A stretch of DNA of 64,000 nt from Basidiobolus meristosporus CBS 931.73 (lineage: Eukaryota; Fungi; Basidiobolomycota): NCBI GenBank assembly GCA_002104905.1, contig MCFE01000492.1, positions 2,830 to 66,829 of the forward strand. Reading direction: 5' to 3'. The notes below the pieces were generated by a model. It searched no databases and had not been told where the DNA came from. It saw only the letters and a list, made by a program, of their open reading frames with translations. A program made the translations under genes and the position numbers. The number at the start of each line of letters is the position of its first letter. Position 1 is the stretch's first letter. Below, in pieces: positions 1-64,000 of the stretch.

Positions 1-2280
1 CAGTCCCATGTCCGCGTGTTTTGGACGCTAGTTGGACAATCAGAGGGTCCGAGCTATGCATTTCTTCCGTCTCTTTGAGTGGATTACTGATAGCTCCGTA
101 AGGGCGGCGTGCTATACTTTGGCGGGGTGCAGAGATGCGATGGAGAATCTCGATTGGAGTGACAAATTCCTGCGCAGTCTGAACGTAGTTGGCTGGTTCA
201 GATAGCAGCTGATGTATGATGCTTTCCTGTACGTTGAAGTCGTTTATCAATTTCTGATACTCCGCCTCTAGCTTTTGGTGGAATTCCTCCTGATGCATCT
301 GAGTGTTTTCTAATCCTAAGCGCTTTCCAGAAGTGCTATGGGGTGCCTTATCATCATCAGTATTGCTGTTATGAGTGATGATGCAGAGCTCGCTTGCTGC
401 AATGCTCTGGAATGCTATCTGATGAGCCCCAGGAGCTCTAGCCAATTTTCGTAACCGGTCGATCTCATCTTGTAGAATTTGTCTCTCGAGCGCTACAGAC
501 TTTTTGATTCCTTGCAGTTGATGAATTGCTTGTTTCCACTTCCTGGACGCATCTTCAGTCTCGTTCTTGAAAAGCTGGTTCTGATATTTTAAGTACGTTA
601 TATAGCTGCTTTCTTGTTCTCGCGGCTCGGAGCATTCTAAAGTAGGGCCTATAGTTCTACTACACTCTTCGGATGTCGACAATTCTAAGTGGAGGTTTTT
701 TTCATTTTCGACCTCAGAAATCTGTTGATAATCGTGAGATAGCGTGTTTAATGTTTGGATGCCAGCTCCCTTGAGCGCATCATCCAAGTCTTGTCGCAAG
801 CCATCAACAACACCTCTCAAATATTGGTTTTCTTCTTTCAGCTCATCCACTTCATGCTCGAGTATCTGAGCAAATGAGATCTCTTGTTCCAATTTCGAGA
901 TGTGTGCCTCAAATGCCGCCCGTTCCTGCTGATATCTCTTTTGTCCTATAGCGTAATGCTCCAGATGCATTTCGCCTTTCAAAAGCTCATCTTCTCGGAA
1001 TCTCAACTGAAGCTGCAGTTTCTCGGTTTCCTCTTTCTTCTCATCATATTGGAGACGTAAGTCGCTATATAAATTCTTATGATGGGAGAGAACCCTGGAG
1101 ATTGAGCCGATTTCGGACTCCAGCTAAAGAATAAATCAGTGGTCAGACAATATATATCGCAGAGGGAAACAACGATGGTACCATGCATATCTGTTGCAGC
1201 TGGGCTCTTTCGTTACTTTTGTATTCTTGAATTTCACGTCTCCTAGCTGTCAACTGCACCTTCATATCATCCACACGACCCTGAAGCTCTGAAATACGTT
1301 CCTCATGCTGACGGACTGAAAGTGTGAGATTCTTTTCGGTTTGTTGAAGTCGTTTATTCAGCGCAAGGGTGATTCGAGTCAAGTTTCCGATCTGCGAAGC
1401 CGCGTCGTTAGACTGCTCAAAAACAGTAAGTATGAATGAGTCGGCAAAACACAGGATAATTACTCACATTCATTCCAGGGCTACTAAAGTCTTTTTCCGC
1501 TGGGTGTGGCCGGTCAAGATTCTCTCGGTCATATGGCTCCGTGAGGCTATCACGATAGCTGGTGGGTTCGCCAGTGAATCTGGAGGTGATCTGCAGAGTA
1601 GTTCAGTTTTGCGTTCAGAGTATAGGGCTACTAACTGAATGGAGTACCTCTTTATGGAGATGGAAGTGGCTACACGATTCGACACAGGCTCCCTCAATCG
1701 AATACATTGAATGCGCGCGTTGGTCCTCGAACCCGCTCAAGATCGGCAGCACATAAATATCACGCTTCTTGTCAGCTTCTATGTAACAAAAGGATGTTGA
1801 GTACAGGAGTATTGCACAGAATTGAGCTGAAAAGCTGAGATACCTGCAGCAGCTTTACGGGTTGAAAGTGCTCGTGTGACTGGAGCAGTTCTTTGGCGTG
1901 AAGCCAGTGGGGAATGTGCGTGAGCGAAGCCCAAAGTGGAGTGTGGTCTAGGTGCAGTAGCAGAGCGTCTGCCCTTTACAGCGCTTCTGTTGGGAGTGGT
2001 GTCGGAGGAAAGAGGAAGTGCAGACAGTTGGGAGATAAGGCGATAAAGATCTTCAGGTGTAAGCTCTATCTCGGCATTTTTGGCACAAAATTTCTGTAGT
2101 AAGCCTTTTGGCTCCGAATCCAAAAGGATCACTCCTTGCTCTCGCTCAAATATGTTCAGTATAGGAAATAAGTCCTGCGCCACAATCGACCCCCGACATT
2201 CTTTATCGAATTTAGTGAATATGGCTTCCAAATTGGAGTGAAGAGTAGAAAGTGGACTGGCAGTTTGACTCTGAAATTTT
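1..2280 (-). CDS. Multi-exon protein with N-terminal EF-hand-like pair and long coiled coil, KASH5/Kms-like candidate; 3' end lies outside the window and the start codon is uncertain
   Basis: EAIFTKFDKECRGSIVAQDLFPILNIFEREQG...LTPEDLYRLISQL resembles a degenerate EF-hand pair. Downstream minus-strand exons are heptad-rich (LQQTEKNLTLSVRQHEERISELQGRVDDMKVQL; KWKQAIHQLQGIKKSVALERQILQDEIDRLRKL). The ORF-track start at 2231 is TTG, so a short upstream exon is likely. Confidence 0.6.
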
Positions 2281-2759
2281 AGGAGGCGGCTTTAGTACTG
2301 CAATCCGTAACAACCGAGAGCATTTCCATAGAGCTTAAAGAATATCAAAGCATTGGGTGGTTGTAGAACAGCAAGTTATTGCCTAACCAACTGTCCATAT
2401 GCGACTAAATGTACAAGACTCTTTTTTACCTTTATGTGTACGTCTCTGCCAGTATATCCAGCTCGAATAGTCGACATAGTTACTATGTTCCCAAATCCAA
2501 CTAGGGAACAGCGAAAAAGTTATAATTGTACTATTAAAAGGAAAAGAATTAAACGAAGGAATCAATTCTACGGGCCACTCACAGGGGGGTAATATGTTCA
2601 AAAAAAGGAGGCGGCCGAGGGGAACTTGCGAGGGATGAGAGACAGAAGAGGTTGGCTGGATCCCAACTAATATTGGGATCAAGGGTATTGCATACATAAT
2701 ATCAGAGTTTAAATATATCTAGAGGCATTGGCATGAATTTACTGTGGTCCAGTATGATG

Positions 2760-3900
2760 AATGTACCATGATGGTTGATAGACATCATGAGGTTGACCAG
2801 CAATCATCACTGATCTAATGAGTGGCCATTAATGATGCACATTGCACATGTGGATGAAACAAGTATATCGTCGTTGGTGAATCCCCATGTAAATTGCAGA
2901 GCCAGTAGAGCGTTGCTCAAATTCCACCCACATGAGCTCAGGTGTAGGCATACATTGACAATTACACAAATGCGTCGCCCCTTTCCCACGGGTTGCTCTA
3001 TCCTCCTCTGCAACGCGAAGCATCCTAGTCTGGATTAGAGCCCAACTCTAAACCTCTGTCCTTATTCTTATGCCTGCACTAGATATGCGCTCTATGGATC
3101 AGTGCATCCCGAGTCACATGCATGGCCGATTATAGCTCCCACGGGCCTTCATTGGCCAGCGGGGTTTCTGTTTCATCACAATAATCCGCTGTGTACATCA
3201 AAGGAATGTCTACAATCAACCATGGTTCAGCAAGATATTTCGGCTCAGTGACGTTGTTTGCCATATTTGCACCCAACAATAAATGCATTGCATTGATCAA
3301 GCAAGTCCACCCAAAAGGCCCAATTTGTCGCCATCCACATGGGCCAAGCCTGGTCCAATAATTGAGTATTTTCCAGAGACTTGTTTTATGCATGCTCTGC
3401 GTGACTGCCTAGGTTAATTCCTCCAGCAACCAGTAACCACAGTCACTATAGACGTTCGATCCCCAGTTGGTTTGCATCCAGATTCCAGGTTGCTCCTACG
3501 TTAAGGTTCCAGCGCCAACCTTTAGTTGGTAAACGGGGAGAGTACAGCCATTCAGGTTCTGTTTACAGCGGTGCCGCTTTTCAAAGTGCGCAAATGTTGC
3601 TGTTGAGGGACTTGGCCAACATTAGCCTAATCAGTTTTCAATTACGATCTCTACACTGTCCGCTCATTGTTGCCAATTTAAGCCATTGGTGTTCGCCGCC
3701 ATTTTTCCTTTAGAATGGCGTTTGCATAATTCTACAGATTATTAATAGTGTAGATCTGTTCAGCCATATCAGAATAGTCCCTTATACCAGTCACCTATCT
3801 AGAATCCGCTGAATTCGGATCATTCCAAGGATATCTTCTGCTATCCAACTTATTCCCTCAACAATATCAACAGCATAGTCACCGTACAGTTCGTGGCGCT
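2760..3900 (-). pseudogene. Heavily decayed coding relic, possibly an S9 (dipeptidyl-peptidase V / acylaminoacyl-peptidase-like) serine peptidase
   Basis: Frame-hopping fragments occur in the expected order: QTNWGSNVYSD (cf. NWGGxPYxDL), AWAHVDGDKLGLLGG (cf. VDxDRxxxxGxSYGG), CIYCWVQ (cf. MINWIQG), NEGPWE and ALLALQ. Many stops and frameshifts. Confidence 0.3.
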
Positions 3901-3977
3901 ATAGTGTTCCAGTAGCCGATATATGTCTATCTGATATAGTCTGAAGCTATCTCTTTAATATACATAGAAGATTGAAC

Positions 3978-6900
3978 ATGTTTACCTTTCCAACCCCTTG
4001 CGAAAGTTCTTCTTTTTGGGAGGATTTGGAGAGTAATGAGTATTTCGTGATGCAACGTACTCTAGGGTCAAACAATTTTTTATTAAAAAGTGTTCTGGGA
4101 ACCATCCAAAACGTGTAAGTCAGTTTTGGCTTTCTTTTTTCAAGCTTCATACTTACGTCAAGACCGCCATTCTTTCCTTGGAAAACAACCTGCACACTTC
4201 TGCTCCCGTGCATTCATTCCCCTTTGATGTCGACTTAGGTTGGAGACGAAACAAGCCCCTTTTCGTATCTTATTTCGACCCAACAAAAATGGAGATGGGA
4301 TGCATCTGATTGCTGAGGCCAACACCCGCAAGGGTATCGATAAGCCTTGGAAGTGGCTTGAAGGTGACTTTAAGTAGCGCTTATTACCTAGGGGTTGGCT
4401 GAGTACTTATCCACCATATCGCCTTATAGACCACCTGGTTAAAGAATTGGCAGCACTGGATGATCCTTACGAGAAAGAGACGTTTGTTCTGACCAAAGTC
4501 AACTCTCTTGTATCAAGCCTAGATGCTGGCGAAGACACTAACAACGATGAAAAGATGAGGGCTGCCACCAGGGCTTTCAGACAAATCTTTGAGCTGTCGG
4601 CTAGTGAAAGGCTGGTGAACTTCTATTCCTGTGGTTACAACCGCAATTTTATGATCAATCAAGGCTGGATGTATATCAGCGAGCATTATCTATGCTTCTA
4701 TTCGTTTATTCTTGGGATTGAGGCCAAGATCCAAATCTCCCTGAGGGATATTGAGAGCCTACACAAGGAAACGTCAAAAAGAGGCCTGTTGGCAGATTCC
4801 ATCAAAGTGATTACGAGAAGTAAGAATGAGGTAAGTCTCTGGAATTTTCCATCGAAGTGTACACTAAACATCAACTATGACTGTCGATCCAGTACTTCTT
4901 CTCGAATCTGTTCCAACGTGAGGAGGTAGAGTAGCGTGCAAGTAATCTGCTGACCATCCACTCTGGCCTAATTCTCGATTGACATCTAGACCTATGACTT
5001 GTTGGTGCAGCTGACCAACTTGTCGATGCAAAAGCTCTTGCAGAATACTGCCTTGGATTTCGCCCCAGGGTCGTCGCTGGATACTCGGACCACTGCTGAG
5101 CAGCCCAGTATCGCCAAGGGGGCTACCTTCTCCCTGCAAAATTCCCATACTCAGCTGAACAAGATCTCCTTGAAAGAGGATCTCCAGCAACAGAAGCGGA
5201 ACGAGCAGTATCAAGCTAGGTTTCGCCTTCCATCTTCAGAACACTTGATAATCGAGGTAGATGCAATCCTCTCCGTCCCAACCCGTGAGGAGAAGTACCA
5301 AGGGAAACTCGGCTTATCAGAAAATTTCATTACCTTCATGTCGGCAGATACGAACCTCTGCTCAGCAGCAATACCGCTATTTGTCATCCGTAGAGTCGAA
5401 AGGATTAACCCCAAGTCCCATCTGTGTATACTGGCCATCACAACCTGGCACCAGATGAAGATAGTGTTTCAGATACAAGGCTCCAGGAAGTTAGGGGAGA
5501 GTTACTGTTCCGAACTCAAAATCAACCTCAAAGAGCAGGCAAAGGTGATGAAGATCTTAAAGCCATTCCTGAAGACGTGTGTATCGGAGAGTATGCTGAA
5601 AGAGAAAGAAACCCCCGAATATGGAGGGTTGGGATTGAAGTTTGGGTATCCAGGGGACATAAGAAGATCCAAAGAGAAAGGGAAAAACAAGTACTGGTTG
5701 AGCTATCTCAAGGACAACGGCCGTAACCTAACCTTACTGAAATACCCAGACTTCTCTCGGTTGGTGAAGATCGGCCTCCCCAACCATCTTCGGGGCGAAA
5801 TATGGGAGATATGCAGCGGTTCAATTTATCTGAGATGCATGAATCCCGGCTATTACCAAAGAATTCATGATGAGAACGCGGGAAAGGTATCGATCTCAAC
5901 GGGGGAAATCGAGAAGGACTTGAACCGCTCCTTGCCGGAATATGCCGCTTACCAGACTGCAGAAGGAATTGATACGTTGAGAAGAGTTCTCACGGCGTAT
6001 TCTTGGAAGAACCCCGCCCTTGGCTACTGTCAGGCCATGAACATTGTAGCCTCTGCCATATTGATACATATGAGTGAAGAGCAGGCATTCTGGACCATCA
6101 GTATTCTATGCGAGCGATTCCTTCCCGGATACTACAGCACCTCCATGTATGGCGCACTTCTTGATCAATCCATATTCGAGCACCTGGTTGAGCAATGTAT
6201 ACCAGCCCTCCATGAGCATCTGAAGAAAGCCGATATTCAACTGTCGGTGGCATGCCTGCCTTGGTTCTTGAGTCTTTTCATTAACACCATGCCACTCTCA
6301 TTTGCATTTCGAGTGCTAGATTGCTTTTTCATGGACGGGCCGCATGTTCTGTTTCAAATCGCTCTTGCAATTCTCAAGATCAACGAAAGCACTTTGAGCA
6401 AGGCAAAGGATGATGGCGCATTTATTCATGTGCTCAAGCAATACTTCACTAAACTGGACGATCCTCTTTATCCGAACAGCAAGAATCCCCGCGCAAAGCT
6501 TCTAACTAAGTTCCACGAGCTCATGCTGGTGGCGTTCAAAGAATTCGCTGAGATCAACATCGACTGTATCAATGAACTGCGTAAATCTCATCAATTTCGC
6601 ATCGTGCACAACATCGAGAGCTTTACCAAGCGAACGCACATCCGCAATCTCGTCGAAACGTCGAGGTTCAATAAGGAGGAGCTGTCGGTGATCTACGATA
6701 GATTCTACGACATCCAGTTCTACAACAACAAGAAACAGAGTGAGAACCCGGATCTCAAGATGGACTTTTGGGGATTCCAGAAGTTTCTGGCCACCATTGC
6801 CCCTTGGGCAGTAATGGAGACCAGCACTGAATCGCAGCGCCTACTCAAAGGACATGGATCGCTATTAATTCAGAAGAAGACGGTAGGGAGCTCATTTATC

Positions 6901-7704
6901 GAAAAGCTCTTCAAGCATTTTGACCGATCTCGGTGTGGAAGTTTGTCTCTACACGATGTGGCCAACGGGCTCCAAGACATCATGTTTGGTGACTTGATGG
7001 CACAGATCCAGTTCTTTTTTCATCTCCATGACGAGGATGAAGATGGACTATTGTCTAAAGAGGATGTACTGCAAATGTCCGAGAGCTTCCTATTTCTATT
7101 CCGGAATGAGAAAGACGATCGATATCTCCGAGCAGTCTCCAATTTCTTGCAAAACTCAATTCACTACTCGGAATCTCCTCCAAACCCCTCTGAGCCGAAT
7201 TCCAGTGATGCTACGGTGGTAGACGACAGCGTGGATTCTCTCCCGGAGGCAAGCGTCTCTGATGGGAGAGAGGACGCCGAGGATGACAGAATCATTGTGT
7301 CACTGCCTACGTTTCGAATGGTGATTCTTGCTGACGAGACATTGGAGCAATTCTTCGATTACAAATTTGCCGCCTCCATTCAGCTCGCCAAGGACTTTAG
7401 TACTGACCGGCAAAAAGGGCTGGGCCGCGAGATTTTCGAATCGTTGCTGAACGAAGGATTTAAGCTTGCTGATCGAGTCGCCCAGATTCCCAAAACTAAG
7501 CCAGCCCAGGCAAAACTCGCTACCAGTGAGGATTGGATCAATGCATCTGTCACGCCCACCATAATACCCAATCGACCCAAAACCCCTCAAGAGGAGGAAG
7601 ACAACGAGGAAGATGACCTAACGACGGTGGACGATCTACTAAGGCAGTTGGAGGAGCCTCACAAAGAAGAACTGGTGGACGACTTTGAGCATATCGGTAC
7701 GTAG
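3978..7704 (+). CDS. GYP2: Rab GTPase-activating protein with GRAM-GRAM-TBC-EF-hand architecture (Gyp2/Mdr1, TBC1D8/9 family)
   Basis: TBC motifs IEKDLNRS and GYCQAMNI are present, plus GRAM domains (FYSC...QGWMYISEHYLCFYS) and an EF-hand (LHDEDEDGLLSKED). Hand-spliced 5' exons missing from the ORF track: ATG 3978 MFTFPTPCESSSFWEDLESNEYFVMQR...GTIQNV, intron 4115-4238, then APFRILFRP...IDKPWKWLE, matching the TBC1D9 N-terminus. Confidence 0.93.
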
Positions 7705-8292
7705 TATTCCTTATCCTTGTCACAACGCGGTCCCAACTAAGACTGCCAAACAGAGCACACACCGGAAGACAGTCACTACGTATTAGTAAAATAGCAGTGC
7801 CATGTCAGGTGCTTATGATCACGTGGTTTGACTTCAGCCCACTCCTCTCCATATTCGCTGTGTATTAATGGTGTTCTAATAGGATCCATGGATCTGAGGT
7901 GCCGCTTGAGTGCTGAAACTGTCCAAAACCCCGGCATCTGAGATGAATTTACAACTTGTCAATTTATTTAGTTATATATATGCATATATAGCGCCATGGT
8001 GAAGGAAAACAAACTCGAGTGAATTTGAATATAAACCATGTTCTTCCATACTGTCATGAATCTCATATGAACAATAAGTAAACCAGATTTCCCATGGAAT
8101 AGGAACTTGGCCCTGCGGTACTTATATGTATAATTGACTACACCTGTACACATAAAGATATATATAGTCGCGACATACAACGTGAAGCTCGAAAACGTAA
8201 ATGTGATAATACATAAAGCAAACCATAAACAACTGCTCTGTAGTGGATGAAAGGACCACTTGTAACACCAACCAAGCTGGAAACAAGTCATG

Positions 8293-8958
8293 CTAATTCC
8301 GACTGTTCCTCAGGATTGCATTGGTAGCTTTCACAAAATCGAATGGATGCTTGGTCTTCACTGCAGAAAATCCATCGTACTCCACAGAAGCAAAATTGCT
8401 TCCATTCTCCATCAGGCCTACGCAAGGAATCCGTCCCTTGGAAGGCGGCGTGAGAGGCTCTTCATCATCGTCATCTTCAAACTCCATTGCGGCCGGATCC
8501 AAAGTCTGTATTACTGGCGGTGAGGATCGCTGACGCGCTGTGGACTTATAAAGCATACCCTCCAACGAGCACACTTTAACAAGTGCCCTGCGATTTTCGC
8601 TTCGAACTCGGCTCAGTTCTTCGTCTTTTTGAGAGATGATTTGACGCAGAGCCTGGGCGGTGAGTTTTGCCTGACCAAGCTCTCTAGAGACCGCCCTGTT
8701 CTGCTCGAAAAGGTATTGATTCTCAATACGTAAACGCTGCAACTCCGGGATCAGTTGATTGGCAAGCGCCTCGTCGTCCTCGAAATCCTTCTCCGGCTCT
8801 ACGCCTGTATCGACAATTCGGAAGGTACGATAGACGGGGATTATACCCAACTTGCCTTCCCTCGGGGCTGCTTTAGAAGGCGAGCGACTTCTGGATTCCG
8901 ATGTGGCCGACACCGATCCCTTCTCGTTTTTCGTGACTTTTTTCAACAAGGAGGTCAT
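8293..8958 (-). CDS. Hypothetical protein with central coiled coil
   Basis: 221-aa ATG-initiated ORF with a heptad segment (LIPELQRLRIENQYLFEQNRAVSRELGQAKLTAQALRQIISQKDEEL) and an acidic tract; no family recognised. Confidence 0.7.
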   Translation of the reverse strand: MTSLLKKVTKNEKGSVSATSESRSRSPSKAAPREGKLGIIPVYRTFRIVDTGVEPEKDFEDDEALANQLIPELQRLRIENQYLFEQNRAVSRELGQAKLTAQALRQIISQKDEELSRVRSENRRALVKVCSLEGMLYKSTARQRSSPPVIQTLDPAAMEFEDDDDEEPLTPPSKGRIPCVGLMENGSNFASVEYDGFSAVKTKHPFDFVKATNAILRNSRN

Positions 8959-10644
8959 CGTATTCGTCTTTCTCTCCGTAATTAGTGACGTTTGAAAGCC
9001 GCGAACTGGTTAAATGACACCAATGAGGGTTATTCCACGGTGGCTGTGGAACAGGAACGAATAAGTATCGACGTTCAACCAGGAGTGAGTAATAAGCGCA
9101 GGCCAAGTTAGCCTTGGAGAGAGCCCTTATGTATACTTATTAGCCTAAGCTAGGAGTTAGTACACTTCAAGGGCATACCTGATACAAGTCTTACTTACGT
9201 GGTTAATATATCAGGACAGTTGCTGTAAAATCTCACGCTCAAACTCCCATCAATCTGAAATGGGATAGGTAGTTGATGATGCCTTAAATGGGTTGTACCT
9301 CACGAAGGAGCCGGATTGGGTTGACTTATTCTGAACTATCTTTGAGGCCGGTCTTAGCAATAAAGTAATCCACTCGGCAACCAATCGATTAAGCTTTTAT
9401 TGACAGGTTAGGGTGGTGAGACCGAGAGGGCAAGTGAAAGTGGGAGTGTGTGAGAATGAGAAAGAGAAGGAAAAAGGAGGAAGAAAGCTGGTATTGACAC
9501 AATCTTCGCCTAAGGTTTAATATTTATAGTAGGAATAATATGTCAAACACCTCTACTGGAGCATACATTTATATACTTCTATACATTTCGCATTGATTTA
9601 ATCTCCAATGAACGGTACATATATGATGATCAAGATGCTTGTTTCCACACAAATGCTGCTCCCACTTGATAGACTCTATGCGAGTTTAAGCAACATACGA
9701 GAAATAACAAACCTTCGCTGCAGTGGTCTGCCACACTGCCGGGGCTGGTATTGGAAACATTCGTTGGGAATAGCCCACGATGCATCCCCAATTGGGCAAT
9801 TGAATTCAAGCTGTTTCATGGAGGCGGCCTAGATGTTAGGATTTGAGTCTTCTCCAGTCCGACGTGCTTTTTTACGTTGCTCTCAAACTCTACGAAAACA
9901 CTCCCCACCAGACAACGAATGCTTATGGCGTCCGTGTTCCGATACAATCATAGCAACAGAGATCTGATCAATCGTCATTGCTTACCCACACATACACTCA
10001 TGCACATGATACTTGCCAAGTCAATAACGTCCATTCCCTTAATGCTGAGTTCCAACCTGGCTGGCCAGATTCCCAGTACCACAGATTTCGTTGGGTGAAA
10101 TGCCAAGCTTGTGCCAACCATTTTCCCTTGGTTGCCATCTACCTCACAGTTGGCAATGCCGAATAAATCTCAATTGATACTTCTCAAGATCCAACAGGGT
10201 CCGATTTTTCACTCAATGGGTACAGATTCATAGTCAGTGCAGGCTTCACTTCACTTTAAGCCCTTCCCCTCCCCTTCTTACCATATGTTAGTTGTAAATC
10301 ACCAACAACACTGCTGCTTCGTCTTTGCCGCAAACCTGGTAGCCTACCTAATCCGCACCACTATGGGGGCTGCAGATGCATCATCAAGTAGCAATTATTT
10401 CGGGATGGTGGTTGGTTTATTTTCGAATGGCTGGTTCAAGCACTTTCTGAATTACGTCTAAAATGAAAGACTCTATGGAAAGAGAAAAGAAAAATACCCT
10501 TCTACAAGGCCCGTTCTTACATGGTACTAACCTATAGAATTTACAAGAGGGAAACTAGAGACTGAAATATCAGCCTCAAATAGGTGCGAGTCCACTGATC
10601 ATACTCGGCTGGAGTCGTACACTTGGCTGGCTCGCACCAACTGT

Positions 10645-12761
10645 TTAGATTTTTCTTTTCACCAAGGTCATGACACTTTCAATATGCTTGGTTTGGGGAA
10701 ATAGATCGAAGGGAGTGATATCGACAGCATCGTACATTGGCAATGGGTTCTCGGGAGCACTTTCGCTGGCTTTCTTGTGGATGTATGCCAGATCTCTGGC
10801 CTGGGTTTGAACGTTGCAACTAACGTAAACAATACGTGCTGGTGCGAAATTGAGAAGCTGGTCGAGGAAACTCTCACTGCAACCCTTGCGAGGAGGGTCA
10901 ATCACCATAGCACTCTCGTCCCCGTCAAACTGAACCTCTTTGAAAATCTCTTCGGCATCTCCTACGATAAATTCGCAGTTCTTGATGTTGTTAAGTTCAA
11001 CGTTCTGCTTAGCGTAGTTGACTGAGTCGCGGGAAATTTCAACACCTGGTAGTGGAAAAGTTAGAATATGCGATCCCCGTCAAGCAGTCTGGAATCCACC
11101 CACCTAATACTTTGTCAAACTTAGCATGACATGAGATGGCGAACAATCCGGATCCACAGTAAGCATCGACCATGTATTTGATTTTATCCTCTTCAGAGGC
11201 TTGCAAGTGGTCAGATGCGTATTGAATGAGAAGGGGGAGAATAGAGGCGTTATTTTGGAAGAAAGAGCCTAAATTAGAAAAGAAGTGTCAATGGGACATC
11301 TGTCGGTTTCTTCACTGGCATTCGATATTTACCGGCGGGGAAATCAAAGCGATGTTTGCCAACAAGCTCAGTGACGATCTTTTTATGGTCAGTAATGTAA
11401 CCCTTCTCATAAGTGGCCTCTCCGTTCTCGTCCTTGGTTTCCTGGAGGACGTTAGTCTCTCGAATCAACAGTGTAGCCCCGCGTTTGTAGCTATCCTTGT
11501 TTCTATTGATTAGGTAAAGCATCCGCCGTTAGTAAGCCTCTTCGAGAGTCATCCCAATACTTGCAACTTACTCAAATACATAATCTCTCATGGTGCTGTA
11601 GCCTTTTTGGATGGAAGATGTGCCAATCATGCAATCCTCGATATCCAAGATTTGGCGACGTCCTTGGATGGCAAATCCAATCTCGACCTTCTCCATGGCG
11701 CTTTTGGGCTTTTGGAAATGCGGAGTGAGCTTTGTTCTATATCCAAACTCCATGGGGGACCCAACCACATCGTTGATGGTGAGACCTGTAACATTGGCTA
11801 ATGGGGTGGACCATTAGTACTCTATGCATCAGTCACCAATCAATCAAAATCCTCTTACGAGCAAAATTAGCGAATGCATTCTTGACTACGTTTTTCTTGA
11901 ATGCTTTTTGATTCTGATAGCAAATTGGTGGTGAGATTTGGAGAAAGCGCCAATTGGGCGACACGTATATATACCTCGTAAGTCAAGTGTTGGAACTGGC
12001 AGCCAGAGCATGAGCCAAAGTATTTACATGGAGCCGCAATACGCTCAGGGGAAGGAGTAAGTACTTCTACTAGATCGGCGAAGGAATATCCCCTATTCAA
12101 TATCCATATTAATTATTAGTATCGCTACGCGCATTATTCCTTAACCAAGTGTTCTCACCAGCAAGATCTATAAACTCGGGCGCGAATCTTTTCTCCAGGT
12201 AAGACAAATGGAACTAGTACAACCCATCCGTTCTCCTCGATGATACCCATTCCTTCACCTAATAAAATCCTAAAGTAAGTATCTCCGGGGAAACGCCACC
12301 AAGGAATAGAAAAGTGCAGTACCTGAGGCCGCCAGTTGATGAATGTTAAGTTCGATTTCCTGTAGGTGCTCAAAAGGATTTTGTCTCTCCTCCTCGTTGG
12401 TGTCTTTCTCTTTATCTTCAAGTTTGCTCCAGTAGTTCTTTCTGACCTGATCAATGTCAAATCTCAAAACATCGTCCAGCTCTTTCTTGAGCTTACGTTG
12501 GGATCTCTTTCTTTTCCCGGTGACCTTCTTGGCAGGGGCCTTCTCGGGTTCCTCGGAAGGAAGAGGTACAGGTAGGTTGGGCTGGTTCTCGGCTATCTGA
12601 GTGGTTTCCATTTTGTGATATGAGCTGAAGTTCTTGGTCGCGAATGAGGTGGGTGCGAGCTTGGTTCTCGAGAAATATGGGGAACGAGCTAGGAAGGGCC
12701 GGTTAGGTAAGGTAGCACGTATGTTATGAAAAAACTTCCAGGAAGTTTTGATTGAATGCAT
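10645..12761 (-). CDS. TRM2: tRNA (uracil-5-)-methyltransferase with TRAM domain, multi-exon
   Basis: TRAM-like segment (IEENGWVVLVPFVLPGEKIRARVYR), CKYFGSCSGCQFQHLTYE, GYRTKLTPHF, and C-terminal VIDPPRKGC and RIVYVSCNVQTQARDL...PFDLFPQTKHIESV motifs. Confidence 0.92.
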
Positions 12762-13500
12762 ACACAATTATGAATGGCCGGGCAAGAATAGTGCGTTGGT
12801 TGACACCGATTCTGGGAGTTTTTTTTTTCTTTTTGCTGAGCCCACTTTTTTTCAGATTTTTTCTTGAGGAAATTCACCGGGGCCCCAATCCCGCTGGAAC
12901 ATGGTCGATACTTGAGTGCGGGTGAAATTTCGCGATAAGTTAAGCCAACTTCCAAGCAACCTCCCCCAGACTGGGTTTAATTTAGCCTAATTCATGATGG
13001 ATCCATATGATCAACATGCACCTAACAATGGCTAGATCAATCTTAACTTTAATTCTTATTAACACTTGGCTGGCCTATTTGGCCATCTGGTACTTACCGA
13101 TTAGAGTCCTCAAGATGCCTCTTCTCCCATTCGATAGCTCTGTTTCACAGAGCATAGTCATCTGAAATTACTATACTTCTTGGCGCTACACTCTTTGCAC
13201 GAAATACGCCAATCAGAGGAACATTCGATATTACCATCATGGCCCATTCGGCCAATCGCAGCAAGTTCTGTAAATAGTGCGATGCCTTTAGCAATGTACT
13301 ACCTCACGATCCCCTCGATAGCGCATCTTGATTAATTTATCGAGGTGGTTTTGGAAAAATGTCTTTAATCTATGGTGTCTTTCTAGTATTTCCATTTTGG
13401 TAGGAAAATATCCATTCCACTTCACACCACATACCACATACCACCTGCCCCCGTACCACTTAATACACTTATACCAACACCAACACCGTTCGTTCCATCC

Positions 13501-14827
13501 ATGAAATCCTCCAAATGTTCAAAAACACACAGAATGCCGCCCCTTTTTCTCGCGGCATTTATACTATTTGCTGCCATAGGAAGAGACTCCGTTTTGGTGA
13601 CCGCTGCTAGTCCTGGTAAAGGCTTATTCTGTTCCATTTTGATTTTCGTAGACTCAATGGTTTCCCTCCTTACAGCAGATCAAATCAACCAAGCCTGCAA
13701 TGCGAATATATACTGCTTACCCACCGCAGGGGAGGTTTGGGGGCAGCAGCAAAACTACTTTGTTCAATGGAACTACAACTATCCTACGTTCGCCACCACA
13801 GGACGTGTTAATATCCGACTATTCAACAACCAATCGACGACCCCAGTCTACCAATTACCTTCCTACGAGAATGCCGAGGGGCTCTTGATTATCAACACCA
13901 TTCAATCGAGTTGGTTTTTGGGCAACCAAACGGTGCAATATTTCTACTTCCTCATCACCGGTTCTGAGGATCCTCCTTCTATAGCTGAGAATGGGCCTAT
14001 TTTTTTGATACAAAGTTTGTTGTCTAGCTGACGCCCTCAACTTCTCTGACCAATCTTTGTAACCACCTATGTCTATCTTCAGGTCCACCACCAACCTCAA
14101 CGTCATCCACCGCTACTGCCACTGCCACTGCCACGCCCACGCGCACGCCTACAAGTACTCCTTTGGCATCTGCAACTACTACACCAGGACACAGTGGTCC
14201 CAACAATGACGAGTCCAGCGGGCTTTCGGTTGGTGCGATTTGTGGAATTGCTGTTGGCAGCGTTTTGTTTGTTACTACCATTGCTTGATATCCTTTTTTT
14301 TCATTGAACCCAAGTACACTTCAACCACATTTAATGCTAATCCTTAACTGCTTTCTACCCTCATCTATTTCATTAGACGTAAGAGAGGTGGTCACAAGCA
14401 AGGGTACGATTTCCAACTGGAGTCCGAGTCTGGATCCGGCGTCAACGGATATGCCGCATTGGGCCCAACGAATCTAGGCACTGCTCGTGACAACACCTCC
14501 AATAGTGACGCTGACTCAACACTACCCATGACCGAAAGCCTAAGTCCAGGCAAACGAAGCTCTCTCTGTCTAACCGTCAAAGATGCACAGGAACTCGCCC
14601 ACGCATACCGGAAAATGCTCACGAACAAGGACGCCACCGAAGAGACCCCGCAGACTACCCAGCAGCGCAGTTTATACAGCGACGAGTTGCTTCGCAGAGA
14701 ATTGGCCGCCGACGGACATGGCGTCAAGAACGTATCCACCACACCAGCCATTGTGGTGGTGGATGATCAGGTGAACGGGCATGGTATGACGGCGGATCCC
14801 TCGGAGCCCGACTCAACCACTCCTTAG
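13501..14827 (+). CDS. Type I single-pass membrane protein: signal peptide, beta-rich ectodomain, Ser/Thr stalk, TM helix and cytoplasmic tail
   Basis: Hydrophobic N-terminus (LFLAAFILFAAI), ectodomain CLPTAGEVW...FVQWNYNYP, T/A/P-rich stalk at 14080-14190, TM AICGIAVGSVLFVTT and a basic stop-transfer segment RKRGG, with GT-AG introns between these blocks. Confidence 0.8.
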
Positions 14828-17019
14828 ATGAGACAACCCCGACTGGCCCAAAATTTATTTAATCCCTAAACTCTTGTATACCGCGCCTGGTGGACTTCCC
14901 TCTAAGAATTGTCGTAGGTGTGGACCCTCATGTATGATACATCTTTGTCCCTAATACCTTCACTTATCCAAATGTAAGTAAAAACCCTCATGGGTGTCTG
15001 TGTGGTACGCCCCACGGCACATCTCTCATCTCTATTCATATCTCTATACCTACCCTTCCAATCCCCATCCCACTCTCATTCCCATCTAGTATACTATACT
15101 CCCTCGAAAGCTCCCCTTTATTCCCAGGAGGCGGGAATCGCCCTTTGTTCCAAACACGTCCCAAGTGATCCAACCACGACGCAGCCGATCCGTTTCAATA
15201 TAATCTAATAAATGAATGCAATCAGCCAATACGGTTGGCGGCTATTCCTGTCAAAGGGAAGAGGGGGTTGGGAGTGCCCCAATTTGGGTAGCCTCGAAAA
15301 CACTGTGTGGGCTATAAATAGTTCGTACTTCTTCTGAAGGGCCTTTCCTGGTGGTTTCATCACTTGGCACTCCCCGTGTTCCGTATGTTCTAGTGGTGCT
15401 CATTAGTGATGGGTTGGGTGCCCCCTCACACACACATTCCGGTAGCCAATACCCGGCAGACCTCGCGCGATGCCAAAGACCTATCCCACATAGTTATTCC
15501 ATCCACATCAGCTGGCCGATTCAGAATGGTTTCGACTTTGGCTGGCAACAGAATTGGTGTCCTTCCTGAGCCCCCGAAAAGGGATCATTCCTAAATCGGT
15601 AAAGCCACACTGTCTCCCTATACATCTCATTATCTGGATATTGCTCCGTAGTGGCCCTGAGATTTCCAAATCGGGTTTAAATGCGTCTTCACACTCCACC
15701 CAGCACGCACCGACACATTACAATATCCGGACTGTATTCCGTGGAATTAGTACTGGGAAAGCAAGCTTTGAAATAGCCAGTGTCTCTCTGGACCCAGGTA
15801 ACTATGAAGCCATGCGGTACTCTAAGTTACTGTTCTGGTTGGATTAGCTTCCTAGATGACTTGATATCAGGAGCGTGTGTGGGAATAAGTGTAATCACTT
15901 CACACATCTATAGCTCCAAGATAACGCCACCAACTGTAGAGCTTTAGGTACCGGCGTTGGTTCAGGTGATGAGAGGCCGGTGATGGCTACCAGAAAGCTA
16001 GCCGGTCCTCCAGGTTCTGGATCCTTTCCGCCTCCACAATTGTGAATGGTTGTGGCACACAAGTATGAAAAGACTTGGGGCATGAGCTGACCTAAGGAGA
16101 GTGGTCTTCAGGAATCACACTTTATTGTGCGAAGTATGGCAAATATTTTGTTTTGACTTTAATCAGATGTGTATCATCATCTGACACCAGTAAGATCCCC
16201 GATATCCAACCCAAAGCTTCCCCAAGCCATCCAAGAATCTGCAAACCATGCAACCAGCTTTCCATAGCCTTGCCGACCGCCTTCCAATCCAATAGTGGTG
16301 TACCAAGTGGATGATCTGACCATTTCTACTTCACGAATCGGCAGGTGAAAGCCATCCGGCTCCTGAATCCCTTGGATCACCTCCGATCTCTCACCTCTAC
16401 TTACGGCAGAAGATGGATTCCACAGATATTCCCCGAAATATTTTGTATACGTTGGAATTCCATTTAGATTTGGAATTGATTCTGTAACATCTCCCAATTG
16501 TGTAGGCGCCGAAAAATGATCCTAGTCAATGAATTCTTTTCGGTCATAATACATCGGTCATGAATGATCAGATGATATGCTACTTGGTACCTACAACCCT
16601 AACTCAATGGCTATTCTACTTTGGTGAAATCCTAACTGTGCCGCGAGCGGTATCTTGTTCTTGAGCATTTTTCATCCTCGTCGTGAGTTTGCCGTTGCAA
16701 GGAATTGATGCAAAGATCTGGCACTTGCAAATATACTTAATGGATGCTAGTGAGTGGTTATAGCTGCTAGTATTACACTAAATAGCCCATTGGTTACCAG
16801 GATTCACTTCTCACATGATTTTCAGCTGAGATATTGCTGGTTATGAAGAATTCCTGAGGCGCTTCGAAAATGAAATCACCTTGAGTTCTCTACCAGCTCC
16901 AGAATTTGCTCAGTGTTCTGTTGAAAGTTGACCAGGCGATTTAGAAGTGGTTTTGATAACTTCCAGGACTTCACTAGTTGACAGATTTTCGTAGATCCCA
17001 GTCTGTGAGCTTTGTTATT

Positions 17020-17277
17020 TGGAACCAAATTCCCTTTAGGAATATTTCACCAAAACATCAGGTACCCAGAACATGAAAGTTCTCAAAGTTGTCCAAACAG
17101 CCCCAAACCTTACAAATATGCTCTTGGGACCTTTCTTAACATATTCTATGTGTTTGTTATGCCAAGACCATGTAAAAGTATAAACACTACTTTCACATTC
17201 AATGAATCATTAAGTGAGAACTACATAATCTACTTGTTCTCCCAATCACTTCCAATATCTCCAAGACTCTTACAACA
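17020..17277 (+). mobile_element. Copia-family LTR (5'-truncated, solo)
   Basis: Aligns by eye closely with 54381-54642 and more loosely with 55211-55557. It has a TATA-like gtataaa and an aatgaa/aataaa signal and ends ...ctcttacaaca. A second LTR 3'-end fragment ends near 17336. Confidence 0.8.
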
Positions 17278-17699
17278 AAAACCACATGATAATACGCTCA
17301 CCTGATTACTTCCAATATCTCAAAACTCTGACAACACTTTTTAGCTTATCGCAAAACTATATATTATTGATCTAAGATGCAGTTTGTGAGATAATAGCTA
17401 ATTCCTAAATTTATTGAAGGCTTAGAAGTTATTGATCTTTCAAATTCCTCCAAAAGCCCCCAAACCTTACTCACGGCTTCCTAAGTCCTTTCACAAGATA
17501 ATCCTACAACTAGCTTTAGGAAGTCTCTCTAAGAGTATAAGTACCTTACTTGAGCTAAAAAATAATAGGTCAATAGTTCATGTCATATTGTCATATTATC
17601 ATTTTTTACCCAAAGTTTGGTTAGTAAGATATTAGCTAGTTCGGACAATTATTAAAGACCTAGACGTTATCATATTTCTGAAAGCTTGTCTAAAAGCTC

Positions 17700-18290
17700 C
17701 TTGATTATTGCACACCACTTCCTGGTACCTTTCTTACATTGTCCTTGTCACTGGCTCTACAAAGCTCTTTCAGAAATACATATCTATTTATACCACGTAC
17801 TGAGACCTTTCTTAAAGCTTTCTTACCACTGATGCCAAGAAGTTCAACTAAGATTATATATATTACTTGAGCACAATAAAGCAACAGGTAAATACTATGC
17901 AATTTCTCTAGCTCTTTAGTTACTTTCAGTACTCCAAATAATTTGAATTTTGTGGTTACACCGAGATATTCTATTAACTTGGCTACTTTGTTCATTGCCT
18001 ATTAGTCTTGGAATATCTTGCCCAAATTCTTTGTTGCGATTTACTTGGAATGCTTTACCAAATGACCAGGTACCGAGAACATGAGAATCTTCAGACTTAT
18101 TCAAAGGTCATGAAGCTTTGCACACATACTCTTGGTGGTGCAAGATTCTAGGAGCTATTGGAAGTAGCTTGGAGAACTAGAAAAATTGAATAATATCTGT
18201 TGCTTTATTGAGCTCATGTAAGGTATATATACTTTGAGGGGAGTTTTGTGGTATTAATGCTAAGAAAGCTTTAAGAAAGGTCTCAAGTAT
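17700..18290. mobile_element. Cluster of older LTR fragments of the same or a related family, in both orientations
   Basis: About 17950-18110 (+) matches the LTR 5' half (gatttacttggaa...accaggtacc.agaacatga). About 17790-17940 (+) and 18130-18290 (-) are diverged copies of each other in inverted orientation (tgagacctttcttaaagctttctta shared). Confidence 0.65.
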
Positions 18291-19321
18291 GACACAAGCT
18301 AGAGGGCGCCTACTTTCTGTCACATTCGGCATGCACACTGGTAAACAGTGTAATCCTATGAGATATCAAACCACTGGCTCTAGCCTTGTTGGTAATAAGC
18401 AAGAAGGGGGAGATGTAACCCAACCTACGGAATAGCAGACAAAATGCCCATTCTGCTCACAATTCATGCCTGAGGAGCGCTGGTTCCTAAGGCATCAGTG
18501 GGTTGCACAACTCCGGTGCAACCTCAACCTAAAATTACCCGAACAGGGTTATCTTGTGGGACACCAGTGATTCAGGCTACTCTTGGTGCATTCCACCACA
18601 CCAACTATCCAGTTGTTGGCAACCAACATTCAACGTGGTTTGACTAGATGACTCCGTCTATAGTGACACTCCCCGGTGCCACCCAAATCTTGAAGAGGGT
18701 CGAGGTGAGAGAATCCTTTCCATATACGGAGGTTGAATGGCTGTCGGAGATCTTTGGAAGCAAGTGTCGCTCAAGCAAGAAGGGCCCCCGTAGTTCACCA
18801 CCGATCGGACGTATGGTTAATCCCGCCCTGCTGATTAGTCGGCTCAGTTTGACGGGATTCGTAAATAGTAGGAGTCTTGGCTGGGTTCACTGATCCGGCA
18901 GGAGGTTCATTGATGATCTTACGAAGGATCATTACAGCCGGTGTATTGGTTGCTGCTTCGTTAAACATCAAATTGGGGAAACCACATCAACCAGGATAAC
19001 GGGACTCATCAGCAATTGCTGGTTTCAGGATCTGGCATCCATTTCCAGGATTCAGCTCTCGTCGTATGTATTAGTGCCAGTCAGCAAGACACTGGATGCA
19101 ATGATGTGTACCATCGAACCGGATTCCCAAGTGCACATATGGCCTCTCGAGCTTTTGTCGTAGCCAATGCTCGTCGGCGGTGGTTTTTGGGGAATGTATA
19201 TCAGAGAGCGTGTCAAGGATTAGTAATTCATTGGCCTGGTAACGTTACTTGCCATGGAGCCCTCGGCGTATAAAGACCCCTCACCATGAATCAAACCATC
19301 ATTCGAAAGCACATCTCTGCA

Positions 19322-21669
19322 ATGAAATTCATCGTCGCTTTATCAGCCCTACTTAGCTCTTCAAGCTTGGTGCTTGGTAAGGCTGTATTTGTTCGCGATA
19401 TCGGGAACCTCTTCTAACGTTTCCACATAGGTCAACCTATCAACGATGGTGCAGACTCTTACATCACTGACATTGCGCTTAAGGCGTGCGATAACACTTC
19501 CTGCGAGCTTCCCACACCCTGGCACCGGATCCCTTTGGACCTGAACAAAGGAGCAGGAGGGAAATACGTGTATCTTCACTACCGCAAGGATCCTGGTGCT
19601 AAGCCTGTCACCAGCATCGTCTTATTGAAGGACACGGATGCAGTTCCTTCTGGCTACCAGAAGGTAGACGTGAACATTAACGAAGGAACCTCAAAACCAA
19701 AGAGATATTTAGCGTACACCAACACTCTCACTACTAGCGCGCCCATTCAGGATCTCCTGGTTAAGCTCGGGACATCCCCTCATGCCTTGGACGGATACCG
19801 CAGTTACGACTTCAACATGAACGAAGGCGCAGGTAAACAGCTGGGTGGGAGTACTTCTTGTGTGTAGGCCAGCTAACAGCTTCCCAAACAACTAGGTGAA
19901 AAGGCCACCCTCTTCTACCAGCCCAAAGTTGATGAAGGTTTGTTCGTAGGAAACTTAATTCTCTTCTTATGAAGTTACTCACGTTCAACTTGTGAAAATG
20001 CAGTGCCCATCTCAGATATCGTCGTGGAGCTATGTGATTCCGCCAACTGTGTCAAACCGGGCTGGATAAAGTCTGACCATGACCTGAACATCAATGCAGG
20101 CGGGAAATACGTGTACCTTTTTTACAAGCAAGAGAAGAGCCCCAATTATGTCACCGACATCACTGCCTCGACCCAGACCACCATTTCAGGCTATGAACGG
20201 CTAACTGCCGATGTAAATGCCGGCACCAAGGGTCAACCGGTCTACCTGTTCTACAAGAAAGGCACCGACCAACCGATTTACTCCGTTACCTTCGAGAGTG
20301 GTAAAGACCTGGTGGACCCATTCGGCTACATTAAGGTGAACCAGGACCTGAATGTAGGCACTGGTGCCGATGAAGTCTACCTTTACTACCGCAACAAGCC
20401 TCTTCGTAAGTAATTGTTTGGAAGATCTAGCAAAACCAATCATCACTAAACTACCCCATCAGAGCTTCCACAGACACCTCAATTGAAATTCCACGACGAC
20501 GGGTCATTCAAGATCCTTCAATTGGCCGACCTGCATATGACCAGCCACAGAAGTGGGTGCTACGACGTCCCTACAACCGGAGAGGTATGAATCACTTGTG
20601 GTGCCCATCGACCAACCTATCTAACGACTCGTGTTTAGTGGAAGAGCTGCACCAACTTGAAGACCTTGGAATTCGCTGAACGGATGATCAAGACCGAGAG
20701 CCCGGATGTGATCGTTTTCACTGGAGACAACGTGATGGGCTCCCGTGACCCCAGAGCCAGCGTTTTGAAGTATGCCAACCTTGCCGCGAAGCATGGCATC
20801 CCTTGGGTAATCTCGAGATTTTGAGCTTGGATCCATGGAAAGTATTGACCATGTATCCATCCAACGGTAGGCTTTCGTTCACGGCAACCACGACGACGAA
20901 GGGGATTTGTCCCGTCTGGAGCTCACCCAAGCCGCACTCTCAGTTCCTTACAATCTGGGGCGTAACGGCCCCTATAGCCTGTTTGGATCTGGCAATTACT
21001 TTGCCCAAGTCCTTGACAAAAAGTAGGGATCACTCACCTGCGGTTATTGCGGATCTCGATACTGACGAAAGATTTCCTATCCCAGCTCACAGCCAGCGTT
21101 CACCTTCTACTTCGTTGACTCCGGTGCGTACAACATCAATGGTGCGGGCTACGATTACATCAAGGATAATCAGGTCAACTGGTTCAAGGACACCACTAAG
21201 CAGCTTGTAAACTCCCAAGGGGCTAAACCAAACGCAATCGCCTTCTGGCATATTCCAACCACCGAATACATCGAAGTCAGCAAGGTACCGGAGAAACAGG
21301 TGGGAGATAAGCAAGAGAATGTGGCAAGCTCCAACGTGAAATCCCCCTGGGTTGACGCGCTTCGTGAATGTAAGTGGTTGCCTACGTGATGCATCACCGA
21401 AGAAAAGCTAATCCTCATATCTACCAGCGGGCGATGTTCGAATGACTATCGTGGGACACGATCACGTCAACGACTACTGCTTCCCATATGGAACATTGCA
21501 ATTATGCTACGGTGGTGGTGCAGGCTATGGAACATATGGTGCTACCAGCAAGGGGTGGGATCGCCGCTCACGAGTGATCCAACTCTCCAACTTCGGGCAA
21601 AACATCAAGACCTGGAAGCGTAAGGACGATGCTGCATTGACTGCTTTCAACGAGCAAGTCATCGTTTGA
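19322..21669 (+). CDS. Secreted Dcr2/PAP-type calcineurin-like metallophosphoesterase with two tandem MABP beta-prism domains (six repeats), multi-exon
   Basis: Signal peptide MKFIVALSALLSSSSLVLG, then six repeats of the PITDI...DLNxGxGGxYVYLxY type. An intron at about 20406-20462 splices in frame into PQLKFHDDGSFKILQLADLHM. Metal-binding motifs DLH, TGDN, GNHD, WHIP and GHDH are all intact. Confidence 0.88.
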
Positions 21670-22355
21670 GCAGACATCATTAGGATTTAGTTACCTAGGC
21701 CAACATTTATATTAGCGCCTCATCTAATTTGGGGTTGACTGACAGAGAATCTATCTAGATTTCATAACCTTAGCATTGCAAGTTGATAATAAACAAGCCA
21801 TTAGCGGGGAGGCTTATAACTTCACCAGACCCCCTAATAACCAAGCCATACCAGTTGGAGTGTGCAAACCCAGCACGATGCAAAGAGAATAGAATCGGGG
21901 TTTGTTGGCTACAATCCTTAGGGCAGCCATAAAGTTTGGTTCAAGGAGTGTAGGTCTTCCCAGCCACCTTCGATACCCATTATATATCGTCCAATCACGA
22001 GAGACTGCGAGTGAAGCCATCTTCTATATCTGAAGATAGCAGGTATGGGAATAAAGTATCATTTGACTGACGGATTCAATTGAGCAAGGTGCAGTCTGGT
22101 GGATGTGGGCAGGACCAGGAGAGACAAGTGATTGTCATATATTTAGTGTATATTTTGGAGATAATTCCGAGTTCAAAAAGATGCTTTCATTATGTATTAT
22201 CCCATAACAGATGGACTAATATGTTGCTGTGGATTGAAGTAATTAAAGATGCATGTGGGTCAGGGAGGGGTTATCTAACCTAAAGATGAATGTTATGCTC
22301 CGATTCAATGAGGGGGGAATCAGCTTGCCCTGAGGGCGAGTCATGAATGTGATGC

Positions 22356-24203
22356 TTAGGTACTGACGAGCCCAAGATTCCGCTTACAAGCTTCATAAAC
22401 CACGTAGGAAATACTCACCGCCGGTACAACCTTCAAAGATATCAGTTAGTTGGGCAAATCGGGCTATTCGATGCACTTCCCGGTGGACTTACTTTGGTGA
22501 GTGTTGGAACTAGGCCTTTGTAAAATCCTCGGATGGTTTCACGTTCGTAAGTAGTCCGGATCACATCAAATGCGCCAGTGTATGTGTGGGGATGGCCGGG
22601 AGTGCCCTGTGCTTGTAATCTATCAAAACAATAAGAATCACTGAGGCTGAGTGATCCTACCCCCAATTCGACAACGTTACCTTGTTCTAATTAAAGACAG
22701 CGGATAAACCATGGTCGCTCCGACTGTACCCGACACCATGCCACACCCTAGCAAGACCATAACATTCGGCTCCTGGCAAGGGTTTCCATTGTTTCGCGTG
22801 TAGCGAATGTAGGAGTGCTTCAGTGATTCGAATACAGAAAGATCGATCGCAGCGAAAGGGAAAACGCCGACAAGCGCGGGGAAGAGGCCCTTGAAAAATG
22901 CGCGCATGCCTTCTTGCTTCCACATCGCCTTTGCGGTAGGGATTAGAATACTGTTGCTACCAGAGCTGTTGGCTATCCCCGACGAGCTCATAACACGTGT
23001 CTTGAGAATCTCCAACGGGTAGATGGATGTTTGGGATGCTAGACCTGCAAACCCACCGGCGAGAAACCTCCCGCTAATGCCCAGGTCCTCCCCATCTTCA
23101 AAACCAAACATCGATCTAACAATCAGCTTGCAATTCTCATAGGCATAGAATTTCACGGCAGACTCTGGGGCGATCTTGACGATGTTCAGTCCATTGCCAC
23201 GGAAAAAATTGGCCACCCCCCCTGATTGGTAAAGATGGCGAACAGCAGTATTGAGAGTCAGGCCACTCTGCTTTCCAGTGTGTGTTTGAGTCTGCAGGTA
23301 TACTTTTAGACGATCCAATGGAGCTGTCACCGTTCGACTGATAGCGCCGGCCACTGCGCCGGCCAATAAGAAGAAGAACATCGAACGTTGTGACGATTTT
23401 GTCCCTTCCGATATAACCAGTTCGCCGTCACTCGTCATTTGAGCAGAGTCAACATAGTGATCATATATGTGGGAGATGGTATGCACATGAGGAACGAACT
23501 ACGTGAGGGGCAAAGGCTGGGCTTAGCTCTGAACAATGCGCTAGTAGACGAAGCCACTGCGCAAGAATATATTGAAATAAAGGAAATTACCAGAAGGAAA
23601 TCTCTCCACTCTTCAAAATCGACAAAACCATCGGATTTGTAATCTATATAAGATATGAAGTCCTCGAGCTCATCTTCACACAACTCGATCCCTTGTGTTG
23701 AGAATAGAGTTTAGCTTGGTCTGTCCCCCCGAGTAGGCGCGAAATGAACTCGAGTGGGCGTTACTCAGCCCAACCCGCCACTTACCGGCCGATTTAAGAT
23801 GAGCGTGAAGTTCTTCAGGTAGCACAGAGTGGTCTTTCGAATCGGATATATTTTTGAAGAGTTTCCAAAGTTGAGCTTCGCGGTGATCTATGAAATATTT
23901 AAAATCCGCATAATCCACCACTCCATCCTTATTTCGATCCAAAGCCTCAAATATCTCAGATGCGAAATTCCTGTGAAGTAGAGGGGTGTATTCTATCACA
24001 CCTTGCTCTATATCTTCGATGCTTAATGTCCCTTTGCTCCGCTTATCAAAATGGCTGAATGTATTCTGTATACGGGCTTCACGTTGCTGTGGAGTCTCAT
24101 GGGAAAAAGGGGAGTCGAGTGGTTGTTCCCTGATAGTTACAGGCTCAGCAGCTTTGGAGGAATTGTGCGGAGTAAGTGTGGTTGCCATGTGTCTAGTGTT
24201 CAA
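22356..24203 (-). CDS. SAL1: Calcium-binding mitochondrial ATP-Mg/Pi carrier (SCaMC/Sal1), multi-exon
   Basis: N-terminal EF-hands (DRNKDGVVDYADF; DYKSDGFVDFEEW) followed by carrier repeats with PLDRLKV and PLEILKTR motifs and GNGLNIVKIAPESAVKF; last exon VVPAVSISYVVYE...*. Confidence 0.93.
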
Positions 24204-25526
24204 AAGTCAGGGCAGCAGAAGTGGGGGATGTATGAATATGCGGAATCTAGGTCTATTTGCAAACAATCAATAATGAAGTGGGGCTACTGAAAAACGGACT
24301 CAACGTGAAGGCGAAAAAAGGCCAAAAAACTTTGGTCTTTGGAGAAAAGAAACACCATTTTAGCTACGAATTCGGAAAACATCTTTTTATTCATTCTAAT
24401 CTAATGGACCAATACCCACTGCCAGATTTGGACATAGGGTATCGGGTTGGATTGGAATCATGGATGTTCTCCGCCTTTCTTTTTCCCCTTCCCTCCTTGC
24501 CATGCCCCCACACAGATCTTTTTCTGAAATTTGCAAGCGCTAACAAATCAGATCGCTCAATCTGCGTTCAGCAATTTGGAAGATTTAATTGTTGATTAAT
24601 CAATTGGCCATCTACTGGCTACGTGCTATCATGAGTTTAACCGATTGGAATAAAAACAAGCATGAACTTCTGACTGGCTTAGAGGTAGCTTTGCACCAGA
24701 ATTAATGCCGAGCCAGCTACCGAGAAGTGGCGTCACTCCACCGTTCCTCTAGCTCTTGTCCTGAGAGAGTCATGACCCTCGGAGGCTTAAGCGGGAGTCA
24801 TATGGGTACCTTGCTCTCTAATTAGCAGAACAAGGCGGAATGGGCCTTCGGCAGCATCCTTTCTGACACCACACTACGGATATGGCTATGTTCCCCACAT
24901 CTTGTCTAGCCACCTGCTGATTGCTTCTGCACGGATTTCTTGAGATGGTTGATGGATGAAATGCGTCGTAATGGCCGGGTAATGATGCAGGTAATAAGGG
25001 CATTGGAGTAATGCTGGATCATTTTGGGGGGAATTTCACTGGATTCTTATTTAGTTGTCTGTGAAACGGCAATTTTCCCATTCCACTTTTTTTAAAACAG
25101 TCCCCTCCGCTCTTGAACTACCGCCCTCTGGAACACTTGTTCCCATAGACATCTCTCCTAGACCAGCAATCCCTCGCTGTTTGGGTTTACTGTTACTTAG
25201 GATAGCCAGCTCTTCTTTCTTCCACCACTGCAACCAGATCCCTCCAGTGCACATCTCCACAGGAGCCCTAATCTATCCTCACGTCTAAAGAGGCTTCACC
25301 CACTTGTGTCAGCTAAGGAGCAGCCCACTTTTTCTGAGGATAAGAATTCCCACGCCTGAGCAGGCGTACGAGTGTTGAACATCTGCCACGCTTTGAAGCG
25401 ATATTGATTCGAGCTCTCCAGGTCGGCTCACAGGACATATCGACACAACCCCGGTATCTTCCCCTCGGGCGAACTTCGGCCAATATCTTGGTCCAACCGC
25501 CTTGTTGATTTCACGTTGGGAAATTT

Positions 25527-26723
25527 ATGCCGGACAACCTTTCGGAGAGTATTAAGAACACGGTCGCCGGAGCCAGCGCTGGTTGCGTGGCTTCTGTCAT
25601 AACCTGTCCCTTGGATGTAGTCAAGACAAGACTTCAGAATCAAGGGAAATACGAGGGAATCCATGCGTACAGGGGAACTCTAGGTAAGTGGAATAAGAAC
25701 TCTCAGAAACTTCGGAAAACTCACGCCGTCGCTCACATTCATCAGGTACATTGTCTCGAATCTGGGCTGAGGAAGGTGTACGGGGGCTTTATCGTGGGCT
25801 TGGCCCAACCATTTACGGATATCTTCCGACCTGGTCGATCTATTTTAGTGCCTATAATGGCCTAAAAAAGGTACTAGGGGAGCGAACAGGTAGTCTGCGC
25901 TTTCTTGCTCCTTACCGAGTCAACTCTTACTCTTAGATACTAACAATTCGGACAGGGAGAACTGCCGACAGCATCGTGGTTCATGTACTTTCGGCTATGG
26001 GCGCCGGGGCGACCAGCTCCATTATGACCAATCCTCTTTGGGTGATCAAGACTCGATTCATGGTACTTTAATGGTTCGATGTAGAGTCTGCCTATCGTAC
26101 TTAACAAGATATTTACCTTCACTTCAGACCCAGTCGAGGACCACCAGTTACCATTACAAAAATACCCTTGATGCATTCTCCACGATATGGAGGGAGGAGG
26201 GGATAAGGGGTTTCTACAAAGGACTTACCCCCAGCCTTTTGGGTGTTTTCCATGTGGCAGTGCAATTCCCACTGTATGAACGACTGAAGTTGATCTTGAG
26301 TACGTAGTTCTCTAATCTTTTGGCCCTATCAGTTCGTGACTGACGCGTGTTCTCCCTCTCCAGAAACCGAAGACCTCGAGTCGTTTGGCACATCGGCCAT
26401 TCTGGTTGCTTCGTCTTCTTCCAAGATGGCGGCCAGTATAGTCACATATCCGCACGAAGTAATATCCCATGTAAACTCACTTGTTGTGTACTCCGTGCTC
26501 ATTTTACGTTTGTGTTTAGGTCATCCGGACACGCCTCCAGAATCAGACAGTACGTCCATTTAAATACATGGGCGTTCTGCAGACGATCCATATGATCCAT
26601 CGGGAAGAAGGATGGACCGCATTCTACAAAGGAATGCCCACTAACCTGATACGCACCGTTCCCGCAAGTGCATTGACCATTTTGACCTATGAGCTGATTG
26701 TGATGAAGCTGAGCTCACTCTAA
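25527..26723 (+). CDS. NDT1: Mitochondrial NAD+ carrier (Ndt1/Yia6-like), multi-exon
   Basis: Three carrier repeats (CPLDVVKTRLQ, NPLWVIKTRFM, YPHEVIRTRLQ) and the subfamily motif GYLPTWSIYFSAY. Confidence 0.85.
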
Positions 26724-27287
26724 TCTCAAGATAACCTCCAAGCATTGTTCATACCATCCTTAGTCTCATTCGTAACCCACCTCGACCATACTTGTTAAAT
26801 GTATTCTATAATCATGAATATACCACTCTTCCATACTACTGCCTGCCTCCGAACTCGCTGAATGGTGCTGGTGTTGACCCAGCTTGTCTATCCTTGGGTT
26901 CGATCGAATCAACCTCGACGCCTCGTATATGCAGCTGTGACGGTGTAGCGGAGAGGCTCAACATTAGATTTCATGAGGATATAGGTGGTTTCCCCCGCAT
27001 GTGTTTATTGTACATCCAACAGATAATAAAATTGAGAAACGGCGGATGATAGTGTTGGCCAATCGTGGGTGATGTTGCAATCTTCTCTTGAGGGGAGGGC
27101 CCAAAGGATAGTGGATATGGCGGCATGGCAGGTTGAATACCATCGTGACCAAGTAAACTTGGTGTGCACCAACCGCACCAAAAGAAGCGTTCCATATTTG
27201 TCCAGATCAACTACAAAATAAATGCATTGTTCTAGATTTTATTGAACCTTTGAAGGTACATGTTCAAAAACAGACAAACTTATTTGT

Positions 27288-27826
27288 GGGCCACAGCAAC
27301 TACCTTTCCAAGCAAGACAGCGGTATTGCCATCAAGGAAAGCAGTACGAAAGTCCTTCGCAGTTCTTGAAGCGGTCGACGATGAGAAGTTGGATCAGATG
27401 GAAGACGACCTCAGTGTTAGTACTGATAGTTCCTTGCTCGACAGGTTCAGCAATGATGTCACCAACATCTTTGATCTTGTAGATACCGAAGACTGAAGGA
27501 CGTATGGGAGTATCGGCGTTATGAGTGGGAAGGATGATCATGTTGTTCAAGGCGTCGGGGAGGGTGTCAACGTGGGCGTCGTCACCAATGATGTTGGTAA
27601 CATCTTCACCCTTCTGCCAGAGCATCTTGGCGGACTTGGCCAGTAGGTTACCTTGCCAGCCGGAAATAGGGATGCCGGAGACTGATTGCTCATCGAAGCC
27701 CTTCTTCCATCCAAACTTGATGAGCATGTTTTGCACCTCATCACGGATTTCAACATAACGGTTCTCCCTGTAACCGGCAGCGTCAGAATCCATTTTGTTC
27801 ATATCAAAGATCAATTGCTTTTTAGA
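27288..27826 (-). pseudogene. Decayed partial tandem copy of EFL
   Basis: KQLIFDMNKMDSDAAGYRENRYVEIRDE...GIYKIKDVGD...VEQGT...TEVVF aligns to the neighbouring EFL. It lacks the N-terminal GTPase half, has a 390-bp internal deletion and a frameshift near the C-terminus, and retains the ...HK-stop context (ttatttgtg). Confidence 0.9.
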
Positions 27827-27927
27827 TAGCAAAGTTGCCGTCAGCGGGAACCATCGGACAAGTGTAGTGTTTAGTATGGAGAATTGATATGCTTTATTAA
27901 TTAAACAAAGAGCTAGCTATGTATGAT

Positions 27928-29328
27928 TTATTTGTGCTCAACGGAGACGACCTTGCCAAGCATGACAGCGGTGTTACCATCGAGGAAAGCAATACGGGAA
28001 AGACCCTCGCAGTTCTTGAAGCTATCGACGATAAGGGGTTGGATGGGCTCGAAGACAACCTCGGCGGCCTCGGAAGCCTTGAGGGAGTGGGGGGACTCGA
28101 GCTTCTTACGGCCAGTCTCCTTACCGATCTTCCACTTGAGCTCGGTGATCTTGCAGGCAGCGCGACCGCAACGGACGAAACCGATGGGGGAGTATCCGGG
28201 CTTGACTTCTCCTGGGATATCGAGGGTTTGGATTTGGGCAGTGAAGTTCTTGACGGGGCGGAGGGTGTTGTCGCTCTTGTAGACCATGACATCACCAGCA
28301 CGGGGCATGTTACCCTTGTCAAGACCCTTGATGTTCATACCGACGTTGTCACCGGTTTGAGCGAACTCGACACGCTTGTGGTGCATCTCGACGGTGAACA
28401 CCTTACCGGTACAGGGGTTACCGGCGGTGTGGGTGGGAAGGAAGACAACTTCAGTGTTGGGGGTGACGGTACCTTGCTCGACACGTCCGGCAACGACATC
28501 TCCGACACCCTTGATCTTGTAGATACCGGAAACGGGGAGACGCATGGCGGCGTCAGCGTTACGGGAAGGAAGGACGACCATGTCGTTCAAGGCGGTGAGG
28601 AGGGTCTCAACGTGGATTTTGTCGCCGTTTTGGTTGATGACATCTTGTCCCTTCCACCAGGCCATCTTCTCGGACTTCTTCAACAAGTTGTCGCCTTGCC
28701 ATCCGGAAATGGGGAGGATAGGAACGGATTGCTCAACGAACTCCTTCTTCCATCCGACCTTGATAAGCATGTTGCGCATCTCATCACGGATTTCGTTGTA
28801 ACGGTCCTCCTTGTAACCGGCGGTATCGGAATCCATCTTGTTGACACCAATGATGAGTTGCTTGACACCGAGAAGGTTGAGGAGACGAGCGTGCTGGCGG
28901 GTTTGGCCTTGGATATCTCCGGCCTTGTGGTCACCCTTTTGGATGGCGGTGGTGAAGTTACCATCGGCGGGGACCATGAGAAGGGCGACATCAGCTTGGG
29001 CGGCTCCGGAAATCATGTTCTTGATGAAATCTCTGTGTCCGGGAGCATCAATGATGGTGTAGTGCCACTTCTCGGTGAAGAACTCCTTGGTGGTGCAGGA
29101 GATGGTCACACCACGCTCACGTTCGTCCTTTTGGCGATCCATGTAGAAAGCGAAGGCGAAGGAAGACTTACCGAGACGTTCGGCTTCTTGCTTCAACTTG
29201 TCCATTTCACGCTCGGGGATACCGCCGAGTTCGAAAAGAAGACGACCGGTAGTGGTAGACTTACCGGAATCGACGTGACCGCAAATAACGATGGAAAGAT
29301 GGTTCTTGTTGTCAGTAGCAGAGGACAT
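27928..29328 (-). CDS. EFL: Elongation factor-like GTPase (EFL), intronless CDS
   Basis: GHVDSGKSTTTGRLLFELGG, ERERGVTI, DAPGHRDFIKNMI and NKMD motifs, plus the EFL-type insertion DGNFTTAIQKGDHKAGDIQGQTRQHARL that distinguishes it from canonical EF-1alpha. Strong codon bias. Confidence 0.95.
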   Translation of the reverse strand: MSSATDNKNHLSIVICGHVDSGKSTTTGRLLFELGGIPEREMDKLKQEAERLGKSSFAFAFYMDRQKDERERGVTISCTTKEFFTEKWHYTIIDAPGHRDFIKNMISGAAQADVALLMVPADGNFTTAIQKGDHKAGDIQGQTRQHARLLNLLGVKQLIIGVNKMDSDTAGYKEDRYNEIRDEMRNMLIKVGWKKEFVEQSVPILPISGWQGDNLLKKSEKMAWWKGQDVINQNGDKIHVETLLTALNDMVVLPSRNADAAMRLPVSGIYKIKGVGDVVAGRVEQGTVTPNTEVVFLPTHTAGNPCTGKVFTVEMHHKRVEFAQTGDNVGMNIKGLDKGNMPRAGDVMVYKSDNTLRPVKNFTAQIQTLDIPGEVKPGYSPIGFVRCGRAACKITELKWKIGKETGRKKLESPHSLKASEAAEVVFEPIQPLIVDSFKNCEGLSRIAFLDGNTAVMLGKVVSVEHK

Positions 29329-30234
29329 ATTGAAGAGCGGTGTCTAGTCGATGATTTTCAAGAGACAGGTTAGTCAACTTGTCACTGCATCCCTATTTAA
29401 ACTATATTTACCCAAGGTACCTGCAAAAAAAAACTCGCCCTACCTTCACCTCTGGGGTAAATAAAACCCCTGGACATACTTGTCTAGTCACTCAATATAA
29501 ATGACTGACTATATTGGGCCGATAAGGTATGGCACTTTACACTTGGTAGAAACAGGTCCAGAAGAACAGGAAGCCCGAGTGGGCCATTGACTCGATATCC
29601 TCTTCGACCTTGCAATGGGAAGCCTCGGAGCTGGATCCGCAAACCTAACAATCGTAAATCACCACTTGAGGAGAGTTACGAACCTTCAACTCGACCTCGG
29701 CAATTATCAATGTCGGCATCATGGCTGCTTCAGCAACAAAAGAGTTGTTGTGGCATGTTCCCCTTATTCGATACTCGTGGTTTCACCGAAGTGAAGAATT
29801 TGTTTTTTTGTTCCATAATGTTTTACAAGCTCCACCCGTCTCAGGCCCAGTTAGCACAGCGTTGTTATCACGACCAGATATGGCAAATGACTTACCATGT
29901 ATGGGTAATGGAGGAATTTTCATATTTATTGCTATAGCTCATTTAGGATGGATACGGCGGCAATCAAACGAGGCCTGCCATACTTTTCTTTACTTCCGTT
30001 GTGTTGGGATGCTGTCGCAGATGAATTGGACTTCGGATCATGCTCTATCCTCGCCACTGCACACGCATACTCGTTGTAAAGCCTTGAGGGATGGTGTCCT
30101 GGTAAACGGGTGCCATTGCTACATGGGTGTGTGGCTGTCAGTCGTGGTCCTGCCAGAGCACCTTGCAAGGTGGAATAGAATAAATTAACGTTTTATTGCT
30201 ATATTACTACCAGGTAGTTGGATAATCCATATTC

Positions 30235-30870
30235 CTACATAACAATAGAGAGAAGACTCAATAGAACGGTTATAAGTACTACGAAACAGCTCGATCTAGC
30301 GGCCGCTCCACTGCTTACGTCATCGGCCTTGGAGCGGTTGGGCAGTTGCACCATCTTCGATGGCTGACTCCAAACCGATGGTTTGCCTACGACCGAGAGG
30401 GGATAGGTTTTGGTTGAGCCTGTTGCTTTCTGTGTGGTGGTATTTGATGCTGGACCACCACTGGGGATACTGGCGTTTGAACTTGTTGACAGAGAGGAGT
30501 GTGTCGTAGATGCTTCCAGAGCTGTGGTTCTACGACTCATCTCACTAAGGGCCGAGGCTGTTGGACTCGCAACTTTGGAGCCAGAGGTAGCAGCTGCAAA
30601 CCAGCTCGACATGGTAGCGCTTGTTGTGGAAGTTGTTCTGGAACTTGACCAGCGGGATGTTTCGAAACCTGTGAGGTTGATCGAGTCCCGATCCAGTTCA
30701 GTTTCAGTGCTGTCCTCTTCACCCAGATCAAACATGTCAGGGTCAACAAAGTCACTGCTCCGGATGACCAACGGGTGATCTGCGAGCGAATATCGAGACC
30801 CGGGGTATTTGAGCGTGTTTACGGCCCCGATTAAGAGAAGTACAAGTAGAAGAAAGGTGGAATTCGGCAT
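30235..30870 (-). CDS. Ser/Thr-rich secreted protein, probably GPI-anchored
   Basis: The ATG at 30870 gives signal peptide MPNSTFLLLVLLLIGAVNT, followed by an S/T-rich body and a C-terminal small-residue site plus hydrophobic tail (SSGAAARSSCFVVLITVLLSLLSIVM). Confidence 0.8.
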   Translation of the reverse strand: MPNSTFLLLVLLLIGAVNTLKYPGSRYSLADHPLVIRSSDFVDPDMFDLGEEDSTETELDRDSINLTGFETSRWSSSRTTSTTSATMSSWFAAATSGSKVASPTASALSEMSRRTTALEASTTHSSLSTSSNASIPSGGPASNTTTQKATGSTKTYPLSVVGKPSVWSQPSKMVQLPNRSKADDVSSGAAARSSCFVVLITVLLSLLSIVM

Positions 30871-32119
30871 CGAAAGGGTTCGCTTCAAAGAGCTGTGTTC
30901 ACTTGTAGATTTTGGTTGACGCAGTCACGTGGGTCCAAGTTCTACGGAGGTATTAAGAAACAAAAAAATCGACATGTGTGGGCCTTAGGTTAGACTGGGA
31001 TTTTATATTCAAATCGCCATGCCATTAGATGCCTCCAGCTCGGATTTTTAGGGAAGGAATATTCGTACACATTAGTCTAGTGCTTCATGCTTATGCTTGA
31101 ACCTTAATCGAACGATCGGAGTTTATCTCCAGTGGTAACTTGGGCATTCGATAGTTGCGTGGACGTGCGTTGGTATCGCCTAGAATCATCAGCGTAGTGC
31201 AATTCTGGATGCTAGTGTTTACGAACCTCCTCAACCGGTAGCGTCCTTCATGGGAAGTTCATAGGGTGTAAAGGGTTCCGATCCAAGATGTCCTGAGACT
31301 CAATGGACGTCTGTACTGGTACAATGTTGCTATTATACCTCCATTATTGAGTGTACGTATGGAAAGAGATGCCGGTCTAGCAATAACTCGCGTTAAAGGA
31401 CAAACGAAATCAGAGGTCCACTATGCATAGTGGGTGACATGGGGAAAAATCATCAACGAGTGGTGAATGCAGCGCTAAGGAACTATAGGTGTGGAGCATG
31501 GTGGCATGAACATTGCTCATATATGTTATGCAGAATCAGCTATCAAGAGCACTGCTGCTACTGAATAGCATATCGGAAATTAATGTGACTGATAGTCACT
31601 TCATACCTGCCCTCTGGCTTTGCTGCTGCCAGAGGGAGGAGCCCCGCAACTGCTTGGCTTTCTTCGCACCGATCATCTAGTTAGTTTTATGAGGCCTCAC
31701 GTCAATGTTCAACGGATTTAAGGATGCCATATGTTGGATGATTCAGGATAGCCCTCAGCGCCCATGTGCCGCTCTTTTCCACAAACATTGATAGTAATGG
31801 AGAGCTCGCATTTATCGGCCCCCCAGATCCGTTCTGAGAGTATGCTTTAGTGATAGCAGCTGGGCCGCCAAGCTTTTCGCCCCTCAGAATACAACAGTAG
31901 CCAAAGATCCTCTGTTCATATAGAAGCACCTAACAGACATTGATTGCACCAGATCGGATCTTAGAATATGAATATCCTGGTTACATTAAAGATAGAGGCC
32001 GGATAAACGGCTTGGCGAGCATCAATAACTGTTTGCACAACTTGGTGTCAGGTTCGAAGAATCATTGGTAAAGTACTGAGTGGTTCCTCGATGGGTTAAT
32101 GGACAGGATCTAGTTGGAC

Positions 32120-32137
32120 ATATATATATATATATAT
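32120..32137. repeat. (AT)n microsatellite
   Basis: Directly visible run of about nine AT units. Confidence 0.9.
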
Positions 32138-32447
32138 GCAAAATACAAGGTACATCCGCGAAGCCGATAGCTAGGTAGGGTTGACATTAGCTTAAGCACC
32201 CAGGATTTTCATCTACTTGAACATGTGCCAGAACGAGCGCTGCTCACCGGCTCTCATTCCCAGAAATTTCGAATGTAAAGCCAGCATCGTCCTTGATGAA
32301 GCCCAATAATCTTGAATAAATAGGCACGAGGGACATTCAAACCATCTTTATTACCGCTGATATTAGCGTACAAATATATGTTCATTAAAATACACAAGCA
32401 AATAGCCATTTCACCAACCCGCCGCTAGCACCCTGAGCGCAACGACA

Positions 32448-32920
32448 TCAAAAGTCAAGTAATAGTTGGGCAGCGGTTTTTTCAAGGTGCTCTACCTCCA
32501 GCCTTGGTACAGCCTCGGAATCGGCTCGCTCAGTTTTTGAGACCCCTGCACTGCGATGAACGGCCTCTGTGGAACGAAACTATGGGGTCAACATGGTATG
32601 CTAGCCAGGAGGCAGGTGAACAGTACGAACCTCGGGTAAAAAGACGTAACAGATCAGCAGCTAAACTGGCTGCATCCGACTTGACTTTGGTAAACGTGGG
32701 TTAGATACCTTCCACTGGAACTCGTCTTCCTTAAGCGATCATCAGGAAAACCACTTACTCTTGGTGTTTGATTCTTTCCATACGGTCTTGAAGATACTCT
32801 GAATCGTTTCCTTCAGGGAACATCGCATGAGTGGGAAACTAACCAAACAAGGCACCTCCTGCATATGTTGCCACTTACGGGTTTGAAAGTAGGTTGCTCG
32901 GCGGTATTGGGATCTTCCAT
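32448..32920 (-). CDS. MHF2: CENP-X / MHF2 histone-fold protein, four exons, absent from the ORF track
   Basis: Hand splicing with GT-AG introns gives MEDPNTAEQPTFKP|ETIQSIFKTVWKESNTK|IKSDAASLAADLLRLFTR|EAVHRSAGVSKTERADSEAVPRLEVEHLEKTAAQLLLDF*. The C-terminus matches the CENP-X signature vEHLEKixxQLLLDF. Confidence 0.9.
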
Positions 32921-33431
32921 TTCTGACAAAGCTTCGTGGAAGGTTAAGCGGTTGCACTGCGCCTCAACTCAGATCATAAATTTTCGGGTTGTTGATGGTC
33001 AACAAACGCGTCCCATCGAGATGGCCACTCTGGATCAGCAATATTCACCAGACTTCCTGCGGTATGCACACTGGGTGATTGGTTGCGTATCGAGATTGGC
33101 CTCATCAGTATTCACCCAATGTATCATGTATATAGGACCGAATCAATCAAGGCTTTATATGGTCATGTCAATTTCTATTGATAAGAATTTTACATTACAG
33201 AGTCAAAAGGTTGAAGGGAACATAATGTACGGAATAAGGAAGAGCTGTGCAACCTCGTCATGATGCCTGAATACAACTGGGGCCGTGACAAACGAAACAA
33301 TGAAAACAAAACTATTTCACGATATACAATTGGTGATAAGAAGTGGGTGACCTACAGAATAGAGTTCTTGGATTTTACTCTAGAGCAACGTAATGATGGG
33401 AATGATGTAGTGAGGCTGAGGGCTGCTGTGA

Positions 33432-34817
33432 CTAACTATCGCTGGACTCCTCTACTTTAACACTTTGGGACGGTGATCCTGGACTTTCTCCTGTGAGTTT
33501 ACTCTTGGCACGGATTTTGTTTCTCAACGCCTCCATAACCTCAGCATGAGAAAGGGAGCGGCCTCGCTTGTGGCTGACTGGGTTGGTGTCATCGTCGGCC
33601 ATTGGGTTGCTCGAATGTGCCCCGCTATCGGAGGCGTTGTCGACCTGAGGTGAATCTCTTTGTTGTGATGGTGACGGGAATTGTCGAGGCGTGCGTGGTG
33701 GCTGAGAGTTTGATCGATTTACGGCAGTCAATGAGTTTGCGGTGGATGTTGACACGCTCAATGAGACCGCCGGATTGGGTACTTGGACAAAATTTGGGGT
33801 CAGCATTTGCTGCTGCGTGTTCATGTGCTCTGGTAGAAGGCTGCCCGCGTTGCCCGGCTGGGGCGTAATACCTAGTGGCGTATATTCTGCAGGTGAAGAT
33901 TTCAACGGAGACATGAGACTGGGCGAGGTTGAATATCCTTGCATCATCCCGGCGGAGTCCATACCATTTCTACAATAGGGTCATCAGGTTTAGTCAATCA
34001 TGAATAGAGCGAAAAGAAACCAGCACATACTTAATTAAACGAATCAATACCTTAAAGATGCAAACATGCTTGCTGTTGATTTTGAGAGTTCGCAAAGATA
34101 ACTAAGTAAATTACTCTAAAACAGGCGAGCGTGTTTATAGAACGTACCAGTCATCGGTGCAGTGAAATTGGCGGTCATTTGGCGCTGCTCCTTCAGGATC
34201 TCCAGCTCGATTTTTTTGGATTCAAGATGTAATTTCTCCGCCTTTCGTCGTTCTTCTTCACCTTTCCTCTATTCAAAAGAAAAACAAAGGAAATTAAGCG
34301 ATTGGTACTCATTAAGGAAGTGCTTTCCCAGGCTTACTTTATCTTCGGCAACCTTAGCCTCAAGAACACAACGTAGCATATCCGGTTTGTCGGCATACTC
34401 TTGTAATATTTCTCTCAGGGAATAAATAGCGACATTCTGCGAATCGATGGGTGGCGTCATGCTTTGTGGGAGCGGCTGTTGAGATAGCACTTGTTGGGGA
34501 GCAGCTTTTTGCACATACTGCTGCTGGAGCTCCTGGGCCTGGTGCTGCTGAATCTGCTGCTGTAACTGTTGTTGCTGTTGCTGCTGCAACTGCTGCTGCT
34601 GCTGCAATTGCTGTTGTTGTTGTTGCTGCTGCTGTTGTTGCAATTGCTGTTGCTGAAGTTGGCGCAATTGCTCTTGTTGTAAGTGATGTTGCTGCATTTG
34701 CTGCTGCTGTAGCTGCCGTTGCTGTAGCTGCTGTTGGATTTGTTGGTCAGAATAATAAGCATACTGTGTAGCCATAGCTGATGTAGGTATTGTTGTGGGG
34801 TAGGTATTGGGATCCAT
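33432..34817 (-). CDS. Polyglutamine protein of unknown function with short conserved helical motifs, multi-exon
   Basis: ATG at 34817 is followed by a long Q tract, then LREILQEYADKPDMLRCVLEAKVAEDK|RKGEEERRKAEKLHLESKKIELEILKEQ; the last exon contains HAEVMEALRNKIRAK. Confidence 0.8.
34510..34745 (-). repeat. CAG/CAA trinucleotide-rich tract encoding polyQ
   Basis: The + strand shows repeated tgc/tgt/ttg units (CAG/CAA on the - strand). Confidence 0.9.
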
Positions 34818-35481
34818 TGAAGGAATTGTTCGAGGGAGGAAAGGTCAATTCAGCTTGTTATACAGAACAACAGGCTTTCAACTCAACAAAAGAGAGCAGG
34901 AGAGTAAAATAGACCTGTTAAAAATAGATGAAAATAAAATCAAGCAAAAACGGAAGCTAAACATTGCTACTATTTATAAGGCGATCTAATTTTACCATCA
35001 CCAAAATGAATGTTCTATTTAGGGATTCTTTTTTCCATCTGATTTCCTGAAGTCAGTACATGGTTGATGGCAGCCAGACCCTTAGACCGAACAATTTGAA
35101 TGGTATATTGAGCGCTAATTACTCCTCATCTGTTTCTCAAGGCGTCAAGGATCCACCCTGAATCTGACGAGATGGTTGATCACAAGCTAATCGTCGAATG
35201 TAGAATCCATCATTGGCCGATTTGGGGATGATGGCATTATGTGGTGAGCATAGCAGTAGACTTCTTGGAAAGTTGGACGGAGGGCACGTTTAGAAAAGGG
35301 TGTGAATTTTCGGTGCTAGAGTTGGTTTACTCCTGGCCATTAGCGTTCTTGTGCGATGAACTTATTGCCCAATGGCATCTCCCATTGGCGGATAAATATA
35401 TGCGCTAAAAATAGCCGAATGAAACACAGTGGGTACGTATATATACACTGAACCATTATTTATACCATCAGAATTTGGTAT

Positions 35482-35913
35482 TCATGATACTCTCGAACAT
35501 GGGCCTGCGATCCCGGCTGATTGAATTTCCTCAGGACTGTTGCTCACGGAGCATTCATGTGCTGAGCATTGGATCACTCCAAGGATCAGTAAGCGCCTAC
35601 CTAAACGGTCAATGACCACAGCTGTGTCATATGTAGGCAGGGTGTATTTTCGCTGGTTTGTGTAATTATCACTAGGATGTCGGCGCTGTTTGAAGGCCGC
35701 CTCAATAAATGATCCCTCCAAAGCTTCCGTCAGCATTGGCTCTCCGTATGCACTGAGCCAGTAACACCGCGTGCGCTTGGCCTTCCAAAAGACCGACATC
35801 CACTGCCATGTCCGTGAATCCTCCGGTGTTACATACGTTTGATGACTCAGCTGGCTATGCCTAGATTCGGATGTCTCATTTCGAGCCATGTTCCCTGTAA
35901 GTAAATCTAGCAT
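35482..35913 (-). CDS. Hypothetical protein, possibly WWE-like; exon limits uncertain
   Basis: 143-aa ORF with a WQW...W..Y.......FIEAAFKQ pattern; no firm family match. Confidence 0.45.
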   Translation of the reverse strand: MLDLLTGNMARNETSESRHSQLSHQTYVTPEDSRTWQWMSVFWKAKRTRCYWLSAYGEPMLTEALEGSFIEAAFKQRRHPSDNYTNQRKYTLPTYDTAVVIDRLGRRLLILGVIQCSAHECSVSNSPEEIQSAGIAGPCSRVS

Positions 35914-36659
35914 ACTCTAATCATCCAGTATTACGTATCGTCACCTATAGTCAAAATTACCGACCTTATCTCCATCCGCTTTTAGGCCAGAGTGCCTGCT
36001 GTGAGACATCAGTGGAGGCATGGCTCCTGTCCCAGGTACCACATAGATTTAGCAATGGTCTGTATCAAATCCTGGCTTGGGTGTAGTCATCGTTTCCAGC
36101 AGCCCCCACCACTGGCGAGCGCTGACAACACACATGGCCTGTATCGAGATCAATGCCTACGTAGGGGTTGCAAAATGGATTTTCTCTTGAATGTTCCCTT
36201 CGTAACAGGATGGCCAATTGATGTCTACAACCCCGATCTCTCATTGAGTGGCATGCGCATTGGATGCGAATCCAGCGGGTGGTGTGCCATCAGTGTTGGA
36301 AATTAATGACTGTTTCTGATGAGTCGACTTTCGCAGATTCGATCGAATCCACCTGAATACTCTACAGGCTTGATCGTACGTAATCTGTTGATAAGATGGG
36401 CGCATAGTGGACAATCACATAATCCCGACATCTCTTCGATTTCCGACTTGGTTTCTGATCCGAGATCAGATACTATGCAGATTTCTCCGAGTATGGTCTA
36501 GAGTTCATCTGGGTTGGATGGCTTTCTGATGGAAGCAAGGCCTGGTTGGACACTGTTGCTAAACAACGTATTGAGTGAGCCAGCACCCTCGTGTCGGGTA
36601 TCATGTTATAGCCAGCCATATATATACAATGCCTCGCTGATGGGCGACTCCTAGTGAAG

Positions 36660-37599
36660 ATGATCCCCACCCGCTTGACACTCTTTAGTTTAGTGACTAG
36701 GCTTGCCGTCGTCTACAGTATTGAGGTGAAGGAGATCAAGAACGTGGTGATTTTCGGCGATTCCTACTCTGACCATGAGAATCTTTTCTCGATTGGCATG
36801 AACACCTTTTTCCCGCAAATCTATGTGGAGGGGCATTTTACCAACGGATTAATGTGGCCCGAATACCTGCAGAATCGAACCAGCTGGAATTTCGAGAATT
36901 ACTCGTTTGGCGGCGCTACTGGTATGGGCCCGTTCGATTTGCATCTGCATAGCCTGGTGGATTAACCGAATTTATCCAGTAAGCAACACACTGATTCCTA
37001 CTAACGCAGCTTTTCTGGGAGTGCCTGTCCCAAGCATCGAGCAGCAGATTGCGGCGCATAGGCAAAGGCTACTAAGCAACCCAAACGAACTAGATCACAA
37101 AGATACGCTATATGTGGTGGCTGCCGTTGGGAATGACTACAATTGGGACCGCACCCCTGATCCATCGGAAATCGTGGATCAGCTTGAGAATGCAACAATG
37201 CCGCTTCTCCAACCACCAATCAACGCGGACAAAATCATCTTTTGGAACGGGGGTTTTGAAAAGGTCCCAAGAAACCGAGTGTCCGAATGGAAATACCAAC
37301 TGGCGCTCTTCCAGCGCAAGACCCACAACAAGAGGGTGGACGAGGTCGTGAAGAAGTACCAAGCACTGAAGCCAAATCTGAGGATCAAGATCTTTGACCT
37401 AGATAGACTGCTGACGGATGCGGTGAAGGATCCCCTGTATCCCAACAGTTACGAGCCTTGTATAGTAGCGCACAAGGATGGACACAACTCCATCTGCCAC
37501 TATCCAGAAAAGAGCGTTTTCTGGGATGACATTCACCCAACCACCAGTATTCATCGGGGCTTTGCCCGCGAGATGTTGAGCGTGATCAAAAGTCTATAG
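36660..37599 (+). CDS. Secreted GDSL/SGNH lipase-esterase, one intron
   Basis: Signal peptide, then block I VIFGDSYSD, HFTNGLMWPEYL, block II NYSFGGAT, block III VGNDY and block V FWDDIHPT. The intron (about 36922-36978) splices in frame. Confidence 0.92.
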
Positions 37600-37920
37600 C
37601 CATAATAAACCATGCTTGCAACCATTCTGGGTGCAGATGCAGTACGAGACACCCGCCTGATGCCATTGTTTGGCACACTCATTTGGTGTCACTTTGTGTG
37701 TGCTCACTCGAGCGCATATACCCAGGAAATGGCCATTTTTCTTGGCATCTACTGTGGATAAATGAAATGTTCCCACCACCGTGATACAGAGCTAGAGTGG
37801 TATTTCCCAGGAATATCTTACCGAATAGTTTCGGTACGAAGTGCGCCCTCATTACGTGCCATGTTTGACGATTTTATTGAAACACGGGCATATTGTGCCT
37901 TCTTGGTCCATGCATCCCTT

Positions 37921-39153
37921 CTATCCATTGGTTGGGTTTACGATGTATGCCATGATCAGCGGAACGTCTGTACCTTTTTCCTTGATAATGAAAAAGAATG
38001 GCCGATTGCATTGGAACGTTTTGATTCGCGAAATGAATGGGACTCGCGCCAAAATCGTGTCTAGCGAGAGCCGGAAGAAGCCCCTGGCCTTAGGACCTAG
38101 AAGGAGTTCAATGAGCGATTCGGTTGTATTGTGATTTTAGTTGGTTGCCATACCGCGTTCAATTATCTCCATATGTGCCTGATGCAGATACGCGGGTAGG
38201 GTTTTGGGCTTTGAGGAAAGGTACGGGAAGACGGTGGCTGGATTGAATATTGTGGTCACTTTGGCTCTCTCCAAGTAGGGGCGCAGATTCAGCCGAGCAT
38301 CCAGCTTGAATTTCGGAATGTTGACGTTAATTCGATGCCTCCACCTATTTTTCTTAAGCGCGTTCGACCAATCCCAAGGGCTCATCATTTGGTGAAACTC
38401 ATGCAGCGCCATGGTACTTTTGGGAAGAATGAATGTCGCAGTAAATCTTTGGTCGTCGAAATCCATATCCAAAAGCTGGTACTTGTTATTTTCATAGTAT
38501 GGGTAGGTTTGATCAACTTGACTCATCATTATGGAGTTGAAAAATTTCCCGTTGGGGGCATTGAACCTCTCAACCTTGCGATTCCCTGGAAGAAATGGGT
38601 TGGCCCAACCTGCCGCGAAATGAAGAGTACTCGTCAATAGTAGATCGTCCTTCCTGAAGGTGGCATCCTTTTGTATGATACCAGTAAGCTTCCCACCTGT
38701 AGTTTTTCTCAACCAGGTCTCTACTCCGTGTGGGCTTGGCACTTGATTAAAAGTATCGCACAGTAACTCACGCCGCACGAGATTGCTAAAGCTTTTCTTA
38801 ATGTCTCTCCCCCATAAGGAGTTCGCCAAAATCAGGTCAGCCTTGGTTTGGTTTGCTGAAACAGGCACCTCGTCGAACTTGTCAATCAGATCATAAAAGT
38901 AGGTTTTGAAGAATAACGTGTACACATGAATGTTCTGCTTGTCCTTCGGTTTATACAATCCGAACAGTTGAAGCAACTCCTGCACTGCCTGACTCTTATC
39001 GTAAGAGGCGTACATAAACATAAATAATGCCGAGAAGATAGAAAAGGGGGAAAACATTAAATTAGTATCTACAGCATGGTCTTGTTGGAAGGACCCAAGC
39101 ATGTTCATTCCTAAAGAGGTCACCAGCTCCTGGACTGTGCTGTTAGCATTCAT
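37921..39153 (-). CDS. Serpin, full length (391 aa) after removal of a 57-nt intron at 38097-38153
   Basis: NLMFSPFSIFSAL, LILANSLW, LLLTSTLHFAAGWANPF, FILPK, IPKFKL and HQAHMEIIERG. Exon 2 supplies the RCL and C-terminal strands: PKARGFFRLSLDTILARVPFISRIKTFQCNRPFFFIIKE...LIMAYIVNPTNG*. Confidence 0.9.
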
Positions 39154-39726
39154 TAGATCAAGCCGTAGAGCAGGTTGAAGCGTTCTCTGGGAGTGAACAC
39201 TACTCTTTTTGAGTTACTCTGCACCAGCAACGCTGTTTCAAACGGTTTGTGTTTGGGTCTCGTGGATGAAACTAGTCGCAAAGCCACATGTCGGCCTGAG
39301 GGTGCCTTTCTCTATTGCATAGAAAAGAGACTCGCTTTTCAGAACCATGTGTGCAAGTCGCGAGCGTTGAGAGGACGCTCTGATGGCTCTGGGATATGGC
39401 ATGACAATGCATCGGGCTCCATATTGACAACAGCTTGAATCACCATCAATGCCGTCAAATCAATTGTTAACCATGAGTGTTCTCGTGTGTTAGATTGTAT
39501 GTTCACGTTTTAATGAAAGTAATATGGTGGGGTTATAGATTCAAGGCAACGCCAAGGTGTGTCAACCCATCCAGAAAACCAGTAATGGGTCACCCATCGT
39601 TGAGTATCACCTGCAGGAGGTTGAGAGGCACATGGGCTACACATAGAATTGGCGCCAAGTTAGAGCCTCTCTACGCTTTGTTTGTAAAAAAGGATATGAT
39701 TGAATGCAACGGCAGTGCAAAGGTAG

Positions 39727-41670
39727 CTATCGCTTAGCATCTCCATCTCTAGCTGAAGGCTTCGGAGGAAGCGGGTGAGGTTTGTGATTTGCACTATGAT
39801 TGCGGCCGTGAGAGTGACCCGGCCTATCCCGACGATCCTGAAACGAGGCTCCCCCGCTTCGCTTGCTATCGTTTGGCTGCCGGAAGTTTCCAAACGATTC
39901 GGAGACATCATTGTTTCGGCCAGGCCGATGATGTGAGCTCTCCTGGGCTTTCTCGTCTTGCTTTTGTCGTCTCCTATCAAACTCGTGACTGGCCTCGTAC
40001 ACCGGCAGACTTTTGGTATGAATAGCCCTTGGTTAGTACCACTTTCTTTTGGAGAAATTGCATTGAATCTGACGGTGCCAACGCACTGGTAACGTACTCG
40101 CTTGGATTGGCAGGTAGTGGTTCATACCAGAAGTAATCATGATCCAATCCCTCCTTGGCTGTCAAGCGCTTCTTGGGGTCCAGAGCTAGAAGTTTGTCTA
40201 TCAAATCAACAGCATGGGCACCATATCTGCAACACGAGATTTAGCGACCCTGACCATAACCGAATCCGATACTGCATCTTCACCTCTCAAACTCTTCTCT
40301 CAATTTACGCGCATAAAACTTGAACGATTTGACATTTTCGCAGCCACTGAGGTCCCTCCACCCAGGCATCGAGTCCTCAGATGGTGAGCCACACAGTCGG
40401 AATATCCGATCTAACTGGTCGATATCAGAGCTTCCGGGGAAAATCGGCTTGCCTTTCAGTATCTCGCCAAATACACATCTGCATTAAGCTTATTAACAAA
40501 CATTCGAGCGGCCAAGCGCGTACAATCATCTCGTTTACCCTACGCCCCATATGTCAATGGCTGTGGTGTATTTCTTCTCACCCATGAGTAGTTCGGGTGG
40601 CCGATACCATCTAGTGACGACACAGTTGGTGTACTCTTTTTGCAACTCCACATCATACGGACGGGCCAGGCCGAAATCGGCAATCTTAAGTACCCCTTGG
40701 TTGTTGATTAGCAGATTCGCAGCTGAGAGGCAGGTTAGCGTGCGGTGATCAATGAGGAATAGGCTTCACGAACTGCTCTATGCTTACCCTTCATATCTCT
40801 GTGAAGTATCTTATTCTGGTCAAAGAGGGCAAACTTGGTTGAATAAATGGCGAAGAGAGTGTGGTGTCAGATTAATGATCATACATTGTGAAGATACATC
40901 ATTCCTTCCAACAATTGGCGCATGTACAGCTTGATTTGTGGTACTGTAAAGGTCACATTGGAGTTCTCTAGCAAGCCAGCTAGATCGTGGTCCATGTAGG
41001 GGAATACCATATAGATAGCACCACGCTGTCTGTGTAGCCGGTTACCTAGGGTGGAAACCATAGGGTAAGAAGCAAGTACCACGCAAAGATCCAGCAATGT
41101 TAGAATCATACCTCTTAAGATGGCCATATCTATAAGATTTATCACGTTGTTGTGCTTCAATGACTTCAGTATCTTTATCTCTCGTAGAGCAGTGATTGGA
41201 ACCTGGAGTCACATATTGAAAACAACTGATCAGCCCGCAGTCTAACCAAAGGGCCTTTTGTGGATTACTCACTCCTTCTTTTTCGTTATGCATTAGAATG
41301 CGCTTCAAAGCTACAACTTCACCGGTAGTCTTGTGGCGTGCTTTGTGAACCTCACTTTGTTGTGAGTTCCAAGCTTCGTTAGTGGGGTGTACATTAAGTA
41401 GACCACAGTGGACTTTAAACTTTAGACAGTCACCCACCCAAAAGTCCCTTCGCCGAGTTTATTTTCGATCTCGTACTCCTCGTAACGTGAGCAGCCACGA
41501 AATATTTTAGAGTCCCTTTGCTTGTAGAATGGCGAGGAGGTGCCTGGGCTATTGGCGATGTATGGGGAAGCGGGTACTGTTTGGGAGTTTCCATTGAAAG
41601 GACTATTGCCGTAGTTGGCCGAACGCTTCGCTTCAGGCTCATCGATGAACTCGTCCACAGCTCTCTTCAT
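39727..41670 (-). CDS. BUR1: Bur1/Sgv1 (CDK9) transcription kinase, multi-exon
   Basis: [64 protein letters not shown] and [16 protein letters not shown] motifs, with C-terminal YEASHEFD. Confidence 0.93.
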
Positions 41671-42675
41671 CGCGCAGGCCTGGCGATTTAGTAACTAACG
41701 GTCTTAAGTAAGGCGTTTTATGTTGAAAGGAAAGGACTAGGTCAAGCCAGAAAGTTGAGCACCAACCGTTGCAATCGTACCAAACGTTTTCCTGGCATTA
41801 TCTTGAGAGATTTCCCAAGCGTTTAGCATATGGTTGACGTGATCAATGGCAATGGGCAATGGGCAATGACACGCATTACATAATCCATCGAGTCCCATCG
41901 ATTAATCCGCTTAATTGAAACTGTTACCGGTCCTGGTAATATTTAGAGGGTAGCTCAGGTGGTAATAGCCTTAACTGTTTTAAGATTGATGCTATTTTCG
42001 AGATTATCGAATCGGGTGAATTACGATTACTCGTTATGGAATTGGGCCGTCATGCAGCTCAACGACAATGTGATTAAGCAGGAGCGCTCATCACGCTAGT
42101 GTGCTTCCATGGGGTTACACCGCATCTAGAAGAGTCAAACACCAGAACACCAGCCTATCTTATTTGCACGGCAAGTGAATCGAGAATCACTTGCCTGGTG
42201 GGGGTTGCCATGTGCTAACGATGGTGGATGCTTTTCCTCCATTTGGCTATGGATGCTATGCGCGCGAAGTCGGGTGCCAATCTGATAATAATCGACCCTT
42301 GTAGGCCATATGCTAATAGCCGTCTGGGATGACTCATCGGTGTTGTCATATGGATTCCACGTTCAGCAATATCCGGTTCCTTAGACCAAGTGCTACAGTT
42401 ATTGGACAATGGCAGCTAATTTTTTTCAGTTCTTTTTATGGCTTTTTCTTCTCATATCTGATCAAAATGATATCGACCGTGTGTTCAATTGAAATGCGAC
42501 TCGGATGTGGATGGTTGACAGAGCACAGATGTTAATGTTAGCTGGCCATTTTGCATTCCGGTTACCCAAGGATTTAATTTATTAGCTTGGATCGATGGAG
42601 ATCTCCCTCAAATGTGCTATTTAAATAGACACAAGAGTATGTGTTAAGACCTTTATCAGCATACAGCCTGTGCCA

Positions 42676-43923
42676 ATGGATTACGTTCAGACTCCCAGCG
42701 CTGAGGTGAAAAGTGCAAAGTTCACGTTACCGAACGACGGTAGCTTGCAGCTGTTCGAGAAAGGCTCGACCTTTGCAGATCTACTTTTTGGCTCGGTTTG
42801 TATTTCTTGGTGATTGTCCATATGGTGCCATTTAACCAACTTTCTTTGAAACTGGTAGGTTGCTGGAATGTTGGGAAAGCTCATAGAGTATCCCTTGGAT
42901 ACTGTAAAAGTCCGCCTCCAGTCTCAACCAGCGGGTCACATAATGTTCGAGGGTCCTTGGGACTGTCTGAGAAAGACTGTTCACCACGAGGGGTTTCTTG
43001 GGCTGTATCGAGTACGTTTTCATACCAATGTTTAAGACCGAATAGACTTTCTCACCTAGAGGCTACATTCCATGGTAATAAGGGTCTTTCCTCACCCCTT
43101 GTCGGAGCTATGCTCGAGAATTCGGCCTTATTTGTTGGCTATGCTCAGGGGCAGAAGCTTATTCGAAAATTCCTACGTGGGGAGGACCTGGATGAGGCAG
43201 AGGGGTTACCTGAACTAACCCTTTCGGAGCTGTGTCTGGCTGGAGGATTCTCGGGGATTGCAGCAACTTTTGTGTTGACTCCTATTGAATTAATCAAGTG
43301 CAAACTGCAAGTTCAAGAGGCTCGCATGTACCGAAACTCGGTCTTGGCTGGCAGCCATACGCCTCATTTCTCGGGGCCAATCTCCGTCATTACACACACT
43401 TTGAAGAGCGAAGGTGTGGCTGGGTTTTATCGTGGGAATCTGCCTACCCTGTTCCGTGAAGTCGGCGGAGGAGCCGCTTGGTTTGGGGTTTATGAGGCTA
43501 TTTGTCGGAGGTTAATAACACAGAAGCAGAAAGAAACTAAAACTGGAGAGGTCATAACTAAGGGTTCTCTTGGCGCAGGCCAGCTAATGTTTGCTGGCGC
43601 ACTTGCCGGCATGTCGTACAATTTTGCGCTGTTCCCAGCGGACGTGATCAAATCACAGATGCAAACTGAAATCGAGGTCGCTCCCTCGCAATATTCCCGG
43701 CAGCTCAAGCGCGGCATTCTCCAAATAGCCAAGGAGCTTTATGCCGCGGAAGGAATTCGTGGATTCTACCGTGGCTGTGGAATAACCGTGGCTAAGAGTG
43801 CGCCGACAAGTGCAATCATTTTCTTCACACACGTAAGTCGGATCTATTGACCCTCTATCGGGCCTCCCGTGCTTATTCTTTGTTATTTGCATCCAGGAAA
43901 CACTAACACGGCGATTCACGTGA
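42676..43923 (+). CDS. ORT1: Mitochondrial ornithine/basic amino acid carrier, multi-exon
   Basis: [49 protein letters not shown] and [11 protein letters not shown] motifs; ATG at 42676 recovered by hand splicing. Confidence 0.85.
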
Positions 43924-44174
43924 GCTCGATGGTCCAAAGTATGCCAATGCCGTTGCCGCCATATATTCCCTGATGTATTATCAAATCCTTTCTTTAATCA
44001 AGACCCGATGCACCATACCTCCATCATTATATTAAATCTGTTGTCAATTCAAGTTTCAAAACACCGCCGTACTTGGAAAGTTTTAGCACTGTAGTTAGGG
44101 GCAAATATCTAGATGGCCCAATCCGTTTATTCAATGCTGGAGTGGTGGGGATGGGCGAATCGATATTAGGTAGT

Positions 44175-45668
44175 CTAGTAGTAGAGCGAGCGAGTTAGAT
44201 GGATGGGAATGTCTTTCAATTGCTCAGGATATGCCTTCGCGTAGTCCCAGACGTAAAAGTCGATTAGAATTGGGTTGACTTTACGATATTTAGATTGGTT
44301 CGGGAACTGGTCCATCAGTGTTTGTATTTCCCGACGTAAACACTCAACCGCCCAAATTGAGCATCCACGGATTTCCACTTCCAGTCGATCTCCAGAGGGA
44401 ATAATGGTGTTGCTTCTAAGCAGGGCGAGGAGGTCGCTGGAATACTCCAGAGCATTGAAGTGCACTAAAGCTTGCGGGACTCTGCCCGTCTGGGTGAGAG
44501 GTTGAACAGACGTCTTACATGGTTTTTGACTCTACCTATAATCGGCGAACATGGTGATTTCATCAATATCCATAAACTCTCCTAGGCCTTGCCCTTCGAA
44601 GCATGCCCTACACATATATTCTTAGCACTGGATGTTGAATCCATTCCATCATATGTGACTATAGTACCAAATATCGGCAATAAGTATCTGTGCTCTTTTG
44701 TAGATTTGAACTAAGGTAAGAGGCGGCTATTAATGTCGGGTAAATATGTGGACTGCGAACTAACAACGCACCTTTTCTGCCACGAAAAAGGTGCTCGTCA
44801 CGGTAAGAATTGAAGTTATCCACAATGATATGGAGCAGTTTCATGGCACTTTTCTCGGCCTGCTTGATGCAATTGACAAAAGATCCACCGAATTTCTACA
44901 TACGCAATCCATAAATAAGCGCCCAGCAACCCCAAGACATTTATGAATCTTACCTCTACAAGGACTGTTCCTACTTCGTGAAGTATGGCGAGCCTTTCCG
45001 ATAGTAGAGGTATAGGTTCCTTCGTATCCGATCTAAAGATGTATGAGAGTTGCTCCTCGGTAATATCTTTGAATACTCTAGGGTCGGTGATGGAAACTCC
45101 CTCGGAGATTGCTGCACCATTGTGGACATTTAGCTCATGCGTATCAGAGGCCCTGGAGTCATGGTCCTCCTACCTCTATTTATACTACAACATAAAGTCC
45201 AATATCCACGGTACGTATTTCCCTCATAACTGACTGCATATTGGTCGGCTGAATCATACTCCGACCAGAAAGAGAAATTCAAGGAATCGACCAGGAATAT
45301 CCTCAAAACGTCAGCCATGTTAGAGGGTAACGAAAAGGATTTTGTATGCAAATCGGGATTACCAGTCGATAGCCTGCTCGTTGGCAACCTTTGGGTTCAA
45401 TGGATGCGTTTTCCAGGTTGCCGTGGAGTATTCAGAGGTTTTCATATTTTCAAAGATCTGTTGGTAAAATCGATTATGCCGTGGCCTTCTCACATGTAAG
45501 CCCGGGGAGGATTACCTTTTGGGCTGCTCTTTTGATTCCGTCCTTCGGAACTCCGACATCCTTGCTGTTCTTCAGAAAAGTTACTTCTGTGTTTGGGTCG
45601 AAAAGGTTGGGGAACCAGGTTACCTCGTGAATATATTCGGCACTTGACAAAACTGGGTTGGAGCTCAT
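44175..45668 (-). CDS. QNG1: Queuosine salvage nucleotide N-glycosylase/hydrolase (DUF2419/C9orf64 family), multi-exon
   Basis: IFLVDSLNFSFW, YRGYWTLCCSINR, FYKRAQILIADIW, ITMFADYRVPQAL and EVEIRGCSIWAVE motifs, ending IDFYVWD...PIHLTRSLYY*. The start could alternatively be 45750. Confidence 0.9.
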
Positions 45669-46132
45669 GTTTTAGAGAAAAGCACAAGCTATCTATGAAG
45701 CCCCCAAGATTGAGAAGAGGGTAAAGTTTTTGTTGGGTGGATGTAGCCATAATTCATTGGATTTGGCATAAAAAAAATTCTGAATGTCACTACCAAGGAA
45801 TCCTGTCAGAATCCAGTGGGAATACCAGGTAGAACAGCAAGGCAACACAAATCAACTGTCAATAATATATTGTTGTGTTCCAAAAATCCGTACATTCCGG
45901 ATAATGGCATAATTAATCATTACCTATTAATAGCAAGTGATCAGGCCGCAATTAAAGAACAAGGGTTTTAGTGGCCGCTGAAGGTCAGCTGGTAAAAAAT
46001 CGGTTTCTAATGGATACATAATCGAGGGCGACATGGTCACCCACGATGAAAGAATACAGCAACATGTTGAGATACTATAGACAAGGATGACAGGGCGGTC
46101 ATCGTGAACTACGCTCAAAGAACAGGATGAGG

Positions 46133-47945
46133 TCAAGAACGTAAAAAGTGGATTATGGCCAGTGCTGCAAATAGGTTGACACTGCATATGGTCAGTAAAG
46201 TGGGGGCAGAGGTTGAAGCAGACTACAGATACGACAACCAAACGTGTAAGTATGGTGGATTCGACATGAACGTGGTGATTCTTAACGCGTTTCCTTACCG
46301 CCAATAGAATGAATACGACGTATACGTTCCAGGGGATTGTGAAGAAGTTCATGATGGTGGATCGTGATTCCTCGGGTATATAGGCGCTACGTAAGGTACC
46401 GATCATCGGATAATACATACCACAGCCAAATTCAAAGATATTGAAGCAGAAGAAAATCCAATTCTGAGTCTAAATTTGGGAACGGCACAGTGGTTAGCAC
46501 ACCGGGCTGTAGAGAATTTCGTGACTGCCTTACCGATATCAGTTTGGTGCTGATGAGCGCAGCGCCAGAGATGAAGAATGTGATCTTTCCTATAGTCTTG
46601 GGATTCCATCCAAGGTTTGTTAGGAGCTGGAATACGGAGGAGCCGATCATCATGGACACCATAAAACTGGAGAAAATAATCCCGAAAGGCAACGTGTTGC
46701 TTGCTACAAAAATCCATCTATTCAGCACGGATACTCAACAGAACCTAATGTGATAGGCAACACTACCATCGGCTGCCTCTAGAATAGGCCCCCACAGGGA
46801 AATGATGCTGAACATGGCTCCCTCAAAGAGAGCTTGGACCGCGCCTACCAAGGCGATTCTATGGTCTAGGGGCAGGAACGTGAGAACGCTGTAAACAAAT
46901 CTGCTTGGCTTCTCCGCCCTCACCTTTGATGATGTGTGTTATCCCGCGATACAACGAGTCTCGGGTGGTCTCAAATTTCTACATCAACCCAGAGACGCTT
47001 TAATGGCTGAGCAAATAGTTCACAGATCACTGAAAGCTTACCTCAGTTCCGCCATAATTCTCGTTCCAGAAGATGGTTATCAGTGCTGCACCTAGTCCAA
47101 AACACCCAACAGCAGCATAAAATGGGGCTACTTCTCCAAAGATATCTACAATTGTGTCTGCAAAAAGGCCACAGCTGATGGCAGTAATTCCGTTTAGGTA
47201 GGTGGCCCAGGAAAAGGTTTTTGCCAGTGTAAACGGCGAGAATCCTTTGCAGAGAAGCACCAGAGGAGTCAGTAGCACATTCGAGTCGCAGCTTTAAGTT
47301 TATACTAACCCTCTTTGAAATGCTGGCTAACCATCCAGCTCTCGAAAATGGAATACAGAAGCGACGTACTGATTCCTGCCAATACCTTCCCTACAAATAG
47401 GAACCCCATGACTGGAAAGGTAGCCATGGTGCTTGAAAGGGAATAAAGTAGGGTAAACCACAGGCAGACTCGTTTTCTTCCGCTATACAATTTAATTTTA
47501 AATTCAACAATCCCATAAAAACTTAACTAGAGCTAGTCGACTCTTACTAGTTATCTGCAATCGACCCAAGTAAGGCCCCAAACAAGGCACTTGAAAGGTA
47601 TCCAGTCATGAAGAGAAGCGATATATCATGCATATTCAAACCGTGACTCTTGTATAGTGCATATATGTATGGACCTTGTAGCCAATCACCCGCTGTAGTT
47701 TGAGTTTGTTAAGAATAGCACCAAGATGCCGGCCACATGAAGGTCACCTTACCCATAACTAAGCAATATACCAGCAAGTATTTGTTGCGAAAAGAGCGAT
47801 ATTTAACAGGGTCATGTCTCCCACGCTCTTTGTGCGGATCTTCCTCGTCTAAAGGAAGAGGCTCGGCACTTGCAGAGCGCGAATTGAGAAATGCGAGAAA
47901 AAGGGCTGGAACAGTAAGCCCTATAAACGTTTGTGTAAATATCAT
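46133..47945 (-). CDS. MFSD5 / MOT2-like (DUF791) MFS transporter, multi-exon
   Basis: FRNKYLLVYCLVM, GRKRVCLWFTLLYS...GKVLAGISTSLLYSIFESWMVSQH, QALFEGAMFSIISLWGP, LPFGIIFSSFMVSMMIGS and YIPEESRSTIMNFF motifs. Confidence 0.88.
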
Positions 47946-48819
47946 GATGCCAGAGCCGCAAAAATAGAGAGGTGTGTATTTGGCGAAGCAACTGAGAAAA
48001 AGAGGCTGGAGGGATGCAATAAAGACGTGCTTCCATGTACAGACACATTGTGACTCAATTTGAATTTAAGTGATCAGCTCCCTCCTTATTGCCTCCAGAT
48101 GATGCTATACTGAATGAAAAAGGCGAATGCCGTTTCAAATTATGCAGATAGATCAATATAGTAAAACCGTCCTCATGGGAATTACCACGGGTTCTCGGAA
48201 TCCATTTGCCTTTTCCCATTGGCCATTCAACTTCAGTCTGGGTGAAAATCGCACTGAGCTAGTAACCAAACCGCTTATTATTGGTAATCCATGGCTGTGG
48301 ATGTGGGATTCGTACCGATGGCTGGTAGCAAGTGTTCCCGCCATTGATTAATTGCACATTGCTATCAATTACTGCTGCGTTGCTTCAAGAGCAGCATGAA
48401 ACGCTGAATGACAGCGGCCCAGGGTATTGCTATAGGTGTAATATACAGCCTTTGGTATCAAATATGACAGTGATTGTATGCATTACAAAAACTCGGTTAC
48501 ACTCTAAGCTATTAGCATACGTCTTGCAATCCACCTTCTTGATCTCACTCAGTCATTCCGAAAATGCATAATAAATCCTGTAATATCCGTATGAATTTTT
48601 GACTTGGTTGAGGTTGGCAAGCATTATGTGATTACTTGTTAGAGAGGGCTGTCTGGCACCTGCTTGCATATTAAAAGCTATCATACTCAAGAGCAGCGAC
48701 AAACCTTAACATTTTCCCAACTGCACGTAGCTCCTATAAATATGGTATATCGAAAAGGATGCAGCTATGGCCATCCAACCATCTTTTAGTCAGTATAATA
48801 AGTGAACACACAAGATCAG

Positions 48820-48975
48820 GGGTAGGGCCTTCAGCAAAAGAAGTTGGGACATGGTAACTGGCAGCCGGTCTACTTGGGGGGATACTTTTTGTTTTAAGAA
48901 TGCTGAAATTGTATGACCACTAACAACGATAGACCTTTCCCCGATACCTACTGATACTTCCCTTATTGCTGCAAA
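48820..48975 (+). mobile_element. Possible very old Copia RNase H relic
   Basis: SWDMVTGSRSTWGDTFCFKNAEIV*PLTTIDLS...LIAA loosely follows the DWxxxxxxRSTxGYxF...ISW...TVxLS...YIAA pattern. Confidence 0.25.
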
Positions 48976-50580
48976 CTATTTCGTACACTAGGGTTATTGG
49001 ACCAGAAACCGCTTGTAGTGGCGATATCCCAAAAAAAGGGTAAATCATTACTGGCTCTACCGAGGTGGGTGGTCGATAATTCTGGTTTGAACAAGGATGC
49101 TAGCCCGCTTTATAAGCGTGTTACTACCTACGTTAGTGCTAGTCCTGAGGATGTAGTAGTATACGCGTAGCATAAACTAGTAGCTGTGAGGGTCGCAGCG
49201 CGACTCATCTCTACTCCCTTCAAAGGATATCAAGATTCTGGTGGCTAGTCATGTTCAAGGTAAAGAGACAAAAGCCACGCCCAAAGTGGTGTGAGCTTAG
49301 ATGATTGTATCGTATAATTTTCTCATTTTCTGACCTTATCATAGCCTGTAGCCAAACTCCATAATCTTCGTTCTTTCGTTATTTGGAAGATATGACTTGC
49401 ACTTTTTAATGTCTCGTGCAGCTAATCAATCATGAGCCAATTGCATGGTTGTTGATATTTTCGAAACTGAATTGCCCCACCAATTCTTGTCTATCATACT
49501 ACATTATTAACAATTGCTAGTTTGCACAAAATTACTCACGTATGTTTAATACCTATTTACACCAATGTACCGCAATGCCTTAAACATATTGTCAAGTGAA
49601 AATCAGTACTATTTTTAGGGTGAATGCTTCTGTGTCAATAGATGTACTATTTATCGGCAACTTGATGACACTACTTGTATAAGAAGGGATGATATTGCTA
49701 GCTTGCTTACTACTTTACTGTGTTGATATGTAGATGACATCAGCCTACGATGTTGTCCGTGATTTATCTGACCCGAGTCATTTCTTTCTCCTATGTTGTG
49801 TCCATTAGCAATCTGTGTGCTCGTCTACTTATTAATATTATACAAACAGTGAGTGGACAACAGCTAATATCAAATAGTCGATTCAAGGCTCAGCCAAGTA
49901 GTGGTGCATCTGAGGTACAAACCTGAAATCCACTTCATAACATACACCACAGCACCAATTGCTTTTCCGATTGCATATCTAAGAATATATTGCAGTTTGA
50001 ACCACCAAGTTCATTGGTATTACTGTCTCAGTAGGATAACATGTACGCATTCGTTTTTCAATGAATTACTGGTCTTGTATGTATGAGTCGAGTACTTTTG
50101 GTAATGTGTCACAATAACTTTCAGAGCCGTCTAGTTCGCCCCGAAACTCTGGCATTGTAGATATCGACTATGCCACTTCCTTAAACAACCAGTGCCTCTA
50201 GCTGGCTTGAGCTTTGTATGGCAGCTTTAGTTTAATCATTAGTTGATGATTACTCCTGCAATATTCTTATCCTCCGTAGTTACAAGGCGAGGCCAGCAGC
50301 TGGAAATGGCTGCGTGCTCAAAATCAATGCTACTGATATATATGAAGTCAAGCACAGTCTGGATATAGTATTGCAAGATATATCTGGCCCCCATTGTTTG
50401 AAATAGGCTGCTCAGGAATCGGGTGTAGTGGAATACATGCCAACACTTCTCTATTGATCAAATTTGAAACACTGATTACAACATACAACGGCTAAATACA
50501 TATTGGTTTCTACATTTAGTACATTCGTGGAGATGGGTTAGGGTTCAGTTGATAGATAGCACTTCAGAGATGGAGATAGA

Positions 50581-52128
50581 TTAGTAGAGTGCCTTGAAGT
50601 CGACCTTTAAGTCACGAATCTCCATTAGCCCAACGCCAGGTTTGGTCCTCAATCGATCAACGTGAATACTATCCTTTGGTAGGGACCACGTGTATTTTCT
50701 TAACAACATGCTTAATACTACACGCTGCTCAATCAGCGAGAAATTCATTCCCAAACAGCGGCGAGAGCCCCCACCAAATGGCATCCAAGAGTAAAGATAA
50801 TGCTCTACCTTCTCATCCAGGAAACGCTCGGGCATGAAGCTGTAGGGGTTATCCCAATTTTTTGGATTATGGTGCATGGAATAAATATGAATATTGACTG
50901 CAGTTCCCTCCGGGAGTACGAACTCTCCAAATTGAACCGACTTCATACAATGGCGAGGTATCACTTGAGAAGCGGATGGATTCAGGCGCATAGACTCTTT
51001 CATAATAGCAGTGATGAGCGGGAGTTCGTTTTGCTGCTGCTGGAAAGTTGGCCATATATCTTGTGGTTCATTACCCAATACCCGGATTGCTTCCTCACGG
51101 GCCTGCTGTTGGATCGTGGGATGAATGGCCAGATAGTAAATGGCAGACGCAAGAGCGTTTGCTGTGGTGTCGTGTCCAGCGATGAAAAACGCTACGACAT
51201 CGTTACGAATCTCTTCCGGAGTAAGCGCCTGGTTCTCCTCCTCTCCTGAAAGAACCATCAAGGTCACTAGATCGGCTTTCTGCGAGTCAGTGACTTTATT
51301 CTTGCGGATATTCTCAATCTTACTGTTGATAATCTCCATGATAAAGTCATTGAATCTCGCTAGTTCTGTTTGATATCCACGACGACCAACCAGCGGGAGG
51401 TTTTCTAAGTGCGGAAACATGGCGTAGAAAGGATTGCGGATCCCGGTCGTGATGTAATTATACAGTTGAACCAGGTCTCCTGCTTTGTTTTCAATAGAGT
51501 TGAAATCATAGTCAAAGATGATTTTCCCAAGAGCATCCAGTGTCATGCGCTGCATCAAGTCGGTTACAGAGACGGATTCATGGGTGTGCTCAATCTCTAC
51601 GATCAGCTTGGATACCAGCTCACCAAATGCCGCCGTGCTCCAAGAGCGATGGAACGCAGGGTTCGCCACCTGACGATGCCTCTTCCACTCTTTTCCGTTG
51701 GCCGAGGCTATGTTCACCTGTACAAGTTTGGCGCGTAATGTGTGTGGCAACTCTTTACTCATTTCGATCTTAGGGAAGGTGTCTATATCCATCAGGATCA
51801 CCTTAGCATAATCTGGATTTGATACTGAAACCATCCACCTCCCGAAAGAAAATTGCTTTCCAATCCCTTTTTCATTCAGGACAGGTACCAGGAGCTTGTC
51901 GAAACGCTCCAAGCCATCCATGGATCTCAACGTGGCTAGCAGGCTCTTCCAAAAGGGCACTGTTGGGATGTCGCGCAAGGCCGGAGGGCACCAGAGCTTG
52001 GTGTAGAAATGCCAGACAATGGCTAGGAAAAATGTGAGACCAATGATTGGAAGAGTTCCTTGATCCATGCTAAGCACCACTAGAAACTTGGTCGTTGAAT
52101 GAAATATACTGATTTGAAGTGGCGTCAT
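50581..52128 (-). CDS. Cytochrome P450, intronless, CYP509-like; real start may be 52068
   Basis: N-terminal TM anchor, I-helix FFIAGHDTT, ExxR (KESMR), PERF and heme-binding PFGGGSRRCLG motifs. Confidence 0.95.
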   Translation of the reverse strand: MTPLQISIFHSTTKFLVVLSMDQGTLPIIGLTFFLAIVWHFYTKLWCPPALRDIPTVPFWKSLLATLRSMDGLERFDKLLVPVLNEKGIGKQFSFGRWMVSVSNPDYAKVILMDIDTFPKIEMSKELPHTLRAKLVQVNIASANGKEWKRHRQVANPAFHRSWSTAAFGELVSKLIVEIEHTHESVSVTDLMQRMTLDALGKIIFDYDFNSIENKAGDLVQLYNYITTGIRNPFYAMFPHLENLPLVGRRGYQTELARFNDFIMEIINSKIENIRKNKVTDSQKADLVTLMVLSGEEENQALTPEEIRNDVVAFFIAGHDTTANALASAIYYLAIHPTIQQQAREEAIRVLGNEPQDIWPTFQQQQNELPLITAIMKESMRLNPSASQVIPRHCMKSVQFGEFVLPEGTAVNIHIYSMHHNPKNWDNPYSFMPERFLDEKVEHYLYSWMPFGGGSRRCLGMNFSLIEQRVVLSMLLRKYTWSLPKDSIHVDRLRTKPGVGLMEIRDLKVDFKALY

Positions 52129-53129
52129 CCACTGCTGGCTTATATACTTGTGAAAAGGATATCCGCAGTAATTGAGCCTCCAGATCTCTCTATGCGCACT
52201 GAGAGTTATTGAATGGACCTCAGCTCCAATGACTGGGTATCTATTGCTAAGATTGGCCGTGTATTACAGGTTGTAAGTCAAATACGAACTTCATCAGCCC
52301 CATAGCATAAAGCCGTGAATTCTCCCAACGTATTACATCATTCTCCAGCATCAGAACCATGCCACTGGCTTGCAGTCCGGAAACCACATACGCCGAATAT
52401 CCGACCAGTGTCCGAAACACTTGTGCATGCGTGGTTGAAAGCTACCCAATAGCGGAAAGCAGCGAGGTGTTTGAGACTGGTGCTCTAGCCTACAACTGTT
52501 GGAGTGATAGGAAACCTAACAAAGTGCAGCCATATTTAAGCCTGTTTGGCCTTGCGAATGTAAGTCATTCGATGTCATTTTCGAAAATGTCTCAATACAA
52601 GTTATCCTTATCAATATAGAATCCTCATTCTCTAGTCAACTTCTACCTAGACCTATGCATCATATTCCAAAATTCAAATCAACCATTCGCCACATCATGA
52701 ATTAATCAACAACAACTAGGGCGCTCCAGACTCCAAAGAGTTGTGAGATATGGTCAGGCTTGGGGATTCGATGCTTGAGCTGGGTAATGCGTTTGCCATG
52801 TGTATGATATGGCGCACAAGCTCGAACATGTAACATAGTGTGATTACACAAACTCTGCACTGCATTTGCGAATCTGGCAAGTGACAAGTTTAGAGTGCCA
52901 TGGGTCTTGAGTACCGAATACATGCTCCCGGCCCTTCCAAGCTTTTACACATCATGCACAGCATTGACTTCAAAAAAAAGGTTCAAAAATAGATGATCTC
53001 CAACACAGTTGGGTGAAACACAGGGACTACTTTGCATGAAGGTGTAGAACTATGTTTCAGAATGTGTAGATAAGTATAGGTCTGCTTTGTCCCTCTGGTA
53101 CACTATGGCACTGTCCAACAGAGCAAGTC

Positions 53130-53600
53130 AAAGTATATATACCACTTTGATATTCAATAAATCATGAAGTGAGAACCACATAACTGACTTGCTCTTCCAA
53201 TCAGGTACAATATCTCCTAAACCCTACAACAGGCTATGAGCCTCAAGTTGTCACTCTGGGGAATATATACTATTACAATTGCTGGAGTTTTCCCTCTGAT
53301 AAAAAGTAGGGTGGCTTTGACTACCAAGTCTGGAAGGTGAAGATAAAGATGATTCTACAAGATAATTCCTTTGAGATAATGTCACAGAAGAAGAATACTC
53401 TCCTAAATGTGTAGGAGAGAAATGTTAAAGCTGTGGCACTTATTGAATGGTGGATCTGATAGAGTTTCTTGTTGAGTATGAGGTTATGTTCAATATTGGT
53501 GTTGGGTATAGGGTCTTGTATTGGGCACTACAATCTAGGATTGAGTAATATCTCAAGACTCAATGGTAATAAACCAATCTGTATGGATGAAAAGTAAGGG
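53130..53600 (+). mobile_element. Copia 5' end 1: LTR 3' part (to 53231), PBS (53232-53243) and decayed gag N-terminus
   Basis: The LTR ends ctacaaca and is followed by GGCTATGAGCCT. The gag fragment DKK*GGFDYQVWKVKIKMIL is homologous to the copy at 54660. Confidence 0.75.
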
Positions 53601-53769
53601 CACTAGTAGAGTCAGTCAGCAAGGCATGTGAAAAAGAGACAATAGCCAATCAATATACACCAATGTAGGAGATGACTGCATGACAGGAATCAAAAAGTGA
53701 AAGAAATGGCAGAGAATCAATCAAAAGCAACTTGGCAAAAATGTTCATCTCAACAGTCCCTGAGTTTTT

Positions 53770-54380
53770 TTGGGGAATAGGGTGAAATTTTTCCCAACAA
53801 TTTTTGCACAGTATCCGAGTGGCATCATAACCACATTGCTTCCTTGGTGGCCATACATGCTGCTATATACTCTGCCTCTATGGTGGAAAGTTCTACTGTT
53901 GGTGGCTATCTTGAATTCCATGAAATTGCTCCTTTACAGTAAAGAAAAGTGTACCCTGTGGTGGATCACTGTCTTCTAAATTTTGTCCCCAATCAGCATC
54001 AGAGTATCCCACAGAATTCTTTTCTGAATCCTTATAGGTGTACCTTAAGCAGACATCAGCAGTTCCTTTTAGGTATCAAAAAATCATCTTAACTGCTGCA
54101 TTATGATCAGATCCTTTGCTGAGATTATGCTGGCTGACAACTCCAACTAAATATGAGATACCTGGATGGGTTCCAAGCATGATATACATCAGACTGCCAA
54201 ACATAGACTGGTAAGGGAATTCTGGGCTTTCAAGTGGCACCAAGCATCCTTGACTTGATTAAGTTTTGACCAAGTCAAGGTATGTCTCCATTGTGGTAGC
54301 TATTAGTTTACAGTCTTCCATTTGGTACTGCTTGAGTACATCTAAAATATATTTGGACTGTCTTAGGGTGATAGTCTGGG
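53770..54380 (-). mobile_element. Copia pol remnant: reverse transcriptase C-terminus and RNase H
   Basis: ITLRQSKYILDVL..Y.MEDCK, PYQSMFGSLMYIMLGTHPGISY, F*YLKGT, VGYSDADWG, GAISWNS and TVELSTIEAEYIAACMATKEAMWL, with in-frame stops and a frameshift. Confidence 0.92.
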
Positions 54381-55210
54381 AAAATCCTTGTTGGGATTAC
54401 TTAGAATATTTTCACCAAAATACCAGGTACCCAGAACATGAAAATTCTCAAAGTTGCTCAAACAGCCTCAAACCTTGTACACATGTTCTTAGGACCTTCC
54501 TTAGCCTATTCTACGTGTTTGTAATGCCAAGACTATGTAAAAGTATAAATACTACTCTCACATTCAATAAATCATTAAGTGAAAACCACATAATCTACTT
54601 GTTCTCCCAATCACTTCCAATATCTCCAAGACTCTTACAACATGTTATGAACTCCCTGCTATTACTGGAACTTCTCCCTTGGCTGAAAAGCTAAATGGAT
54701 CTAACTACCAACTCTGGAGGGTGAAGATGAAGATATGGCTGCCAGAAAGTGGCCTTGGTGATATTTTCATGGGAAAAAAAGCCCTCTTAAAGGTACAGGA
54801 GGAGTAGCCTCAAAGTACCAGAAGGAAGGACAAAGTGCCTTCAACTGCATATGTGTTGATGTTGAAGACAAACTGCTTACTCTATGCTAGAAAACAAAAT
54901 GGCAATAAATGCCAGGAAGGCATCTGAGGACACCTACCAGTCATGCCCAGCAGCTAAGCAAATGTATTTTTGTCAAATATTCTTCACTACAAGGATGTTT
55001 TGAAGGGAAGAAATGAAATTTCTAATCAACAAAACTACCCTATTGGTTGATGAGATGGGACCAGTGGGTGTACAAGCTACCAATGTATATGTGATGGTTA
55101 CCCTCATGAATGGCCCATCCAACATGCTTCAGGGCACTGTATCAGCCATAGAGTCCAGAATTGAAGATCTAATCTTAAAATACTCATGTGGAAAGCTCCT
55201 AGTTGAAGGA
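54381..55210 (+). mobile_element. Copia 5' end 2: truncated LTR (54381-54642), degenerate PBS and decayed gag
   Basis: The LTR ends tacaaca and is followed by TGTTATGAACTC. Gag fragments: AEKLNGSNYQLWRVKMKIWL, and MKFLINKTTLLVDEMGPVG...VMVTLMNG...VSAIE...GKLLVE (Copia gag UBN2-type). Confidence 0.85.
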
Positions 55211-55557
55211 TGTGTGGTATTTTTGTATTATATCTAGTTATTCAGTTAGCTTAGTCACTTGGATCATTACCTACAAATGTCAGGGAATCCTGACCAAATT
55301 CCTAGTTGGGATTTACTTGGAAAATTTTCACCAGATTATTAGTTACCCAAAAGATGAAATATCAAAAGGTTATCCAGACAGCCTTAAACTTTGCATATGT
55401 GCTCTTGAGACCTTCCTAAGCATATTTCACTTTTTTGTTTTGCCAAGACCATGTAAAAGTATAAGTACCACTTTTACATTCAATAAATCATTAAGTGAAA
55501 ACCACAAAATCTACTTGTTCTGCCAATCACTTCCAGTATCTCCAAAACTCTACAACA
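55211..55557 (+). mobile_element. Near full-length (about 350 bp) Copia LTR
   Basis: Starts TG(TGTGG) and ends (TACAA)CA, with an internal TATA-like gtataagt and caataaa; homologous to the other LTR copies. No target-site duplication is visible. Confidence 0.8.
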
Positions 55558-57828
55558 CATATTACATATATAAATACAACATTATGTTAAGAGACACCTT
55601 GTATATGTTACATGATTTTGGCAGTTTCTGGGGCTTTACCAACTTGTAAAATTAGCCAATGGTTTGTCAGATAGCTCAAAGACTCATAGGTTATGATCTA
55701 GTTGATACATAGATAGGAATCTAACAGGTGCAAGCACCAGGGATTTGACTAAGCAATTATTTCAAAATATTAATAGCGCTTACCAAGTGTGCATCTCCCT
55801 AGTAGGATTGCATTATAAGTGTCTTATTGACTCTAGGCCATTAGACTGCATAGCCATTCATTGCCTTTCAGATGGCAAACTTCCCTTGAAGAGAATTGTA
55901 TCAAGTATGGAGACTATTGGCCAATATTCAATATAATATAACTATCCCCGCACAGACCAGTGAGACAACTGTATCAAATCCTTCAAACTAAAATTAAATA
56001 TGCAGTGCTAACACAGTCAAAAGTCAAAACCTACGCACAGATATACATTTTGAAAGGTGCAAGTGAGATATCTAGAGTAAAAGAAGGGTAGTGTGATGGT
56101 CAGGAAATGCCGCATCCCTTTTTTGGATTCAATGCACTAGCCATTTCTGATTAATAAATGATTGGCCTTTATCTTCTGTTATTCTTCAAAATCTCCTGCT
56201 GATAGGATCAAGTGGAAAGATTGATATATTTGCTGGCTTTGTACTTAAGCCATAATAACAAAACCTACGTGATTTGATTACTCAAATCAGAGGATAGTTA
56301 GGAAGCTCAGTAACAGGGGATTTGTACTTGAATGGAACCGCTAGCCCTCACAGCCTGAACAATTCTACAAGGATAGTTTAAACAACATATGGAAAGTCAG
56401 GTATCATTAATGATGTTCACGAGTTGAGGAATAGGGTCCACTATTGGCATGAACCAATCACCATTCATGAAACCAAAGTGACATTCACATATAATCAGAA
56501 CCACTTCAGCATGTTGCCATCTGCGCTGGCCAAGGGCAAAGCGTATATAGGGCTTATCCAATAGCATTACATATTTATATGCTGTTATAGTCTGTCAGGT
56601 TATCTAGATCCTTACCAATAAACTACCAACTGAACAGAGGTTGAAAGGTAGGAAGCAACGTCTAATTGACTTCATCTATTAGGCTCAGGTGCCAAACCAA
56701 TCTAGATGATTTTGAGACCAATGTTTAACAAATATATTAGTGCCAATGAAAGGAAGAAATTTGCATCAGGAAAGTCTAACGAAGGGAAGTAGTGTTCACA
56801 AGAGGATGATGTCCGCACAAATTTACATGACATCTTTGCGCGGGGATCATGCTCTGTTTATTGCAAATATCAGAGGCCCCAAAAGACTTAACACCAAATG
56901 CGGCGAGGAAAGATGGGCATGCCGAACAACATTAGCAAGCAAGCTTTCTGATATATCGGATGTATATAAGGAGCTAGAGAGGCCAGTGTGGCTAAACCAT
57001 CTACTACAAAATCTGAGAAACAAACAAATCATGCATCCATATCAAGAACTGATCAGTTAGGGTCAACTCTCGTAACATGTATGCCCAATCAGTAAAATGT
57101 ACATGAAAATCGAGTGATTGTGATGGAAATGATGCAACGATTTAGTAAGAGGATTAGGTATATAACCCCAAGTAGAGACGAAGCTCCATCCCACTGTTCG
57201 CACCCACATCACTACCCGTGTCCAGCATGCTAGTGTTTCTGAAGGAAAGCAATTATTATAACTTCCCAGTGACATCCCCACCCTCGTCCCCACCGACACT
57301 TCTATGCGTATATAGACCTAAATAAACCTGAGCCCTGGGCCTAACCAGAATTCAATATATTGTAAGTGTCGAATCACTCATCCCATGTTAACATCAACCG
57401 TATGATCCCGAGTTTGATAAATGGAAAGACTATCAACGAGGATTCATTTAAGTGACTAAGACAGCCTTAGTGGCAAATTCCTTCGCTCAACCTCCCATTT
57501 ATCATGCTTCCACTTCACCCACTCGTCTAGTGTAATGACTGACAATGCTACAATGCCCTTATAGCATTCACTAAATGCTCTATTTTTGATCATATGAATA
57601 CGGAATGTCCATTGAAATCAATTTCCATGCAACCATCCATAGTAAACACTGCCCCAATAAGGCAACAAGTACATCGTTGATGTGGAAGAGATTGATATCA
57701 CTAAACTATGTTTAACGTGACGGCGAGGCTCCTTGACACCTTGTGCTAAAACCTAATGTATATTATAATTCTTCAGACCTATAAAGGCGCGGATCAGAAG
57801 CTCTTCTGGGTTGCCATTAATTGCCAAC

Positions 57829-58467
57829 ATGAGCTTGGAAGACACCTCCCACACCTACTGTGATGATACACCCAGTCCTGTAGCTGAGAGCTACGAAATT
57901 GACCAGCTCTTAAGGACCTTTGACCAGGAGGCCACCATATCCAGAAATATGAATGGCCGGGCGGTTAAAGCGAAGCGAAAACGCGCCAACTCCCATCAGA
58001 TTAAAATGCTGAATCAAATACTCAAACACAACAACTTTCCCTCGAAGGAACTGCGGGAAAAGATAGCTCAGAAAGTTGGCATGCACCCTAGAAGTGTTCA
58101 GATATGGTTCCAAAACAAAAGGCAGGAGATGAAGAAGAAGTCCCAACCAAGCGAAGTGATTTTGTCCGACATTAATTATCCACACGAGGCAGCAGGAGAG
58201 CAATCACCAGCCCCAATCGAGCCTGTGAAAGGTATTAAGCTGCCACCTATATCGAATCTGTTCATAACCAGCGACAAGTATGTGGCATACATTCGCAACG
58301 ACTTTATATCCCGTTCGCACAGGCATCCCTTTCCTTGTCTACTTCAAAGGCACGCCATCCCAAAACTTAAATTACCTATTCGATCGGTGACTGACAGAAA
58401 CCCATGCCAAATCAACCTTAGGCAAGATCTTCTCGAGCTTCAAGCTCCACTAGAGTTTCGGTTATAA
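57829..58467 (+). CDS. Homeodomain transcription factor; 3' end may be spliced
   Basis: KAKRKRANSHQIKMLNQILKHNNFPSKELREKIAQKVGMHPRSVQIWFQNKRQ, plus a downstream IKLPPISNL motif. Confidence 0.88.
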   Translation: MSLEDTSHTYCDDTPSPVAESYEIDQLLRTFDQEATISRNMNGRAVKAKRKRANSHQIKMLNQILKHNNFPSKELREKIAQKVGMHPRSVQIWFQNKRQEMKKKSQPSEVILSDINYPHEAAGEQSPAPIEPVKGIKLPPISNLFITSDKYVAYIRNDFISRSHRHPFPCLLQRHAIPKLKLPIRSVTDRNPCQINLRQDLLELQAPLEFRL

Positions 58468-58907
58468 CATTACCAATCGATCTATTCCCAAGATAAAAAG
58501 AAACCCAACGTAAACTTGGGATTTCCCACCCCAAGCGCCTTTAATTCTCCAAAACCCATCAAAATATTATTATTCCGTTAAACGCAGAATTAAACTTCAT
58601 CAGTGCGGTTATATCATGTTCCGAACAACCTATATGAAGAGCAAAAACTTGGAGGCTTGGGCTTATCAGTAGTACAGAGCAACGAACATGGATTAATCTT
58701 TGTGGGCTCGTATATTTAATCCTTGGATAGTAAATACAGGAACATGAAGGCAGCATATGAGGAGAATTGGAGTGAATAAATGATGTGTGAAGACTGGACA
58801 TTCTCAAGAGAAACCTGAAAATAATCGAGAGCAAGAACATGAAGTGGAGGTACTCTAATGTAGGTTATTTAATGTGTTATATATATGCGAACCACGCAAA
58901 TCATGGC

Positions 58908-59327
58908 TTAATAGTTGAAACCATGGGATCTTTCAACCACAAAACCTCTAGCTGCCTTGACCCTAGTCTCATGAGGTTGCTTTACGTTGTGGACCTTCAA
59001 GAGCTCCTTCAATTTCAAAATAGTACCAGCAACGTCGGGGGTTTGTGGTCTAAATATGGTCTGTTGGAGTTTTCTGAAACCAAGTGCCTTTACGGCTCTG
59101 CGGGTTTTGGGGTGGAGGCCAATTGGAGAGCGAATCAAAGTGATTTTGAAAAAGCCGGCGGGTTGGATTTTTTCTCCGCTATCCACAACTTTCTTGGCAT
59201 CCTTAGACAGCCATTTGTAAGCGTTCTGGGCCTTTTGTCTGGCATACTCCTGCTCGGGGAGCTTCTGCACAGAGCTGGTTACGCGTGGTGCAATACGTTC
59301 AGCAAGAAGGGTTCTAGTTGCGTTCAT
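58908..59327 (-). CDS. MRPL33: Mitochondrial ribosomal protein uL30m
   Basis: FFKITLIRSPIGLHPKTRRAVKALGFRKLQQTIFRPQTPDVAGTILKLKELLKV, with C-terminal GFVVE. Confidence 0.92.
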   Translation of the reverse strand: MNATRTLLAERIAPRVTSSVQKLPEQEYARQKAQNAYKWLSKDAKKVVDSGEKIQPAGFFKITLIRSPIGLHPKTRRAVKALGFRKLQQTIFRPQTPDVAGTILKLKELLKVHNVKQPHETRVKAARGFVVERSHGFNY

Positions 59328-59755
59328 GGTTGAATAAGAGGGTAGAAAGGTCCTGCAGCGAAGAAGTATCGCTCAAAGATGGACTATCAATAGAAGAAAT
59401 CCCCAAGTCAATAGAATTTTTTCCCTGCAAGCGAAGCTCCAAATGAGAGTTGTAAGATCTGATTGGATACTCCATGGCTGACCTTTGCTGATTAAAATTA
59501 CCACTTGTATGGGTAAAGTGTCGGATTTAATCCGAACTATGACAAGGTACAACACTAGTGTAAAAACACAAATGGCATTCACATTGAAAACGAGTGATTA
59601 CGGACAGAGTAATCAACCATAGAGCAACGAAATGCAAGCACTCACTCAGAGTAAAACATCAATCAACTTCCATGAAACATGCATACTTTATTGAGAGAAG
59701 ACAATCTAAGCCGGCAAATTAAGGTTAATTAGATGCAGAGAGGATTTTTGGATTC

Positions 59756-60094
59756 TTAAGCGGAAGCGGTTTGCTTTTGAGCTTGAGTACCCTCACGGAA
59801 ACCATTCTTGAAGCGACGAGAAACGTTCTTAAGATATCTCATACGACCAGTACCGGTAGTCTTTCTACGCTTGGCCTTTTGGCCCCAGTTGAAGCTGCGG
59901 ATCTTAGCGGCGGGGTATCCACAAGAGGCGCAAGTCTTCTTCTGGTTGTGGAAAGAGCGCTTGCCACAACGACGGCAGAGAGTGTGACTCTTGGTGTGGC
60001 GTTTACCAAAACTTTGGGTACCCTTGGTCTAAATTCATATAAGTTGGATGAGTAACGGCCCTTGTCAACAAGATGGATGGGTGGTGCATACCAT
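59756..60094 (-). CDS. RPL37: 60S ribosomal protein eL37, with an ATG-only first coding exon; absent from the ORF track
   Basis: Exon 59756-60028 reads [49 protein letters not shown]...*. ATG at 60092-60094 is followed by GTATGC, giving a 63-nt intron. Confidence 0.95.
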
Positions 60095-60577
60095 GACGGA
60101 TGGGAGATATCAAAACAATCGCAGATGGGTTCTGGAAAAGAAGGAACTCATCACATGTGCATTCGTTTATGAATATTCTTGGATTGGTGATTGGTGATCC
60201 AATGATCCATCCAATCGTAGATGTTTGTGAATAATAAGTCAATCCTGGTTAGATATGTCGGGAATTAATCACATGGTCAAGCAAATGGAGAAGCGACCCT
60301 TGAAAGTCGGTCCTGGTTAACCTGAATTGTGAAATTTAGTTTTGAAATCAATATCAAGTATGTCGACTGTTAGTCATGCAAATGTAGAAGGAAGACATTT
60401 TTATTTAACAAAATGTGTCTAAAAATGCTATACATTGGAGCAATCAAGGCTATCAGAAATTATCTGGCACGTTGGGCTATTGGTTGATGATAAATTGAAA
60501 GTAAAATAAATGCGCTGTTGCTGGAACTTGGTGTGAATGAATGGAAATTTGATTAAATGACTGGCTTAGTGAGCTGC

Positions 60578-63151
60578 TTATTTGGCCTCTGGCTTGTCAT
60601 CCTCGAATTCAATAAGGATCTCCTCTGCACCAACGCTAGTACCGGGTTGGGTGTACACCTTCTTTACCTTGCCAACACGAGTGGCCCGCAAGACGTTCTG
60701 CATCTTCATGGCTTCGACCACAGCCAACTCAGCTCCTTCGGCGATAACATCTCCTGGCTTGACGGCAATGCTGACAACACTTCCGGGCATAGGAGAGATC
60801 AGGAACTTGGCCATGTCTTGCTTGGGCTTCTCCTTCATGTATTGAGAGAATTGTTGCTGGGCCTCATTGAGGACACTAACATCAAACTTGGTGCCGTAGT
60901 GTTGAAGCTTGAAGCCTAGTGGTTGGGGGTCGAGGTATTGAACGTCAACCTCCTTTTCGTTGATGCGAGCGTTTACCAAAGATGATTCAAGTTCCCAGTC
61001 GGCCTCGATGGCAACTGGCTCCTTATCATTGATGGAGACTGAGAACTTGGAGTCGGATTCAAGCGAGACAGGTCCCTCCCTGCTGACCTTAACCTTCATC
61101 ACCTTATCCTTGTCGGCGGGAGTGGGGTTCACGTACAAGTTCCACTCTTGGGGAACCTTTCTTTCAAGCTCGCCGAGACTGAGGTTTTTGCCAAAGGCCT
61201 TGTTGCGGATGTCACGCTTGGCGTAGACTAGAGCAGCAATTGAGGCGAGCTCATTGGATGTCTCCTCGTTGAGAGAGTGTCCCTTGAATCCTTCTGGGTA
61301 TTCTTCAGCAAGGAATTTGGTGGAGATCTTGCCACTGGCAAATCTAGGGTGGGAGACCACTTCGCGAAGCAGAGGAATGTTGTGGGTGACTCCCTTGATC
61401 ACATAGGAGTCGAGGGCCTTCTTCATGTTCTCAATGGCTTCATCTCTGGTATCACCGTGGGTGCAGAGTTTGCAGATCATGGGATCGTAGTAGATGCTGA
61501 TCTCACTTCCTTCAATGATACCGCTGTCACATCTCACTTCGCCCTTGCCCTTCAGGCTCTTGGGCTCAATGTACTTGCTGAGACGACCGATGGATGGGAG
61601 ATATTTCTCGGGATCCTCGGCATATACTCTGGATTCAATGGCCCAGCCGTGGATGGTAAGGTCCTTTTGTTGCAAAGCCAGCTTCTGCCCGGCGGCTACG
61701 CGGATCATTTGCTCGACAAGATCCACTCCGGAGATGTATTCAGTGATAGGATGCTCCACCTGAAGACGGGTGTTCATCTCCAAGAAATAGAAGTTTCTTT
61801 GAGAGTCGACCAAGAATTCAACAGTACCTAGGGGTAAACATGTTAGAAGAAGCGCTATCTCAGCGAAGCATCCACGACTTACCAGCAGAAGAGTAGCCGA
61901 CTTTTTTGGCCAGAGCAACTGCCTGTTCACCCATGGCCTTTCTGGTGGCTTCGTCCAAGTGAGTACTGGGGGCTTCTTCGATAACCTTCTGGTTACGACG
62001 TTGGATTGAGCATTCTCTTTCGGGAAGATAAACCACGTTGTCGTGCTTGTCAGCCAGAATCTGGATTTCGATGTGACGTGGGTTGTCAACATATTTTTCA
62101 ACGAGCAGTCTGTTGTCACCGAAGCTAGACATGGACTCGCTGGAGGCGATCTTAAAGCCAGAGACGACTTCCTCGTCGTTCCTACGAATGCCGTTAGGGT
62201 TGCTCGGATAGAACGATCAGATGCGTGAATCGCAACTTACCAAGCAATACGCATACCCTTGCCACCACCACCAGCAGAGGCCTTCAACATTACAGGGTAT
62301 CCAATCTCATGAGCTAAGGTATTGCACAGTTAGATTTGTCATTAGCACACAGCTTATAAAGCTTCTTACCAATTTCCAAAGCGTGATCGGCATCTCTAAC
62401 AACTCCATTGAAGCCAGGAATGGTGCTGACACCGGCTTCCTTGGCAATGATTTTACTCTGGATCTTATCACCCATAGCGCCCATGGCGTATTCACCGGGG
62501 CCAATGAAAGTGACGCCTTCCTTCTCTAGGGTCTGGACAAAAGCGGCGTTTTCTGACAAGAAGCCATATCCTAGTTGATGGAATGGTTAGGAACCCGGCT
62601 TAAGGTGGAAGTAGTCTGGTTGTAGTGGTCACCTGGATGAACGGCCTTGGCACCACTCTCTTTGATGGCGTTTAGAATAGCGGGCACGTTCAGATAACTT
62701 TGGCTGGTAGGAGCAGGTCCCTGGAGAAGATACTCAAAAAAGAGTCCCAAGTGCTAGTCTTTGTCTGCTGATACTTACCACGTTGTAGGCCTCGTCAGCA
62801 AGCTTGACGTGGAGACTGTTGGCGTCAGCGTCGGAGTAAATTGCAACGGTCTTGATACCCATTTTCTTACAAGTACGAATGACTCTGCAGGCGATTTCAC
62901 CACGATTGGCAATCAAAATCTTATCGAAGGTCTGGAAAAGAAGCGGACGTTAGTCTCGCAGCGCGGGAAGAGAGGGCTGCTCTGGTGAGGCTAACCTTTC
63001 CATAGTCAACGTTCTCTTGCACGTTAGCCTTGAAAGCAGTAGCTGTGGTATGGATAAATTGGTAGGAAGCAGGACGAAGAGTAACTGCAGATTGACGAGC
63101 CAACAACAAGTTGGCCGAAAACCGAGGGACGTGTCTAAGTTTAGCAAACAT
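60578..63151 (-). CDS. PCCA: Propionyl-CoA carboxylase alpha chain, mitochondrial, multi-exon
   Basis: Presequence [12 protein letters not shown], then [26 protein letters not shown] and [18 protein letters not shown]; PCCA-type [21 protein letters not shown] and [13 protein letters not shown]; biotin motif EAMKM. Confidence 0.92.
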
Positions 63152-64000
63152 ATTCTTGCGGAGAGTTGAGGTGATAGCTTGGAGGAATGGATATATATAA
63201 GAACCATGGGCTTTCGTGGAAACGGTAGTTAGTTCACGTGTAACCCTGACCCTATACATAGATTTACAATGGCGTTGCATTCAAAAGGGTAATTTACCTG
63301 GAGGCTCATCGGGGTTACCGCACCCGTGAGAGTCCTCAGTAATACCACTGTCGCCGCGCATGGATTCTGGCCTCACCCCTGAACTTGGACTCTAGATCCC
63401 GTCAGCACCAGTGATGGCTGGCCAGTTTCAAATTTCGATCTGGATGCAGAAACCAGAGCTTCTGTTCGTCGACTCATAAAAGTAATACGCCTGTATCTCT
63501 CAGTGGATGCCAGAAATCGGAATCCACTCTGAGACATCCACTTAGCTTAGGTAACCCTGGTTGAAAAGGGCCCCAATGGCTGCCTCCACTGAATGCCCCC
63601 ACATTTACCTGATTCCTGAAGATCATTCAACCAGAATTAGCTACTACATCCCGATAATAATGGCCTGAATCCGATCATTACAATGATATCATTTATCGAA
63701 GCAAACTGCCCAAGCCACTTAGTGTGGATAATTCGAGACTTGCAGTCGGCCTTAGCAGCTACTGCCTAAGCAGTAACCTTAAGAGATTCTCAATTGTGCA
63801 ACTTGGAGTGATTACGCGGTGTTGTCGGCACAGATATAGTTAAATTCTCACTCGGAGTTACTCAAAGCCATCTCAGTTCTGGAGGAAGTTCTGGCCCGTT
63901 GCGAGCCTTTGCCGAACTCGCACTCACACCAGCTCGGCCGCCCCAATTACTTTGCCCTTCGGAGCGGCCATTACTGAGAGAATCTTACGTACGGCTGAGT

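Follow-up and report, generated by a model that had tools for sequence, protein, structure and literature searches.

Among the known counterparts of the gene reported here are the non-inhibitory serpins of animals, which function without trapping proteases. Ovalbumin, maspin, PEDF, Hsp47 and angiotensinogen keep the full serpin fold together with an off-consensus hinge, often with a proline or a charged residue in it, and the hinges of human non-inhibitory serpins are poorly conserved, with frequent proline (PMC6379291, Table 1). The rule for an inhibitory hinge is Glu at P17, Glu, Lys or Arg at P16, Gly at P15, Thr or Ser at P14 and Ala, Gly or Ser from P12 to P9, and a proline in the proximal part of the loop blocks strand insertion (PMC9820262). 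PAI-1 becomes a substrate upon charged substitution at P14 (PMC6379291). In fungi, members of the I04 family are found mostly in Neocallimastigomycota and Entomophthoromycotina (PMC8778642), and in a phylogeny of the superfamily the fungal serpins are unplaced orphans (PMC8233489). A functional study exists for a Metarhizium serpin (PMC13236867), and celpin, from the cellulosome of Piromyces, shares with the protein of this study its origin in an early-diverging fungus. However, celpin carries a CBM_10 (dockerin-type) domain and belongs to the extracellular cellulosome (PMC8778642), whereas the present protein has a Serpin domain only and no signal peptide, and no celpin-like protein was found among its nearest relatives.

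The gene in question lies in a stretch of 64,000 nucleotides from Basidiobolus meristosporus CBS 931.73, which is called the window below. Like the animal proteins named above, its product combines a predicted full serpin fold with an off-consensus hinge, but there is no specific sequence relationship to them, the loss of the hinge is independent, and none of their known ligand-binding features was noticed in the window protein. It also resembles the clade B serpins (ov-serpins), which have no signal peptide and no N- or C-terminal extensions and are about 380–390 residues long; yet the tree does not group it with them, and inhibitors make up most of clade B. The preferred reading, with a probability of about 0.65, is that the window encodes a live, intracellular-type serpin paralog, most likely without the protease-trap mechanism. 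The serpins of Basidiobolus form a small family peculiar to it, one subclade of which has abandoned the inhibitory hinge and yet stays under selection. What task intracellular serpins may have in a fungus associated with the gut is a question that follows from this.

Gene structure and 5′ end

First of all, the naive minus-strand ORF at the locus (39153-38137) is 338 aa long, its terminal residues before the stop are ...HMEIIERGMATN, and what truncates it is an in-frame TAA within an intron. Serpin exon 1 (38154..39153, minus strand) starts with the ATG at 39153-39151 and holds 333 codons plus base 1 of the P15 Gly codon; its product spans the fold from helix A to strand s5A and takes in Glu (P17) and Arg (P16) of the hinge. 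The intron (38097..38153, minus strand) is a GT-AG intron of 57 nt in phase 1, GTATGG...CTTCTAG, and interrupts the P15 Gly codon. Serpin exon 2 (37921..38096, minus strand) contributes the last two bases of that codon, 57 further codons and the TAG stop at 37923-37921, and encodes the reactive-centre loop and strands s1C, s4B and s5B. The splice region reads GAA CGC G/GTATGGCAACCAACTAA...CTCCTTCTAG/GT CCT AAG GCC (the slashes mark the intron borders); the Gly codon is rebuilt on removal of the intron, and past it the serpin frame runs on for 57 codons as PKARGFFRLSLDTILARVPFISRIKTFQCNRPFFFIIKEKGTDVPLIMAYIVNPTNG up to the stop. That is to say, the spliced serpin has 333 + 1 + 57 = 391 codons, and the region coding for the hinge and the reactive-centre loop (38041..38160, minus strand) is split by the intron.

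The two exons were searched separately against Pfam, in which the cut-off for the Serpin family is 27 bits, and the natural full-length orthologue K7432_015475 of Basidiobolus ranarum was used for whole-protein analyses. Exon 1 matches Serpin (PF00079; 4.3e-39, 135.2 bits) at positions 3-319 of the 370 in the profile; exon 2 alone reaches 23.8 bits (E 3.2e-5) over positions 339-370, the last 32 of the profile. Because of these two ranges the exons are read as opposite ends of a single domain, and the stretch between both matches is exactly the reactive-centre loop. Among the frame-preserving GT..AG pairs only the 57-nt pair gives the length of the orthologue; the alternatives of 93, 108 and 111 nt would remove the hinge or the loop and do not match that length, and they were rejected. 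The original prediction that the stop at the hinge is undone by a 57-nt GT-AG intron at 38097-38153, giving a serpin of 391 aa, thus agrees with the orthologue, which shares the length, the intron codon and the phase, and the two-exon model of 391 codons is very probably correct as judged from the sequences. The public protein collection holds the B. meristosporus locus only as the unspliced ORF of 338 aa, and the gene model is corrected here, the true product being a serpin of 391 residues in place of the deposited 338.

A functional meaning had also been considered for a form that retains the intron. This idea was dropped, since no retained-intron product is conserved with B. ranarum: the tails differ (MATN against TFSFI before the stop), and so do the intron lengths (57 against 68 nt). 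By tblastn the serpin is confined to one locus in the window, with no second serpin and no alternative reactive-loop cassette exons. Serpin gene models of B. meristosporus seem error-prone near short introns; the annotated 324-aa model of the paralog K493DRAFT_410538, on another contig, has a non-serpin tail and is probably mis-spliced. Elsewhere in the window, a housekeeping ORF for propionyl-CoA carboxylase alpha (60581-62119, minus strand) agrees at 100% identity, over about 420 residues, with K493DRAFT_267811 of B. meristosporus CBS 931.73. In addition, two ORFs of 484 aa (27919-29373, plus strand) and 466 aa (27928-29328, minus strand) overlap almost completely on opposite strands, and the plus-strand one has no Pfam match.

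As for the 5′ end, a CTAAC...CAG just past the ATG had been taken as a possible sign of a missing upstream exon. The comparison speaks against such an exon. The first eight codons, MNANSTVQ, are the same in both species in spite of five synonymous differences from B. ranarum, CTAAC is absent in B. ranarum, and the start of the paralogs is homologous in position (one of them begins with MVFNATVGALV...). The Pfam match begins at residue 11, and the N-terminus aligns to helix A. Since MNANSTVQ is conserved through synonymous changes, the paralog starts are homologous and the Pfam match runs from residue 11, the annotated start is considered right. No signal peptide was found at this ATG, just as had been supposed: the hydropathy profile shows no signal-peptide core, and the paralogs share the helix A N-terminus. 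The serpin of the window is therefore presumably intracellular.

Orthologue, selection and predicted fold

K7432_015475, already deposited as 'Serpin domain-containing protein', was the sole close relative in a word-indexed search. It has 391 aa, is 60% identical to exon 1 without a gap, and its C-terminus is 49% identical to exon 2 at equal length. Its intron of 68 nt (GTACGT...CTTAG) lies in the identical Gly codon and phase; the introns of the two species cannot be aligned, and the exons have about 67% nucleotide identity. In the window, a GDSL-type lipase exon (36907..37599, plus strand; Pfam Lipase_GDSL) is convergent on the serpin, and the B. ranarum locus has a GDSL lipase neighbour in matching orientation, the two lipases being 64% identical (tblastn, 3e-91). 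Because this convergent neighbour is common to both loci, the two serpins are regarded as orthologues by synteny. The 3′ ends of serpin and lipase are about 320 bp apart in the window. In sum, K7432_015475 agrees with the window serpin in its start (MNANSTVQ), intron codon and phase, convergent GDSL lipase and non-canonical hinge, but differs from it in intron length and in nearly all of the hinge and loop (GSKTVVPPRFSF against GPKARGFFRLSL).

Synonymous sites are saturated between the two species (pS about 0.8). In exon 1, pN is 0.227 against a pS of 0.80, the scaffold has a pN/pS of about 0.28 and the C-terminal strands have an omega of about 0.29; pN of the loop codons is 0.586. There are zero indels over the 391 codons, and the protein distance accumulated after speciation, 0.5-0.6, resembles that of one canonical paralog pair. 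The scaffold is under purifying selection.

Structure prediction was carried out on the natural orthologue as a stand-in. The AlphaFold2 model of K7432_015475 has a pLDDT of 89.8 and a pTM of 0.89, only the loop 337-350 is disordered, and the TM scores against native miropin, antithrombin and conserpin are 0.80-0.86. The full-length orthologue is accordingly modelled as a complete, native-type serpin fold with an exposed reactive-centre loop. In the alignment, of the columns that are conserved at 75% or more, the window protein keeps 39 of 68 comparable ones (its exon-2 row is unaligned over 7 hinge columns of the 75), against 48 of 75 in K7432_015475 and 53-56 of 75 in the paralogs. The orthologue pair has lost several residues that are invariant in the family and kept by the paralogs, among them the shutter Asn (to Ser), the Asn of INxW (to Glu) and the Gly of LG; it retains FSPxS, the breach Trp (of GxW), the shutter His (P25), the Glu at P17 and the Lys of PKF.

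The serpin family of Basidiobolus and its origin

Exhaustive searching with phmmer against 1.84 billion representatives yielded 22,386 serpin matches, just 17 of them at E <= 1e-30. The named close matches are K7432_000261 and K7432_012050 of B. ranarum and K493DRAFT_345533, K493DRAFT_319740 and K493DRAFT_410538 of B. meristosporus, and past the Basidiobolus proteins the score drops from 344 to 217 bits. With at least four serpins in B. meristosporus and at least three in B. ranarum, the view that serpins are rare in fungi does not hold for this lineage. Just under the Basidiobolus paralogs in the phmmer ranking stand many arthropod proteins that carry two or three serpin domains each and are about 750-1150 aa long; since domain repeats inflate scores, they are no evidence of a special kinship.

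In the trees, the Basidiobolus serpins and one Dermamoeba transcript form a single clade (SH-aLRT 99, and 100/99 in the second tree) with a stem of 1.03 and three subclades, one of which consists of the window protein and K7432_015475 (100/100). The stem of this pair is 1.33-1.49 substitutions per site long, against 0.3-0.8 in the other subclades. The canonical paralogs K7432_000261, K7432_012050, K493DRAFT_345533 and K493DRAFT_319740 likewise have no signal peptide and share C[DN]RPF past the loop with the window serpin; they differ from it by an overall identity of only 29-37%, by the hinge E-[KT]-G-S-[KT]-A-S-A-A-T, by the shutter Asn, which they keep, and by loops that are 2-4 residues shorter. 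The hinge intron (phase 1, in the P15 Gly codon) is the only intron in all four family genes examined, which include the paralogs K7432_000261 and K493DRAFT_345533, with lengths of 57, 68, 66 and 55 nt, so that the layout of the family is a scaffold exon followed by a loop exon. Since paralogs with a canonical hinge carry it too, in the identical codon and phase, the intron dates back to the ancestor of the Basidiobolus family, and the earlier notion of a later gain peculiar to the window gene had to be given up.

The Dermamoeba sequence deserves separate mention. This protein from the transcriptome of Dermamoeba algensis (EukProt EP01097) is an amoebozoan serpin nested inside the Basidiobolus clade as sister to K493DRAFT_345533 and K493DRAFT_319740 (99/98), and it shares EEGSKASAAT and CDRPF; contamination, transfer or a greater age of the family may account for its placement.

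It is conceivable, though doubtful, that the family goes back to a horizontal transfer in the gut habitat, with a bacterium or some animal-associated source as the donor, and that intron gain and diversification followed. Many bacterial transfers into Basidiobolus have been reported (PMC7466969), there is no other fungal serpin among the closest relatives, and the next ones outside the clade, at 21-31% identity, are metagenomic, bacterial (Evansella, Trichocoleus, Planctomycetota, Pendulispora) and animal proteins, including arthropod serpins. However, the family has no resolved sister group, the branch that joins it to one metagenomic protein being just 0.013-0.015 long, and its own stem is long. 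GC and GC3 are ordinary, on which ground a recent transfer was rejected, and a scan of the genomes of 185,579 prokaryote species gave no close relative confirmed by tblastn. Moreover, surveys of transfer that mention Basidiobolus make no mention of serpins, and the shared intron and the amoebozoan member speak for a gene of old eukaryotic descent.

Hinge, reactive-centre loop and probable function

From P17 onward the window protein reads E-R-G-P-K-A-R-G-F-F-R-L-S-L-D-T-I-L-A-R-V, and the order E-R-G-P-K-A-R-G-F-F-R-L with Pro at P14, as first read, is found identically in the spliced translation. The protein agrees with the consensus of Glu at P17, Glu, Lys or Arg at P16 and Gly at P15 (E-R-G, the Gly through splicing), and departs from the consensus for P14 and P12-P9 at P14 Pro, P11 Arg and P9 Phe, to which Phe at P8 may be added as an oddity; Ala at P12 and Gly at P10 are nevertheless kept. 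The original prediction of bulky or charged residues from P11 to P8 thus stands for P11 Arg, P9 Phe and P8 Phe, but not for P10, where Gly is small, as is Ala at P12. In terms of orientation, P12 Ala and P10 Gly point inward and would not hinder insertion of the loop, and alpha-1-antitrypsin likewise has hydrophobic residues at P8 and P6. What clearly breaks the rule is Pro at P14, together with Lys (P13), Arg (P11) and Phe (P9), which face outward. The hinge of the orthologue, E-F-G-S-K-T-V-V-P-P, is off the rule at other places, with Thr at P12, Val at P11 and P10 and Pro-Pro at P9-P8. From P14 to P8 (with Gly P15 in front, GPKARGFF against GSKTVVPP), only one of seven positions is identical between the two, in spite of 60% identity overall. 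A proximal loop free of proline before P2 is found in neither, because of P14 in the window protein and of P9 and P8 in the orthologue. Of the 102 single-domain relatives whose hinges were tabulated, nearly all conform to E-[EK]-G-[TS]-x-A-[AS]-A-[AV]-T, Pro at P14 occurs in 0 of 102, and the Basidiobolus paralogs have EKGSKASAAT or ETGSTASAAT.

The suggestion that this serpin is probably of the non-inhibitory type gains from this comparison, as the hinge of the orthologue is degenerate too, at other positions, and the paralogs keep GS[KT]ASAAT. From such sequence rules we infer that inhibitory activity has probably been lost. The lineage of the orthologue pair would have gone through a burst of change after its split from the canonical, inhibitory-type paralogs, in the course of which the hinge motif G-[ST]-x-A-[AS]-A-A-T was lost, and with it, presumably, the rapid insertion of the loop into sheet A. 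On the simplest reading, selection for fast loop insertion would have ceased in the common ancestor of the pair. Since the pair has lost the hinge motif, the window serpin is most likely no suicide-substrate inhibitor of proteases; it may rather be a folded scaffold with an exposed hydrophobic and basic loop that works as a binding protein or a substrate-like decoy. Such a binding or decoy role, mediated by scaffold and loop, appears the most likely one, and no domain, neighbour or motif gives a hint of a positive function. The presence of canonical and degenerate paralogs in one genome, with orthologues in two species, makes a natural comparison for the loss of the protease trap.

It is unlikely, but worth weighing, that the window serpin is still inhibitory with an atypical hinge, maybe tuned to an endogenous or gut protease and perhaps with slower insertion. 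The window protein keeps P17 Glu, P16 Arg, P15 Gly, P12 Ala and P10 Gly, and with inward-facing residues at P12, P10, P8 and P6 like those of alpha-1-antitrypsin a slow or partial insertion, or inhibition of some protease, would be possible. The scaffold is under purifying selection with most of the breach and shutter residues that the stressed-to-relaxed change requires in place, the orthologue is modelled in a native-type metastable fold with the loop exposed, and inhibitory loops can be hypervariable too, as those of K7432_000261 and K7432_012050 are. Set against this are P14 Pro in the window protein, a residue that none of the 102 related serpins has at that position, and P12 Thr, P10 Val and Pro-Pro at P9-P8 in the orthologue, proximal prolines being expected by the published rule to block insertion (PMC9820262). 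In addition, the hinge is conserved at one position in seven between the orthologues, whereas the canonical paralogs keep theirs across longer distances.

Rather improbable is the bolder proposal that the pair represents the first conversion of an inhibitor into a non-inhibitory serpin with a new job in fungi, with the loop, in which an Arg-hydrophobic-Ser-hydrophobic motif is kept in both species, as a binding or regulated (e.g., phosphorylated) element and the family possibly the outcome of an ancient horizontal transfer into the gut-dwelling Basidiobolus lineage. Animals have evolved non-inhibitory serpins on many occasions, and the biology is for that reason incremental rather than surprising. 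A decaying or functionless duplicate, with an intron that is perhaps inefficiently removed, is very improbable: the stem branch is long, family-invariant residues are lost and the public collection has the locus only as the unspliced ORF, but both species have intact, indel-free frames of 391 codons with the same GT-AG place and the same start despite synonymous saturation, the scaffold pN/pS is low (about 0.28), and since speciation the two proteins have diverged by 0.5-0.6, about as far as one canonical pair of paralogs.

With the loss of the protease trap thus remaining the preferred reading, two minor observations on the loop may be added. The part of the loop that determines specificity is classically hypervariable in serpins, and in this family it lies on an exon of its own. 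K7432_000261 and K7432_012050 of B. ranarum are near-identical recent duplicates with a tree distance of about 0.12; their hinges (GSKASAAT) are identical, and their residues from P7 to P3′ are very different. The other observation concerns P7-P4 of the orthologue pair, where RLSL in the window protein and RFSF in K7432_015475 have the same pattern, Arg-hydrophobic-Ser-hydrophobic, in an otherwise unconserved loop. The loop codons for F-F-R-L-S-L-D lie at 38056-38076 of the window, and their counterpart at 2054-2074 of the orthologue locus. The pattern looks like a site for a basophilic kinase or like a small motif for recognition, though the agreement may be due to chance.
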